A DNA stretch of 64,000 nt from Octopus vulgaris (Eukaryota). Under the pieces are notes generated by a model, which searched no databases, was not told the origin of the DNA, and saw only the letters and a list, made by a program, of their open reading frames with translations. A program made the translations under genes and the position numbers. This document shows, one piece after another, positions 1 through 64,000 of this stretch; positions within the stretch are counted from its first letter, which is position 1; every line of letters begins with the position of its first letter. The stretch spans positions 67,518,001 through 67,582,000 of the forward strand of contig OX597818.1 in the NCBI GenBank assembly GCA_951406725.2, given 5' to 3'.

Positions 1-26
1 AAAAATGTAATTAACCAATTAACATG

Positions 27-237
27 CAGTTCTATATTTAAGAGATGAGGAATTATGTACATTATGTACATTATGTACATTATTTACATTATTTACATTT
101 GCCGGATATTTGTCCTCATCTTGTTTATTGTTAACACAAAGTTCCGGCTGATATACCTTCAAGCTTTCTTCAGATGTCTTGGGGAAATTTCAAATTTGGG
201 TTCTCATTCCTTAGGCATATTTTGATGTTATTGTTAT

Positions 238-289
<52 letters not shown>

Positions 290-352
290 ACTACTACTAC
301 TACTGCTACCACCAACAACACTATTACTACTACTACTATTACTTATTATTAA

Positions 353-400
<48 letters not shown>

Positions 401-560
401 CATTCAAGTCACTGCTTGGAATCGAACTCGGAATCTCGGGGTTAGCAGCCCACGCCATTAACCACTACACCATATCCCCATGGGTATATCAGCCGAAACG
501 TTGTATTAACAACAAACAAAACGATGACAAATATCCGTCAAATATAAGTAAAGTAAATAA
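27..560 (-). mobile_element. tRNA-headed SINE-like element with degenerate HHR tail and 5' inverted segment (family H, copy 1)
   Basis: The reverse strand of 402-480 is a tRNA-like head (GGTGTAGTGGTTAA...GGGCTGCTAACCCC...GTTCGATTCC). It is followed by a trinucleotide microsatellite and a tail homologous to 18180-18320 and 47265-47420. Segment 482-560 is an inverted copy of part of the tail. Confidence 0.8.
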
Positions 561-743
561 AGTACAACCAACATGCAGATTACAACTACAATCTCTAAAC
601 AGAACAGTAAAAATATGAAAGAGTTTTCTAAAGTAAACTTATGATACTTTGTTATCTACTTTCCGAAGACAGAAACACGTATCTTTGTTAGAAATCAGCA
701 CCTACTTACAAGAAGACTTGAGATAATTAGAAACAGGAGCAAA

Positions 744-805
<62 letters not shown>

Positions 806-2619
806 AAGAGATACATACATATATACATGCACACATGCAAACACACACTCACACACACGCGGTAACATATACATACGTATGCATACATACGTGGTGCGTG
901 TGTATGATCTGCAAAAGCCCTCTGATTTTACAAAAAAAAATCAACAACACAAAACCAATTTGACTTCATTGAGAGATAAACTGCTGTAAAACAATTTACA
1001 CCTCTTTATTGTTTCTGGTGTTTAACTCTTAATGTGTTTTCAGTTAATTGAAATATCTTCGCATTAAAGAAGAGAATGGAGTTACCCAAAATAATCAGGG
1101 TTGCCTCGGGCTTTCATACATACATTAGTTGTGCGCTTCACTGAATATTATCATGCATTGCTGAACAATTCGGGAAAGGAAAGGAATCTTTTCTAATACT
1201 TGAGTTGTGGTGCTGTTAGAAATTATACGGTGTATTGAAATTATTTTAAACGGAACACTTAAGGAACCATTCCCATTTATATTCATATCGATACACACAC
1301 ATAGCCTGATGCAGTATCACCACCACTCATCTAATATACACATACTGTCACATGTGTGTATATATATATAATGTTTAGCAAGTAAAAATAGGAGCCTCTT
1401 CATAGTCACTTTGCTAGAAATAGCGACTGTATCCCAATTAAATCCCATTTTACCGTTTTTTAAAAAGAATTCGTTAATGTTCCTAGCTATATCTGGAAAA
1501 CAGTCGGATAGATGATGTTCCGTGTATCGCTTATCATCTGTATCTGATCTCAATCACTGCTCAATTTGGTTGGTTTATTGTAAATTAGTGACCTATTTCT
1601 TGTACTTTAGTGTTAAATAAACAGATCTATTTTGAAATACGTTTTAACCACTATCATTGTATCTGCATTTCTGACTTGAGATTATAATCCCATTACCTAA
1701 TAAATTATAGGCTTAAGGATGTGGAGTGTAATATGATAGATGTTTGTACATATTTCTAATACGTTAACCTACCAGATCGTAATAGCACGTCTGGTTTCTG
1801 AGCCATTGTATTTTAGCAAAGTATATGCGACCGCGCGCGTGTGTTTGTGTGTGTGCGTGCGTGTATGTGTGTATGCATATGCGTATGTGAGTGTGTGTGT
1901 CTCTATGTGTAGGATTCATGGATCGAGATGTAGGAAGCATTCCGTGGTAAATATAAATGAAGCAACTCTCAGGGACAATAGTGGTTTACTGAGACCGAAG
2001 GTCGTAGATTAATAGTATCAAGTAAATCCAGGGATTATTTTGACATTTTGAATAAAGCGTTCATGTTGAAGTAATTGATGACGTGCTAGCGGTCCACGTG
2101 GGTATATAAAGTGAGAAAGAGAGACAATAAAATAGAGAGCAGTGGACTGTGAATGAGTGGATAAAAGAGAGAGGAGAAAAGAGAAAAGAAGAAGAATGAG
2201 AAAAAAGAAAGAGAAAGAGAGGAAAAAGAGTGAAAAGAAAGAAAGACCAGTTGGGGGAAAGAAGGAATGAGAACGAAAGTAAAGGAAAATCAAAAAAATT
2301 AAAAGAAAATAGAATAAAGATATAGATAAGATGCCACAATTATTCTTCGTAAATGTCGGTTCGGGGTGAGAGGTGAGGTGTTGAAGTTTTGGTAATATGT
2401 AGGAAGAAGGTATATCTATTAAATAGGTGAAATTTAGATTAGGTGTGGTCTGTGGACTGTAGGGATAGTTAAAAATAGATACCTGGATTAAGGGAGTATA
2501 TACAGGATAAAACCAGAATTAAATGGATAAAGGAAACAGATTAAACAGTTGTAAGTCGTTAAATTCAACTTGCTCGAGCATGGCCGCTGTCACATGACTG
2601 AAACAGATAAAAGTATGCG

Positions 2620-2765
2620 CTTCCTGGTGACAGGTGCTGTAGACAACAAACAGCTGTACTGGTATAACGTTCGGGAAGTGAAAAAAGTCTTTAAATTTTA
2701 AGAGCCGACACTCTTCCACAGAAAGGAACAAGATACAATGTGTAGTGGCTAGCGATCTGTGAAGG

Positions 2766-2770
<5 letters not shown>
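2620..2770 (-). repeat. Interspersed repeat with decayed HHR-like motif, homologous to 37930-38130
   Basis: The reverse complement shares GCTAGCCACTA, TTCCTTTC...GAG..GCTC..AAAGACTTT.TCACTTCCCGA.CGTTA with 37950-38090. Confidence 0.6.
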
Positions 2771-2839
<69 letters not shown>

Positions 2840-3051
2840 ATGTATATATAAATAAGAAAACAAAGACACCTTTTATCAATTAAAAATGAATAATTAAATT
2901 ACACCATCTAGGAAATTACATTTTGAATTGATAAAAGGTGTTTATTTTTGTAATTTTTATGTGAAATTTGATTTAGTATTTCTAAATTGAATTTTTTTCC
3001 TTGTAAGTTTGGATTTTATTCCCTTAAATAATAATTATATATATATATATT

Positions 3052-3120
<69 letters not shown>

Positions 3121-3339
3121 TAAATATGCATATGTAGACCCTTATTACAACATCTCACTTTGTCTATGTATTGCTAGATGTCCACTTTATTCCTTTCACC
3201 AATTATGTAATGGCATCAGGATAACTGACTCTATATCTTAACGATTCATTTAACAGTAGATTTTGTATTGCTGGACTCTGTCTCAAAAATTCCAAATACA
3301 TGTCTTGCATGATCCTCCTACATGTATCACACTGTGTGT

Positions 3340-3612
3340 CACGCTGAATCTCCCCAAGAACTGCGTTAAAAGTACACGTTTCTGTGGAGTGCTCAACCAC
3401 TTGCACGTTAATAAGTGAGCTGCGACGTCACCGATGCCAAGCTGTATCGGCCCCTTTGCCTTTCCCTTGGATAACATCGGTGGCGTGCAGAGAGGAGGCT
3501 GGTATGCATGGGCGACTGCTGGTCTTCTTCCTTAAACAACCTTGCCCAGACTTGTGCCTCGGAGGGTAACTTTCTAGGTGCAATCCCATGGCCTATCATG
3601 ACCGAAGGGGTT
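3340..3612 (+). repeat. Probable 3' part of a SINE-like repeat
   Basis: GC-richer island with no credible ORF. The assignment rests on recall of octopus repeats, and there is no second copy in the window. Confidence 0.3.
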
Positions 3613-3709
3613 CACAACACAATATATATATAATATTAGATGGTTTCGTCCATTATCGGCCTAGGCCATGACTAACTCAATAGCACCATGTATGTATAAA
3701 TATACATAT

Positions 3710-3751
<42 letters not shown>

Positions 3752-3759
<8 letters not shown>

Positions 3760-4391
3760 AAAGGGCTTAGTAAAATAAATTACTTTGCCACATACTGAAC
3801 TCATTAGAAATAGTAGCTAAAAAAACTTTTTTTAAAACTATTTCTAATACTTAAAGAAAATCTCTCTCATATAGTGCTTGCTCAATTCAACTCACGAAAG
3901 TATGGGGGTAAAGACATTAAAAAATCAAATGCAAAGGTTATTTGAGAACGTACGTTTCAAGATTAGTCAAACTCGACATTTCTATCATCAGCTCAGAACT
4001 CCTTGGTTTGGATTTGAAAACACTGAAAGTGGGAGCATACCCTTTCGGCTTCTAATCGCTTCTGAAGATCTGCTCGAAACTAACAGTGCCAGCAAACCCA
4101 AAATATGCAAGCGAAGAATTTCTGCTCTCCCCTTTCCACCAGCGTGGGTTAAAATCAGCAAACACTATGTTTTTTCGGTAAATCCGAAAACATTAAATAG
4201 AGAGAGATGAATTATAATTTCAACAATTGAGGGTAAAATTAATTAATTAATTATTAATCAATATCACCAAGTGTTCAGTATGTAAAGGGACCATTTAAGG
4301 CGAATTCAAATTATTACATTATATAAAAGGGCTTAGTAAAATAAATTACTTTGCCACATACTGAACTCATTAGAAATAGTAGCTAAAAAAA
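3752..4391 (-). mobile_element. PLE pLTR-like / retrozyme-like element with 74-bp terminal direct repeats and internal HHR
   Basis: ATTATATAAAAGGGC...AGCTAAAAAAA is identical at 3752-3825 and 4318-4391 (period 566). An HHR lies at 3943-3995 on the minus strand. Both ends sit in (TA)n-rich DNA. Confidence 0.7.
3943..3995 (-). ncRNA. Type I minimal hammerhead ribozyme
   Basis: Minus strand: TGAG-CTGATGA-[tagaaatgtcgagtttgactaatctt]-GAAA-CGTACG-TT-CTCA. Stem I is TGAG/CTCA, stem III is the palindrome ACGTACGT, the site is GUU, and stem II is imperfect. Confidence 0.7.
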
Positions 4392-4416
4392 TCTACATAA
4401 GTATTTTATATATATA

Positions 4417-4468
<52 letters not shown>

Positions 4469-4800
4469 TTTATGTAGATATTGGTGGTTGTGCGTGTGTG
4501 ATGTTTGTGTATTTGACACTGTATAAGTGTTTCTGAATTTATCTGTGCAGATGAATGTTAGAATGAACGGTAATAGATTTTTAAATATTTCGTTTCAAAT
4601 AATTTGAAAGCACCAAAATATCCGTCCATAACTCATGTGTTCGAAGAGACTCCTGTTGAAGAATTCGTTCACTCATCCATGAGGATGGTTACTGAAGCGA
4701 ACCAGTAATGGATTTCTTAAACACCTCCAGCAACCTTGATTTATTTTAGGCTAAACGTTTCTGTAATAAGTAAATTCTTAGAAAAGTTCAGAGTCAATTT

Positions 4801-5005
4801 CTTCTTCTTCTTCTTCTTCTTCTTCTTCTTCTTCTTCGTCTTCTTCTTCTTCTTCTTCTTCTTCTTCTTCTTCTTCTTCTTCTTCTTCTTCTTCTTCTTC
4901 TTCTTCTTCTTCTTCTTCTTCTTCTTCTTCTTCTTCTTCTTCTTCTTCTTCTTCTTCTTCTTCTTCTTCTTCTTCTTCTTCTTCTTCTTCTTCTTCTTCT
5001 TCTTC
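4801..5005 (+). repeat. (CTT)n microsatellite
   Basis: Nearly perfect CTT array with one CGT interruption. Confidence 0.98.
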
Positions 5006-5815
5006 AGACAGACAGTCAGACAGACAGACTGGCGGACAGTTGCAGATAAAGAGATGAATTTTGATGCGTGCTTTTAATTGTTTCTTTCCTTGTTTTGAAA
5101 TTTGATGGAATAATCACGAAATTCATGTCCGGCAACAGTTGTTGTGTTGTTAGACTAAGCAAACCATTCTACCAACTTATCCCACTCTAGTAATAGACAT
5201 TTCTTTGTCTCATAGCGTGTGCTATAGTGAGAATCCAATGTGCTTTGTCCATCTACTTTTGTTTTTTACTTTTTCCTTTCTTAATGAACGCTTGTTCTTT
5301 CGTATTCTAAGTGCGATTTCGTAATTGCGTCAAACCTTTTCAATTCCAAGCTCTCTTTCGAAAAAGTGATTACTCTTGTCCTGCTTTGGAGTTTGAGTAT
5401 TTTAAGCGTTGCAACCAAATGCTGTTAACCATGCAGCAACTTGCACGAATATTCCGGTGTGTGGCGAATATTTCCTGGTTTAGAAAAACCGATAGGGTCA
5501 AGAAAAAGCGAAGGACCGCCGTAATAACTGTGTGAATCTGAGAGGGGAAATTGTCGAATAAAATCATAAATAACTGATGATGCTCTTTCCACAACGCTTT
5601 TACACAACGCCAGGGACATTTCAGTAGACCTTCGTAAAACAATTAATTATTTGCATGTGCTAATGAATTGTTCCCAGTTCAAACCTTTCTGTAACACTGA
5701 TAATAATTTGTTGCGTTATCTGATGATCCATTAAGTTTTTCGCACACACACACACACACACATGCACACACACACACACACACACGCACACACACACACA
5801 CACACCGGCACACAC

Positions 5816-6020
5816 ATCATCATCATCATTGTTCGACCCTGGTCGAAACAATGGAATTTCCCATGCTACACCAGACTTCACGGTCCATCATGGCATTACG
5901 GAGATCCTGTTGCTGGATGCCTGTATCCCTGGAGATTACATCAGGGTAGGAGAGTGTGCGCCCTATGGTATTGCGAGTAGATGGCTTCCAGAGGAGAAGA
6001 GTAGAAATTACCTCTTTTTC
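5816..6020 (-). mobile_element. RTE-clade LINE 3' end fragment
   Basis: LLLWKPSTRNTIGRTLSYPDVISRDTGIQQQDLRNAMMDREVW matches the RTE ORF C-terminus (LLW.P...GR...Y.D...DTG...AM.DR..W). It is followed by a (TGA)n tail. Confidence 0.75.
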
Positions 6021-7542
6021 AGTACACACACACATATATGTAAAATCTAAACACAACGGAATAACATTTCCTAAAGCTTACATCAGTGTTTATTGTCTCT
6101 CTGCATTTTAATATGACAATGTATTAATGTATTAAGGTATTAATGTATTAATGTATTAATCGGTTACCTCCCTCTGATAGAGTCGAGCAGGGTTTATTTT
6201 CCCACTAATTGCATCTTCTTTTATTATTTCCAGCTCAGACAATTACAAGTTAATTTGATATATATCTCAGATATAATCATAATAATTACTATATCCATAA
6301 CCGTAAGTACTTTTCATCGCCCACTTATTAAGTAAGGCCCCTTGGACCAAATGAATAAAGCTTACATCAATTCGGGTATAATGCTTTACATGTCTGAACA
6401 TTCATCAAATATTTTTTATTTTTGTTTTACTTGTACTTTATCGATAGATTCAACGGACCTGAACAGCACCATTGCTTTCAAGCATTAGCGGACTAATTAA
6501 GCAGTAGGAGTACGTTTCGCCTCACCTCGCTGTTCATAGGGGTGTTGGGATGAGGTTTCTGTTCATAAGTAATGAGTAATAATATCTCTTTCATTCTTTA
6601 TCTAAATTTCTCTTCCATTGATATACGTATGTATTGATGTCCCCAAATAAGTTCACATTAAGTTAACTTCTAAAATTCCTTCTATGATGTTTTATTAAAT
6701 AGCAGGTAGCACCTCACTTTTGACTACTGTTATATGGACCACCCCATTCAACCTCTTGCACTCGCTATTTCCATCTGTAACACTGAAATCGGATGTAACT
6801 CTCATAACCTGTGGAAATTACACCTGGAACTGACTTTCTTTATCATAAGATGTAATCCCATGGATTATGGATATTACCTTGGAACTGACGTTTTCGCCAT
6901 TTTTACTATTTCTATTATGTTATCATTTTAGTTTATTTTATTATTTTACCTCATAATATGTCTAATTCCTAACATTATGGTCTCTCTGATAAAGCCTTGG
7001 GGCTCAATCATTCTCCAACCCCTGTCAATATTTTTTCAGCCTTTGTTGCTTCCTCTTTCCAGCAGGTGGCATCCCGGGACCCTAATTTAGATGTTTCTAT
7101 GTTTTACTTATAGAGGTTAAACTTGCTGGCCACATTATTATTATTATCATTATCATTATCAGTGTGGTTGTTGTTGCTGTCGTTAAAATAATAATAATAA
7201 TAATAATACTTTATATCATTTTATATTGTACTGACTCATTTTATGTTTGCTTTTTAATGTCGCGTAGGCGGTGGGGCCATTAAATTGAGCAAACGTGCAA
7301 AGGTGATGAATAATTTTAAAAATAGATGCATTCAGTGACACTGGCTGACGATCATTAAGTACAAAGGTATAAAATACGACATCAATTGATAACAGGATAT
7401 CTGTTTCTTGCCTCTGTCGTTTATAGAAGGTAAGATTATTTCCCCATATTCGCTGCATTCCCAGATCGTATTTATTAAAAGGGAGAAATTTGTTGTTTTG
7501 GAGAATTAGCTACACTTTCTAGCAAATGGTATTCTGATACCC

Positions 7543-7650
7543 TACTTATCTTGCCGAACCGCTTAGTTACGAGGATCTAAACAGTCTAACATTGGCTGTC
7601 AGCGATCATGCGGCTCAAACATGCACACACCTACATACATTCATATATAC

Positions 7651-7725
<75 letters not shown>

Positions 7726-7880
7726 TATATTCGACAGGCATAGTTTCCGTCTACCAGATCCACTCACAAGTCTTTGGTCAACCCGAGGCTATGGTTCAAG
7801 GCATTTACCCAAGATGCCACACAATGGGGATTGAACCCGGGACCATCTGGTTTGTAGGTAAGCTACTTACCACAAAGCCA
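7543..7880 (-). mobile_element. tRNA-derived SINE with internal (TA/CA)n (family A)
   Basis: Homologous to 26428-26896 (GTTTCCGTCTACCA, GAACCCGG, AGCTACTTACCACA). Confidence 0.85.
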
Positions 7881-8299
7881 ACCATGCACCACACACACAC
7901 ACACGCCCACACACTCACACACACACACATACACACACATATATATGTATACATACATACATATGAATAAGTGTGTGTGCGCCTGTGTGTATTGTAGCTG
8001 TGACTACATTTTTCATAATTTTCTCCAGAATATTCTGGTATTTAAATGAAGTATCAATTTCATTGCCAAATATAGTTTCCTGTGATTCAGTGTCATGTTT
8101 CTTGACTGCGAGTAAGAAGGAATTTGTTTCTGTAGTCGGAGACGAATTGGCCTTTAGAACACTCTCTAACATCTTTGTTTTGAATATTTGAATGAAGCAT
8201 AATTTACAAGTCTTTCATCCATTTGTCCTTTTTGTAACTATCAATCCTTATTCCGAATCGTTCAATTATCTTGTCTTCAAATTTGTAATTATATATAAA

Positions 8300-8960
8300 T
8301 ATCTGAGTACACTTGAACCTAATGTCCTAGCTTATAATGGAAATGTATAATAAATAGGTCAGTAGGATATTCACAAATTTGACATTGATTTATATTCACC
8401 ACCTAATTTACATCTTTAGCTTCCTAGATAGACATAAACGTCGATGACTATGAATAGCCTGCCATACACTTTGATATCATCCCGTTTATATATTCTTATC
8501 TTGTCAACATTTTAATTATTATTTACTTCAGCAGCCTAATCATAACTATATATAACATATCGCTTAGTAAACCAAATCTACATAAAGAGCCTTTAGATAT
8601 AATAATGAATGAAGAGAAATTTAACGAAGAAGCAAACGTAAAAACCACAACACAGCATTGCTTAGCTCACACTTCAGAATAATTAAATATTGATAAATTT
8701 CATTTGCCCTGATAAAAATCACTTCAAACAAATGGTAAGTGCCAGAGAACATTCTAACGAATCTAATGTCAATGTCAGTTACATCTGTAAAAAATGTATC
8801 TGCTGTATAATGAGTACCATCAAGAAAACCGAATGCAATTCCAAAACAAAAGTTGCTTGTCTCCTTAATGGAAACTGCTTTACAAATGTAATTATCTAAG
8901 AAGTGGATGTAAAAATCTGGGCCACGCACTAGTAAAATGAAAATATCGTATACTGTTATG
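8300..8960 (+). mobile_element. Highly decayed Penelope-like element fragment
   Basis: VSYIC...CNSKTKVACLLNGNCFTNVII resembles the PLE linker (SYSC; CNC..K..CPL.G.CL...VIY) that precedes the GIY-YIG domain. Boundaries are approximate. Confidence 0.55.
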
Positions 8961-9618
8961 AGCGTAGAAAACTTTGAAAGTTATTTCTAAAAGCAATAAT
9001 GATATTATTGAAATTATTGAAATATTTTCGTGATTTAGATTTTAAAATACGTTTGTAAAAATTATAATAAATAGAAAATGTACTAATATTCAAACATCTT
9101 TATATCAGGATATAACTCTAATAATTATTCTATCTTTCCGTCGATTACATACATTATTTATGAAATTATTTTTAGAAGCAGAAAATTTTGAAGTCTACAT
9201 TTGAATAAAACGTTCTTAATTTGTAAAGGTAAAACGTTTCAAAAATTCTTAACTGTTTCTTAACAATTATTGTTAAGTCAGTTTGAAGTGAAGTGATAAG
9301 CTGAGAGGAAATAACGTTATAATAAACACACAATGATGTCCGTCTTTTACTAGTAACATCCTCAACTATGTATTGCTGACAGCCAAGAAAAACGAAACAC
9401 ATCGAAATGAATGTACTGTCTACATATACAGCAAAATACTTGCTAGATACAATGTCAATGATATTTTACTTGAAGAATTCGAAATATTTTATTCAAATTT
9501 ACATCCACATCCACGCACATAAATTTGTCTGCACACACAATCTTATACGTACATACATATATACATCTAAATAAGTATATATATATACATTTATATATGC
9601 GAATACATACCTTTATTA

Positions 9619-9681
<63 letters not shown>

Positions 9682-9999
9682 CATGTTCAGTCATGTAAAG
9701 CATTATACCCGAATTGATGTAAGCTTTATTCAAGTATAAATATTGTAGATGCGCAGAAACACTCCTGGGGTCCACAAAAGCATATGTTTCTGCGTTGATT
9801 TGGTCTGGAAACATCGGAGAACGAAACAATCACTCAGTTTTCTATATACATATTTCCAGTCTGAAAATGTTGTAGGCACAAATTTAGCTGAGATGAATTA
9901 GCTCTGAATGATTCATTTGTTGCACATAACACATAAGTTTAACAATTTCAAACAGCATCCTTCCAACAGACTGATGACGTCATTTAGACGTCACCGATC

Positions 10000-10769
10000 T
10001 GAATTCACACGTGCTATCTATGGCCATGTCAAATATAACGGCGTTATACGGGTTATTACGAAGTTGCATACCATTCTCTTTAATTTGTTTTACTATATAC
10101 CGCTTTACATAGACCTATACATATTTCAACTTCATCGATTGCTAACCACTGCAAATTCAACCCCACTATAATACCTCTGCAGTTTCTTCAGGATCTTTAC
10201 TTAATATCCTTCGATTTAAATCTTTAAAGTTTTTCGCTTGTCTCCTCTGAGTTGAATGGTGTAGAGTTGTCCGTTAGGTTAGACACAAACAATCTTCAAG
10301 ATTTGATTGTGTAATCACTTAAGGTCCATAATTCCAAACAATTCTGTTGTTTAAATGTCTGTTGTTCATTTATACAATGTGAAGTTCCTCATTTGCAAGC
10401 ATCTGAAAACTTGTTCCTGTCTAGAATTTATTACATTAGTCTCCAATGTAAATTTCTGGTCAAATTCTTCGAAACATAGGACACATTTTTAGTTCCATAT
10501 GATTTTGCAGCACAAATTAATTTCGAATTGATTGTATAGTCTTTACTTCTGTCCTTAATAATCCAGATTAATTTGCTTGGACTTGTTGGGAATATTTTAT
10601 GTTTATTTCTAAATGAACTCAAATAATTTACTAATCTTCTTTTAAAAATGAATGATGTCCCACCGATGTAAACGTATTCATCACCCTCAGATGTAACGTT
10701 ACATCTATATATAACAGTTTTATTTTTACACTTATTTACACATAGCAGGGTTCGTGTTTCGAACAATTG

Positions 10770-10819
<50 letters not shown>

Positions 10820-11800
10820 TTGTCTCAGATTTAGTTTTGATTTGATCATTCATGGTAGAACAAAATTTATTTATTACCAAGTTCTCTATTACTATTTACT
10901 CCTGTAGAAAACGCTATCATTGTTCCTATTCTAGCTGTACTGTTATTTGATGGGCCGTTAACTAAGTTTAATTAAGTTGTCTCCCTACAGCAACATTTAA
11001 ATTCTTAGCGTTTTCTTGTTTTGATGTTATGCACACTTTGATTATAATATCTGTTTTGCTATTTCAGTATTATTTTAAGATTAGGTGTTGCTATCATGCG
11101 AACCTCACGCTTATTCAAAATTCTATCGTATTTATGATTGACAGGAAAATATTTTTGAATTGCTGTATTAAACAATTAGGAAAAATTATGATTTCGTTGT
11201 TTACCAAATGGAATAATTAACCATAAAGTAGACCTCAATTTCAGATCATAATCTTGATGTTCATACCTGTTTTGGAAAGTATTCTCTGATTTCGATCCAT
11301 ATTAATGTTAGCGTTTCTTTTACATTTGAATCTTTTACTCGATTTTATATTAAAAAGAAAATTGATGTTTAATTAGAGACTATTACATCCTCATTTCTAT
11401 TAGCAGTACGAGAATTTTTAACTCGAATACAACTATCCTACAATGTTTCCTTTTATTTGAATTATAATTGTTCATTTGATTATTTTCTCTATTAAAAGCA
11501 CGTACTCTGGTTATTTTATCAACGCCTGTATTAGATTTTAAATTTCCAGATTTATTTATTGCACTAGATTTTAGATCTGCAGTATCAAAATTACTATTTA
11601 AATCAGAATCTTTATTTGACTTATTGAACTTAATTTTATCCTTATATCCTGCTTTGCTAAGTACCAAGTTATAGTAGTCTTCATTGAGATTGAAAATATT
11701 CGCATTGGCACATAATTTAGTTATTCTAAATGAAATGTTCTTTATTATAGATTTTTTTTACTGGTATGGGATGACAATCTATGGTGTGAATGTATCATAA
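10000..11800 (-). mobile_element. Decayed Penelope-like retroelement (RT thumb, GIY-YIG endonuclease remnant, 3' HHR)
   Basis: The minus strand at about 11780-11640 reads NISFRITKLCANANIFNLNEDYYNLVLSKAGY (PLE thumb-like). At 10740-10470 it reads CKNKTVIYRCNVTSEGDEYVYIGGTSFIFKRR...LIWIIK (GIY-YIG). An HHR lies downstream at 10111-10196. Confidence 0.85.
10111..10196 (-). ncRNA. Type I hammerhead ribozyme with long stem II insert
   Basis: Minus strand: AGATC-CTGAAGA-AACT...AGTT-GAAA-TA-TG-TA-TA-GGTCT. Stem I is AGATC/GGTCT (one G.U) and the site is AUA. Confidence 0.75.
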
Positions 11801-11987
11801 CCTCGCTTGCGATAGATCGAAAATACAGAGTCATACCATCAATAATTTTATAACTAAAAAATCTACGCCGTTAGAAAACCTCTGTTCGAGACAGAAGCAT
11901 TCTAGGGACAAATAGATGGAATATCGTTCCATGCTGTCTTGTTCTGAGAGTCTATGTGTATGTATGTATGTATATATATGTATACAT

Positions 11988-12076
<89 letters not shown>

Positions 12077-12078
<2 letters not shown>

Positions 12079-12250
12079 AAATATTGAATTTCTAAATCTC
12101 TCGTAGAGACATGTACGGTGGTGGGGCGATAGAATGGTTGTATACTGTCAATCTAACAAGAACGTGACAGTAGGGGGTACACCACCTAGGGCTATACAGC
12201 AGTGGTGTACCTCCTACTGTCACGTTCTTGTTAGATTGACAGTATACAAC

Positions 12251-12257
<7 letters not shown>
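12077..12257 (-). mobile_element. Short foldback copy of the retrozyme-like family at 18454-19206 (no HHR)
   Basis: It carries the same leader as 18454 and 18820. Inverted arms of about 56 bp lie at 12130-12185 and 12202-12257. The element is embedded in (TA)n. Confidence 0.85.
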
Positions 12258-12290
<33 letters not shown>

Positions 12291-12669
12291 CAAAGCTTAA
12301 ATTCACATTTTCGCATGAATAAATAACTATGATTCTTATGTCTACTGCTAATTATTTTAATATCATAATAGATGACACAAATGTAAATACTCATAAATGA
12401 AAGGGAATGAACTGCAACAATAATCAAAGAATGTGAATAACCTGTACAGAATAAAACAAAATGGATGCAACTTACATTAAAGGATATCACTCCAACGGTA
12501 ATGGAATAATATATGAACCAATTCTTAAATATCGCCATCACATTAATTTAAATTATTCAGTAATTTAAAAAGAATGGTTTGCATTTATAAGGTGGTCGTG
12601 CTGTATTTGACTGTTTACATAAAAGAAAAAATATAAAACGAATGTCAATTAGATTTTGGCTGGGTGATA

Positions 12670-13110
12670 ACGAGCTACTCAAAATAGCCTTACCACCAAT
12701 TTACACCACGGCCTTGAACTGCTCCTGAAATTGCTCCAGGCTTCTCTCACTATGTCAATGAGAGGATCTTCAAGCACCTCCTTGATCTTAGCTGCTATCT
12801 CAGTCCAGGTTTTGCAGTCGTAACAAGTGGTGCCTTCATCTGTAGTGCCTCGCACAGATTAATTTATCGGATTATATCCAATGGAATTAGGAAACAAGAA
12901 ATCGTTGGTTTAAATCGTTTTAATTCTCTGGCAACTGCTTGTGGCTCTTTCTAAGGATATTGCAAGTAGATAAATCCTGATGCCACATGTATGGCCTTCA
13001 GGAAACAATACTCTCCAGTCAGGATTAGACCAGTCTCCAGCAGCTTCGTAGCACCATGTGAATTGAGGTTAAGTTCCTGTCAGTAATTGGATGAGTTCGG
13101 ACTCAATAAG
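12670..13110 (-). mobile_element. Decayed Tc1/mariner-superfamily (maT-like) transposase fragment
   Basis: The minus strand reads RPYMWHQD...FPNSIGYNP...KIKEVLED...IVREAWSNFRS. It parallels the fragment at 33950-34380. Confidence 0.6.
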
Positions 13111-13252
13111 AACGTCTACTGAGATCTTTCTTGCTGACCAAAATGTTGTTGACTCTGTTGCAGTTGTCTATGTCACATCTCCCATGGTTTATAATGTTTA
13201 CCGAGCATTGAACAGGAGCCATTGCGCGAATCCTGAAGGTACAGTTATATAA

Positions 13253-13883
<631 letters not shown>

Positions 13884-14399
13884 CACTTTTTCTCAGCTAA
13901 TATAATCTTCATGTTCTCCAATGCCGTCAATATTTACTTATACACCCAGGTGTTCCTGAAAAGACAGGAGACATAAAGCATTATGAAATTTAGTCGGAAT
14001 ACCTGTAATTGCCGTGTACAACATGAAGTGTGAAAAGAAATTCGGACGTCAATTCTTTTCTATAACATCTTTGTAGAAAGTGAAATATCTCTGTTGTCAG
14101 AAACTTCTCAAACGAAGCTGTTATATAGTCTATATTAATGATTTGCTTTTTTAAAAGATTGCCCATGCGAGCCAAAAAATAATGAATTTGAAGTTGAACG
14201 AAATAGAAAATTAATTAACCGTGATGTCATTTTTTTTTATTCTAAAATTTTCCCAGACGAAAAATTATTCGAAGTCACTTTCAGGTGGAAGAAAATATCT
14301 CTGCGTATTTGTTTGTACCAGAGATAGGTGTGTGTGTGTTTGGATTTGTTTGTGCATGTATTTGTACACATGAGTGTAAAAACAGACACAGAGACAAAC

Positions 14400-14476
<77 letters not shown>

Positions 14477-14477
<1 letters not shown>

Positions 14478-14998
14478 TAGCAGCATAGCCCGGCATTGCC
14501 CAGGTATGTAAGAGCTCCTGGAGCAGACATGATGCTCGCTGTGAATTTTTAAAAAATTCCTGCCAATTTGTTAAAGATATTGTCGAAAATATGTCATCTT
14601 GAATTTGAACGCGATTTCCCAAAATGGCATGATTTTATCGATTTTTTCTGATGGTAAGGTATTGCATGGAAAACTAACGTTAGAATTAAGTTTCTTAGGG
14701 TAACATTAAGCTTCACCATGAGTTTGGTGAAAATCGATTGCAAGTTGTGAAAACTACAACAGAAAATGTGTTGCAAATAAAAAGCTTAGATTCTCGACTC
14801 CATGTCGAATTTATCGATTTTTTCAGAACTGGGGGAACTTTTCAAACTTTTCACTGCGTTAGTTTTGAATTATGACATTGGGCTATGTATGTGTCAAGTT
14901 TCATTAGAATCGGTTGAAAGCCGTGGTCAGGGTGAGGGTACAACCTGACAGACACACAGACACACAGACAGACAAACTGCCGTTTATATAGAGAGAGA
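14477..14998 (-). mobile_element. Non-autonomous Helitron
   Basis: The minus strand starts TCTCTCTCTATATAAAC and ends with the hairpin CCTGGGCAATGCCGGG then CTAG. It is inserted between A and T with no TSD. Confidence 0.85.
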
Positions 14999-15465
14999 TA
15001 TTGTGAAGATGAAATGGGACATTGGACATTTAGTTTCGCGCACCGGTTTGTTCAGCCAATGGCGCAAAGTTTTCCTGAAACAGAGAGAGAGGTCTTCTCA
15101 AGAACAGCGTGTTGTGAAGGGTTTCATAATTTTGTTATAAACGTCAAGACTAGGACGCTCCCAAGTTCCACTGGCAGTGATAAAGAAGTTAATTCTTAGA
15201 CTGTCAATATAAGGATTAAGTAGATCATTTAGTGGAATACTTGATTAACTGCAAAGTTACGGAGGGAGGGAGGAATGGAATGGAAGTGGAAGGATAAATT
15301 TTACTAGATAAGGACTACTGTAAAATGAAACTGAAAAGAGACGCTTAGAAGATTTCAGGATGAATAACAAAAGCTGTTATACATGTACTTTGGGAAAAAA
15401 AGATCCATGGCTGCAGTTTAACGACGAAAACAAGTTAAAAGTAGACGATATAAGTACATGTGAAA

Positions 15466-15688
15466 GGCGGCGAGCTGTCAGAACCGTTAGCACGCTGGGC
15501 GAAATGCGTAGCCGTATGCCGTTACGTTCTGAGTTCAAATTCCGCCGTGGTCCACTTTGCCTTTCATCCTTTCGGGGCCGATAAATTAAGTAACAGTTAC
15601 GCACTGGGGTCGATACAATCGACTTAACCCGTTTGTGTGTCCTTGTTTGTCCCTTCTGTGTTTATCCCCTTGTGGGTAGTAAAGAAAT
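15466..15688 (+). mobile_element. tRNA-derived SINE (family B, Nin/Deu-like central domain)
   Basis: GGCGGCGAGCTG head, B-box GAGTTCAAATTC and GCCTTTCATCCTTTCGGGG.CGATAAA core. Several copies occur in the window. Confidence 0.9.
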
Positions 15689-17938
15689 AGATATGTACAT
15701 GTGAGGGCGAAAACGAAAAAAGAAAAAAAACGAAGTATTTGAAAGCACTTTAAAGAATTAAAATGAAATTATAAACTGATGATATGACGAATTCCTTGTA
15801 TTACTAAAATTCAGAGCTCAGGCATCACCTGTTTGATTGTTTAACCAGATATGTTATTGTCATGTAACAGTCTTAGTGAGAACGGATCTTTTCACTTCTA
15901 TAGTTAAGAGATGAGGAATTATGTACATTATGACAATGTTGTAGATGTGTGACTTAGTATTGTTGGCTGATCTGATGCAGTGCCTGGTCGAGTTAATGAA
16001 GAAAAATGCATTTGTTGGGCTGCGTCGGTTTTTTTACAAATGACAACTGCAATAATTATGTACTAGATAAGTTTACGGAAAGCTTACTGATACAGAAGTA
16101 TGTGACTGATCCACCATAACTGGAAAACAGTGTGCCACATTTGTGTGCTATGCGTATGTAAAGTTCTATGCGTGCATCTATCTATCTTTTGATCCCCTCT
16201 CCGTCGCCAATCTAGTGATTTTGTAATGTACACCGCCAGGAAACTAAGAGTTCCTTATCGATATATAACCAATTCATTTTGGCATAATATGTTTGAAATA
16301 TGCAAGATTTGTTTACCATAAACAAGAGTGACGCCACTTGGGCTACAAATATTGTAAAGTAACTCGGAGTGAAGAAGAATGTCGCCAATTCTTTGTAATG
16401 GAACTTATCCTTTTACCAATTGTTTTGTTTTTATCCTATCCACTATATTACGCGAAATGTCCCTTTATAGTCATTGGTTCTGTCTACTACATTACTTGGG
16501 TTTTCGTGTTTCCGTTCAATCTGTAACTCTTCGAACCGGTATAATTTCCTGTCGGTTGGCTTATTTGTACGCAGTTCGGTTCCGATGTAGAAATATCACA
16601 AACAATATCTGATTCTTCTCAGAGCATAGTTTCAGCCTACAGACGCCAGGGCTATGGACCAATCACGCTCCTGTTGCGCCACTCTTCCCACTGTAGGATT
16701 AAACATTTATAAAATGTATTATTTCTTTTCTTGTCAGTTCTGGCTTTCATTTACTACATCATAACTCATACATTTATTTATTTCTCGCTTTTGTGTAATG
16801 AGATGCTTCATATATAAGAAAGACAAACTACAAACTTCATTTACATGGCTCTATGCTGGGAAAATACCTAACATTTTGCTTCGAGATACTTACTTACAGA
16901 AGCTCATTATACAAGAAGAGGGGATACACTGGGGTGATATACGAACACACACACACACACACACACACAAACACGCACACAAACACACACACAAACACAC
17001 ACCACGCACGCACAGATCCATAAACATTTGGAGGCCTTCATACGCGTGGGCTGCATGCTAGTTGCGGTTTTGTAACTATAACATTTAAAACAGCATGTTT
17101 TAGAATTGTATTTATCAATCGGAATAACAACCATTAGAATACAATTACTTTTGTTGGCAAGATTAATTCCATTTGAATATGATTTTAAAAAAGCTTGTGT
17201 CAAAGGCATTTGTAAAGTTGCCGGTTTTCCGAAGACATTCCTTCTGCAGATTATTAGCTCGATAACTAAAACGGTGGGTAATATTTTTGAGAGATGCCTG
17301 GAAGTAAACAGTGTGAATTAGAGATGTGCAAACCCTATTTTTCAAATTATCTCACTTGTGAGACATTTAGGCCGTTGTTATTGAAACAATTGGTCTTTTT
17401 CGGTTGATCGTTGTTGGACGTATACTCTTTCATTTTTGTACTTGGTCGATCTTTTGAACAATGCATCTATTTTGTGATTCTTCATCAAGGTATAAACGGA
17501 TTGATAGCAATTAGCCGGCTACAAAAATGCAACCTCACTTTAGCATAGCTTGCGCTCGCTGAAGTGTGTATTGTGTTTTACAAGTATTCAAACTCAAGGA
17601 AAGCCACTTGTTACTCAACATATTCTACTTTACATCACGTAACACAGATTTCATAAAAGCAATTTATGTTTCTGAAGATCATAAAGTTTCCATTTCTGAA
17701 GCCGTTTTAATTTCTGATAATCGTAATAATGTCGTGCTTTTCATAAGCCAACAAAGTATTGTTCCATTAACTCCCGAGTATTTTTCGCAGATATGTTGCA
17801 GGAAGAGTCTTATGTTTTCAATGGACATTCTTCATTTTGAAGGCTTCCTTATCTTATCAACAATTCAATTATTAATGCAGCAATTTTGCAGCATTTTCTT
17901 CTGTGTTGAGGCATTTTAAGAAAATGGCAAAATCTATA

Positions 17939-18320
17939 CAGTTCTATATTTAAATGATGAGGAATTATGTACTTAATTTAGATTATTTACATTTCAAGGA
18001 TATTTGTCCTCATCATGTTTGTTGTTAACACAACGTTTCGGCTGATATAACCTCCATCTTTCATATCGTGTAGTGGTTAAGAGCGTGGTCTACTAACCCC
18101 AAGATTCCGAATTCGATTCCAGGCAATGAACTAAAAAAAAATAATAATGATAACAACAACAACAACATCGAAAATACTTTAGGAATGAGAACCCAGGTTC
18201 GAAATTTCCCCCCAAGAAACCTGATGAAGGCTGGAGGGTATATCAGCCGAAACGTTGTGTTAACAACAGAGAAGACGAGGAAAAATATACGTCACATGTC
18301 AATTATCTAAATAATGTGCA
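17939..18320 (+). mobile_element. Family H SINE-like element (inverted tail + tRNA head + HHR tail), copy 2
   Basis: 17939-18063 is an inverted copy of the tail. The head GTGTAGTGGTTAAGAGCGTGG...TTCGATTCC lies at about 18068-18125. The HHR core CTGATGA-A-GGCTG..CAGCC-GAAA-CG-TT-GTGTT lies at 18216-18261. Confidence 0.85.
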
Positions 18321-18679
18321 AAATCTATATTTTCCATTTTTCTTTTCACAATCTAAATTAGCAAAAACTAAACCATATGACGTAAAATATTTCAATAAAA
18401 GGATAAATGAAGTCCGTAAGCTAAAATTTAAATGTTATATCTAAAGATATAGTCAGAAATATTAAATTTATAATTCTCTCATAGAGATATGTACGGTGGT
18501 GGGGCGATAGAATGGTTGTATACTGTCAATCTAACGTGAACGGGACAGTAGGGGGTTACACCACCGCTGTTTAGCCCTATGAAGCATCGACGCTTCCTGA
18601 TGGCTTCGACACATTTTTCCTGTGTCCATATATACATATAACGAAGGGGAGACAAACACCCCCAGCAGCCAGAACATCA

Positions 18680-18726
18680 TCTAAAGACACGCATGTTTCA
18701 GGATCATTGTCCATCATCGGTCTAGA
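18680..18726 (-). ncRNA. Type I minimal hammerhead ribozyme (CCGAUGA core variant), unit 1
   Basis: Minus strand: TCTAGA-CCGATGA-TGGA-CAATGA-TCCT-GAAA-CATGCGTG-TC-TTTAGA. Confidence 0.75.
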
Positions 18727-19043
18727 GTAGCAAACGCCCGCCAGCCGAGAATATCTGTCCCGATTCGCAAATGTATATATCTAATTTTCAGTGAAGTTTA
18801 TTCACTGATTACCAAAATCAGAAATTTTAAATTTCTAAATCACTCATAGAGATATGTACGGTGGTGGGGCGATAGAATGGTTGTATACTGTCAATCTAAC
18901 GTGAACGTGACAGTAGGGGGTTACACACCGCCTGTTTAGCCCTAGGAAGCATCGACGCTTCCTGCTGGCTTCGACACATTTTTCCTGTGTCCTTATATAC
19001 ATTTACGAAGGGGAGACAAACACCCCCAGCAGCCAGGCCTGCA

Positions 19044-19090
19044 TCTAGAGACATGCATGTTTCAGGATCATTGTCCATCATCGGTCTAGA
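19044..19090 (-). ncRNA. Type I minimal hammerhead ribozyme (CCGAUGA core variant), unit 2
   Basis: Minus strand: TCTAGA-CCGATGA-TGGA-CAATGA-TCCT-GAAA-CATGCATG-TC-TCTAGA. It has a 6-bp stem I, a palindromic stem III and a GUC site. Confidence 0.8.
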
Positions 19091-19473
19091 GTAGCAGTAG
19101 CCCGCCAGCTGTTGATATCTATCCCGATACTTCCTAGGGCTAAACAGCGGTGGTGTAACCCCCTATTGTCATGTTCACGTTAGATTGACAGTATACAGCC
19201 ATTCTAAAGATATAGTTATATAGAAACCGAGTTCAAAATGAAATAGAATTTTCAAATTTTTCATGAAAACATGTTCTGTGTTCTAACTTCCCCAAGGTCG
19301 ATTTTGTCTTCCGGGGGTCTATAAATTAAGTACCAGTGAGAAACGGATTTCCACTAGTCCCCTCTCGCCAAATGTCCAGACCTTGTGCCTTTAGTAAAAG
19401 GGATAACTATACCTGAATGTACTGTATAAGCTGCAAATACACACACACGCACACACACACACACACATATATA

Positions 19474-19513
<40 letters not shown>

Positions 19514-22204
19514 TATTCCCACGCATATAAATATTATTCTATTTATGGGAGGAGCCCTTGTTTCTCATCTCGCATGATGATTTTTGCTACATATATCTGT
19601 GTGATATATTGTTATAATTCATGGTGGTCATTTTCTACCCCCTCCTCCTTGAACTACATAAAACTGCTTCCCTATGCCACCTGCTGTCTTGAGTCTGCAC
19701 CGTCTCTCACTACACTGCATGCTATAGGCAACATTCCTAATCTTACAGTCAGCCTATGGATTCATCCTACATACTATACAGTTGTTATCCGCAAATGGGG
19801 GCATTTTGAATGGAAATGTTCTACAATGGAGGCCTTTCGAATGAATCTGTTCTACAGATCAGGGATTTTATGGGTGTCCCTGGCCTTTCAACTACTTCAA
19901 TCCATAGAGGTACTTTAAGATTTTCCTAAAGAGGTATGCGAGTTCACTGGATGGGGTAGCATTGACGATCATGTGTACGTCTGTCGTTGTGTGTGTGCAT
20001 GCGTGTTGTGTATACCAATATGCACAAAGATTTCACTGCATGCATGGCTAGGTACTTGTATGTGTGTACAAGAAATGTCCGCTCAGATGTCAGGAACAAC
20101 GATACACTCTCCTTTTAACACTTATTTTCAGCCGACATGTTTTCCCTTCATCCAATATGCAGACATCTTCGCGGAGAGCGAACCTATTAGAAATTACAAT
20201 TCGAGCTCCCCTTGTTTTAGATCCCAGATTTTCTAACCAAAAAGATATTTAGTATTTTCTATGCTGGGTATAAAATATCTAAGTATTACATGATCACCAT
20301 AGTTACATTTATAACAGAAATCTAAACAAGATATCTCCACATTGATTTGGTTTTTCTACCCTAAGTCACAGAGCATATTCTTTCCTTTTTAGTAATATTT
20401 CTAACAACAATCCAGAATCCATAACCGGGAATATGTTGATATAAGACTCAGCTGATATCTAACCAGTATTAATTTAGACAATGGTTTACTTCACTGCATC
20501 GGAGTTCCGTTCAACAGTCTTAAGTGCATACTTGTTATCTTAAGTAGAGAAGTGCCCTCATTATATTTATCCGAATGTTCCTTACCAGAGATACCATTGT
20601 TACATTGTTCCATCACTATAATCAATAGAATATGAAGCAGAATATTGAAATAGTTCTTTGGAGGAAATAGATTTTCCTAAGATTTGAATCTGTTGAAATT
20701 GCGTAAAGCAACGAGAAACACAAAACAACTTTGTCATATTTCAGCAATATTTTGTTATTATAATGAAATACGCATTCTCCATCATGATATCCCACAGATA
20801 TATCATTATAAGAATAAACACGAATATCAAAAGTAAGGATACGCCAAGTTTTCACATAGACATATTTACTTTTCGTAAGAATGAATAGAACCACGCCATA
20901 TTCTTTTGTGCTACATATATATTGTGAGAGTAAAATTTCTTAAACATATGAACACACTAAATAATATCCTTCGTAGCATCAGTAATTGTCCTTCATTTAT
21001 ATACAACTTCATATTACACAGATACTACTTATGTTGGTTCTTTCTCTTTTCGTCAAATTTTCCTTGTTTCCTTGAGATTTCCTACAATCATATTTCAGAA
21101 TCCAAAAGTGTCTTCATTGTTTCCCAATCGTGTTTCTTGCACCGAGGCAATCGAGAAATGAATTAGAAAAGATTCTGCTGCTATTTCTAGTTAATTACTT
21201 GACTAACGAATCGCTGCATCATGAGCATGATTTGGATTGTTATTAATAGTTAATTATAAAAAATATAATTACCATTCTTTAGAGGCAAATCGTATAATGC
21301 TGTGAGAGAAAACCAGAATCTGAAACGTTGTAGATTATTGGAATATTTCGCAGAAACAGAATTAACAACCAAGAGCTGAAGATTATGCTTCGATGGGTTT
21401 CGGAAAATAAAGATAAAGTTGTTATTCAAAGAATGCATATATTGTAGTGGAAGATGTGTTTGTGATAACACAAATGTCTAAAAGACTCAAAGAAGTGGGG
21501 CAAAGATTGCAAGAAATCTTTGTGTTAACGGTCAAATTGATTTAATGCAATCTGAACATGACAGAATTTGCTTGCCGCAAGTAGCACATAAAATGCGATA
21601 TGACTTTATTAAATAAATGCGCAGAACCATTGGGTGGAAATGTCGTTTATAATACTGAAAAATTGTCATAAAATACAACTAAGCATAAATTGAAGTTACA
21701 TTGATTGGTTAGATTCTGTTCGGTATTCACAAAATGGTGGATTAAATGAGTGTATGTTAGTTTAAAAAGCGGTTGTACATCTGCCTCATATGGTACAGTC
21801 CAAACTGTTATGTTTCGTTGAGGTTATATGTCCCAAAAGAAGTCCTACTCGAACACAACGATAATCAGATGTTACCTGTACTTTCAACTGAGTATATTGT
21901 CCAAGGTGAAATACCTGCTTCTACTGACGGCTGCATGTTAATGTTGGAAGGGATTCAACTGCGACTTTAATCCAGTAGCGGTTAACATCGAGACATATAT
22001 TTATATATGCGTATATTCATAAACATTCGCATACAATGTTGTATATATCAATTAAAACTTATTAGCTATCGATCAAAGAACCAAAGCAATTTCGCGCCTT
22101 GAAATGATAATATTGATCCCTTTTCTTGACGCCGGCAGCGAAAAGCAGCCGAGAACTGGCGAGCCAAGGAAGAGGGGACCAAACACGAGAAAGTGAACAT
22201 GAGA

Positions 22205-22355
22205 GGTTGTGTGACAAGAAGCTTACTTCCCAACCACATGGTACTGGCTTCAGTCCCACTGCCTCTCACCTTAGGTATCTGTCTTCTACTATAGTTTCCG
22301 GCCCACCAAAGCCTTGTTAGTGGATTTGGTAGACGGAAACTGAAACAGGTCCATC

Positions 22356-22439
<84 letters not shown>

Positions 22440-22660
22440 ATATATTTGTGTGTGTATGTGCATTTGTGTCTGTGTTTTTCACCCACCATTGCGTGATAAT
22501 AGACGTTGGTATGTTTATGACCCATAACTTAGCAGTTCGGCAAAAGAGGACCAATGGACTAAGTACTAGGTTTACAAAGAATAAGTACTGGGGTAGAATT
22601 CTCGTCTAAAGTTGGTGCTCCAGCATGGCCGCTGTCAAATGACTGAAACAAATAAAAGAG
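22205..22660 (+). mobile_element. SINE family A
   Basis: Head, GGATTTGGTAGACGGAAACTGAAA, internal (TA)n and CCAGCATGGCC tail. Confidence 0.9.
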
Positions 22661-22695
22661 CAAACAACAAATAATTAAATTTAATTAATTAATTA

Positions 22696-23600
22696 ATTAA
22701 TTAATATGCAATACAGAAAAGGAATATACAAACATGAAACAAATGCGCAATAAACAATATATGAACGAAAATGTATTCAAGAGGCGATCATGAGTGGACC
22801 CCTTTTAGGGATTGTTTACAGTGTCTTTATATTTTCGTACATCTGTTTCTATCGTTTCTCCTCCTTTTTCTCCCTATCACCTCTCTTTTACCACTTCCCT
22901 CTCAACACTTCTCTGCTGTTGTCTTTCTTTTACTTTCTATTTCCCTTTTACTCTCTACTGTCCGGGGATCTCTCTCTGAACCCTACAGTTTTTCTCCTTC
23001 CTACAACAGGCACGAGACCCGTGATCAGCGTCATCACTTATTCTCTTTTCCTTTTCACGCCGAAGCAACTGGTCACTTTTCACCTCCAGCTTTCAACACG
23101 TTTTGCTGTCCATCTGTTGTCATGTTTGTAATCCTGTAGGATATTCTTCCTGGCGCTAACCAAAAAGCATTTCATGTCTGGTCCTAAAGACCCATTCTTT
23201 TTATTTATTTCATTTTGTACACATCTCTCTTGTTTGTTTTCATCATTTTCCCTCATCCTTCCACTCATGGTCTCGTCGTCTTAAATATTTTTTCTTTCGT
23301 ATATTTTATATTGCACATTTATTTCATGTTTCTATCTTCACTTGCATAATTGTTCATTTTGTCATGTTTGATCCCTTGTTAGTTGGCTTGCTATTTCCCG
23401 TTGACTGATCTTTGGCGACGCCACCAAAGACGAGCAGTATCATCGTTTGAAGGTGCAATATTCCACTGATCGTTTGGTCGATAACTGATGAGGATTTGCT
23501 GATCTTCTATGACTGATTTCCATCTCGTTTGCGTTTTGCGTTTGTTTTTTAACTTATTATTTGATGGAACACAACGGACTGTCTCTTATTTTGTCCACAG
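22696..23600 (+). mobile_element. PLE-like non-coding repeat with degenerate inverted segment, related to 54350-54965
   Basis: 22696-22798 is an imperfect inverted copy of 23260-23352. It shares a CT-rich tract, CACG.GACC, CGCCGAAGCAAC and TTGGCG..CCAAA..GAGCA..CTGATGA with the 54.4-54.9 kb repeat. Confidence 0.55.
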
Positions 23601-24719
23601 TAAGGGTTTATATATATGTGTGTGGGGGGTGCGTGCGTGTGTGTGAATGTATGCATGTGTGTATGTATTTATAATTATACCCCACACACAAACAGATATA
23701 TACATATATATATATATATATGGCGAAACTGCAGTCTAAGAAGAACCGAGTTAGTAAAAGTTTTTATTTTCATTTCACTAAATTTATCAAGCTTCTGTGT
23801 ATCTAGTACATACTTCGCCTTTAATGTACTTATATATGAATAATATATGGCCTGTGCTAGAAACACCAGCGATAATAATTAATTTTATTTTATCGCATTC
23901 TGACTTTGTTTATATATATATATAAAGAGAGAGACAGTGAGGAAGAGAATGAGCCATCCAGAGTCCCTTTCAGTAATTCTTGCAATGGCGGCAATTGCAA
24001 CGAGGTACGTCTTAAATCGTATCGGTCTGAGACATTTCAATTTTAAATTTTAGCGGAAATAAGATGCTCTAAATACTCGTGTTTCTCTCTTTCTGATTTT
24101 ACGCATTGCAAATATCCTAAATATTGATATTACACTGGAAAATAATCGTTTTACAGACTAATATTTCCTTGAGAAAATAAATACCAATATGCATACAAAC
24201 ATACACACTTAGATTCATCTAATCCATTTCAACAGAAATTCCATCAAACGAATTTCTTTTAGAAGATGGCCCATTGATAGATAAGTAGTTCTGTCTCATG
24301 TTTAGCCCCTTGTGAGCAATAAAGAAATAAGTATTGTCATAGAAGCATTCAAAGATTGTTAATGTCCTGCATTTCCTTCTAAATATACTAATCTGAATAA
24401 TGATAAATTCAGCACACCTCCAAAGGCAGATATATTATATAAAGATAAAGAGATAGTACCCTAAATTGGCCTCTCGGTGACTGGTTAAGTCGAGTACATT
24501 GGTCACAATGTTCAACTGGTACTTATTTTATCGATACCGAAACGAAAAAGGCAGTTTTGTCATCGGCAGAATTTTAACAAATAACGAACGAAATGTCGCT
24601 AAGCGCTTTGCATATGGATTCTGCCGGCGCGCCCTCTTATTTGTACTTCATATATTACAAGAACTTTTCTCCGACTTTCAAACAATTCTCCAAACTCCAC
24701 ACACACAAACACACACACG

Positions 24720-25870
24720 CACATCTGAGGAATTGCAACCGTGTTTCGTGGTCTTCTACCACAACAGCTCCTTTATGGGATCCAGTTAACTCAAGATATC
24801 ATCAGGAGGAACCACGTCCGGTTTCGGCCCCTACTCCTCTATCGCTTTGACGTGGCGCCCCCACCCCTTTCGGAGGTGTCTTCAGCTCTGGTGTTGGGTG
24901 CATGTCTTCTTTCTTCTTCTTTCTTCTGTTCACTGACCTCTTCCATGTATCGTCAGCGAGTGTCAGCCGGTGTCAGCCGGTGACTGACTGACTTGTCAAA
25001 GTTTTCCCTTTAAATACCTGCCGCTTAGCTCAAGCAGGCAGCCCCAGCAAGTTGTCACGTGACACTGTCTCGCCTTAACTGACTAGTGAAGGCGCGTAGT
25101 TTTAGCCCGCACTTTTTCTTAACGACCATCACCTGTCAGTCAGCGAAGCTGATTCAGTGTCAGCTTGTCTCACCTAAGGACGTTATTTCCCGCCGAGTTT
25201 GTTCATAAAGTCTTTCGGCGTTGAATTTTTGTTAGAAAAGTCAACTTATTATTGAAAATGAAGGACGGTACTTTCAACAACTCTTATAAAGTTTTTTTTT
25301 TCAATCTTGTAAAGTCTAATATATTCTTGTTTATCAAAGGTGAAAATTTAAACTTGCGAAGTAGAAAAACAGCTTTAAAAGATGGAATGTTTACAAAATT
25401 CTATTATATCAAATATGATTTAAATGTTCACAACATTCAATGATGCAAAAAATATGGAGCATCTTGATTAAATTCACAAAATTCAATAGTTTTAGAAGTG
25501 ATCGATAAGGAATGTGGATCTCCAAAGGTTCAATAATACTGAGGTCAGAGGGAAAAAAAAAACAAGAAAGAAATGAAGATAATAAAAAGAAAAGGGTTTC
25601 TTACAGTTTCTGTGATTCTTTTCCTTCGTGTGCAAGACTTCTCTCTTGTAATGGTATTTTTTTGGAATCCAGTTATTTATAATTCTTTTTCCGTGAACGT
25701 ACCCGATTTTCTATTCGTTAAATTTCTAATGGCGTCTCATTTCTCTGGTGGTCAAGTTTGTCGTTCTGCCTGGTTGACTTCCCTGTGGGGAACAATCAGC
25801 AGCCGTTCCAGTTGGTTGATTCTTTTAAAGAGACGTTTTCTTATATTTACTTGAGAGATTTTTGAATTAT
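24720..25870 (-). mobile_element. Possible decayed/deleted Penelope-like element
   Basis: Weak minus-strand motifs (IRNLTNRKSGTFTEKEL; LSIIEPLEIH), followed by a GC-rich 3' region carrying HHR core strands at 24795-24860. Confidence 0.35.
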
Positions 25871-25915
25871 GTCAGATATAATTCAAGAAACCACAAATAA
25901 TAGACACACACACAC

Positions 25916-25985
<70 letters not shown>

Positions 25986-26200
25986 GTGTTTGCGCATGAG
26001 TGATAAGTGAAACTGAGAGTACATGGAATCATTCGTGAGATGTGAGATCATCTGTGCATGTACATTTGTAACTACAAAGGCTTTTCGTTACGATACACAA
26101 ATTACGTTTCTAACACAAGATCGTAAATGAGTTGTTGTTCAATGTAATTTCGGTTAATTTATCATGCATGACAAGTCTATAGCTTTTGGTAAGAAAATAT

Positions 26201-26256
<56 letters not shown>

Positions 26257-26427
26257 AAAAAAGTGAAGATAGAAACTGCTAAAATAATTGGAAAGATTAA
26301 ATGAAAAGTTTTTCTTTTAAAATAATATTTGGATAGTTTTCAACTAGTATTTCTGCCTGTCTCTCATCCTCTCTTGTTTACTCTTGTGGGTTCGACGTCG
26401 TTGTGTGCATGTGTGTATATATAGTCT

Positions 26428-26637
26428 CTCTTTACTCTTTTACTTGTTTCAGTCATTTTGACTGAAGCCATGCTGGAGCACCGCCTTTAGTCGAGCAAAT
26501 TGACCTCGGGACTTATTCTTTGTAAGCCCAGTACTTATTCTATCGTTCTCTATTGCCGAACCGCTAAGTGATGGGGACGTAAACACACCAGCATCGGTTG
26601 TCAAGCAATGCTAGGGGGACAAACACAGACACACAAA

Positions 26638-26721
<84 letters not shown>

Positions 26722-26896
26722 GTATATACATACGACAGGCTTCTTTCAGTTTCCGTCTACCAAATCCACTCACAAGGCATTGGTCGGCCCGGGGCCATAG
26801 CGGAAGACACCTGCCGAAGATGCCACGCAGTGGGACTGAACCCGGAACCATGTGGTTGGTTAGCAAGCTACTTACCACACAGTCACTCCTGCGCCT
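26428..26896 (-). mobile_element. SINE family A, near full length
   Basis: Minus-strand head AGGCGCAGGAGTGACTGTGTGGTAAG (A-box-like) with GGTTCAGTCCC (B-box-like), internal (TA)n and GAGTAAAA tail. Confidence 0.92.
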
Positions 26897-27560
26897 ATAT
26901 GTATATACGGAAAGAAATAATATGAAAGACACAATATTTGTTTTAAAAGACTAAAGAATATATTAGAATCAAAATAGAAAATAGGATTTTTTTACTCCTA
27001 ACATTAAGAACGGGTTCGTTATCGTTTTCAAATTATGAGTTTTGCGTAAATTTCTGTATTAGACATTTTGTTTGCTAGGGGAGGATATTGGTAACAAACT
27101 AATTTTACAGTAAAGGGGAAGTAAATCTGTAATTTATTATATTGGTCTACATTTTATTTTTACCATAGTTGGGGTAAATCTATTTTGTGGAGGTTATCTC
27201 TTGTCTGTTGGCCGGACAACTCCGTCGAGTTTAGTTCAGATTTAAACACCTTATGTACGACGCTAAATAAACCGGACAATAACCGACCCACACAAAATGA
27301 AGCGCAGCACTACGACGCACTATCAACTGTGAATTTAATTAAAAGGAGAATAGATAACATCTGGAACACAAATCTTCGTATCAGCAATATGATTAAAAAT
27401 TTCACCAAAGTAGAAATTTATGAATGTTGAATAAACGCAACATCGATGATTCTTCAAAGCAAATTTCTTAAATCAGAAATTGAACTAATAAAATTAAGAG
27501 ATTCAAACTATGAAGAAAAATACCAAAACATCGACGCAGAGTTGCAAAGGGAACTTTGTG

Positions 27561-27596
<36 letters not shown>

Positions 27597-28911
27597 TATA
27601 TATATATACCTACATACATACATATGTATATTTTTTATCTACAAATAGAACGATGTCTTCATTTTGTAACTTGTTAAAGTTAGCTAGTACTGCATGGATG
27701 AAATAAAATGTTAATCTATAGATATCATATAAGGATCTTGATTATTTTTCTGTAATACAGAAACGTCGTAAAACTATATACGTCAAGAATTATGCCTGGA
27801 AATGTGTTGCTTCTAGAGCAATTATTACCACCTCCCAAAAGTATTGAAAAGAGTCATACGTATCAGAATTATTTATGTCGAACAATGAAGAATACTTTAC
27901 ACAGTTTATCAAGAATTTGGAAACTATGATCTAAAAATTTTAATATGCTCCACAATCACCAAAAAATGTCGACAAGTGTACTCTGTATAAGCGTTCAAAA
28001 CTGCTAAATTTGAGATTTTCAATAGCTTAACATAATCCTCACAACTAACCGCAGGATGACTCAAATAACATCCGGTCAGCTTAAATGGAGTAATTTTTAT
28101 AGGCAACAACCCTCATCGCCTACATCGCTCTAACACCTGCAAACTTACCTCGAAGCCTTGTAATCGGTTCTCAACGCTCTTCCTTACATTGTACGATCCC
28201 GACTTAGTAACTACGTCATCTCCCGAAATCAAGGTCGGCAACACATGTTCTAGGATTTCTCTTAGTCTATAATTTCCTGATCAAACACAAGGACATGAAA
28301 TTTGAGTAGCTTCTTCTAATTAATTCTAAGAAAAATTATATACCTCTAGTTATATTATTATACGAAGACTTATGTTCACAAACTGGAGGAAGATACATGA
28401 AATGCAAGTAATACGATCTTCACTTTCATCTAAATATTTAAAGGTATTTCATGGCTCCTAACTTCATGCGAGGCGTGCATCGAAAATGTAAGTTTTGTTG
28501 TGCTTATTTGTGAACGTTTATCTTCAAAGCTTCAACATATATTCATATAGGTGCGTGTATACGTATGTATACCTATATATATATTTATGCATATATATAT
28601 TTATATTTATATTCATATATTATGTGTGCCTCTGTATGTGAGTATGTATCTACAAACACACACAAACACGTATGCACATGCATACAGATATATATATACA
28701 AATATATAAACAGACGTGCACGCATCTATATATTTGTTTACATATGTACGTACGTGTGTAACTGTTTACATATACATCAGTCTTTGTGCGAGTTTATGTA
28801 TCGCTTGTATCAATATCTTCACACATGCATATGTGTATATGTAACTGCATGTATTATGTGTATGTAATTTTGTATAAGTGCATCTATCTGTATATATACA
28901 TACACACACAC

Positions 28912-28997
<86 letters not shown>

Positions 28998-30068
28998 GTA
29001 TGTATGTATGTATGTATATATATATATTGATATATACAGAGAGAAAGAGAGAGCGTGTCTGTGTAATCATTATGCTTGGCCTTAAATCCTACCAGTTTAA
29101 TTGAATTGGATTTCGGCCAGTTTCATAAGCAGAAGTTCCTGAAGATATTAAGAAGTTTAGTGTTAATCTATGCAGAGTTCACTGTTCAGTTAAGGGTCAT
29201 CGATCAAAATTTCAATTGTAGTTGACATCATTTGGTTTAACAGTTGCTATTTTAAGTCTTATTTTGTGTTATGTTTAAATATAAACTGCGGGACTGACAT
29301 AGTAGAATGGACTAAAGTTGTTGCGTATCGCAATATATTTATTATTATTACCGCGGTTTCTTTACCAAAGAAGAACTTACATTGTGAAAATTCATGAAGG
29401 TATGCGCACTCATAAAAACTACCACTTTATTGTTTCATCATTGAGATTGTTATTTGATGTTTGTTATTCGCAGAAAGGTTTGTGTTATCTAGCAAGCTGA
29501 GTGATTACATGATTTTACTAATCTTTTTGTTTCCTTTCAAAACAACCGCTTGCATGTAAATTCCTCAATGCAACTATCCCCAGACAAGACACCTTACACA
29601 TGTGTTATCAGCATTCGTTTCAAACCTGTTGTTCGTTACTTCCATGTCTATCTGCAACAATCTCTTTCATTTCATTTCTCTCTGTCTTGTGTCCTTATTT
29701 AGTTTCTTAAATAATGATCAGTTCTCTCACGATGTGTTATTTATTTCTAGCATTTGTGCAAAATCATATTTTTGAATCCAGTACTTTAAAAAGTAAAAAT
29801 TAGTACATAAAGCATTTTATTCCATCGAAACATTTTGCAAATTTCCAACAAGTATTCAGTCGTATCGATAAAACCACAATTGATACATTCAAGGAATGAA
29901 TGCTTTGATTGATAATAAAGTAATATTGACAATGGATGTAGTATGTATATTTGTGTTTAATTTTTAGTGGGATAGAGAAAGAAATTTGTATATATATATA
30001 CATATATACATACGAACGTGTATACGTTCATACGCGAACATCATACACGCACACATATGTATATATAT

Positions 30069-31444
<1,376 letters not shown>

Positions 31445-31468
31445 ATAAATATATATATATATATATAT

Positions 31469-31698
31469 ATTTCTTTACTACCCACAAGGGGCTAAACACA
31501 GAGGGGACAAACAAGGACAGACAAAGGGATTCAGTCGATTACATCGACCCCCATTGCGTAACTGGTACTTAATTTATCGACCCCGAAAGGATGAAAGGCA
31601 AAGTCGACCTCAGCAGAATTTGAACTCAGAACGTAACGACAGACGAAATACGGCTACGCATTTCGCCCGGCGTGCTAACTCTCTGCCAGATCGCCGCC
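31469..31698 (-). mobile_element. SINE family B
   Basis: Reverse complement of the 15466-15688 family. Confidence 0.9.
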
Positions 31699-31720
31699 TT
31701 ATATATATATAGTATATGTT

Positions 31721-32415
31721 GCTATGTTAGAAAGAATTAGTCTAGCGAAGGAAAAAGGACAGATTACAATTGAAAAGTTTCAAAGTCCGACAGAGTGACA
31801 ATAGTGAGTTGAAAGCGAAAAATAGAGAAAAGGAGGAGGGAGAGACGAGCATAAAGATAAGTAGACGAGGACTTACGGACCAGCAAACTGGATAATATTT
31901 ATCTCTGGTTCATGAATTTAAGAAACAGAATAAGTAACGTTTCTTCGTTTTTTGTTTTCAGAGAGATGGCCACACTAGCCTGCAAAAGATATAGGAATGT
32001 ATGAGCATAGTAATACGTTTCTATGTGAGAAAGAATTAGTCCAGTGAATGAAAAATGGACAAGCTTACATTTGTAAAGTTTCGAAAGTCGACAGAGTGAC
32101 GATAGAGTGCTGGAGGAGAGAAAGATAAAGTGAGAGGGAAGGACAGAGGAATATAAGGATGATTAGACAGTGACTTACGAACCGGCAAGCTGGAAGGTAT
32201 AGATCTCCAGATAATGAATTAAAGAAAGAGAAACAGTTTCACGTTCTTTTCAGTGAGATGGCCACACAAGCCCGCAAATGATATTGGTAGATATGAGTAT
32301 AGTAATACGTAGCTATGTTAGAAAGAATTAGTCGAACGAAGGAAAAAGAAAACGCTTTCATTAGTAAAGTTTCTCAGTCCGAGAGGGCGACGATAGAGAG
32401 TTGGAGAAGGAATGA
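31721..32415. repeat. Diverged tandem repeat, ~290-300 bp unit, ~2.3 copies
   Basis: CTATGT.AGAAAGAATTAGTC recurs at about 31722, 32022 and 32313. GAGATGGCCACAC and TATGAG.ATAGTAATACGT each recur twice. Confidence 0.85.
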
Positions 32416-32439
32416 AAAACATTTTTGCAACCATCATTA

Positions 32440-32642
32440 ACAGGCATCTTGGTACAAAGCGAGGGAAAAAAGCTGCAAATATACCACTTACGCTGACCTG
32501 TAATCTTCGAACTTGCAACATTTGTGGCCTTCTTTGTAAATCGTTGGCGGGTCTTAAATGTCACACTCGGCATAACCATTATTACAGACAAGGTAAGTGT
32601 ACGTTGCCGGAGTCTCATACGTCAAAACCGACGGGAGAGTCC

Positions 32643-32645
<3 letters not shown>
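32440..32645 (+). mobile_element. RTE-type LINE 3' end with C2H2 finger remnant
   Basis: [21 protein letters not shown], then a short 3' UTR ending in a microsatellite. Confidence 0.65.
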
Positions 32646-32719
<74 letters not shown>

Positions 32720-32720
32720 G

Positions 32721-32754
<34 letters not shown>

Positions 32755-32821
32755 TGTATGTATGTATGCATGTATGTATGTATGTATGGATGGATGGATG
32801 GATGGATGGATGGATGTGAAA

Positions 32822-33000
32822 GCGCATGGCTTGGTGGTTAGTGTGTTGCACTCACGATTGGAAGATCGTGGGTTCGATTACCGGACTAGGCATTGGGGTG
32901 TGTCCTTGAGCAAAGAACTTCATTTCACGTTGCTCTTCGGTAGTTTCGACAGCTGACATGTGTCACCTAGTTGCAGCAGCACAGGTAATGTCGATTTGAT
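32822..33000 (+). mobile_element. tRNA-derived SINE (family C) 5' part
   Basis: A-box TGGCTTGGTGG, B-box GGTTCGATTAC, then a TGTGTCCTTGAGCAA core-like motif. Confidence 0.7.
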
Positions 33001-33118
33001 ATATGGAGTCACCTTAAGTCTTCACTAGCATTCCTTTACAATAAAGATATTAGCTGTGTCGTTGTTCGGTAAGAAATTGTCGAATCGTCAAACGTCGTCT
33101 AACGACGTGAGAGTTATG

Positions 33119-33174
<56 letters not shown>

Positions 33175-33242
33175 TGTGTGTGTATGTATGTATATGTGTG
33201 TATATGTATATACACACATATATACGCGCGTACGTGCACACA

Positions 33243-34489
33243 TAAGAGGTGTTCGTGAGAAGTTTGACGAATCTGTCTTCTAATCTTTATATATAAAAGT
33301 AAGGTTGTGTGCTGTCTATCTCCTACGATTTAGATTCCTAACTACTCCCACATTTTGCGGTGCAGTTTAACCAAAACCGGATATCTTATAGTCGTGATTC
33401 ATATCGAGCCCTTCTGGGTATTAGCGCACGTCTACGATGAGTCTACAATTTAAAAAATATTTACCATCAATTTTTCCCATTTTAATGCAATTTTGGCATA
33501 TATAAGGGAAGTAACTCTCTAAAAATTTATTATTAAACCTCAGAACGTTAAAAGCTACAGTAGCACCACCACCCCTTTGTGGTTAGCCATATTGAGATGG
33601 CTATTATATTTTACATCTCTAAAAATGCTTATATGATTATTTCCCTTACAAACCCGAGCAACGCCGGGCGATTCTGCTAGTTTACAATAAATTTCACAGC
33701 TTGACGTACTGCTGTGCAGACAACGGTGTCTTCGTTGAGAAAATGTTAGCTCGCATGAGGACCGGAAGCCCTCTGAATACTGGTAAAGAGTTACATGCAT
33801 CAGAATGAATCAAGTCAGGTTTCGAAATGCTCTGTGGACACTATAAATGCTGCACGACCTGACATGGATAGCTGAAATAGAGTCTACGAAGACCTGGTCA
33901 GCCGGAAGGTACACAGCAGACGTTCTGACTTTGTCGTCATGACGGAATAACGGAGTATGTCCCCCACATATGTGAACAGAAACTTAGGCTCAGTCCAGGC
34001 TGCCCTGTGAAGCTGCTGAAAACGGCAATCAATGTCCGACTGGAGATTTGTTGCACGTATCAGGTCACATGTATGGTAGCAGGATTGGGTTTCTTGCCTT
34101 ACCTCAGGAAAATTTCAGAAGTGCTTGCCGGAGAATTTCTCCAACTTCACTACCTCCAATATCCAGCCTCTTAATTTTTTTTTATTGTAATCTCATGATC
34201 TAATACGTGTGGGGCACGTTTGAAGAACACACCAACCGCTGTGCCTACAATAACAAGACATAACTTGTGGTGAAGATCAAGAAGATACTCTTCCATTTTC
34301 CTTAGAACAGAGATAGAAATGCCTGCGCCTGGTTCCTCACTCATCTGACTGTGATTTAAGCTGGGCTTGTTTCTTAGACTAAACTGTTATCTCCCATCCA
34401 TAAAATCTATTTGAGATTTTACGAGTACATGGGGCAGTGTTTCTTTTTCCATTTATGTGGACTCTGAAATTTACCCGGTAGACACTGTA
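33243..34489 (+). mobile_element. Decayed maT/Tc1-like DNA transposon interrupted by a Helitron
   Basis: Frameshifted motifs MSPH..EQKLRL, VW*QD, TSGKFQK.L.ENF, YVWG.FE, NAC.WF. The element ends ...CACTGTA. The left end is uncertain. Confidence 0.6.
33284..33680 (+). mobile_element. Non-autonomous Helitron
   Basis: Starts TCTTTATATATAAAA and ends with the hairpin CCCGAGCAACGCCGGG then CTAG. It sits between A (33283) and T (33681). Confidence 0.9.
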
Positions 34490-35487
34490 TGTGTGTAGTG
34501 AGGTTTTGTGTCTGTGTGTGTGTGTGCGTGTGTGTGTGTGTGTCTGTGTGTGAGTGTGTGTTGGTGCATGCACGCGCGTGCGTGCGTATGTACATGTCTG
34601 TGTGTCTATACATGTGCATGCTTTTATATGTATATATGTTTTGGGGGTATTAATCCTTCCTGTTATATTCACAACGCCTGAATTTTGGGGCTAGGAGTAA
34701 GTCTATTATATCGACCCTAGTAGTCAACTGGTATCTATTTTATCGACCTCGAAAGGGAATTTGTACTCTGAACAAGACGATATTTTGCCCAGTAGGATAC
34801 CGATGCTGCTAGCACGCCACATTGGGGTAACAAGGCCAGCTGATAATTGCTCCGTCTATTCCATACTTATTGTAAAAATTAGAACCAATAAAATTTATGG
34901 AGATCAACGTCTCTACTAGGAACCCTCCAACTAAAGAGCTACACCTTCAATTCCAAAAAAAAAACAGCGTAACAAAACCTGTTCAGTTTCCTTAAAACCT
35001 CTTTATAAACGATACCCGAAAAATATTTACGTGGGGCGACATGGAAGAGTACAACCCTAGCTGAGTGGATATATATAAACACACAGACACATATGTGGAT
35101 GAGTGTAAATGTATATTCTTTGTGCTTTCCTCCATTTTATTCTCGATATAAATTTACAGTGTAAATTATGATAATATTTACAGCAATAAAATCGATTGAC
35201 CTTCGAAATAGAACGAGTTAATATACTTAAACGTTCTTCGAATATGGTCTTCACGTTTCTTGGCGAGATATAACTTTCGGTTACAGCATAATTTTAAAAT
35301 GTTCATCAAATGATTTGAACAGGAGATATTGCTGGCGGTTTCATCGATAACTGTCGAGAAATCTCCGACAACCATGCTGCTGACACGGTTTATGATACGC
35401 ATACTGATGTTTCATGTCTATTAAATGGGCATATATGCGTGTGTATGTGTATGCGTGGGTTCGTGAGCTTACGTGTGTGTCTGTGCA

Positions 35488-35529
<42 letters not shown>

Positions 35530-36873
35530 CAGAGAGAGAGAGAGAGATGTAGATATAGATATAGATATATATAAATATATAAATATAAGTATGTATATAT
35601 ATATACATATATACATATACATGTTTGTATATATGAACAAAAATAATAACCATTTATGTATTTATTAACTTGTAGCTTCATTAGCAACAGCGAACTTGTT
35701 TGCTTTCGTATGATACAGAAAACATCGAAACATCACAGGTTTTTAGCTCATAATCTAGCGGTTTTTTATATATCATAAATCAAATAAATGGCTCTATACT
35801 GTTAACTAATCATATTCCGATTTTTGTTTTTGCGGATATTTTGCCGTTTGTGCGAAAAATATATAACAATCTCTTGAAAATTCATCGTGTTTATTTCAGT
35901 CTCGATAAAGATATCCATCGTTAATGCAGCTTTCGTAATTTCAATTTTCAATGAAAGCTTCCAACACTCATTTCTACTCTCACGTAATTTCCCCTCTCCG
36001 TAGGACGGGTATCTTTTACATTAAAACCCAAATATAATGTTGATATAGGACGCACGTATTGATTACTCTAAAACGCTTCAGCAAGTTATTTTAACCATAA
36101 GGTTGCTGTCTATCATTAAAGCAACTAATGTGGTTTAAATATTCCATTAACTACTGAAATGAGAATTTCTGTTCTTATTCCATATTATACCTCCGTACAA
36201 CGACATTTGATCTGATAGATTACTTATATAAAAGTCAAAAACTGACGACATTAAAAACATTTTATGTAACTCACAACCGCATACCTGTTGTGTACGCAGT
36301 GGGGACTGAAATCATTTAAACATTAAATTTAAGTGTAAAGCGTGAATGCCCTTCACGTTTACTTAACTACATATCTGCAATAAGCCTCGTAAAGAATGGG
36401 AATGTGGTGTAAAAGAGATACAGAAATACACTGAAAATGTCATATATTATTTTAATTACAAGTCTGTTGTGTGCTCTTGATGAAACATGCGAAATTTCAA
36501 TATTCCATGATACATTAACGAGATATTATGATCACTTCAGTTTTAATTCTCCTCAACCATAGCATGAGTAACACAAATCTGTGTGCGTGTGTGGTATATA
36601 TGTATGTATGAATGGATATACGTACGTATCTATGTATTTATATGTGTGTATGTATGCATATATTAACGAAGTTATGTGTTTGCCTCCGCGCGTGCGTATT
36701 TGAGGGTGTCTATAATATATATGAGCATGCAGATATGCATAACTGCGTGAATAGAGAATTGTTTTTACGTACATACAGGATATTTACACATATATTTATT
36801 TACATTTATATCTATATTATGTGTAAATCTATCATTCTATCATTCTGTTTATCTATCTATCTGTCTGTCTACC

Positions 36874-36938
<65 letters not shown>

Positions 36939-37929
36939 CATCTAACTAACTAATTAATTAACTCTAGAAATATTAATTTCAAGCATATTCACTCCATCTA
37001 CACAAGAGCTTTTCGAAGTCAGTCAGAGGTAAGATAGATGCAAGATGGGCCCATGGCTTTCTAACTCCTTTAGCGTTTCAAAATCAGCAAAATCTATGAA
37101 ACCTGTTAAGCTTTTTAAAACAAACTGTCTAAAAGAGACCCAGTGTATTTTCAATATATATATAAAGGGTTGGATATGTATACGTGTCTATGTGGAAGGG
37201 AGAGAGAATCTGTGGGTGTGTGTGTGTGTGTGTGTGCGTTTGCGTGTGTACGGATATGTGTGTGTGTATGAATGACCTTAAATTACAATCTTATAGCGGC
37301 GAGGAGAAATATACAAGGACATATGAACTTCAAGATGTTAAATCATTTTTTTTTTTTTGGTATGAGATTTTAACGTTCAACATAGTTGAACACAGAATCT
37401 TCTGACGAGTCATGGTTTAATGAGAGTCAAAAAACATAAAATCAGGCCTAATTTTAAAGTGTTCCAATAATTACATACGATTACGCCTTCTCTGCGACGA
37501 AACGACTAGTCTGTTATTAGCCATAAATTTAGCAAGACGTGTAAAGTAAAGCTTTTACCATCATGCCAAACAGATATTTTTGATTTTCTTTCAATTTCAA
37601 ATGGAGCAGTAGTCCGAATTTACCTTCAGGCTAAACAATGATTTTTTTTTTTTTTTCCTTAAGAAAAATGTTCATCTTTTACGTCAAGGAATTACACAAG
37701 TTTCCTGAATTACTCATCCTACTAAAATCATGAGATCTACACAACAAATCCATACTGGAAAATATTCCAAGAAATTTAAAGTGATGTTACATCAGTAACG
37801 CTGTTGTCAATGGGCAAGAATTCCGTGAATTCTAAGATAATGACGGTACCCTCTAAAACGAAATTAATAAATATGATTCTGTGTAATGATTATTGAGTGA
37901 TTTTGCATCTTAATTACTGGCTGTCAAAA

Positions 37930-38130
37930 TATATATCACCATGATAGTTCGCTAGCCACTAAACCTTTTTCTATTTCCTCTCCCTATTTATTTCTGTGTT
38001 CCTTTCCATCTTAGAGCGTAAGCTCGAAACATAAAAGACTTTCTCACTTCCCGAGCGTTAAACTAATACAACTGATTGTTGCTTACACACCCAAATTCGT
38101 CTTTTGTTTTTTGTTTGTAAATTCTCACTA
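37930..38130 (+). repeat. Interspersed repeat with decayed HHR-like motif, homologous to 2620-2770
   Basis: CTTT-(core lost)-GAGC-GTAA-GCTC-GAAA-CA-TA-AAAG at 38002-38037. Confidence 0.55.
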
Positions 38131-38148
38131 TATATATGTGTGTGTGTG

Positions 38149-38206
<58 letters not shown>

Positions 38207-39151
38207 AATGTAAAGTCCAAGGATGAAGGACTAAGGAGGTGATAGTCTTCGACAAGTCCTTAGAGAGTGTTAGAAAATTCAACTTTCAGGAAGAATAGAG
38301 GTTTATTAATGTAGATGGTTGCAACGATTTCTCGTTTCGAAATTCGATATGTTGAAAAAATTGCTTTATAGCAGCAGAGATTGCTGTGTATACGAATACA
38401 TATATGTTTGTATGTGTGTGTATGTGTTTGTATTGATATATCTATCTATGTATGTGTGTGGGGTTGTGCTTATTTAGTTGTATGTGTGTGTACTTATATT
38501 TCTCCCAACCATCACTTAACCGGTGTTTGTTTTTATATGTCCCGGTAATTTAACACATCTATAAAAGAGACTAATTGACAAAGTATCAGACTTCAAGAAA
38601 TTCTACGAGACGGTGAACCAGCGGAGCAGCTGTCTTGTGAGTGGAACCAGGAAGAGATAAAACATATCTATGTACGAGTGTGTCTGTACAAATGTAAACA
38701 TACTTGTCTCTATGTATATATGTATATACGTCCACATCATTTATTCTATATGTGTTTGGCATTTGTGGTGCACCTAATGATATCATAGCAGTTAGTTTCT
38801 TTTACCTTTGTTTGCTTCGTCTTTACAGATTTTTGTTTTCATTACACATTTATAATCTACCGCTAATGAAAAATCTCCAGCCACGCTCCAAACAACTTTA
38901 TTGAAAATCTTGTTATATCTGTAGCAGATAGGGAAATGTGCACTGAATAATGTAGAGAAAGCCATAGTAATACTTGTGAATCCATTTAAACTAGGTGTGC
39001 ACATCTGCTTTCTTTCTTTCCATCTTGCGTTTCCTTCTAGTTGTTTATTGCAAAATTTTGATATGATTCAACCACGGTTATGCTATGAGTTTCTTTTTCA
39101 AGAATATACATGCGCACGCACGCACACACACATAAACACACACACACACAT

Positions 39152-39187
<36 letters not shown>

Positions 39188-39785
39188 TAACGTATGTAAA
39201 CTGAAACGATGAATTTTCCGGGTCACAGCTCAAAAAGGTTTGGAATTCGGAAATCAAGTCCTGTAAAAAAATGTATTCCTATAACAAATACATTGGAATA
39301 ATCTATCTCATTCAATATATGTGTGTGTGTATATATGTATATATACATATAATACGTAATATGTATGTGTGTGTGACGTTGTGTGTTTGTTGATATATAC
39401 ATACACATACTCACGTATATATATTCATATATCCTACTGTGAGTAGCACAGGATTCACGCACGTGCACCTATATGAACGCAGAATATACACACACAATCC
39501 CTATACATCAATCTAACTACACAGTACTAAATAATATTCTGTAGTGTGTAAAACTTAAGATGTATTCCTGCATATAGAAATATACACGCAGACTCACACA
39601 CAGAGAAACGCACCCCACATACATACATGCGTGTATATAAACATGTAAATATATATGCGTATATATTCATATATGTATGTATTTTAATATATGTGTGTGT
39701 GTGTTTGTGTATGTACATGCGCGTTTGTATATGCATATAAAATGTTGGTGTCTATGCATATATATGTATGTGTGTATATATATTA

Positions 39786-39840
<55 letters not shown>

Positions 39841-40738
39841 GTACGAACACACATGCATATATGTATGTGCTTTGATATATGAGTGTTTGTTTTGTATATG
39901 ACCACGCATAAAAGCGAACATACTTTCATGTCCAAATTGAATTATCTTCAGCTTTTCCGGCCTAGAATATGCTACATATACTTAGAAATCAACTGAAAAT
40001 AATATATTAGCTTCACATGACCCCAGCATCTGCGATATAATTAGCTGACTTTCTTAAACTGAACTGATTGCTCAACATGACCCGAAAGTAATAATTTCAT
40101 TAAGATACATCAACAGAATGAAAAATAAGCCGATTTCATCAGCTTTTAACTAGGAATTCTATTAATCTTGATATTGTGAGTCGTTTAATGTTGGTGTAAA
40201 ATATCTGAGGTGGTAAGTGTTGCCATTCCAGACGAAATATATTACACTTTTGTTTCCTTCTTCCTTGCCTCAAGTTACAATGCGGCTTATCCGCTTTTCA
40301 CAATGGCTTACGTAAAATACCAGTAATATAATTCATGTCTACAACATGATATGATTAAATAGTTATCACGGTCATAGGTTGTTACTTTTTTATGACAGGA
40401 CGCGAATTTTAGCTATCTTTGCTAGATTTAGTGGGTAGTCTACAGCTTCACCCCAGATTGCAGCCCTCATAATTCAATGCTTGGCACTAATATCACCATC
40501 AAAGATGTTGAAGATGCAAATTTGATTCAGGAACCTAACCGGAAATGACCGAAGTATCACGTGATGTTTCCATTCAAGAATTTGGCATGCCCAGGCGAAA
40601 CAAATTCATGCGTATTATTCATACATACATACATACATATATACATATATACATACATATATATGTGTGTATTGTTTCTTCGTATATAAATTCATGTATA
40701 TATGTATATATATATATGTATGTATGTGTATATGTATA

Positions 40739-40790
<52 letters not shown>

Positions 40791-40817
40791 AATATGTATG
40801 TATGTATATGTATATAC

Positions 40818-40865
<48 letters not shown>

Positions 40866-41007
40866 GTATATATATATATATATGTATGTATATATATATA
40901 TATATTTATATATATATAAGTATACCCTCCTTCTTCCCTTCCTTCCTGAGCGTCCAACGTCCTCGCGTTGTTGCGTTTTCTCTTTGTGTTTTCATATTTG
41001 GATTAAC

Positions 41008-41055
<48 letters not shown>

Positions 41056-41467
41056 GAGCTGCAATAATTCCTGAACCGGTCATTAATATTTGGATTGTAA
41101 ATTAAACTTTGCATAGTGTCAACCAAACAAAATGTACAGTACCCCCCTTGACAAGTAACCATCTATTTTCCCTTTATTACAAATCAAACAAAAAGCTTTG
41201 AGCTAGGAATATGTGGAATAAAATAATCTTATTTATTTTCGTCCATTGTCCAAGCCATAATGGACAAATAAATAAAAGAAATAGTAATTGCAACCCTTCC
41301 TAATATCTGACTGTAAAGTCATAAAAGCCATCCATTTTGATGGGGAGGACTATGAGGTCCACTCTGAAAGGTTGACGTCGGAATTTGAATCTTAGAATAT
41401 AAGGAAATACGGGACGAATTGCTGCCAGGCATTAGTTCCAGTGTGAGGCTGCTGTTGCAGCTGATTG

Positions 41468-41498
<31 letters not shown>

Positions 41499-41651
41499 GA
41501 TGATGATGATGATGATGATGATGATGTTGATGAAGAAGAGGAGAAGGAGGAGGATATCGTAGGCAGCAGGTAGCAAAGCCTGCTTTTTTATGCAAGGGTC
41601 CAAGACTTCCACAAGGCCAGATGTAAAAGGCTGATAATGTTATGATGATAT

Positions 41652-41700
41652 CAATAACAATAATAATAATAATAATAATAATAACAACAACAACAACAAC

Positions 41701-41732
<32 letters not shown>

Positions 41733-41760
41733 TAATAATAATAACAATAATAATAATAAC

Positions 41761-41833
<73 letters not shown>
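41652..41833 (+). repeat. (TAA)n/(CAA)n microsatellite
   Basis: Direct reading. It forms the 5' flank of the Dong-like LINE. Confidence 0.97.
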
Positions 41834-41834
<1 letters not shown>

Positions 41835-42915
41835 GGAGGAAGGAAGGAAAACTGATCCAGATAGCGGCAAAACACGAGCAAAACAAAAAACTGTTCTCAG
41901 TATTTAAGGAAGCTGACAAATACAAACAAGAAATCATACCACCTAATAAACATGAAGAAGAAGAAGAAGAAGATGAAGAAACAACAAAAGCTATAAAACA
42001 AATGAAATCCAAACTAAAAACAGAACAGCAACGAACCATGATAAAACGATGGCAAGAAAAGCCCTTCATGGTAAATACTGCACTAAACTAAACGCAAAAG
42101 AAATAGACAAAGAAAAATCCCAGCAATGGTTGAGAAGCTCAGGACTCAAAGCAGAAACAGAGGGATTTTTAATTGCAGCACAAGACCAAAGCTTCCCCAC
42201 CAGAAATTACCAAAAACATGTAATGAAAAGAAATATTACAAGTAACTGCAGAATATGTGGAGATGGACAAGAAACAATAAATCATATTATCTCTAGCTGC
42301 CCAGTCCTGGCTAAGAAGGAATATATTCACAGACATGACAGAGTTGGAACCTACATACATTGGAAGCTATGCCAACATTATGGAATAACAACAGAAAAAA
42401 GATGGTATAGGCACACACCAGAAAAGGTCACAGAAAACGAGAAAGCAACCATACTCTGGGATATGCCGATACACACAGATAGAGAAATTAAGGCCAACAG
42501 ACCAGATATAATTGTCAGAGATCATGAAGAAAAAAATGCTTTTTAATTGATGTATCAATACCGGCAGATGACAACGTGTCTCTAAAAGAAATGGAGAAAC
42601 TCTCAAAATACAAAGACCTGGAAATAGAGGTAACTAGAATGTGGAATCTGAAAACAGAAACAATTCCTATCATAGTAGGTGCATTAGTCATGATAAAAAA
42701 ATATTCAGACAAATACATAACAAAAACACCAGGACTTACAAACACATATAACATACAGAAAATTGCACTACTAGGCACTGCCCACATCCTACGCAGAACA
42801 CTTTCCATACAATAACCATCAGAGCATCACAACAAATCACAGCACATACCCAAGGCACACAGAGCTGCGCTCGGTAGTGAAGTGGAAGCACGCTATAAAA
42901 ATAAAAATAAAACTA

Positions 42916-42917
<2 letters not shown>
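41834..42917 (+). mobile_element. 5'-truncated R4/Dong-clade non-LTR retrotransposon (CCHC + restriction-like endonuclease), frameshifted
   Basis: WLRSSGLKAETEGFLIAAQDQ, CRICGDGQETINHIISSC (CCHC), RHD, ANRPDIIV...IDVSIP...EKLSKYKDL (PD..D RLE) and IQKIALLGTAHILR. Frameshifts at about 42062 and 42535. Flanked by (TAA)n. Confidence 0.95.
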
Positions 42918-42966
<49 letters not shown>

Positions 42967-43011
42967 TATAATAATAATTATAATAATAATAATAGTAATA
43001 ATAATAATAAT

Positions 43012-43055
<44 letters not shown>

Positions 43056-43095
43056 TAATAATAATAATAATAATAATTATAATAATAATGATAAT
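42918..43095 (+). repeat. (TAA)n microsatellite
   Basis: Direct reading. Confidence 0.97.
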
Positions 43096-43099
43096 GAAA

Positions 43100-43460
43100 T
43101 AATATAAAGATCTGGAAATAGAAATCAGCAAAATGTGGAACCTGAAGACTAAAACAATACCTGTTGTCATAGGTGCCCTGGGAATGATAGCAAAAGGGGC
43201 TTATTGCTACCTAACTAAGATACCAGGAAACCCCAAAATGGCAGAAATTCAAAAGTTAGTGCTCATGGGAACTTCTCATATCCTACGCAAAATACTTTCT
43301 ATGTAATCTCAATTTTTAAACAAACATAATTTTCGTATTGTTCTTTAGGCATTCACTAGTACAACACTAAGTACAAAACCAAATATATGGCACACTAGGC
43401 ATAACACCAACATGAACCTCCGACTTCTTGTCTCTTGAGGACTCTGGGTGAGACTTGGAT
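43100..43460 (+). mobile_element. Second R4/Dong-like 3' fragment (different subfamily)
   Basis: YKDLEIEISKMWNLKTKTIPVVIGALGMIAKG...IQKLVLMGTSHILRKILSM*, with a 3' UTR different from the first copy. Confidence 0.88.
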
Positions 43461-43640
43461 ATATAACATACAGACAATAGCACTACTAGGCACTGTTCAC
43501 ATCCTACGTAAAACACTTTCAATACAGTAACCATATGAGCATCACAACAAATCACAGCATATACCGAAGGCACACAGAGCTGCGCTCGGTAGTGCATTGA
43601 AAACATGTGATAAAAATAAGACTGAACATAATAATAATAG
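43460..43640 (+). mobile_element. Third R4/Dong-like 3' fragment (same subfamily as the first)
   Basis: Matches 42745-42917 (CACTACTAGGCACTG, GAGCATCACAACAAATCACAGCA, GGCACACAGAGCTGCGCTCGGTAGTG) and ends in TAA repeats. Confidence 0.88.
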
Positions 43641-44620
43641 TCATAATGAAAATACAAGAGTAAAATCAGCTTCTGAATTTACTTGAATCATCCGCAGGAA
43701 AACACTTCAATTATAGACTGAAGCAACAAACTCTTCTACTTTAGGCCCTGTAGCGTGAATAGTCATGGAGTCCAGGCTTTGGACTCCAGAAAATAACAAT
43801 GCAGGTATGAATAATGAGGAGCTCAGTATAAGCAGGATTGATGAGACAGATATAACGAAGCAGCAGAGGTAAATATATCAAATGAGGATCAGCTATCACG
43901 AAGATCGAGGAAGATCACTGTTTCGGCGAAAATTTTGAGAAAATTTCCAAGAGAAAGGATATCACCGCGTTTCAGAAAGCCTCTTGGTAATGATCAAGAA
44001 ATATGTGTGTGCGCGTGTGCGTGTGTATTAACGGTAAAAATAGAATGACGCTTGGACATTCGCATGGATTCTGATTATATTTAATGAAAATAACTTTTGG
44101 AAAGTATTGTCCGGCTTGATACGATTTTATAAAACATTCATTACTTCTGTGACACGAAAACTTTGAAATACGCACTGGAATTGGAGAGGTCTTGGAAAAT
44201 ATGCGAAGAATATATATTTTTTGCAATGCCTCTCACTTAGTATCATTTCAATATAAACCATTGTTTGAAATGGCATCTCTCCTTCATTTACAAATGTAAA
44301 CATTAATCTCTTAGAAAATACATCAGATATGATATTCCATAATTTCTACTTAAAACTGTCTGACTATGTTTTTATTAAAGAATTCTGAAATAAAGTTATG
44401 TAGTTAGAATTTGGGCAAATGATTTGATATTTTATATAAATTTCAAATATATGATATGGAGACTGAGATAGTTCCATTTCAAAATGATTTACTATTTTCT
44501 ATTTTTAGTTTTTAGAAATAAATTGAAGCGTCTATTGGTTAAGAATTTTTACCTAGAACTAGCAAGTTTCTCTCAAACACAAACATTACTTGAAATTATA
44601 TTCGTTTTAAACTTTTTAGG

Positions 44621-47187
44621 CATTGCACCTGCTGTGTCAGTGTAGTGGAAGATAAAAAGACAAGAAGAGTTGTTGACATTAACGTCATTGCGAACAATAT
44701 ATCAGAAATTAAGTCAGTTGAGATCATTGTTTTCAATGCAGCACACACAAAAAAAACGGTCAAACATCTGCTGATAATTCTTCTAATTGAAGAAATTTTT
44801 GAAGCAAATGTTCGTAGTAGAGTTAGGAAATTAATATTTCAGCCAGAGTAATGGGAAATACTTGCTGCTGATATCCAAGTGGGAGAGATAATTGGTAAGT
44901 TGAGTACGATTCTAATTAAGAGCAGCAGTCATTTCCCATATGTTGCTAATGCCTTTAGAAACGCAAAAAAATTTCAAGATCATATTACCCCTTACTGAGG
45001 TCTCGTGTTTTGGTGCAAAATAGTGCTGAGTGTAATTGCATAACATCATATATGAAGAAAAACATCTTATATGAAAATACTATAACTTTATTCCATATGT
45101 GTACGTTATTTTCTGCATCGATATTCAAAGAAAATATTTGTGAAAATTACAAAAAATGGCGTCAGAAATATTTTTGGTGCGTTTGATCTGAAGCTGAAGA
45201 CTTCAAAATAATAATTATGAATTGAGAAACATAGAAAACACTGAAGGTGATTTGGTTTATTTCTGCATATTTATTTGACATCAGAAGGTGAACATATTTG
45301 GAAGTTTAAAGATTTTTAAGCAGTCAACATCGAAGGCTTTGAGTGTAGGGATTATCCATACTATGTATCTTTAGTATACGTGTAAAGCTTGCTATCATTG
45401 AACTTAATTACAAACTAAAAAATATATTTGCTGTTACTGTGCCTTCCAATAACGCCAGATAGGTGTACATCGTTCATATAAACCAATCTACTCTCAGATA
45501 CATAAAATAAAACCATGCGTAGAATATCCAGGTTCACGATTTAAACTATCATGTTCGTACCATTTATCTATTTTCCCCGTGCATCTCAGGCTTCATGACT
45601 AATTTAGCAGCAATGTTGATAATTATTTCGATTATTATCATTTTTGCTCCTACTCTAATAATCATTGTTTGTGTTATTGCTGTTTTGTTGTTCTTGTTCT
45701 TGTTGTTGTTCTTGTTCTAATAAAAAGTCCACCTATTATTACACATCATATCCTGTGACTAGTTTGCATACCACTTTCCTGTCACTTCAAATCCACAGAT
45801 GTGGTTATCCTCTTGGCACACTTTTACAGACAATATCAAGTTCGACTTTACACTTACTTCTTAGTACTTCTACTTTTCTTCACATTGTGTTTTTTCTCTC
45901 AGAGTTCCAATAATTCTCTGTATAGAACTTATTTCAATGCTTTGCCACTTAGAAGCAATAATTAACGATTAACATATGCTTTTCTCGCTGTTTAAATGGT
46001 CTCAATAACTCTAGCCGTAAGAATATTTTTGAAATATGGTTATACGCTCAGATACCTTTTTGCTATCACCCTTCCTAATATAAACTAAATTCTTATTTAC
46101 CCCAAACTGAATGTAAACTTTATACTTGTACAAGAAGAATCCAAGTTTATATATCTTAGGTGTATTGGTTGTGGTTATTCATATGCATCAGGGGATTCGT
46201 TCTCCTTCTGATCAGAGACCTGGAATTTCTCAGAACGATTTTGAAACGAATCAACGCAGTAATATAAAGTAACGTTAAGTGTGAAGTAATCTTCCCTTGA
46301 CTTACATCTTTCCTAATTACTCACTTCCGCAATTTAGATCAAATTCTTTAAACATCCTCGCTTTTCCTAAAACAAAATCTTGTAATATTTTTATTGACGT
46401 TGAGTGTCCTTAAACATTCCGAAATACAGTGTTGTAATCTGATTCGATGCAGTAAGCTCACACGTTCTTTCTCATCTATATTTTACTTAATTTCATGATA
46501 TCGAATGACAGCGGGTACGCAGTTCCCCTTCACCGCTGTCTACATCTCACTTGATCTTCTTAAATTGGAGTTCATCATTTGATGTATACTCCGATGATTA
46601 GACTCTAAGTGTCGAAAATCGATTAATGTTGTGTGCCGGTTTTTATACACAACTGAGAAATGGTTAAATGTGAACGTTTGTATACTGACAATGATGGTTT
46701 ACATATATATTTTCCAATTGACAAGGTGAGAAACGAAATTAGAAATAACCTGGCATTTAGACAAATCGTGTAATATCATTTTAGCTGACAGATTATGTTT
46801 TTCTTGAGTCATCCCATGATCAGAAATTCCAGATATGGAAGATTCAACTAAATGGATCACGTATACAAATTGTATTATTTCATGCTCTGAGGAATGAGAA
46901 AAATAAACATCCGATCTTGTTAGGAGTGAAACGCATAATACTGAGGATCATAACTAAGTTTCTGGAACTAAGTTGTAACATATTCAACTAATAGTGGCCC
47001 ATTAAATTGGACATACTAATGCACTACAATGTCGTTATTCTACCCTTACCAATTAAGAAAAGATTGATTAAATTTTAGGTGAGTATAAATTCAATAATAC
47101 ATTATTTATATTTGACGGGCATCTGGTGTAGTGGTTAAGAGCGTGGGCTACTAACCCAAAGAATCCGTGTTCGATTCCAGGAAGTGA

Positions 47188-47229
<42 letters not shown>

Positions 47230-47990
47230 TTAGAATAACAAAAACAACAGCGAAAAATACTCTACGAATGAGAACTCAGGTTCGAAATTTTCCCAAGACA
47301 CCTGATGAAGGCTGTGAGTTATATCAGCCGAAAAGTTGCGTTAACAAACAAGATGAAGACAAATATCCGTCAAATGTAAATAAGGTAAATAATTCCTCAT
47401 CTCTTAAATATGGAACTGTAAATTCAATTGTTATCGACACCAGTTCCTCACTGGTTCTTGTTTGTCTGAGTATAACAGGCAGGAATCATTTTCAACCATC
47501 TTCGATGTTGTCAGATGATAGAAAGAAACCTTGTGTTTTTTATGAAGTCTTAACTTTCATACGCCACTCCTACCAACCTCACTGAAACGGATTACGAAAT
47601 TAAATATGTCATCACTATTCATGTATAGTAAAAGACGTTCTTAGATTATGGTATTATTTATAGTAGAAGGGATGTTTCATTGGAAGGTTGTAAGTTTTGT
47701 TGGTTATTCTTAGATCATGAAACGTCTGAAGAAGTAATCAGATTGTGAATTATGTTCACATTTAGAAATATATATATTTCAATTATTCATTTCTATCTTC
47801 CAATTTTGGATGTTGAGTTATAATTTCTGATTTGCTTAATAGTTCCAGGTACACTATAGATGCTTTTCTAAATGTTTTGTGTTGCAGATAAAGAATGTCC
47901 TGTTGATAACAATGTGAAACACAAATTCATGTTTCTGTATCCGACTGTTTCTACTAACAAAGTTCTGCTAAGAAAGAATATAAAAATTTT
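44621..47990 (+). pseudogene. Probable decayed intron-containing tyrosine-kinase pseudogene
   Basis: PE*WEILAADIQVGEIIG ends at a GTAAGT donor (44895). An AG-led segment at 46160 reads VLVVVI / YASGD.FSF (subdomain V-like). EYNRQESFSTIFDV and VFYEVLTFIRHSY at 47468-47573 are subdomain VIII-IX-like. No HRD or DFG was found. Confidence 0.45.
47097..47420 (+). mobile_element. Family H SINE-like element, copy 3
   Basis: Short inverted piece at about 47097-47118, tRNA head at 47118-47190, (AAT)n, GACAC-CTGATGA-A-GGCTG..CAGCC-GAAA at about 47297-47333, and tail ending GAACTG. Confidence 0.85.
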
Positions 47991-48419
47991 AGCAAACAAT
48001 TTTACATTACGGAAATTTCTAAATTGCGTATTTCTTTAAAAATTTCAAAATAAAGATTATGATTCCAATTTAAAGAACTTTAAAAATTCACGATATAACA
48101 TATCAGTGTTTAAACTTTTGAATATGCATTGCACTTGCTTTGTTCATCTTAGTATATAATCGATAGTTTAAAAATTCCTTCTGTTTGCACTCATGCTCTC
48201 GATTTTAATATCAGCGATCTATTAATATTTACTACATCGTCTGTGCTTTAAGGTAAAAAACAGAATTTCTCTGTAGTTATTCAACATCGTTAACATAGAA
48301 CCCATTAAACATCTCTCAAAATTTTTTACTACATCTGCGTCCTCGATTCCGCAAATTAAAAGCTAATAACAAGATCTTTTAGTTCGTCCTTAATATGGGA
48401 ATAAGATGGGAAGGAGTAA

Positions 48420-49010
48420 GCTTAAAATATTGACTGCAGTGTGCTACTAATAATTTATTTATCCCATCTAAAAAGATGACAGGCAAAGTCGACCTCGGCG
48501 GAATTTCATTCAACTCAGTAAAACTGGAAGAAATGCTGCTAAACATCTTGTGTGATGCTCTTAACGGTTTTGCCAGCTCCCTGGATTATATCCTAGAAAT
48601 AATCCTTTCTACTCTAGGCACAAGGCTTGAGGTTTTCTGGGAAGTGTTTAGTCGATTTCTGTGGTACTTAGTTTATCCAACCTGAATTGCAAATTCGAAT
48701 TCGGTGGGATTTGAACACACTACGTAAAGTCGGAAGAAATGCCGCAAGCATTTTGTTGGGCATGCAAATGATTCCGCCACCTCGACACTTAACAACCTAG
48801 AATAATGGTGAATAAACCACTGTTATTTGACGCGTAGTTGTGTGGTAAGAAGATGGCTTCCGACCACATGACATAGAGGTTCAGTGAAAGAGACCGATAG
48901 AAGAAATACTAGGCTTAAAATAATAAGTACTCGATTCATTCAACTAAAATTTCTGCAAGGCGGTGCCCCAGAATGGCAGCAATCTAATAACTGAATGAAG
49001 TAAAAAGGGT
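48420..49010. mobile_element. Cluster of degenerate SINE fragments (family B on -, family A on +)
   Basis: AGGCAAAGTCGACCTCGGCGGAATTT, GTGTGGTAAGAAG and GCGGTGCCCCAG motifs. Confidence 0.6.
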
Positions 49011-50087
49011 TAAGAAAGTGATAACAGGGATAACACTGTCTTCGATTTTCTAAGCCTGAAAGGAAAGTATATTAGTGACAGCTGAAATATTTCGCCTACG
49101 ATAATAGATGAGTTCGGTGAAATTATAAGAGGATCAAACAATAATAATAACTCGCTGATTGGTGCTATCATCCAGTGGTGAGTGGACGGCCCTTACTGAA
49201 TGTATTGTGTGACATTTCTTGCCACAATCACAGCACACAATTAATTCAAATGCAACAAAATCAGGCATCAATTTTGTGGTACTGTGTGGCATATTTCAGC
49301 GGTGAAATATTCTACTCTGCGTTAGCTACTTAGAGGAATATCAAACCGTTTAGATTTAAGATATAGTGAAACGTCATCAATTTGATAATAACAGGCGTAG
49401 ATACTTGCTTCCTACTCTGTCAATTCAGTGTTCAATAGCTCTTAAGAAACTTCCTAAAGTCTTTAAAACAAAGTTTATTTGTTATTATACATAGAATGAA
49501 GATTGGATGGCGACAGAACGGCGGTCTACTTGTATCAGTCAATTCAGTGTCATAGAATGTGCTCTAGCAGAACAAAGCGGTTCTGTAAAACAACAACATC
49601 ATTAACGACAACAACAACAACTGTTGCAACAGCAACAACAACATTGAAACATTTGTATTTGTCATTACTCTCTTGTCTAATATATCACTTGTGTTTAATG
49701 GTCGTCACATTTGAAATTGTGAAAATATACTAAGCAATTAAACATTATTCATATACGTCAGAATTATGTATAAAATCATCTATCGTTAATCAATATACCA
49801 ACTCATTTGTCTTCCAAACTTGAAATATTGATTTCTTTAAAATAAAAACAATCTGATTAAACTACAAAAGGATTTATTAATTTAGTATTCACTTTAAAAT
49901 CAGAACATTTCTCATGTTTAGACTCTGTTTCACAAAAAATACCAAAATTTATATCTGGGAGTGATATGTGCGCAATATATTAAAGTAACATTTTTGATAT
50001 TTTAAAACCATTTCTTTATTGATAGGAGATTATAATTTGCAAATATATAAAACGCCGAGGAGAATTATTGAAAATAATTTTGTGGTC

Positions 50088-50260
50088 GGACAAACAGACA
50101 CACAAACACACATATACACTCTACTTTCAGTTTCCGTCAACCAAGTTTATCTACCATGCTTTGGTAGACCGAGGGCTAAAGTAGAAGTCATTTACTCAAT
50201 ATGCCACGCAGTTGTTTTGAAAGCGGAAACATGATGTTGGAAAGCAAACTTCTTACCACG
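50088..50260 (-). mobile_element. Degenerate SINE family A fragment
   Basis: TTTCAGTTTCCGTC, GCCACGCAG and CTTCTTACCAC motifs. Confidence 0.65.
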
Positions 50261-50324
50261 AACAGCGCACACGCTCGTAAATAAACAACAAAATAACAAT
50301 TTAAACGCACCTTTTTATCAGTGA

Positions 50325-51534
50325 TATAGGGAAAATAGTAATAACAGAACACCCGTTTCACGTGACGAGTGGTATGTGCGTGTCGTTATAATACTGTCAG
50401 TCAGTTTCAGTATAAGTAGAGAGTACGGTACGAAATAGACGGTCAGAGATAGTCGTGGTCGTGTCTGAATATTTGTACCGGTGTGGACCTGATAACAGTT
50501 CGATATAATGGTTGCAGCAGTGGGGACGAGGAATTAATAAACTGACATTGAATTAGGAAACTCACAAAAGATTTTCTCTTTTTTTGTGCGAATTTTACGG
50601 TATACAACACTCGTAAAATTATAGAAAAATTGTTGGCCGGTTCCCTCGAATTGCAAAACAGCAAAAACAACTGAAAGAACAATAACAGCAGCAGCTACAA
50701 CTGGAAAAACAACAACAGACGCAACAGCAACAACAGTTACTATTACAGACACGAATACTGCAATCAATGAATAGGAAGTCGTCAAAAAATGCTGAAAAGA
50801 TGTTGTCTGCAGATTATGTTGCAAACTCTATGACAGAGTTTAAGTATGAACCCGACGAAGGAACGGATGTTTGTGTGGAAACTAAAATCGGTCTTTGACA
50901 AATTACGACCTGACAAGAAAAGAAAAATTGCAATGGCGATGGAGCAAGATATTTCAAAATTGGTGAAGAGGTATTTGTTTAAGGCATATAAGAATGGAAA
51001 ACAAAATTGGGAAGATGTCGTGATTACCAAAGGCAAAGGGAAAAGGCTACACTTTGTAAGAGGAAGAAAAGGAGTATACAAGAGATATGTGAACCAACTG
51101 CAAAAAATATTGGTTGAGAGCGAACGCAAGAGACTGGAAGAAGCAATGGAATGGTGATATGACACTTTCCAAGTACCAACGTCACTACAAATATTTGAAC
51201 GCAGACGCACAAGCATAAGGAAGAGAAAATGTATGAGGTCTAGGAAGTGGAGGCGAAAGGAAATATTTTAAGTATGCAACTACGAAAAGAAATCAAAAAA
51301 TGGGAGAAGGGGTGATGTAAAGATTATTGGTATTAAAAGAAATAAAATTACACTCGCTAACAAAAAAGAAAAAAACTTAAAAGGGGGAGACGTGGGGAAA
51401 ATAGCAATAATAGAACGCACCTTCCACGTGAGGAGTGGAATGCGCTACAAAGTAGTTAGTCATAGTTAGTCATGGTATTACTTGTCTAACTAACTATACT
51501 ACTATTCCGGTTTGGACGTGATAACAGTACCACA
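50325..51534 (+). mobile_element. Internally deleted Gypsy LTR retrotransposon (gag N-terminus joined to integrase C-terminus)
   Basis: 5' LTR at about 50325-50505; PBS TGGTTGCAGCAGTGGG at 50509 (tRNA-Leu-type); gag-like ANSMTEFKYEPDEG; integrase tail MFVWKLKSVFDKLRP...YKNGKQNW...YKRYVNQL; PPT AAAAGGGGGAGA; 3' LTR 51391-51534 ending CA. Confidence 0.88.
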
Positions 51535-52856
51535 TACGGATTACAACAATCAGGTACGTTGAACAAAATGCAAAATGTAGTCCAACTTAAAATTTCCAGA
51601 CGGCAGAGGAGTGTGAGATTAAATTTGGGTAGATATCCTACCCCAGTTTTTGCCATCAATCTTATGTGATGTTAACAGACCCTCCAATTATGACTGCTTT
51701 TCATTTTATCACATTTTATTCTGACGGTGCAGATATTTGTTAAATATGCAACTTCGCCTACAGTTACGAGTTTATTTGTATAATTTACTGGTTTAAAAAA
51801 CGATTAAGTATGCATTTCTCTAACAACAAAGTAGTAAAATTAAAACAGTTAACGTTTAATTTCTCCATGTATGTATGTATACATACACGACTGTATGTTT
51901 TCCTGCACTTAGTCCATGAAATCACGATACAGAAGTACAGTGTAATGTATTTCAAAATAACGTTTAATAACCATTACAGATTTGTTAGAAGCAGATAGGA
52001 CTTATCATCACGTACAGAGCCTAATGGAATCTTTGAATTGCATAGCTTGTTATACTTTGTAAATATATTCTGCTATCTACATGAATTAATTAGTGATTGA
52101 AACGGATGAATTGGAAGAGTTATGGCACAAGTAAAAAGAGATGGATCACGTTTATCAATGTTTTATCTGTTTGCAACGAATGTTATCTGTATCCATGAAA
52201 AGAGAACTGGATTGTATAATGCATCGTGTAAGTAGCTGATTAGGCTTAATAACGAGGATTAAGCATTGAATGTATCGGTTATATGTTGGCTGCAGAGAAA
52301 TACATCGTTGGAGATAGACAAGAAAATAGGAAAGAGATAAGGCAGTAAAAGCTGCTAAAGAGTCTAATATAATACTATAGGTATCACGGCTGAATGGTCA
52401 TAAAACTGAACAGGTTTGATAAGAGGGTAATATATCTTGTGTTGAGATAGAAAATTAAGCGTCATCTGTGTTATACAAACAAACGTGACGTTAAAGCACG
52501 CATAGAGAGAAACAAAAGATAAAGAGAGGGAGAAAGATAGAGTGCGGGAACGATAGATGCTGACAGATATTGCAGTTGACACGTTGAAAGATAGACTTAG
52601 AGCTGGAAGTTTAACTGCAAACAATTAGATATACCCTGCTACATACAGTCATACACTGCGGGCGCACACAAAAATACTAGCTTTAATAATATAGGATTTT
52701 TACCTCTATATAATATCAATATCGAATAGTTCAAAAAATGTTATTCGCGCTTCAAATACATTTGATAAAATAAAATCTACTGTTTACCTTTGATGAATTT
52801 AGTGTTGCTCAGCTTGCTTTATGCGATACTTTAACCTGGATGTTTAACCGAATTCG

Positions 52857-52890
<34 letters not shown>

Positions 52891-53003
52891 CACACATACA
52901 TGTGTGTATGCATGTATGTATTTATCGTGTATGTATGTGTGTTTATGTATATCTATCTATTTATCTATATACCTGTCAATCAATCTACGTATCTATCTAC
53001 CTA

Positions 53004-53065
<62 letters not shown>

Positions 53066-53771
53066 AGGTGATCAAAAAGTTTTTAATCCTGACTCATGTA
53101 TTTCAAAACACATATAGAAGAGTCAACTTATGTATGGTAAAATGAGGGACCACACTTTGAACATCTGATATAAAGTTTTTTTAAAGTCTTGTAAATCTAA
53201 TATGTTCTTTTGTAGTCTTATACCATCTGTTAAATATTTATTTTGCAATAAAAGCACTTACTGCGGAGAGACGTTTTGAACAGCCTGTAAGAAAAATCAA
53301 CTGAAACAAAACATTTAAAATTATGGAACATCAATGACATACGATGTTAGATATACCAACAGTAATTCCTATATGTTTTATTTGTAAATTTCTAAATAGA
53401 ACACAAGAAATAAAGTTGTTTTTCGCATGAAATTGGTTGTCGTTGAGGATGTCGTTATTCAATCTCAGGTGAGACCTGATCGAGTAAATATATCACAACT
53501 GATGCCAGTGCAATTATTTAATCTTTATATAATTTGAAGCCGAGCCCTATGACCCAGGAACGATTTTAGGGGGATAAAGTTATTGTTAGTATGATAATTG
53601 TTTTTATTCGTATTGTACTTCATTTATGTGGAGGCGCAATGGCCCAGTGGTTAGGACAGCGGACTCTTTTACACTGGCCACGATGCAACGCCCTATACAT
53701 AAATACATAAAAGCATATGTGTTTATGTATATATATGTATTTATGTATATATATGAATGCATATATGCATG

Positions 53772-53838
<67 letters not shown>

Positions 53839-53926
53839 AAAATTAAGGGTAAAAATTGATATTAGTCAATTAAAACCAGTGGTCTAGCACATTAAAAAGA
53901 ATCCGAAGATTAAAATATTTATATAT

Positions 53927-54348
53927 ACCAATTCAGGACTGAGCACGAAAAGGTGGTCAGTCAACATGCTAGATATAGACGTCAAATCGCCATTCTCCAC
54001 AAAGATTTTGTTCTCAAATAAAAATAAAATTCAGCACGACCTAAAGCAATGGATAACACAAAAGAAATATACGAAATGGAATAATCACCTACGTACCGAG
54101 CGGTTTCAGCTATTAATATCACAAGGATATCTGTAGCTTCGTCAGCGTAGTTTGTTATGAGCATAATATGCTGTACTAGATGAAAAACGGTACCGGAGTC
54201 TCGTATATTTCTTTTGTCTTATCCATTGCTTTAGGTCGTGCTGAATTTTATTTTTATTTGAGAACAAAATCTTTGTGGAGAATGGCGATTTGACGTCTAT
54301 ATCTAGCATGTTGACTGACCACCTTTTCGTGCTCAGTCCTTAATTGGT
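53927..54348 (-). mobile_element. PLE pLTR-like foldback: 148-bp inverted arms enclosing an HHR
   Basis: 53927-54074 and 54201-54348 are near-perfect reverse complements. Confidence 0.9.
54089..54150 (-). ncRNA. Type I hammerhead ribozyme, intact consensus
   Basis: Minus strand: CTACG-CTGACGA-AGCTA..TAGCT-GAAA-CCG-CT-CGG-TA-CGTAG. All three stems pair and the site is GUA. Confidence 0.9.
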
Positions 54349-54349
54349 C

Positions 54350-54965
54350 CCCCCCCCTCTACGTTTCTCTATCTCTCTCACCTCCAGTCCCCTCGATCTG
54401 TCTCTTTCTTCTCCTCCCTCGTCCACCTTCTCTCTCTTTTCATCTGTCCCTTTCTCCTTTCTTTAGTTCTCACGTGACCGCTAGCCACTGTTGAGCGCTC
54501 TTTTCGTTCCAGCAGTCGCCGAAGCAACACGTATTTGTTCGTCTCCCTGCGGCCATTAGGCACAACTTCATAAGCCAGCCCTAAACTCAACTCGTCCTGT
54601 CGAAAGACCCTTGTCCTACGTCCTGGTTTTGTTTTGTTTTTTTATTTTTACCGTTATTGTTTTTACGTTTTTGTATTCTTATTGGTGTCACGTATTCTGT
54701 ATTTTTGTTCGTGTACTTCGTTCGTTTTCCGTCCTCGTGTTGTATACATTCGAAGCTTTCTTCCAGGGGATCTAATGCGCTTGGCTTAGATTTCCCTTGG
54801 CGGGCTGCCCAAATCGGAGCAATCTCAAGATTAATCAGCCGAAATTGCTAAGATGATCTGGTTCTTGACTGATGACTGAGGGCTTCGAATGTCCCGTCCT
54901 GTGGTTCTTGTGTCGTCTCTGTGGTGTTTCATGTTCTTGTCCATGTCTGTAATTATTTTTACTGT
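54350..54965 (+). mobile_element. PLE-like non-coding repeat related to 22800-23600, carrying permuted HHR strands
   Basis: Shares CGCCGAAGCAAC and other motifs with the 23 kb repeat. A CATTCGAAGC/GCTTCGAATG stem encloses a structured region. Confidence 0.55.
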
Positions 54966-54968
54966 TTA

Positions 54969-55051
<83 letters not shown>

Positions 55052-55062
55052 ATATGTGCCTA

Positions 55063-55212
55063 TGTGTGGTAAGAAGGATGCATCCCAACCACGTGTTTCC
55101 GGGATCAGTCCTACTGGCTGGCACCTTGGATAACTGTCTTCTGCTATAACCTTAGGCTGGCCGAAGCCTTGAGAGTGGAATTGATGGACGGTAACAGAAA
55201 GTAGACAATCGT
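55063..55212 (+). mobile_element. SINE family A 5' fragment (3' fragment at ~56030-56200)
   Basis: TGTGTGGTAAGAAG head and GGCCGAAGCCTTG. The tail motifs AAGTACTAGGCTTACAA and CAGTCAAATGACTGAAACAAG lie downstream. Confidence 0.7.
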
Positions 55213-55519
55213 GTAAATATACACGTATATAAAGTTAATCCAAACATGAAAACACAATGAGAAAACACAACAACGCGAAGACGTGGAGCAAGTACAGTGT
55301 TATTGGACGCCCTGGAAATGAAAGATCCAAGGAAGGGAAGAGGGAGGAGAAAAATTGCCAACAATACACAGGCGGTCACCCCCCCACACACACACACACA
55401 CGCACATATATATATATATATATCAAGTAATATTCTAGTAGCTCTGCGTCGGCAAGAATTGAAAACATATGGAAAAAAGTGAAAGAGATACAGTGAAGTT
55501 GCCCCGTGAGGAATGGAAT

Positions 55520-55554
55520 ATCCAATGTTTCGGATTCAATCCTTCGTCAGGGGC
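55520..55554 (-). ncRNA. Degenerate minimal hammerhead motif
   Basis: Minus strand: GCCC-CTGACGA-A-GGAT-TGA-ATCC-GAAA-CA-TT-GGAT. The stem III CG has become CA and stem I has a mismatch. Confidence 0.5.
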
Positions 55555-56203
55555 CAGAGAAAAAGTGAAGAAAAGGAGAAAAAATCAAACAGAGTTTACA
55601 TCGTTGCAACTGATAATGAACGTAGAATAACACGGCCTGCTAAGGTGAACCAGAAGTTATAGGAGAGGGCGTGAAGCAAGGAGAAGGAAAAGGGTGATGG
55701 AGAGACCAGAGGTAATTAAATACGGGATAGCTGCACAGAGAGCTTTGGAGGGGGATTAAAAAGGGTAAAAAATAATCAAGAGGAGGTGAAAAACGTCCAT
55801 TCATACCTGTTGCGGACATAGTGCCAAGATCAAATATCAGACGTTGCTCCTTTCCTTGCTTTTTTCGTTGCTCCTTTCGTTTCGTAAAGAAGAGAGATCC
55901 GTGATGCAAGGCCAAATCTGCTATAGATTGATTCACAGTGTTGAAGTGGGTGACCACAGGTTGGCCTGGCATACGAAACATTATGCTTCTGATATATTCG
56001 CCAAAACGATTCCCTCCCTAGTCGTTTCAGTTTGTACGTCTGTGTTTTTCCGCCTACCAACTTTTGACAACCGACAAACTAAGCGGTTCGGCAAAAGATA
56101 TCGGTAGACTAAGTACTAGGCTTACAAGTATTAAGTTCTTCGCCTAAAGACAGTGCTACAACATGTCCGCAGTCAAATGACTGAAACAAGTAAAAGAATA
56201 TAA

Positions 56204-56321
<118 letters not shown>

Positions 56322-56384
56322 GTTTAAATATTTGTTGTGCAAGATTTTATTGGCTAAACTGGCAATATGACCATTCCGAAATAT

Positions 56385-56420
<36 letters not shown>

Positions 56421-56452
56421 AAATAAATATAGACACGCATATACACATGTAA

Positions 56453-56506
<54 letters not shown>

Positions 56507-56711
56507 GTGTGTGTATATATAGGCGTATATACACCTCCCAACCTCATGGTTCAAGAGTGAGCCCCAGGGCGTTGCATCGTTGGCAAGATTATTCGAGCTT
56601 ATGCTCATCAACAGAAAGGAACACGAGGAAATAAAGAGAGAGAACAAATAAGTTTTGGAGTTAGCGATCAATCATAGTGACTTATATAAATATATATATA
56701 CATATATATAT

Positions 56712-56746
<35 letters not shown>

Positions 56747-58237
56747 GAGATAGATAGATAGATATATAGATAGATAGATAGATAGATAGATAGATTGATT
56801 GATTGGTTATGTTGCTTACAACCGTGGTTTCATATCGCTTCGTTAGAAACACTTCTTTTAAGGACTACATTTTATTACTTTGGAAACCTCTTCTTGGGTG
56901 GAAAGATTAGAGAGTCAAATTTCTATATTTTTAACTAATCTGTTCCAGAGTGAAAGTGATTTTTAGAGGACTAATGAACAGATAGAATCAAGTTTTCCTT
57001 GTAGAACTTGCAGTGCGCTTGAAAAATGAAATGTAGGGGTTGTTCAAGAAAATTTCCAGTAGTAATTTCCTTTTTAAACGAGGTAGTTAGATCAAAAAAT
57101 TTTAAAAACTTCTGCAATATATTCCTTAATCTTTCTTGCGATAACGAGGTGAAATAACTAACAGCGTTAAGTAGATCGTTCAGCTCAGAACAAACCACAA
57201 CTATTAAGTGGAAAGAATTAGCGGAGTTCATATAAAGGGCTGAGACGACTGAATCTATCGAATCCTCAAACTCATTCTCTCAGGCGGCAGGGAACCACAG
57301 TTCGACTTGGAAGATTATCAGACAACACCTGGCAGTGAGGATAATACTAATTCCGTCATCAGGGGTTTTAAGAAATGTTTGACTAAAATAAGTTCCTTGT
57401 TCGGTAGAATAGAAATCAGAGAAGAATTTGTAGCGACGAAAATTGTTCAACGATTTGGATAATATTTCATTCTTGAAACTTAGTTTAATGAACCAATTGA
57501 TAAATTTGCTGGACTTATCCCTTTGGCTGAAATTCCTGAACTCTTTTAGGTAGGCATCATCGTATCTAGTATAGCGACACTGAATGAGCCTAGGTCTAAT
57601 TTTAAGGGTTATAAGAACCAGTCAAGAACCATACATAACGGACCCCCGATATTATAAATAGAAATCCGTCTACCCGAATACAAGTGTAATTTCAAACGGG
57701 GCTTAAGTGACATTTGAACGGAAAATGCGTCGAAGCAAAATTAGTGAATGTGTTTGTGATAAAAACCAGCTTCACTACAAGATCTACAGCTTCACTGCAG
57801 CCAGAAGAAACCGAATTAAGATTAGAATCTCAACCTGAAAATATACATTTGTAATGTCACCTTAAATGTATCGAGTCCTTCACTGAAAATATCTACTCAC
57901 TCAATTCCTAAAACCTTAACTGTGAAATTAAATCGTCCTTTCTTGCCCAAGACCAACTCCGTAGTGTTGCTAAGAGTTTTTGCAAATTCTTCCTGTGTGA
58001 GACATTAGTAATTATCTTCGACTTGGTTTGACTTCATTTTATACGTTGGATTACTTTATGTCCCGTTCAAGCAGTCCAGTCGTAATTACATTCACGCATA
58101 TTGTATAACAGTCATTTACAGTGGTGAGGTCTATTTGACTTGAGCCGAAATTTCTGGTAACGTGCATCGCTTATAACACAAATTCACACGCACTCACACA
58201 CATATACATTTAAACACACGCACACACATATATATAT

Positions 58238-58300
<63 letters not shown>

Positions 58301-58302
58301 CA

Positions 58303-58348
<46 letters not shown>

Positions 58349-58351
58349 TAG

Positions 58352-58402
<51 letters not shown>

Positions 58403-59146
58403 TATATAAATATATATGTATACATATAAATGTATATACATACATATATACATATGTATGTGTGTGTGTGTTTGTATTTATACACATATGAATTTATATA
58501 GATGTATGTTTAGACGTACATATGTATATGAAAGGAGAGAGAATATGACACCAATTATTTGAAAGTGTATGAGGTGAACGATCAACACAGAAAACAATAA
58601 TCGATTTGAGAGAAAAGGGTTACAATACAAGTGTTGAAGACATTAATACACGTGTGAATATTTAGTAAACTGAAGCCAATTCCTATCTCGAGAAATCATA
58701 TTGACTGAGATGAATTATCACTTTTATCAAGTAAGTCACACCAAGTCTTCAGATTTGAAGTCGAGATTGAAAAACATAGAAACTGCGTTTGAATAAAACT
58801 GGCGACAAAAATATTTCATTTTTAAATCGGGGAGTGAGTAAGAAACATACAGACATATACCACCCTACGCCTAGCTTGAATCTATGTTATACCATTCAAT
58901 GTCATATTTATACACGAACATACAGATATACACACAGGTGCACTCATAGATATATTTGAACAAAGTTCTCATATTTCGCGAAACTATGAAAAATCATTGT
59001 GAAAATGCTCTTAATATATCTTAGCATCAAATAATATGTAGTCAGGCTTTTCTTCACTACAAGTTCGGCAAAAGTATGCAAATGTAACTAATAAAAAATG
59101 GCTGTATGCTTATGTACATTGTGTGTGTATGTATGTATAGATATTC

Positions 59147-59195
<49 letters not shown>

Positions 59196-59196
59196 T

Positions 59197-59590
59197 GTTT
59201 GTGTGGTAAGTAGCTTGTTTACCAACCACATGGTTCCGCGTTCAGTCCCACTGCGTGGCATCTTGGGTAAGTGTCTTCTACTGTAGCCTCGGGCCGACCA
59301 AAACCTTGTGAGTGGATTTGGTAGACGGAAACTGAAAGAAGCCCGTCGTGTATATGTATATATATGTATGTGCGTGTATGTTTGCGTGTCTGTGTTTGTC
59401 CCCCTATCATTGCTTGACAACCGATGCTATTGTGTTTACGTCGCCGTCACTTAGCGTTTCCGCAAAAGAAACCGATAGAATAAGAACTGGGCTTACAAAG
59501 AATAAGTCCCGGGGTCGAGTTGCTCGATTAAAGGCGGTGCTCCAGCATGGCCGCAGTCAAATGACTGAAACAAGTAAACGAGTAAAAGAG
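59197..59590 (+). mobile_element. SINE family A
   Basis: Full set of family A motifs. Confidence 0.92.
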
Positions 59591-59789
59591 AATATACACA
59601 CACGCATGCGCGCGCGCACACACACATATCTATATATATATATATATATTACGGAGATGTACTTGCATAGCAAGTGACTTAATTTCAGATCGTGCGCTGG
59701 AACGAAAACAATTGCAGCGTGGAAGGTGTTTATAAGCGATTTAATAAACACAGAAAAACCGTTCGATTCACTTCAACATTTAAATTTAA

Positions 59790-59840
59790 TTTGTCAAAAT
59801 ATTTTCGTCGCTTTGAGACCGCGGCTTGTTCACTGACAAA
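59790..59840 (-). ncRNA. Candidate hammerhead with G3-C8 swapped core
   Basis: Minus strand: TTTGTCA-GTGAACA-A-GCCGC-GGTCTCAAA-GCGAC-GAAA-ATAT-TT-TGACAAA. Confidence 0.5.
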
Positions 59841-59853
59841 ATTCCGTGCTGCA

Positions 59854-59902
<49 letters not shown>

Positions 59903-60638
59903 TATATGCCATAATGATATAATGTAAGATTATAAATGATAATTTTAGGAAGTAGTCAGTATGTTGAAAAAAACTTTTAGGTAAATTATACAAAATATTC
60001 TGTATTTATATACATAAATATACTGAGGTCAGCTAATTGCCTCGCCACGTACTGAATTAAAAGTAGAGACTAATGTCTTTTCAACTACCATACTACCATA
60101 AAATCTACGAGAAAATAACATAATAAATTATTATTATTAGTAATCTTACCCTATACCATCATTATTAAAATTATAAGTCACTCCCTGATGGAAACTCCAG
60201 TTGTCTGCGGGATAAGTCGTAGCACACACGTGGGTTTAAAGGATAAATATGAATCACACTCGTCTGTATATCTTTGGCTGTTTGGTTAAATATTAGTCAG
60301 GCAATGACGCTTGATTCCGTGCATTTTTATTCCAACACTTGCAAATTTACATTTGGATTATTACACTGAAGAGAACAATAGGTAATTATTTGTGACTTTA
60401 AATTCGAAACGCGTCTGTAATTAACCACAGTAATGTTGATTCATCGTTTTTCCTTTTGCCTTCATTCAAAAGTGTGCGATTTTCTCAACATTACGACAGT
60501 TGAAAATACATTAGCGTCCATTTCTAATTCAGTATGTTGCGAGACAATTAGCTGACCCCTTATTATAATTATATCTAGAGTTATAGAATATTTTATGTAT
60601 GTATATATACATACAACACACACACACACACACACACG

Positions 60639-60690
<52 letters not shown>

Positions 60691-60727
60691 TATAATATAT
60701 ATATATATATATGTGTGTGTATGTATG

Positions 60728-60777
<50 letters not shown>

Positions 60778-62671
60778 AATATACATATATACATATATAC
60801 TTCTCCTCGATGCTTTCCTGCGCGTGAAGAAACTCCTATTTTTTCCATTTACATATGAATATGTGTGTGTATATATATATATGTAGAGAGAGAGAGAGAG
60901 AGAGAGAAGGAGACTCTTTTGTGTATGTGTGCGCATGTTTGTGCGCGTGTGCACGCTTGTGCTTGTGTTTGTGATTCTGCGCATACGCAGGTTTTCTCTG
61001 TACGTGTATAGTACATGCATACAACACAGGCTTACGCTCTTCAGAAATTGTCTAGCAAAACAAAGATTTGAGAAATTCAATATTCATTTAGTTATTTATC
61101 AATCATGAAAAAATCTTATTGATATAAAAGAGAAAAACAAAAATTGAAAAATAGACAAATATTAAACTTAATATAAACATACTTAGAAAATTCAGGATTT
61201 ATAATAACGAAATAAACCATGGAAGGGAGAAAATCATAAAATAATAAAAAAAAAACACATCGTATAATTCAAATTTGTATCAAATATCAATAATTAAAAA
61301 TGAAATTACAAAATAAGGGTAAATTCGCATTTTGTAATCAGTCTTCATACAAAGTTTATTCTACCGTCTCTTACAGATTAATGTCTATCTTTAAGATTAT
61401 CTGTATGCGTGTATATGTAAATGCGTTGCCAAATATGTGCGTGAATGTGTGTATTGGTGTGTAAACCTTGCATTGATTCTGATAAGGAATTATCTTCGTT
61501 TTGCTGAGCATTTCCTCTGTCACTGCTTAATCATGTTTGCTTCTGAAAATATTCTTGTCATTTTTTTCCTGTTTACTTCATGTTTCGTCTCCAAATACTT
61601 TTTTTTTAATTCCTTGTGTGTGAAAGTCTGTGTATGTCTGTATGTCTGTATGTGCGTTTGTGTTTGTGTGTGTATAAAAGTGGGCGTTGTAATATCGTTT
61701 TATTTCTTTAGCGCAAAATAGTTAAACATCATTGTTAAATGAAAGACAAACATGATTAAAACCATTCTTTCATTATTTCTATTGTTGTATCCTTCTTTTA
61801 ATACTCTTACAAATACAAACGTTTTCTTGTTTGTAGTAGCAATTCCTTATTTCTTCATCTCGGTGATGATATAATCTGACTACATTTCTGTTTCCTTCGA
61901 TTTTTCTATATTAAACATATTCACATCTTTCTCTCCAATTCAGTGTAATTCTTTCAGCAGAATATCTTTCTTTAACACTCTTACGTATATCCTTTCTTTC
62001 CACATTCAGTTACAAATCATACTTTTTTTCTCTAAACTTTCTTATAAATCCCATTCTCTATATACGTGTTGTCAGTGACTTAGTGCTTCATATCTATGTG
62101 TTCCTCTGTGTCTTAATATGGGTGTGTGCACTTGTGTGCATGTGTATGAATATTGTGGGCGGATAAAATCACAGTCACAGACATCCTTATAAATTTCAAA
62201 ATTTATTATCTAAAACATACATTTCCATTCTGCCATCAGTCAGTGACAACGACCACATGAAACGTTGTTACATATTTCAGTCTTTTGCCAGTGTTTCTGT
62301 GAAGGCCGTGATCCTGAGGTGTTACCATAGCAATGCTTCATTTTAACACGAGATTAAAATGTCGTCCCTACCGATCGGCCGACGATATTTTTTATACGTT
62401 TGAGTTATGCGGTGTGTTTTTGTCTTTTACTTAATTATTTTCTCCCTTCTATGGTTTTATTTTGCTATTTTACAACAGGGTTTTCTACGTATGTTTATAT
62501 TAACGACACACAAGTCCTTAATAGGACTCACGTGTCTTATGAAACAATACTTCTAAGACCAAATAGCGTCATGCTAAGTTTATAAATATATTACATAGTT
62601 TATGCAAATCGATATTTCAATCAAATATTATTTCTTATGCATCAATTTCTTTAACATTATCCTGGCCGCTA

Positions 62672-63230
62672 CGGCGGTGAACTGGCAGAATCGTCAGCAC
62701 GCCGGGCGAAATGCGTTGCCATATTTCGTTTGCCGTTACGCTCTGTGTTCAAATTCCGCCGAGGTCGACTTTGCTTTTCATCCTTTCGGGTTCTATAAAT
62801 TAAGTACCAGTTACACACTGGGGTCAATTTAATCGACTTAATCCGTTTGTCTGCCCTTGTTTGTCCCCTCTGTATTTAGCACCTCAAGGTGTAGTAAAGA
62901 AATAGGTATTTCGTCTGTCTTTACGTTCTGAGTTCAAATTCCACCAAGGTCGACTTTTTCTTTCATCCTTTCGATGTCGATTAAATAAGTACCAGTTACG
63001 CACTGGAGTCGATATAATCGACTTAATCTGTTTGTCTGTTCTTGTTAGCCCCCTGTGGCAATAAAGAAATGAGAAACGTTAGCACGTCGAGCGAAGTGTT
63101 TATCAATATTTCGTCTGTCTTTGCATCATTTTGGGGTCGATAAGTTAGGTACCAGTTGCATAGTGAGGAAGATCTTATCGACTCGCCCCCTCCCCCAAAA
63201 TTCCAGGCCTTTTGTCTATTGAAGAAAAGA
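62672..63230 (+). mobile_element. Tandem/partial multimer of SINE family B
   Basis: A full copy to about 62903, a 5'-truncated copy to about 63070, and a third degenerate piece. Confidence 0.88.
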
Positions 63231-63813
63231 TTATCCTGGCCGCTTTCCACTGAAATCAATAAATATTTTGCATATCTATATCGGAATCTATATTTTTCGG
63301 TTCAGTTTCGGATGTCCATGCCTGTTTGTCACCAACAAATAATATTGAAAAACTGTGCCTGTCCATCGCCTGAATATATTTTCTGCGATGTTCGTTTAAA
63401 TAAATACACAATTACATATATTGTTTTATAAAAAACAAGATAGGATATTTAGTTAATACTAGATTACCGTGACTAGTATTGTTAAAACTTGGACAGCATG
63501 ACTTAATGCCTAGAATTTTTATCCAGTTGGACAGTTTTGTATTCATATTTGAATACGAAATATACGTAGCCGAAGCTGTGGTCTTGAGTTCAAGATGTTC
63601 GCTATACTAGCACTCAGAGTCAGTCTAACGTAAAGCAACTTACCATGTGGCAGATATTTGTGGTCTGAGAAATTCTTCTACAAAGATTACTAAGCAAAGA
63701 AAAACTATATACAGGCGTTGGTGTTTTTTGCGATAGTGGTATCAATTCTATACACGCACACACACACACGCACACACACACACATGCACACACACACATA
63801 TATATATAAATAT

Positions 63814-64000
63814 GTTTCTTTATTACCCACATGGGGCTAAACATAGAGGGGCCAAACAAGGACAGACAAACGAATGAAGTCGATTACATCGACCACAGTG
63901 CGTAAGTGGTACTTAATTTATCGACCCCGAAAGGATGAAAGGCAAAGTCAACCTCGGCTGAATTTGAACTCAGAACGTAACGGCAGACGAAATACGGCGA
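63814..64000 (-). mobile_element. SINE family B (runs off window end)
   Basis: Matches 31469-31698. Confidence 0.9.

Follow-up and report, generated by a model that had tools for sequence, protein, structure and literature searches.

How does a non-coding repeat that carries hammerhead ribozyme motifs return to an animal genome: as a circle released by cutting, or as RNA that was never cut? The question is raised by an insertion at 18454..19206 of the window, by which we mean the whole 64,000-nt stretch of Octopus vulgaris DNA analysed here (contig OX597818.1, positions 67,518,001 to 67,582,000). The reading we favour, with a probability of roughly 0.6, is a likely slow-cutting retrozyme with a U4C core, probably copied by a Penelope-type element (PLE) from a long, uncut, multi-unit RNA.

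Architecture of the insertion and its variant hammerheads

Monomer positions are numbered as q, equal to 19050 minus the window position (q1 = 19049). Read along the minus strand, the insertion consists of inverted q96-177 followed by q286-364, q1-364 and q1-232. An initial annotation of this DNA had described two full repeat units; it comprises in fact one full unit and two partial ones, of 79 nt and 232 nt, and the two direct-repeat units in the window are spaced at 364/365 nt and are 89-93% alike. The same annotation had reported an inverted end of about 80 bp and a 10-bp duplication, both confirmed here as an 82-nt arm (93% identical to unit 1 and 90% to unit 2) and a target-site duplication of 10-14 bp. 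The duplicated sequence, AAGATATAGT, flanks the insertion on both sides, with an exact match of 14 nt, 10 nt of it outside the element; its overlap with the element ends, a microhomology, is 4 nt (TCTA) at one and 1 nt at the other. That the insertion is non-coding was borne out, the longest ATG-initiated ORF being 61 amino acids. The GC content of the 364-nt monomer is 44.5%, and a 364-nt period is also present at loci L002, L011, L044, L071 and L098.

18454..19206 (-), whole two-armed insertion
18440..18453 (+), left target-site duplication, matching over 14 nt, with 18444-18453 as the minimal 10 nt
19203..19216 (+), right target-site duplication, sharing its first 4 nt with the element end (q174-177)
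19125..19206 (+), inverted arm q96-177, which stops at the first of the two fixed 3' ends of the family (q~178)
19050..19128 (-), 5'-truncated partial unit q286-364, haplotype X, without TATA box
18686..19049 (-), 364-nt monomer between the predicted cuts

Two minus-strand type I hammerheads with GUC sites 364 nt apart had been annotated, and these stand, the GUC sites ending at 19050 (unit 2) and 18686 (unit 1). What had been overlooked is that both cores read CCGAUGA (U4C) rather than the consensus CUGAUGA, and that the base of helix II is U.U in both units, with no G-C.

19044..19090 (-), unit 2 hammerhead: core CCGATGA at 19084-19078; U.U at 10.1/11.1; helix III palindromic; cut predicted at 19050/19049
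18680..18726 (-), unit 1 hammerhead: core CCGATGA at 18720-18714; helix I with one private G.U; cut predicted at 18686/18685
18673..18677 (-), cluster of four substitutions breaking the distal helix I of unit 1

With U4C, and with U.U or A-U at 10.1/11.1, the element departs from the consensus core (CUGANGA...GAAA...UH with G10.1-C11.1) and therefore counts as a variant hammerhead. No Rfam hammerhead family matches 17900-19300, even at E<=10, and in an Rfam search of the whole window the 150 rows listed, of 196, were microsatellite-driven matches of miRNA type. The motifs had also been compared with the minimal hammerheads of retrozymes and PLEs; their architecture is instead canonical, with a helix I of 6 bp, a helix II of 3-4 bp and a CAAUGA loop, which sets them apart from the minimal type as described in PMC4209133. 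Of the two unit 1 substitutions that had been read as leaving G.U pairs, the private G.U in helix I is present, whereas the stem-III G is the family-majority allele (93%), and it is unit 2 that carries the minor one.

Several other repeats lie in the window. A 101-nt inverted repeat (17964-18064 and 18221-18324), very deeply covered in DNA-like runs, includes a CTGATGA minimal-type hammerhead motif at 18221 (+) and is probably the end of another Penelope-type family. A further minimal hammerhead-like motif with a CTGACGA core lies at 55550 (-). There are tandem repeats of 292 bp (2.4 copies, 31708-32409) and of 185 bp (62722-63054), the latter presumably resembling an octopus SINE, and LINE-like ORF fragments with a zinc-binding motif stand beside AAT repeats at 41627-42543.

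Core variants, covariation and predicted folds

U4C is a fixed state of this family. An exact 31-nt pattern matched 104 sites genome-wide, on many contigs (reversed control, 0), and of the 100 listed, counted by eye, 87 have CCG at the start of the core, 9 CTG and 4 CCA; the 9 CTG and 4 CCA are compatible with CpG decay (p=0.27). Looser patterns found 1,015 CCGANGA motifs (control 37) and, with all cores allowed at hammerhead spacing, 7,265 motifs (control 294). The canonical CTGANGA core occurs in only 1,438 of these (control 15), so consensus-based counts of animal ribozymes are probably too low. Among the first 100 listed matches to the spacing pattern, 70 start with TTGA (U3-A8 or U3.G8). 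The roughly 1,000 U4C motifs span several subfamilies and combine U4C with a helix II base other than G-C, and a single family shows both CCGACGA and TTGATAA cores (L022, L160).

The conservation of the stems across genomic copies, which the initial annotation had made a condition of its reading, was checked and found. In 25 motifs chosen from 70 distinct ones to represent subfamilies, 11 of 14 pairs changed on both sides, including C3-G8/U3-A8 (15/10), and 95.1% of cells were paired, compared with 74.1% after shuffling and 26-50% in slid controls. G5, A6, A9, G12-A15.1 and the GUC are invariant in all 25 aligned motifs, some of these letters having been demanded by the collecting pattern. Pairing of helix I was likewise part of the collecting filter, and helices II and III were unfiltered; because of that filter and the relatedness of the sequences, the covariation is to be read as support and not as a probability.

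Do such hammerheads cut? U4C considerably reduces activity in vitro yet allows viroid infectivity, and U10.1.U11.1 and U3-A8 exist in natural hammerheads, as Perreault et al. (2011, PMC3088659) describe. Each of the three departures seen here has a described counterpart, with the difference that U4C appears in that account as a viroid variant and here in about 1,000 genomic motifs. Combined with U.U or A-U at 10.1/11.1, U4C could abolish cleavage. On one alternative reading the hammerhead has stopped cutting, its fold serves the PLE protein as a signal for binding or folding, and the element would effectively be a PLE-dependent, SINE-like repeat. The coincidence of two departures near the core speaks for this, as does the report that the anole element PAc transposes in vitro without cleavage (PMC11167929). 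Yet the invariance of core letters and GUC and the covariation of C3-G8 to U3-A8 are what selection for catalysis predicts, and U4C and U10.1.U11.1 each keep activity in known ribozymes (PMC3088659); we give a non-cutting hammerhead little credence.

The monomer is strongly self-paired in prediction. Its fold has z = -6.3, with 0 of 100 shuffles equally stable, and as a circle it is 68% paired, whereas the isolated 56-nt hammerhead motifs fold no better than shuffles (z -0.95 and -0.76). The earlier proposal that the hammerheads work as dimers fits the models: in all three transcript models the dimer fold is predicted to be favoured, lying 5.8-8.8 kcal/mol above the minimum compared with 13.5-20.8 kcal/mol for two monomeric folds, and the monomeric active fold of unit 1 would cost 9.6 kcal/mol. 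The predicted probability of an inter-unit helix III (0.96, 1.0 and 0.02 in the three models) depends on the transcript ends.

Those folds also suit a classical retrozyme cycle, in which dimers cut efficiently, 364-nt monomers are ligated to circles, and a PLE reverse transcriptase rolls round them to make tandems; the unit size, too, fits that of the mussel retrozymes, 350-390 bp, that yield circles (PMC7229834). The octopus family is known here from genome sequence. Family-like contigs occur in four runs guessed to be RNA, but contigs cannot show ends, strand or circles, and a depth drop at the cut site is no evidence because DNA-like runs show the same drop. At the insertion site itself, a contig of run X18 reads across the right junction of the occupied site, contigs of runs X18 and X19 extend 20 nt into the element on the left, and no empty site was found among the joints listed.

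Template, promoter and insertion footprint

The composition of the insertion bears on the template. Rolling copying of one circle should give identical units, and so mixed units argue against a single-circle template. The partial unit (haplotype X) differs from the full unit (haplotype Y) at 9 of 79 sites, six of which carry alleles common family-wide, and X and Y occur together again at the unlinked locus L002, 50 Mb away. Across the family, 14 insertions have two independent copies of q296-317, and by eye 8 of these are mixed and 6 uniform; this count leaves out L029, L070 and L081, where the second copy is an ORF1 duplication, L032 and L053 (one copy), L042 (two neighbouring insertions), L061-L063 (segmental duplicates) and L065 (unclear row), and takes the overlapping loci L017/L064 and L031/L068 once each. 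The uniform insertions, and the rare alleles that adjacent L002 units have in common, are what the classical cycle would leave behind. The six family-wide polymorphic sites within 79 nt, the mixed majority and the weakened core count against it, and we regard that cycle as rather unlikely; the circle proposed as template of this insertion, in particular, sits badly with its mixed haplotypes. Mixed units are most simply explained by a heterogeneous multimer that was never cut; successive insertions, switching of template or gene conversion could also produce them. RNA circles may exist as a by-product.

Where transcription of such a multimer would begin is indicated by a second mobile element. 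An ORF1-only retroelement (1.7-1.8 kb, about 450 amino acids, with a CCHC knuckle and look-alikes that include ZCCHC3-like proteins) interrupts other copies of the family at q297-313, about 27 nt behind the TATA box. It was found at L064-L070 and L074-L119, makes duplications of 11-17 nt and forms tandem piles; a first look gave 13,355 candidates genome-wide, many of them intact, and it hits several retrozyme families as well as LTR-like promoters. In 23 of 28 parsed insertions a TATA-like box lies 22-36 nt ahead of the start of the duplication, compared with 0-2 in seven other distance ranges, although the 23 are not independent because there are only about eight target types (3 of 31 rows, with duplications below 9 nt, were dropped, and a few rows are mis-delimited). 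From these insertion sites only, we infer an internal transcription start near 18752, behind TATATA.

18774..18779 (-), TATA-like box (TATATA), putative internal promoter, from sequence and the position of ORF1-element insertions elsewhere
18737..18752 (-), q298-313, putative transcription start and stretch duplicated by the ORF1 element, unoccupied here, haplotype Y

A protein-coding retrozyme, with 2.1-kb relatives as the parent element, was considered and rejected, as the ORF unit exists without ribozymes, terminates in AATAAA plus A, makes locus-specific duplications of 11-17 nt and is found in unrelated targets.

The excision of a 364-nt RNA that had been suggested for this locus holds as far as the predicted GUC cuts are concerned, which are indeed 364 nt apart. 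The upstream partial unit, truncated at q286, has no TATA box, and only the unit 1 ribozyme lies downstream of the putative promoter. With one ribozyme past the promoter and a damaged distal helix I, the locus is unlikely to release the 364-nt RNA by means of its own promoter; it would probably need read-through from outside, and this copy is probably a dead end.

The ends of the copies point to the enzyme. We collected 79 de-duplicated 3' ends from 60 loci, with a query that favoured copies reaching q233: the interval q170-180 holds 29 of them and q227-237 holds 37, a further 5 coincide with the ORF1 insertion site, and the other 8 lie outside these places. Thus 66 of 79 fall at two fixed points, q~178 and q~233, 55 nt apart, while 5' starts are scattered (n=78). 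In two-armed insertions one arm commonly ends at q~178 and the other at q~233. By eye, target-site duplications of at least 10 bp in non-microsatellite DNA were present at 5 of 27 loci, all two-armed, and 11 of the 27 had an (AT)n flank. A second copy in the window (12074-12258) consists of q117-233 plus inverted q104-178, has no ribozyme, lies between AT microsatellites and shows the same two fixed ends.

18815..18840 (-), AT-rich hairpin (q210-235), located at the second fixed 3' end of the family (q~233)
18453..18508 (-), 55-nt 'tail' (q178-232) separating the fixed ends, on one arm only

PLE insertions are described as having a one-sided tail and an inverted, 5'-truncated copy (PMC8557442), and for PAc two internal reverse transcription starts and insertion of uncleaved RNA have been described (PMC11167929). 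The octopus family resembles PLEs, including PAc and the non-autonomous MRC1, in having two fixed 3' ends, a tail on one side, an inverted arm truncated at its 5' end, targets in AT-rich and microsatellite DNA and a hammerhead within the repeat; it differs in having no ORF and in its 55-nt tail, longer than the 30-40 nt reported for PLE tails. Fixed 3' ends, inverted arms and the (AT)n bias argue for mobilisation of PLE type, in keeping with the initial annotation, and a Penelope-type element is likely to paste the 364-nt repeat into the genome.

Intact Neptune-like PLEs exist in the genome, and we looked for an autonomous partner by shared sequence. None of 30 Neptune-like loci examined has unit sequence, none of 8 longer PLE loci shares the unit (best match 20 nt), no autonomous PLE is joined to the unit in 334 flanks, and no ORF with RT plus GIY-YIG was found joined to it. 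Two young Neptune-like families (L191-L198, L124), with ORFs of 1,312 and at least 1,025 amino acids, were rejected as partners, having no sequence in common with the unit; the 1,312-aa family carries, by eye, a hammerhead-like CTGATGC motif in its pseudo-LTR (pLTR). A degenerate Neptune-like remnant 460 bp from the element, at 19667-19972 (-), corresponds to an RT-endonuclease linker (29% identity, with stops) and was treated as unrelated.

Could the unit be the pLTR of an autonomous PLE that our searches did not find, its copies being 5'-truncated remnants? Every insertion hallmark is PLE-like, many vertebrate retrozymes match pLTRs, and the genome searches scored the best 40 candidates. Against this stand the continuous q364-to-q1 tandems without an ORF and the 334 flanks, in which the RT-less ORF1 element is the only shared joined sequence besides SINE-like flanks and segmental duplicates. 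We consider a pLTR origin highly improbable.

The slow-cutting retrozyme copied from uncut RNA remains our preferred account, and its steps would be as follows. A source array would be transcribed from the TATA promoter inside a unit, starting near q298, about 66 nt before the cut. The hammerhead would fold best with helix III paired between neighbouring units and cut slowly, which would leave part of the RNA multimeric, while part may become 364-nt monomers or circles. A PLE protein acting in trans would nick AT-rich DNA, and reverse transcription would start once on each target strand, at the internal RNA positions q~233 and q~178. Joining of the two 5'-truncated cDNAs would produce the inverted arm, the one-sided 55-nt tail and the 10-14-bp duplication.

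Relation to known retrozymes and meaning for the family

Metazoan non-LTR retrozymes, as described by Cervera and de la Peña (2020, PMC7229834), share with the octopus element tandem units with one type I hammerhead each, the non-coding and self-paired monomer, target-site duplications of more than 4 bp, coexisting PLEs and a low GC content (under 45% for the 364-nt unit). The U.U at the helix II base has a counterpart in the axolotl HHR_Amex2 of the same study. In contrast to the retrozymes described there, the octopus family has a fixed U4C core and copies that are mostly dispersed, one- or two-armed and with fixed ends, without long arrays; its mixed haplotypes also set it against the circle-template proposal made in that work. 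The genomic criteria checked were a unit of about 150-450 bp, one type I hammerhead, GC below 50%, dispersal and self-pairing, and by these the element is a metazoan non-LTR retrozyme, a variant one by its core.

Vertebrate retrozymes have been argued to be non-autonomous PLE derivatives, many of them matching pLTRs, and of 9 Xenopus dimers only 1 underwent cleavage in vitro (Li, Clavereau and Pollet, bioRxiv 10.64898/2026.07.22.740005). Dependence on PLEs and dispersed monomers are common to both cases; the vertebrate argument, as presented there, draws on co-occurrence and pLTR similarity, ours on an insertion footprint without a pLTR match. That study used canonical and minimal type I models, and its four invertebrates are described as three insects and a coral; models of these two kinds would probably miss a U4C core. 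Among the papers that our literature searches listed, none was found to describe this family or any retrozyme from a cephalopod. The initial annotation's suggestion that the family may be undescribed agrees with those searches, but the retrozyme class to which it belongs has already been described in both studies (PMC7229834; bioRxiv 10.64898/2026.07.22.740005).

The return of retrozymes to the genome has so far been a matter of hypothesis, with a circle as template and a PLE supplying the enzyme. This family offers a PLE footprint at nucleotide level together with haplotype markers, making both the enzyme and the choice between circular and linear templates directly testable, and it places a core variant cited from viroids in about 1,000 animal genomic motifs, where it is fixed. 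We put forward tentatively, as a possibility we still think doubtful, that thousands of retrozyme hammerheads in this genome have been tuned down (by U4C, U3-A8, U3.G8 or a mismatched helix II base), sparing uncut multimers for Penelope-type insertion. If so, the ribozyme would govern how much of the RNA becomes circles and how much stays as substrate for transposition. Standard searches would not see this class, and its promoter would in turn be parasitised by an ORF1-only retroelement that targets start sites.

Follow-up and report, generated by a model that had tools for sequence, protein, structure and literature searches.

The window analyzed here, a stretch of 64,000 nucleotides from the Octopus vulgaris genome, contains at 23430–23499 a hammerhead-like motif with its conserved blocks in reversed order. 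The question is what this motif is, how its strands pair, and whether its RNA would cut itself. A preliminary description had quoted the letters of the segment correctly, and had rightly seen in it a second, divergent copy of a motif also present at 54.8 kb. The preferred reading, with a probability of about 0.8, takes the segment for a mutated copy, likely inactive, of a predicted hammerhead ribozyme, located close to the 3′ end of a non-coding repeat, itself likely derived from Naiad retroelements. The copy matters only as a divergent witness for covariation, helping to fix the wiring of its family; judging by sequence comparison, this wiring may be that of the missing ribozyme of Naiads.

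Repeat family and block order

The motif copy (23385–23504) lies in a decayed repeat of ~800 bp, a non-coding Penelope-like element of Naiad type assigned to subfamily A (22815–23615, forward strand, delimited by profile), which ends on a TA/TG microsatellite. A profile built from 16 other subfamily A copies matches 22815–23668, microsatellite tail included, with E 5e-109; identity to the best other copies is 69–76% (over 200 bases), and this repeat copy holds no open frame longer than 125 aa. An inverted fragment at the 5′ end of the repeat (22722–22798, reverse strand) is a copy of 23260–23339 (blastn, 79% over 80 nt, E 6e-13). Over the 140-nt core, 24% of positions differ from the subfamily A majority, vs. 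17% for the median copy. A contig guessed to derive from RNA covers 22846–23136, with no such contig over the motif. The host genome is rich in (TA)n, and one abundant dispersed repeat family, present on both strands, occupies 22198–22700, 26427–26907, 59174–59592, and other places.

The reversed (S-G-C) block order, noticed already in the preliminary description, is found genome-wide: the pattern CAATH-N12-22-CGAAATTG-N14-30-CTGAYGA has 1,095 matches in the genome vs. none for the reversed control, and a looser S-G-C pattern has 381 vs. 43. The layout in subfamily A is CAAT-H, a 6-nt stem I strand, ~10 nt, GAAA-TTG, ~16 nt, the stem I partner, and CTGATGA. A four-strand descriptor allowing at most two changes in GAAA, and designed after the family was known, finds in the window only this copy and the 54.8-kb site, with a background of 0.09 matches per shuffled window (200 shuffles).

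Six subfamilies were compared (A, 30 copies; C, 25; H, 25; E, 30; D, 48; B, 12, all of the latter being pattern matches). The GAAA box is kept in 26/30 copies of E, 18/25 of C, and 21/25 of H; position N7 varies (T, C, A, G), as in hammerheads. Subfamily F (L061, L121–L130), a fragment without the upstream strands, and the single copy L131 (“G”) stand outside these counts; subfamily “J” (L139, L140), the palindromic end of a different element, was left aside. Subfamily F is a young repeat with a near-identical motif fragment that starts at the cleavage block.

The 54.8-kb site belongs to the young subfamily D, whose copies share one common 3′ end on (TA)n, have many 5′ truncation points, and frequently form tandem units of ~770 bp. 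The copy in the window (54349–54965, forward strand) is 5′-truncated, ends on (TA)n, and contains an intact six-helix motif (54746–54892, forward strand) with the predicted cut between 54824 and 54825. The CUGANGA, GAAA, and UH elements are all intact in 48/48 subfamily D copies, 18 of which came from a pattern requiring the boxes. This site had been described as lesioned, in a way that complements the damage of the window copy; the 40 best of 2,622 candidates are, however, ~100% identical to it over 221 bases. Being the standard form of a young family, it leaves nothing to complement, and the two window copies have no complementary lesions, as the 54.8-kb copy is undamaged. Contigs of guessed RNA origin cover the young family, one of them starting at 54825; contigs of this kind cannot show ends or level.

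The homology proposed between the window repeat and 54350–54965 stands for the motif and the 3′ end, and is not shown for the rest of the repeat. Pairwise alignment of the two repeats gives a score of 55, not above shuffles (mean 41.6, maximum 65), and the subfamily A profile matches 54839–55008 (E 1.2e-5), partly via the TA tail.

Helices of the predicted fold

Stem I is seen in compensatory versions across the subfamilies: TTATCG/CGATAA, TCAACG/CGTTGA, TCAAGA/TCTTGA, and TCGAGT/ACTCGA. The partner of stem II lies upstream: a 5-mer ending 12–13 nt before CAAT forms 28/30 Watson–Crick pairs over the six subfamily majorities, vs. 16/30 for the best other of 75 scanned offsets (45 upstream, 30 downstream); none of the downstream offsets 0–29 exceeds 16/30. 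Stem II, too, has several versions (GCGCC/GGCGC, GACAC/GTGTC, and GGCTG/CAGCC), and cross-family swaps between the A/B/C, H, and D/E groups give only 0–3/5 pairs. It begins with G10.1–C11.1 in C, H, D, and E; an A–C mismatch or bulge at 10.1 occurs in 12/30 subfamily A copies, the window copy included, and in most of B. A further helix, P4, stands at a distance of one base from each of stems I and II, and is 94% paired in 37 copies.

These 37 copies, aligned automatically, were chosen from ~170 for a recognisable core (the window copy excepted), a choice that raises the apparent core conservation and leaves covariation unaffected. The four-helix model (stems I–III and P4) pairs 84.7% of 731 cells, vs. 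23–47% for slid controls; two-sided changes number 129 vs. 55 in shuffled alignments, and covariation is 0.396 vs. 0.186, although the copies are related and the shuffle count cannot be read as a probability. The automatic alignment pairs only 68% of stem II, because H and B are one column off and CpG decay has affected old copies; independent evidence for it consists of about three variants in six related subfamilies, plus the Naiad tails.

Co-folding, in the subfamily majorities, of the bases preceding stem II with those following CUGANGA yields, in six out of six, a hairpin (P6) that ends 0–2 nt before G10.1 and, likewise in all six, a helix (P5) that starts 0–2 nt after A9. The P5 duplex beats shuffles in A, C, D, and E (1–10 of 300 shuffles), and is not above them in B (44 of 300) or H (218 of 300). 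Single-strand folding, in a model without pseudoknots, gives stabilities that are not unusual (z −0.7 to +1.3).

The strand order of the predicted fold, as shown by covariation, runs P5a, P6, stem II 5′ strand, P4a, stem III, UH, stem I, a linker of 4–5 nt, stem II 3′ strand, GAAA, stem III, P4b, the stem I partner, CUGANGA, and P5b. By this order, the backbone would enter and leave the core between A9 and G10.1. The family as a whole conserves CUGANGA, GAAA, and UH and has covarying stems I–III with G10.1–C11.1, stem II through its upstream partner only. The predicted fold would work like a hammerhead, yet is not type SGC as defined.

The strands of the window copy all lie on the forward strand. 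The decayed 5′ strand of P5 (23385–23398, placed by homology to subfamily A) has its partner in the strand after A9, and is followed by the likewise decayed P6 hairpin (23399–23417; 6/7 pairs, by eye), directly before G10.1. The 5′ strand of stem II (23418–23422) stands upstream of the cleavage block and forms 4/5 pairs with 23452–23456; the 5′ strand of P4 (23424–23428) forms 5/5 pairs with 23473–23477. The cleavage block (23434–23445) consists of a stem III strand, U16.1 (23438), A17 (23439), and a stem I strand (23440–23445); the UA site is present, and the predicted cut falls between 23439 and 23440. Next comes the GAAA block (23452–23464), with the stem II 3′ strand (23452–23456), the box, here AATA (23457–23460), and the second stem III strand. 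The last block (23473–23491) holds the P4 3′ strand (23473–23477), the stem I partner (23479–23484), and an intact CUGAUGA (23485–23491, CTGATGA in the DNA); the 3′ strand of P5 (23492–23504), which pairs upstream in the subfamily majority, closes the motif.

The cleavage site and stem I (5/6 pairs) agree with the preliminary drawing. Stem II has 4/5 pairs, with 10.1–11.1 mismatched or bulged, and stem III has 4/5, so that stems I and III both carry mismatches; the P5 duplex of this copy is not above shuffles (162/300). The GAAA box had been called defective through loss of GAA. Defective it is, but the three letters are not missing: GAAA is substituted to AATA, at G12 and A14, with no deletion. 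In the corresponding alignment column, a by-eye count of the 29 other subfamily A copies gives GAAA in 18, AAAA, which is the CpG-decay form, in 6, and other letters in 5. (GAAA stands at 17/30 in the counts whose L005 row is its second, truncated copy, and at 18 in the by-eye count.) The check proposed earlier, whether GAAA is present in the subfamily, is thus answered in the affirmative, 5 nt upstream of the place considered at the time; GAAA at that place is found in no copy. In an orthologous contig (run X15), which has 21 substitutions in 868 bases (2.4%), the AATA box is identical, and further changes lie at 23414, 23419, and 23430, stems included. With G12 and A14 changed, the 10.1–11.1 pair broken, and P5 decayed, the window copy would not cut; it is very probably inactive and behaves as a neutral relic.

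The preliminary description had proposed a different model, an ordinary three-block type-SGC hammerhead with GGA/UCC as stem II and a deletion of GAA that complements a lesion at 54.8 kb. Such a fold can indeed be drawn in the window copy, with 8/9 pairs in stem III, counting the A–U pair next to the core, and 3/3 in stem II. Both stems are, however, off the homologous register: in 27 subfamily A copies (L005, L020, and L025, truncated or deleted, being left out), stem III reaches 8/9 in two only and stem II reaches 3/3 in three, and the UCC strand belongs to stem III in the homologous register. The shifted stem III averages ~5.6/9 pairs in the subfamily, and an alternative fold may exist there. 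A G follows CUGAUGA in 26/30 subfamily A copies, as this model would have it; this G is nevertheless part of P5, as is the GGA, which lies in its 3′ strand, and is absent in D and E. The classic stem II after CUGANGA, tried over 185 cells, is 36% paired, and 493/500 shuffles are as high. The apparent compensatory change next to the core (A–U vs. G–C) is an artefact of the wrong register, A15.1–U16.1 being invariant in 37/37 copies. Together with the absence of a deletion from the alignment and the 54.8-kb form being the family standard, this makes the three-block model very improbable.

Naiad tails and known hammerhead types

In the available parts of Craig et al. (2021; PMC8557442), Naiads are described as targeting (TA)n, and no canonical hammerhead is reported for them, only “HHR_core” and “HHR_half_core” labels; Naiad_Ovul is labelled “half_core”. 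Seven of the consensus tails in the supplement (Naiad_Obim; Naiad_Ovul; the Acropora entries Amil, Aacu, and Anas, named by position; and two further entries) share, as read by eye, the strand order of the family, including stems I, II, III, and P4. Their stem sequences differ from those of this genome, the wiring being the same. Outside octopus, all five tails have a clear P5 and P6; the two octopus tails have P6 and only a short P5, and share stem II and the linkers with subfamily H, while stems I, III, and P4 differ. In one more entry, stems II, III, and P4 are present and stem I is not clear. Two nematode tails (Naiad-3_Nbra and one other entry) read as intact type-CSG hammerheads with P4. 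The tails were found via CTGATGA only, at places 1–60 of 62, so that other N7 variants and line-broken boxes were missed; seven plus two of 54 Naiad entries is therefore a lower bound. From corals to octopus, the catalytic positions CUGANGA, GAAA, UH, and G10.1–C11.1 are kept in these tails and every stem changes.

A repeat in which short motifs fell into place by chance, and which copying then multiplied, could also yield a high count, one founder having been copied often, and an Rfam match is absent: the covariance models give no hammerhead up to E 10 at 23380–23540 or 54060–55620, and the best 150 of 308 matches of the Rfam scan, all below the gathering score, include no hammerhead. This explanation is nonetheless refuted by compensatory changes in stems I, II, III, P4, and P5 across subfamilies and phyla, and we give it next to no weight. 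Chance does account for the matches of a metagenome scan: among at least 117 stretches, five have a stem I of at least 5 pairs, and none has a full upstream stem II.

The family has Naiad-like anatomy, with a (TA)n target, a fixed 3′ end, variable 5′ truncation, and tandem and inverted copies. In target, truncation, and tandem and inverted copies, it resembles the Naiads of Craig et al. (2021; PMC8557442), as far as the accessible parts describe them, and unlike them its copies have no reading frame. Among the loci examined, subfamily A is nowhere physically joined to a Naiad reading frame, of the kind that has GIY-YIG at the N terminus and RT at the C terminus, and the link is the shared tail motif. 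Neptune- or Poseidon-like frames near the motif are separate insertions or of uncertain relation. Fragments of a Poseidon-like reverse transcriptase–endonuclease (L007:469–1479, reverse strand; L257) directly follow copies of subfamilies A and C, sharing the (TA)n target. A very young autonomous Penelope-like element (L162–L191, G000:C15:67324459, and others; 150 near-identical matches of 21,222 candidates) has frames of up to 811 aa with a reverse transcriptase, a Zn-knuckle linker, and, at the C terminus, GIY-YIG; by these features we take it to be Neptune-like. No CUGANGA box is seen in its 3′ tail. The example adjoining L131, whose tail is without such a motif, was set aside as unrelated.

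The hammerhead types closest in wiring are those of Eckert et al. (2023; PMC10085705), cited here for the portions of the text available. Type SGC (HRIMA-1 and its variants) shares with our family the order S-G-C, a short linker between stems I and II, and an extra helix at the far ends of these stems, whose equivalence to P4 is deduced from the text. Both pose the puzzle that the extra helix is closely linked with stem III at its far end; Eckert et al. note this geometric difficulty for some type-SGC RNAs that nevertheless cut. In type SGC, however, stem II comes immediately after CUGANGA, and block C is assumed to be unbreakable, whereas here the stem II strand is upstream and P5 and P6 lie between A9 and G10.1. 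Type CSG, with two sequences from metagenomes in that paper, has the same cyclic strand order and the same P4 helix; there, block C is whole and the chain is opened between stem III and P4, while here it is opened inside block C. Since the core is opened at A9/G10.1 and block C is taken as uninterruptible, the family is not one of the six types set out in those portions. Type SGC comes only from metatranscriptomes there, and non-circularly permuted hammerheads generally had metatranscriptomes and metagenomes as their only sources, block C being treated as indivisible; here the setting is an animal genome and retroelement tails.

The minimal type I hammerheads that Penelope-like elements carry (Cervera and de la Pena, 2014; PMC4209133) are, in the available text, similar in their place near the 3′ end or pLTR, in the many subfamilies per genome, in G10.1–C11.1, in a tolerated insertion at 9/10.1, in a proposed dimeric action, and in the processing of tandem transcripts. 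They differ in the circular order C-G-S, in a minimal palindromic stem III, and in an insertion of one base; here the order is reversed, stem III has 4–5 bp or more, and the insertion consists of two helices at the chain ends. Non-LTR retrozymes (Li et al., 2026; 10.64898/2026.07.22.740005) likewise consist of non-coding tandem units, comparable with the ~770-bp units of subfamily D. According to the accessible part of that report, each unit has one hammerhead and retrozymes are regarded as non-autonomous Penelope-like derivatives; they are defined by a type I hammerhead, unlike the family here.

The open-access literature (PMC, bioRxiv) yielded no description of a hammerhead with an upstream stem II strand, and none of permuted hammerheads in Naiads or any animal; the term “type-SGC” was met only in Eckert et al. 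If the reading is true, the core-opened form, of which an animal genome holds more than a thousand copies and which recurs in Naiad tails from coral to octopus, would be a new wiring of the hammerhead, the most thoroughly studied small ribozyme. It would also clear up why Naiads were reported to lack hammerheads, and would tie cleavage to where retroelement copies begin.

Copy ends and predicted cleavage

Cutting of transcripts after UH would be expected to leave some copies beginning at that point. Genome-wide, copy ends were compared at the site, one base upstream, and two bases downstream. The 3′ part of the young family, from the first base after the site and without C17, has 305 matches. 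Of 42 inspected, 31 are true breaks beyond which the sequence is foreign and mostly (TA)n, 10 are substitutions, and one is an internal deletion, so that an estimated ~225 copies start at the site. One base upstream there are 54 matches with 4/20 breaks, an underestimate, since flanks that end in T escape notice. Two bases downstream, the count is 244 matches with 15/25 breaks, or ~146 copies; the end peak in older classes is therefore broad, not sharp. The copy junction is blurred, since copy and (TA)n target have a T in common.

In the youngest class (contig C1 up to 215.6 Mb), 5 breaks fall at the site, next to ~76 longer copies, and none two bases downstream (10 contig-C1 loci). The upstream background of ends is 0.13–0.43% per base over 700 bases, an upper bound in which alignment breaks are counted too; the site thus exceeds it about tenfold (binomial p 8e-5 to 7e-4). 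At T-rich sites upstream that offer the same microhomology, the rate of breaks is only ~0.3% per base.

These ends might have another origin, if a fold derived from hammerheads no longer cuts and serves as a structural handle, e.g., for the Naiad reverse transcriptase, the ends piling up through stalling of the transcriptase or (TA)n microhomology. The broad peak of copy ends would fit, as would the strained geometry, and forms with a split block C are absent from those tested in the available text of PMC10085705. Against a mere handle stand the catalytic positions, all kept from corals to octopus while the stems all change, and N7, which varies in a hammerhead-like way; in the youngest class, moreover, breaks occur at the site (5) but are absent two bases downstream (0), and microhomologous T-rich sites upstream break at the low rate given above. 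We consider this explanation unlikely, though it is the strongest of the competitors.

Under the preferred reading, that of a cutting hammerhead, P5 and P6 would hold A9 and G10.1 together, bridging the opening of the core, and the RNA would be cut after UH by hammerhead chemistry, ~140–175 nt before the 3′ end of the element. Cutting would give new 5′ ends, sometimes reverse-transcribed and inserted at (TA)n, as the copy ends suggest; tandem transcripts would be processed to units, which the Naiad reverse transcriptase/endonuclease may copy into (TA)n. Hammerhead geometry directs stem III away from where stems I and II have their far ends. P4 and stem III together make up one nested rod with a short internal loop; its ends are due at opposite faces of the core, which it cannot easily reach in a single copy, and this makes action by two copies likelier; the difficulty is greatest in the Acropora tails as given in the supplement, where stem III has 13 bp. 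From such geometry, the active form would somewhat more readily join two copies head-to-tail, as tandem units or two transcripts, than fold alone.

More broadly, the balance of evidence tilts toward Naiads and their non-coding derivatives carrying an active hammerhead class that goes beyond the six block permutations, with reversed order, a core opened at A9–G10.1, two closing helices, and action as a head-to-tail pair, with intact CSG forms in nematode Naiads. If true, this would explain why Naiads seemed to be without ribozymes, and a natural series would link the permutations.

Other hammerhead-like sequences are seen in the same genome. A large inverted repeat (53927–54348; 148-nt arms, 99%) lies directly before the young copy; it contains, on the reverse strand at ~54145, a hammerhead-like core in the order C then G, probably a separate Penelope-like end, and its Rfam match to MIR8562 does not reach the gathering score. 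Short palindromic elements on (TA)n (L192–L221) have a hammerhead-like box in their centre. The classical C-G-S order CUGANGA...GAAA occurs in the window at 18221 and 47302 (forward strand) and at 173 and 55550 (reverse strand); none of the four was found by a strict descriptor scan of the window, and by eye they are degenerate minimal type I hammerheads of other repeats. The stem II letters of the 18221 site are identical to those of subfamilies D and E.

Follow-up and report, generated by a model that had tools for sequence, protein, structure and literature searches.

An animal-genome hammerhead core opened between A9 and G10.1, a candidate self-cleaving ribozyme in a young non-coding repeat of Octopus vulgaris

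The window analysed here is a stretch of 64,000 nucleotides of the Octopus vulgaris genome (assembly GCA_951406725.2, contig OX597818.1, positions 67,518,001 to 67,582,000), and near its end lies a copy of a repeat that we call family A (Table 1). The carrier is a young, non-coding unit of ~770 nt that forms head-to-tail arrays, is 5'-truncated and is inserted in (TA)n. Its copies follow one another at a spacing of 768-780 nt, 13 of 30 loci contain more than one ribozyme fold, and 17 of the 40 best matches are 100% identical over 191 nt. The 5' ends are variable and some copies carry 5' inversions, and all share one 3' end, which lies at an internal TATATA ~152 nt past the cut predicted below. 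An 18-nt exact anchor places family A and its sisters in at least 4,617 positions of the genome; the corresponding lower bounds for two other families that carry the fold are at least 962 copies (family C) and at least 485 (family D). The copy in the window starts right at the end of a pair of perfect, MITE-like inverted repeats of 148 bp (53927-54074 and 54201-54348), and the inverted repeat holds a canonical-order CTGACGA..GAAA match on the minus strand.

Table 1. Features of the window and the basis on which each was placed
Feature	Positions	Strand	Basis
Second family B fragment (upstream part and region of blocks S and G)	22058..22185	-	76% identical to the family majority
Old copy of family B with decayed ribozyme fold at 23417-23491 (GAAA lost)	23123..23531	+	Sequence against family majority
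Family C fragment, predicted 3' UTR of an RLE-type non-LTR retrotransposon; fold, with slight decay, at 24887-24788	24727..25190	-	Family comparison
Family A copy, truncated at its 5' end; the unit is a retrozyme-like, non-coding tandem repeat of ~770 nt	54348..54976	+	Identical copies, arrays, common 3' end
P0, 5' strand (pairs with 54878-54892)	54746..54760	+	15 bp, compensatory change, p = 4e-5
Side hairpin, second helix inserted between A9 and G10.1	54763..54800	+	-18.4 kcal/mol, 0 of 20 shuffles
Stem II, 5' strand GGCUG (G10.1 = 54803), supplied from upstream	54803..54807	+	Cross-family pairing, energy comparison
Tying helix of stems I and II, 5' strand (pairs with 54855-54861)	54809..54815	+	p = 1e-4
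Block S: stem III strand AGCAA, U16.1, C17, predicted cut, stem I strand UCAAGA	54818..54830	+	Sequence; 5' ends of genomic copies pile up behind the bond
Block G: stem II 3' strand CAGCC, GAAA, stem III strand UUGCU	54836..54849	+	Sequence, family majorities
Tying helix of stems I and II, 3' strand	54855..54861	+	p = 1e-4
Block C without stem II strand: stem I strand UCUUGA and CUGAUGA	54863..54875	+	Sequence
P0, 3' strand	54878..54892	+	15-bp pairing
(TA)n(TG)n microsatellite, insertion target	54977..55046	.	Nearly all 30 loci end in (TA)n

The letters of a hammerhead core can be read on the plus strand of the family A copy. CUGAUGA occupies 54869-54875, with A9 at 54875; GAAA occupies 54841-54844, with G12 at 54841; and AUC occupies 54822-54824, with U16.1 at 54823 and C17 at 54824, which puts the predicted cut at 54824/54825. 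Stem III is AGCAA-U/A-UUGCU (54818-54823 with 54844-54849; 5 bp plus A15.1-U16.1), and stem I, of 6 bp (54825-54830 with 54863-54868), adjoins CUGAUGA directly. An earlier interpretation made from the letters alone (the sequence-only reading) had described 54818-54879 in just this way, with the same stem III, the AUC site and a 6-bp stem I abutting CUGAUGA. The blocks follow one another as cut site (S), GAAA (G) and CUGAUGA (C), an order that matches none of the circularly permuted orders CGS, GSC and SCG (types I, II and III). CUGANGA, GAAA and NUH are present at the site and retained in all family majorities, and stems I and III remain in register with the core, their letters differing from family to family. 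The idea of a hammerhead core in non-circular strand order, with stems that differ between families, is thus borne out.

Could such an arrangement have come about by chance, or be the remains of a decayed canonical type I hammerhead? CUGAUGA itself occurs in the window at chance level (12 against 9.8 expected), and a search of the window against Rfam (E<=5) returned microsatellite noise, with no hammerhead among the best 150 of 266 matches. However, a search in the S-G-C order, as the sequence-only reading had advised, found one match in the 64-kb window and none in 150 shuffles, both strands included (stem I of at least 5 pairs, stem III of at least 3, upstream stem II of at least 5 Watson-Crick pairs), and stems I and III alone likewise gave none in the shuffles. 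Genome-wide, GAAA before CUGAUGA occurs 28,646 times against 2,156 control matches, the former count being inflated by an unrelated canonical type I hammerhead, family E, which makes up 44 of the first 100 listed matches by eye. The copies are moreover young and identical, and the cross-family pairing of stem II, the tying helix and P0 presented below refutes chance and decay, an explanation to which we give next to no credence. By extrapolation, opened-core copies number roughly ten thousand in the genome. Family E (L113, L117, L122 and others) is itself a very abundant repeat that carries a canonical minimal type I hammerhead and adjoins (AAT)n runs; its hammerhead has one extra A between A9 and G10.1, as in CChMVd.

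What supplies stem II? The model that follows from the sequence-only reading is a plain type-SGC or trans hammerhead whose stem II comes from the strand after CUGAUGA, two nucleotides out of register (CUGA/UCAG), and in family A alone this pairing is possible. The real partner instead lies upstream, outside the coordinates covered by that reading: GGCUG at 54803-54807 forms a perfect, in-register pair with CAGCC at 54836-54840, the G10.1-C11.1 pair adjoins G12, and the calculated energy is -6.8 kcal/mol, compared with -2.0 kcal/mol for the downstream CUGA/UCAG. Support for the upstream partner comes from a comparison across families, in which 249 GAAA..CUGANGA contexts from fetched loci were grouped into 59 clusters, 12 of them with at least three members. 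The tested set comprised the ten clusters with stems I and III (eight families and two singletons); four of the 12 larger clusters were left out, namely family E, one consisting mostly of truncated copies, and two lacking stems I/III. Since stems I and III served to pick the families, their chance control is the shuffle descriptor given above. The singleton L087, probably a chance occurrence, was included in the tests of stem II and the tying helix and excluded from those of P0 and the side hairpin. Cluster 11 (L189, L192, L178) is an abundant repeat with GAAA before CTGACGA that fails the stem I/III test.

Upstream partners with at least 5 Watson-Crick pairs were found in 7 of 10 cognate combinations and in 13 of 90 non-cognate ones (cross-family permutation, p = 2e-4); downstream partners of this length were found in none of the ten families (p = 0.55). 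The misses are family C, through erosion into G runs, family B, whose GCGCC/GGCGC has been eroded by CpG decay, and one probable chance singleton. Sister subfamilies of family A have changed CUGAG to UUAAA or AAGAA and left GGCUG/CAGCC unchanged, and the strand after A9 is occupied by another helix, P0. These observations argue against a stem II from the strand after CUGAUGA, a model that we regard as very improbable. A stem II displaced 5-15 nt downstream was also considered and failed the cross-family pairing test. In many copies of family C the stem II 5' strand is GGCCCC; this segment (window positions 24859-24854) is far more variable than its neighbours and often consists of G runs, a variability that could reflect mutation bias or selection for non-cutting templates. 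As the 5' strand of stem II lies upstream of block S, the chain is opened between the core bases A9 and G10.1.

Three further helices complete the predicted fold. First, the 5' strand of stem II continues in the 3' direction and pairs there with a 5' extension of the stem I strand (6 of 7 pairs), tying the two stems together and providing the tertiary contact between stems I and II that is expected of a hammerhead; across families the cognate pairing score is 5.55, compared with 3.83 for non-cognate combinations (p = 1e-4), the start of stem II having been placed by hand for families B and C in some helix tests, including this one. Second, an unbroken block C, with the stem II strand directly after CUGANGA, is absent, and the chain instead enters the closing helix P0 after A9. 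P0 shows one compensatory change, from A-U to U-A, in a subfamily, and its pairing in fixed register after A9 scores 5.31 against 2.77 in eight families (p = 4e-5), family F8 having been dropped since it lacks the hairpin. Third, a side hairpin fills the interval between P0 and G10.1, and none of 20 shuffles was as stable; it abuts stem II with a gap of 0-2 nt in 8 of 9 family sequences, stands clearly beyond shuffles in only 4 of 8 families and was not found in the noisy majority of family F8. Two other helices were tried: a first closing helix, CCCUUGG/CUGAGGG, reached only p = 0.057 and was superseded by the 15-bp P0 from a wider window, and a pairing of the strand that follows A9 with the linker preceding stem I was rejected (p = 0.71).

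Most of eight unrelated repeat families of the genome have these helices too, spelled with other letters (permutation p from 2e-4 to 4e-5). Taken together, the pairing tests show a predicted fold with a five-helix junction at the core, in which the SGC/CSG circle is circularly permuted through an opening at A9/G10.1. The whole fold extends from 54746 to 54892, and because all of its helices close in cis within 147 nt, there is no need for the CUGAUGA strand to act in trans between two RNAs, as had been suggested, or for a dimer. Nested minimum-free-energy folding did not recover the pseudoknotted core, whose strands prefer other pairings in such calculations.

The same layout had also been reported at 23430-23499 and 24795-24860. 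Both sites exist and the majorities of their families show the full layout; the copies in the window are decayed, however, and the second is on the minus strand. At 23417-23491 (plus strand) GAAA has been lost and reads AATA, and at 24788-24887 stem III contains a broken pair. The latter site belongs to family C. In families C and F5 we found an open reading frame that encodes a reverse transcriptase domain (Pfam RVT_1, E = 8e-22) together with a CCHC knuckle and the nuclease motif RPD..ELT.P.EE, the F5 and family C proteins being 52% identical, and the fold lies 300-431 nt (in one case 661 nt) past the reading frame at 19 of the 25 loci found by protein. By these sequence features we assign families C and F5 to the 3' UTRs of RLE-type non-LTR retrotransposons of the R2 superfamily, presumably 'HERO-like' elements. 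Young F5 copies form clusters in a segmentally repeated region (L220-L227; G000:C29:18.63 and 20.69 Mb), with 3' ends 99-100% identical and the opened-core fold present.

Does the site cut? On a cut RNA, reverse transcriptase would be expected to run off immediately behind the break, and the 5' junctions of genomic copies should record the position of the cut. Among the first 100 listed copies of family A (read by eye, anchor +58), 20 junctions fall at +1..+16, four of them exactly at +1, compared with 9 at +17..+50 and 3 at -1..-30; the respective rates are 1.42, 0.27 and 0.15 %/nt (p = 1.6e-5 and 6.7e-6). In a second sample the counts were 22 vs 6, and a scripted check of 30 of its copies placed 11 junctions within 16 nt and 1 at 17-30, with 18 copies longer. 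In the same kind of tally by eye of the first 100 listed copies, family D, which is unrelated in sequence, has 23 junctions at +1..+14, 11 at +15..+35 and 2 at -1..-22 (p = 1.9e-6 and 3e-4). Shortened copies thus start just behind the predicted cut, and the site likely cuts there; we take the 5'-junction step in two families as an indirect sign of cleavage. Several additional loci bear on the same interval. In a fold-back insertion of family D (G000:C1:89951424-89951520) the inverted arm ends exactly at the predicted cut, and several internal deletions end at +1..+17. At G000:C1:55200664-55200768 the upstream part of family F6/F10 is joined to family A at +14, a chimera that suggests a template switch at the ribozyme. 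Contig depth rises at the site in sequencing runs that we guess to be RNA, an observation that we do not count as evidence, as contigs cannot show ends.

An alternative is that no cleavage takes place, the pile-up arising from TA microhomology, stalling of the reverse transcriptase or an internal transcription start, and the hammerhead letters being an inherited, inactive scaffold. Many family A junctions do lie on TTAAT at +7..+11, a place to which TA microhomology could draw them by itself, and the helices inside the core may distort the A9/G10.1 site, which is the metal site of the hammerhead core. Yet family D has no TA-rich stretch at +1..+14 and shows the same step. Stalling is a poor explanation because the helices that are copied first, stems I and III and the tying helix, which the enzyme must open, show few junctions, and the core letters have been retained across families whose stems share no sequence. 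We hold the absence of cleavage to be quite unlikely.

A somewhat more serious alternative, though still an unlikely one, is that the fold is real but nicks the RNA slowly or reversibly, or serves the reverse transcriptase as a structural handle. The products would re-join while held by stems II, III and P0, and what the site chiefly yields would not be monomers and circles. Some two thirds of the copies extend across the site, and the 5' product would remain paired by three helices. No pile-up is seen in family C, where ~3 of 100 copies are truncated in this interval, and in its 3' UTR a lasting cut would sever the reading frame from the priming end; as the products of the RLE families would stay paired through stems II, III and P0, a reversible nick is the likelier role there. 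Against this as a general account stand the sharp drop in junctions at the predicted bond in two unrelated families, the copies and the one fold-back locus that end at +1, and the arrays of more than one unit, which fit circles. On balance, we consider it probable that the site is a hammerhead core whose chain, broken between A9 and G10.1, runs from the 5' strand of stem II through the cut site and GAAA to CUGAUGA, and that it cleaves itself after C54824.

We propose that transcripts of family A arrays would be cut once per unit after C54824 to give monomers, which could be re-joined into circles; the array structure is what suggests circular RNA in this family. A Penelope-like reverse transcriptase/endonuclease, of Naiad type by affinity, would then prime at the internal TATATA 152 nt past the cut. 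Rolling round the circle, it would produce arrays longer than one unit, and running off the cut 5' end, it would leave copies that start just behind the cut. The family A unit has no RT-like frame, none of the family A loci in a set of 131 loci matched either of the two reverse transcriptases tried, and the unit shows no similarity to intact GIY-YIG elements. A search for a mobiliser among 30 GIY-YIG loci, mostly an intact element with a C-terminal nuclease, found neither the motif nor similarity to the unit. That intact element (L293, L298 and many identical copies), which we take to be Neptune-like, is a Penelope-like element of 781 aa with a C-terminal GIY-YIG domain and a CxxxxCxxC linker; its 3' region contains repeated TGACGTC and CCAAT-like boxes, and CUGANGA/GAAA is absent within 1.2 kb.

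The affinity to Naiads comes from published consensus sequences. In the supplement of Craig et al. 2021 (PMC8557442), an inspection by eye took in 60 of the 62 occurrences of CTGATGA and the first six of five other core words. Eight Naiad records, including three from Acropora and two from Octopus, carry the opened form with an upstream stem II of 5-6 bp (one has a stem I of only 2-3 bp), and the fold sits at the 3' end of the consensus. Family N matches, by eye, those 3' ends of Naiad_Obim and Naiad_Ovul that carry the fold; the sequence upstream of family N is stop-ridden only and no GIY-YIG and RT reading frame lies beside family A, the Naiad link being to the published consensus by eye. 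Five nematode Naiad records in the same supplement have, again by eye, an intact type-CSG hammerhead with tying helices of 8-12 bp, a type otherwise known only from two sequences of metagenomes.

We put forward tentatively, as something rather short of an even prospect, a broader proposal: that the opened, reverse-order form, a fourth wiring with a five-helix junction, is the standard ribozyme of Naiads, their retrozymes and some RLE elements, amounting to some ten thousand copies per genome that current models do not see, and that two unrelated lineages replicate through cut, re-circularised RNA. A working ribozyme of the opened form would overturn the rule of an uninterruptible CUGANGA block in hammerheads and would offer structural work and ribozyme design a new topology with an insertion port inside the core. 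It would also explain why Naiads were reported without hammerheads, would be the first biological context in animal genomes for the non-circular permutations, and would mean that RLE-type non-LTR elements have a hammerhead in their 3' UTR. The step at the 5' junctions, for its part, offers a purely genomic read-out of the position of a ribozyme cut.

How does the octopus fold compare with known systems? The sequence-only reading had put forward the S-G-C order as a candidate new topology; in the available text of Eckert et al. 2023 (PMC10085705), this order is already named type SGC and shown to cleave. Like the type-SGC and type-CSG RNAs (HRIMA-1 and variants, PMC10085705), the octopus fold has a reverse cyclic block order, a full core and a short link from stem I to stem II, and a helix that joins the far ends of stems I and II and is linked to the far end of stem III; the octopus tying helix corresponds to the 'I' helix required by type SGC. 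In those RNAs, which come from metatranscriptomes (SGC) and metagenomes (CSG), CUGANGA and its stem II strand are assumed in the text available to be inseparable, whereas the octopus form, from an animal genome and its retroelements, has a split block C, a stem II 5' strand from upstream and two helices between A9 and G10.1. The only precedent in the searched literature for an insertion at this position is the (+) hammerhead of CChMVd (PMC3705267), in which, according to the available text, an extra A10 between A9 and G10.1 is tolerated and compatible with cleavage, while its change to C or G is harmful; there the insertion is one unpaired base in a circularly permuted hammerhead, and here it is two helices and the chain ends. 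Likewise, the PK hammerhead (PMC11300833) takes helix II from a non-local strand, but as described in the portion available its loop pairs as a pseudoknot with pistol-like connectivity, and it shares neither the block order nor the A9/G10.1 opening.

Among mobile elements, the non-LTR retrozymes (PMC7229834; bioRxiv 10.64898/2026.07.22.740005) resemble family A in being dispersed, non-coding head-to-tail repeats with one hammerhead per unit and in their link to Penelope-like elements; they differ, in the text available, in having type I hammerheads in units of 150-450 bp, compared with ~770 nt and the core-opened form, and in that their circular RNA has been shown, whereas that of family A is inferred. 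Naiads (PMC8557442) share with family A the (TA)n targets and the tandem and 5'-inverted insertions, whereas family A encodes no protein. In the available text, Naiads have no canonical hammerhead, with only 'core' or 'half-core' matches in some, and those of cephalopods are inactive remnants. Known ribozymes of RLE-type elements are HDV-like and located at the 5' end (cited in the available part of PMC13725137), in contrast to the hammerhead fold in the 3' UTR of families C and F5. The core-opened wiring had no description in the literature searched, and the two reviews consulted describe the PK variant only or no such variant. By its predicted fold, the octopus site is a new topological variant of the hammerhead ribozyme, and what is new in it is the opening of the core between A9 and G10.1, the S-G-C order itself being already known.
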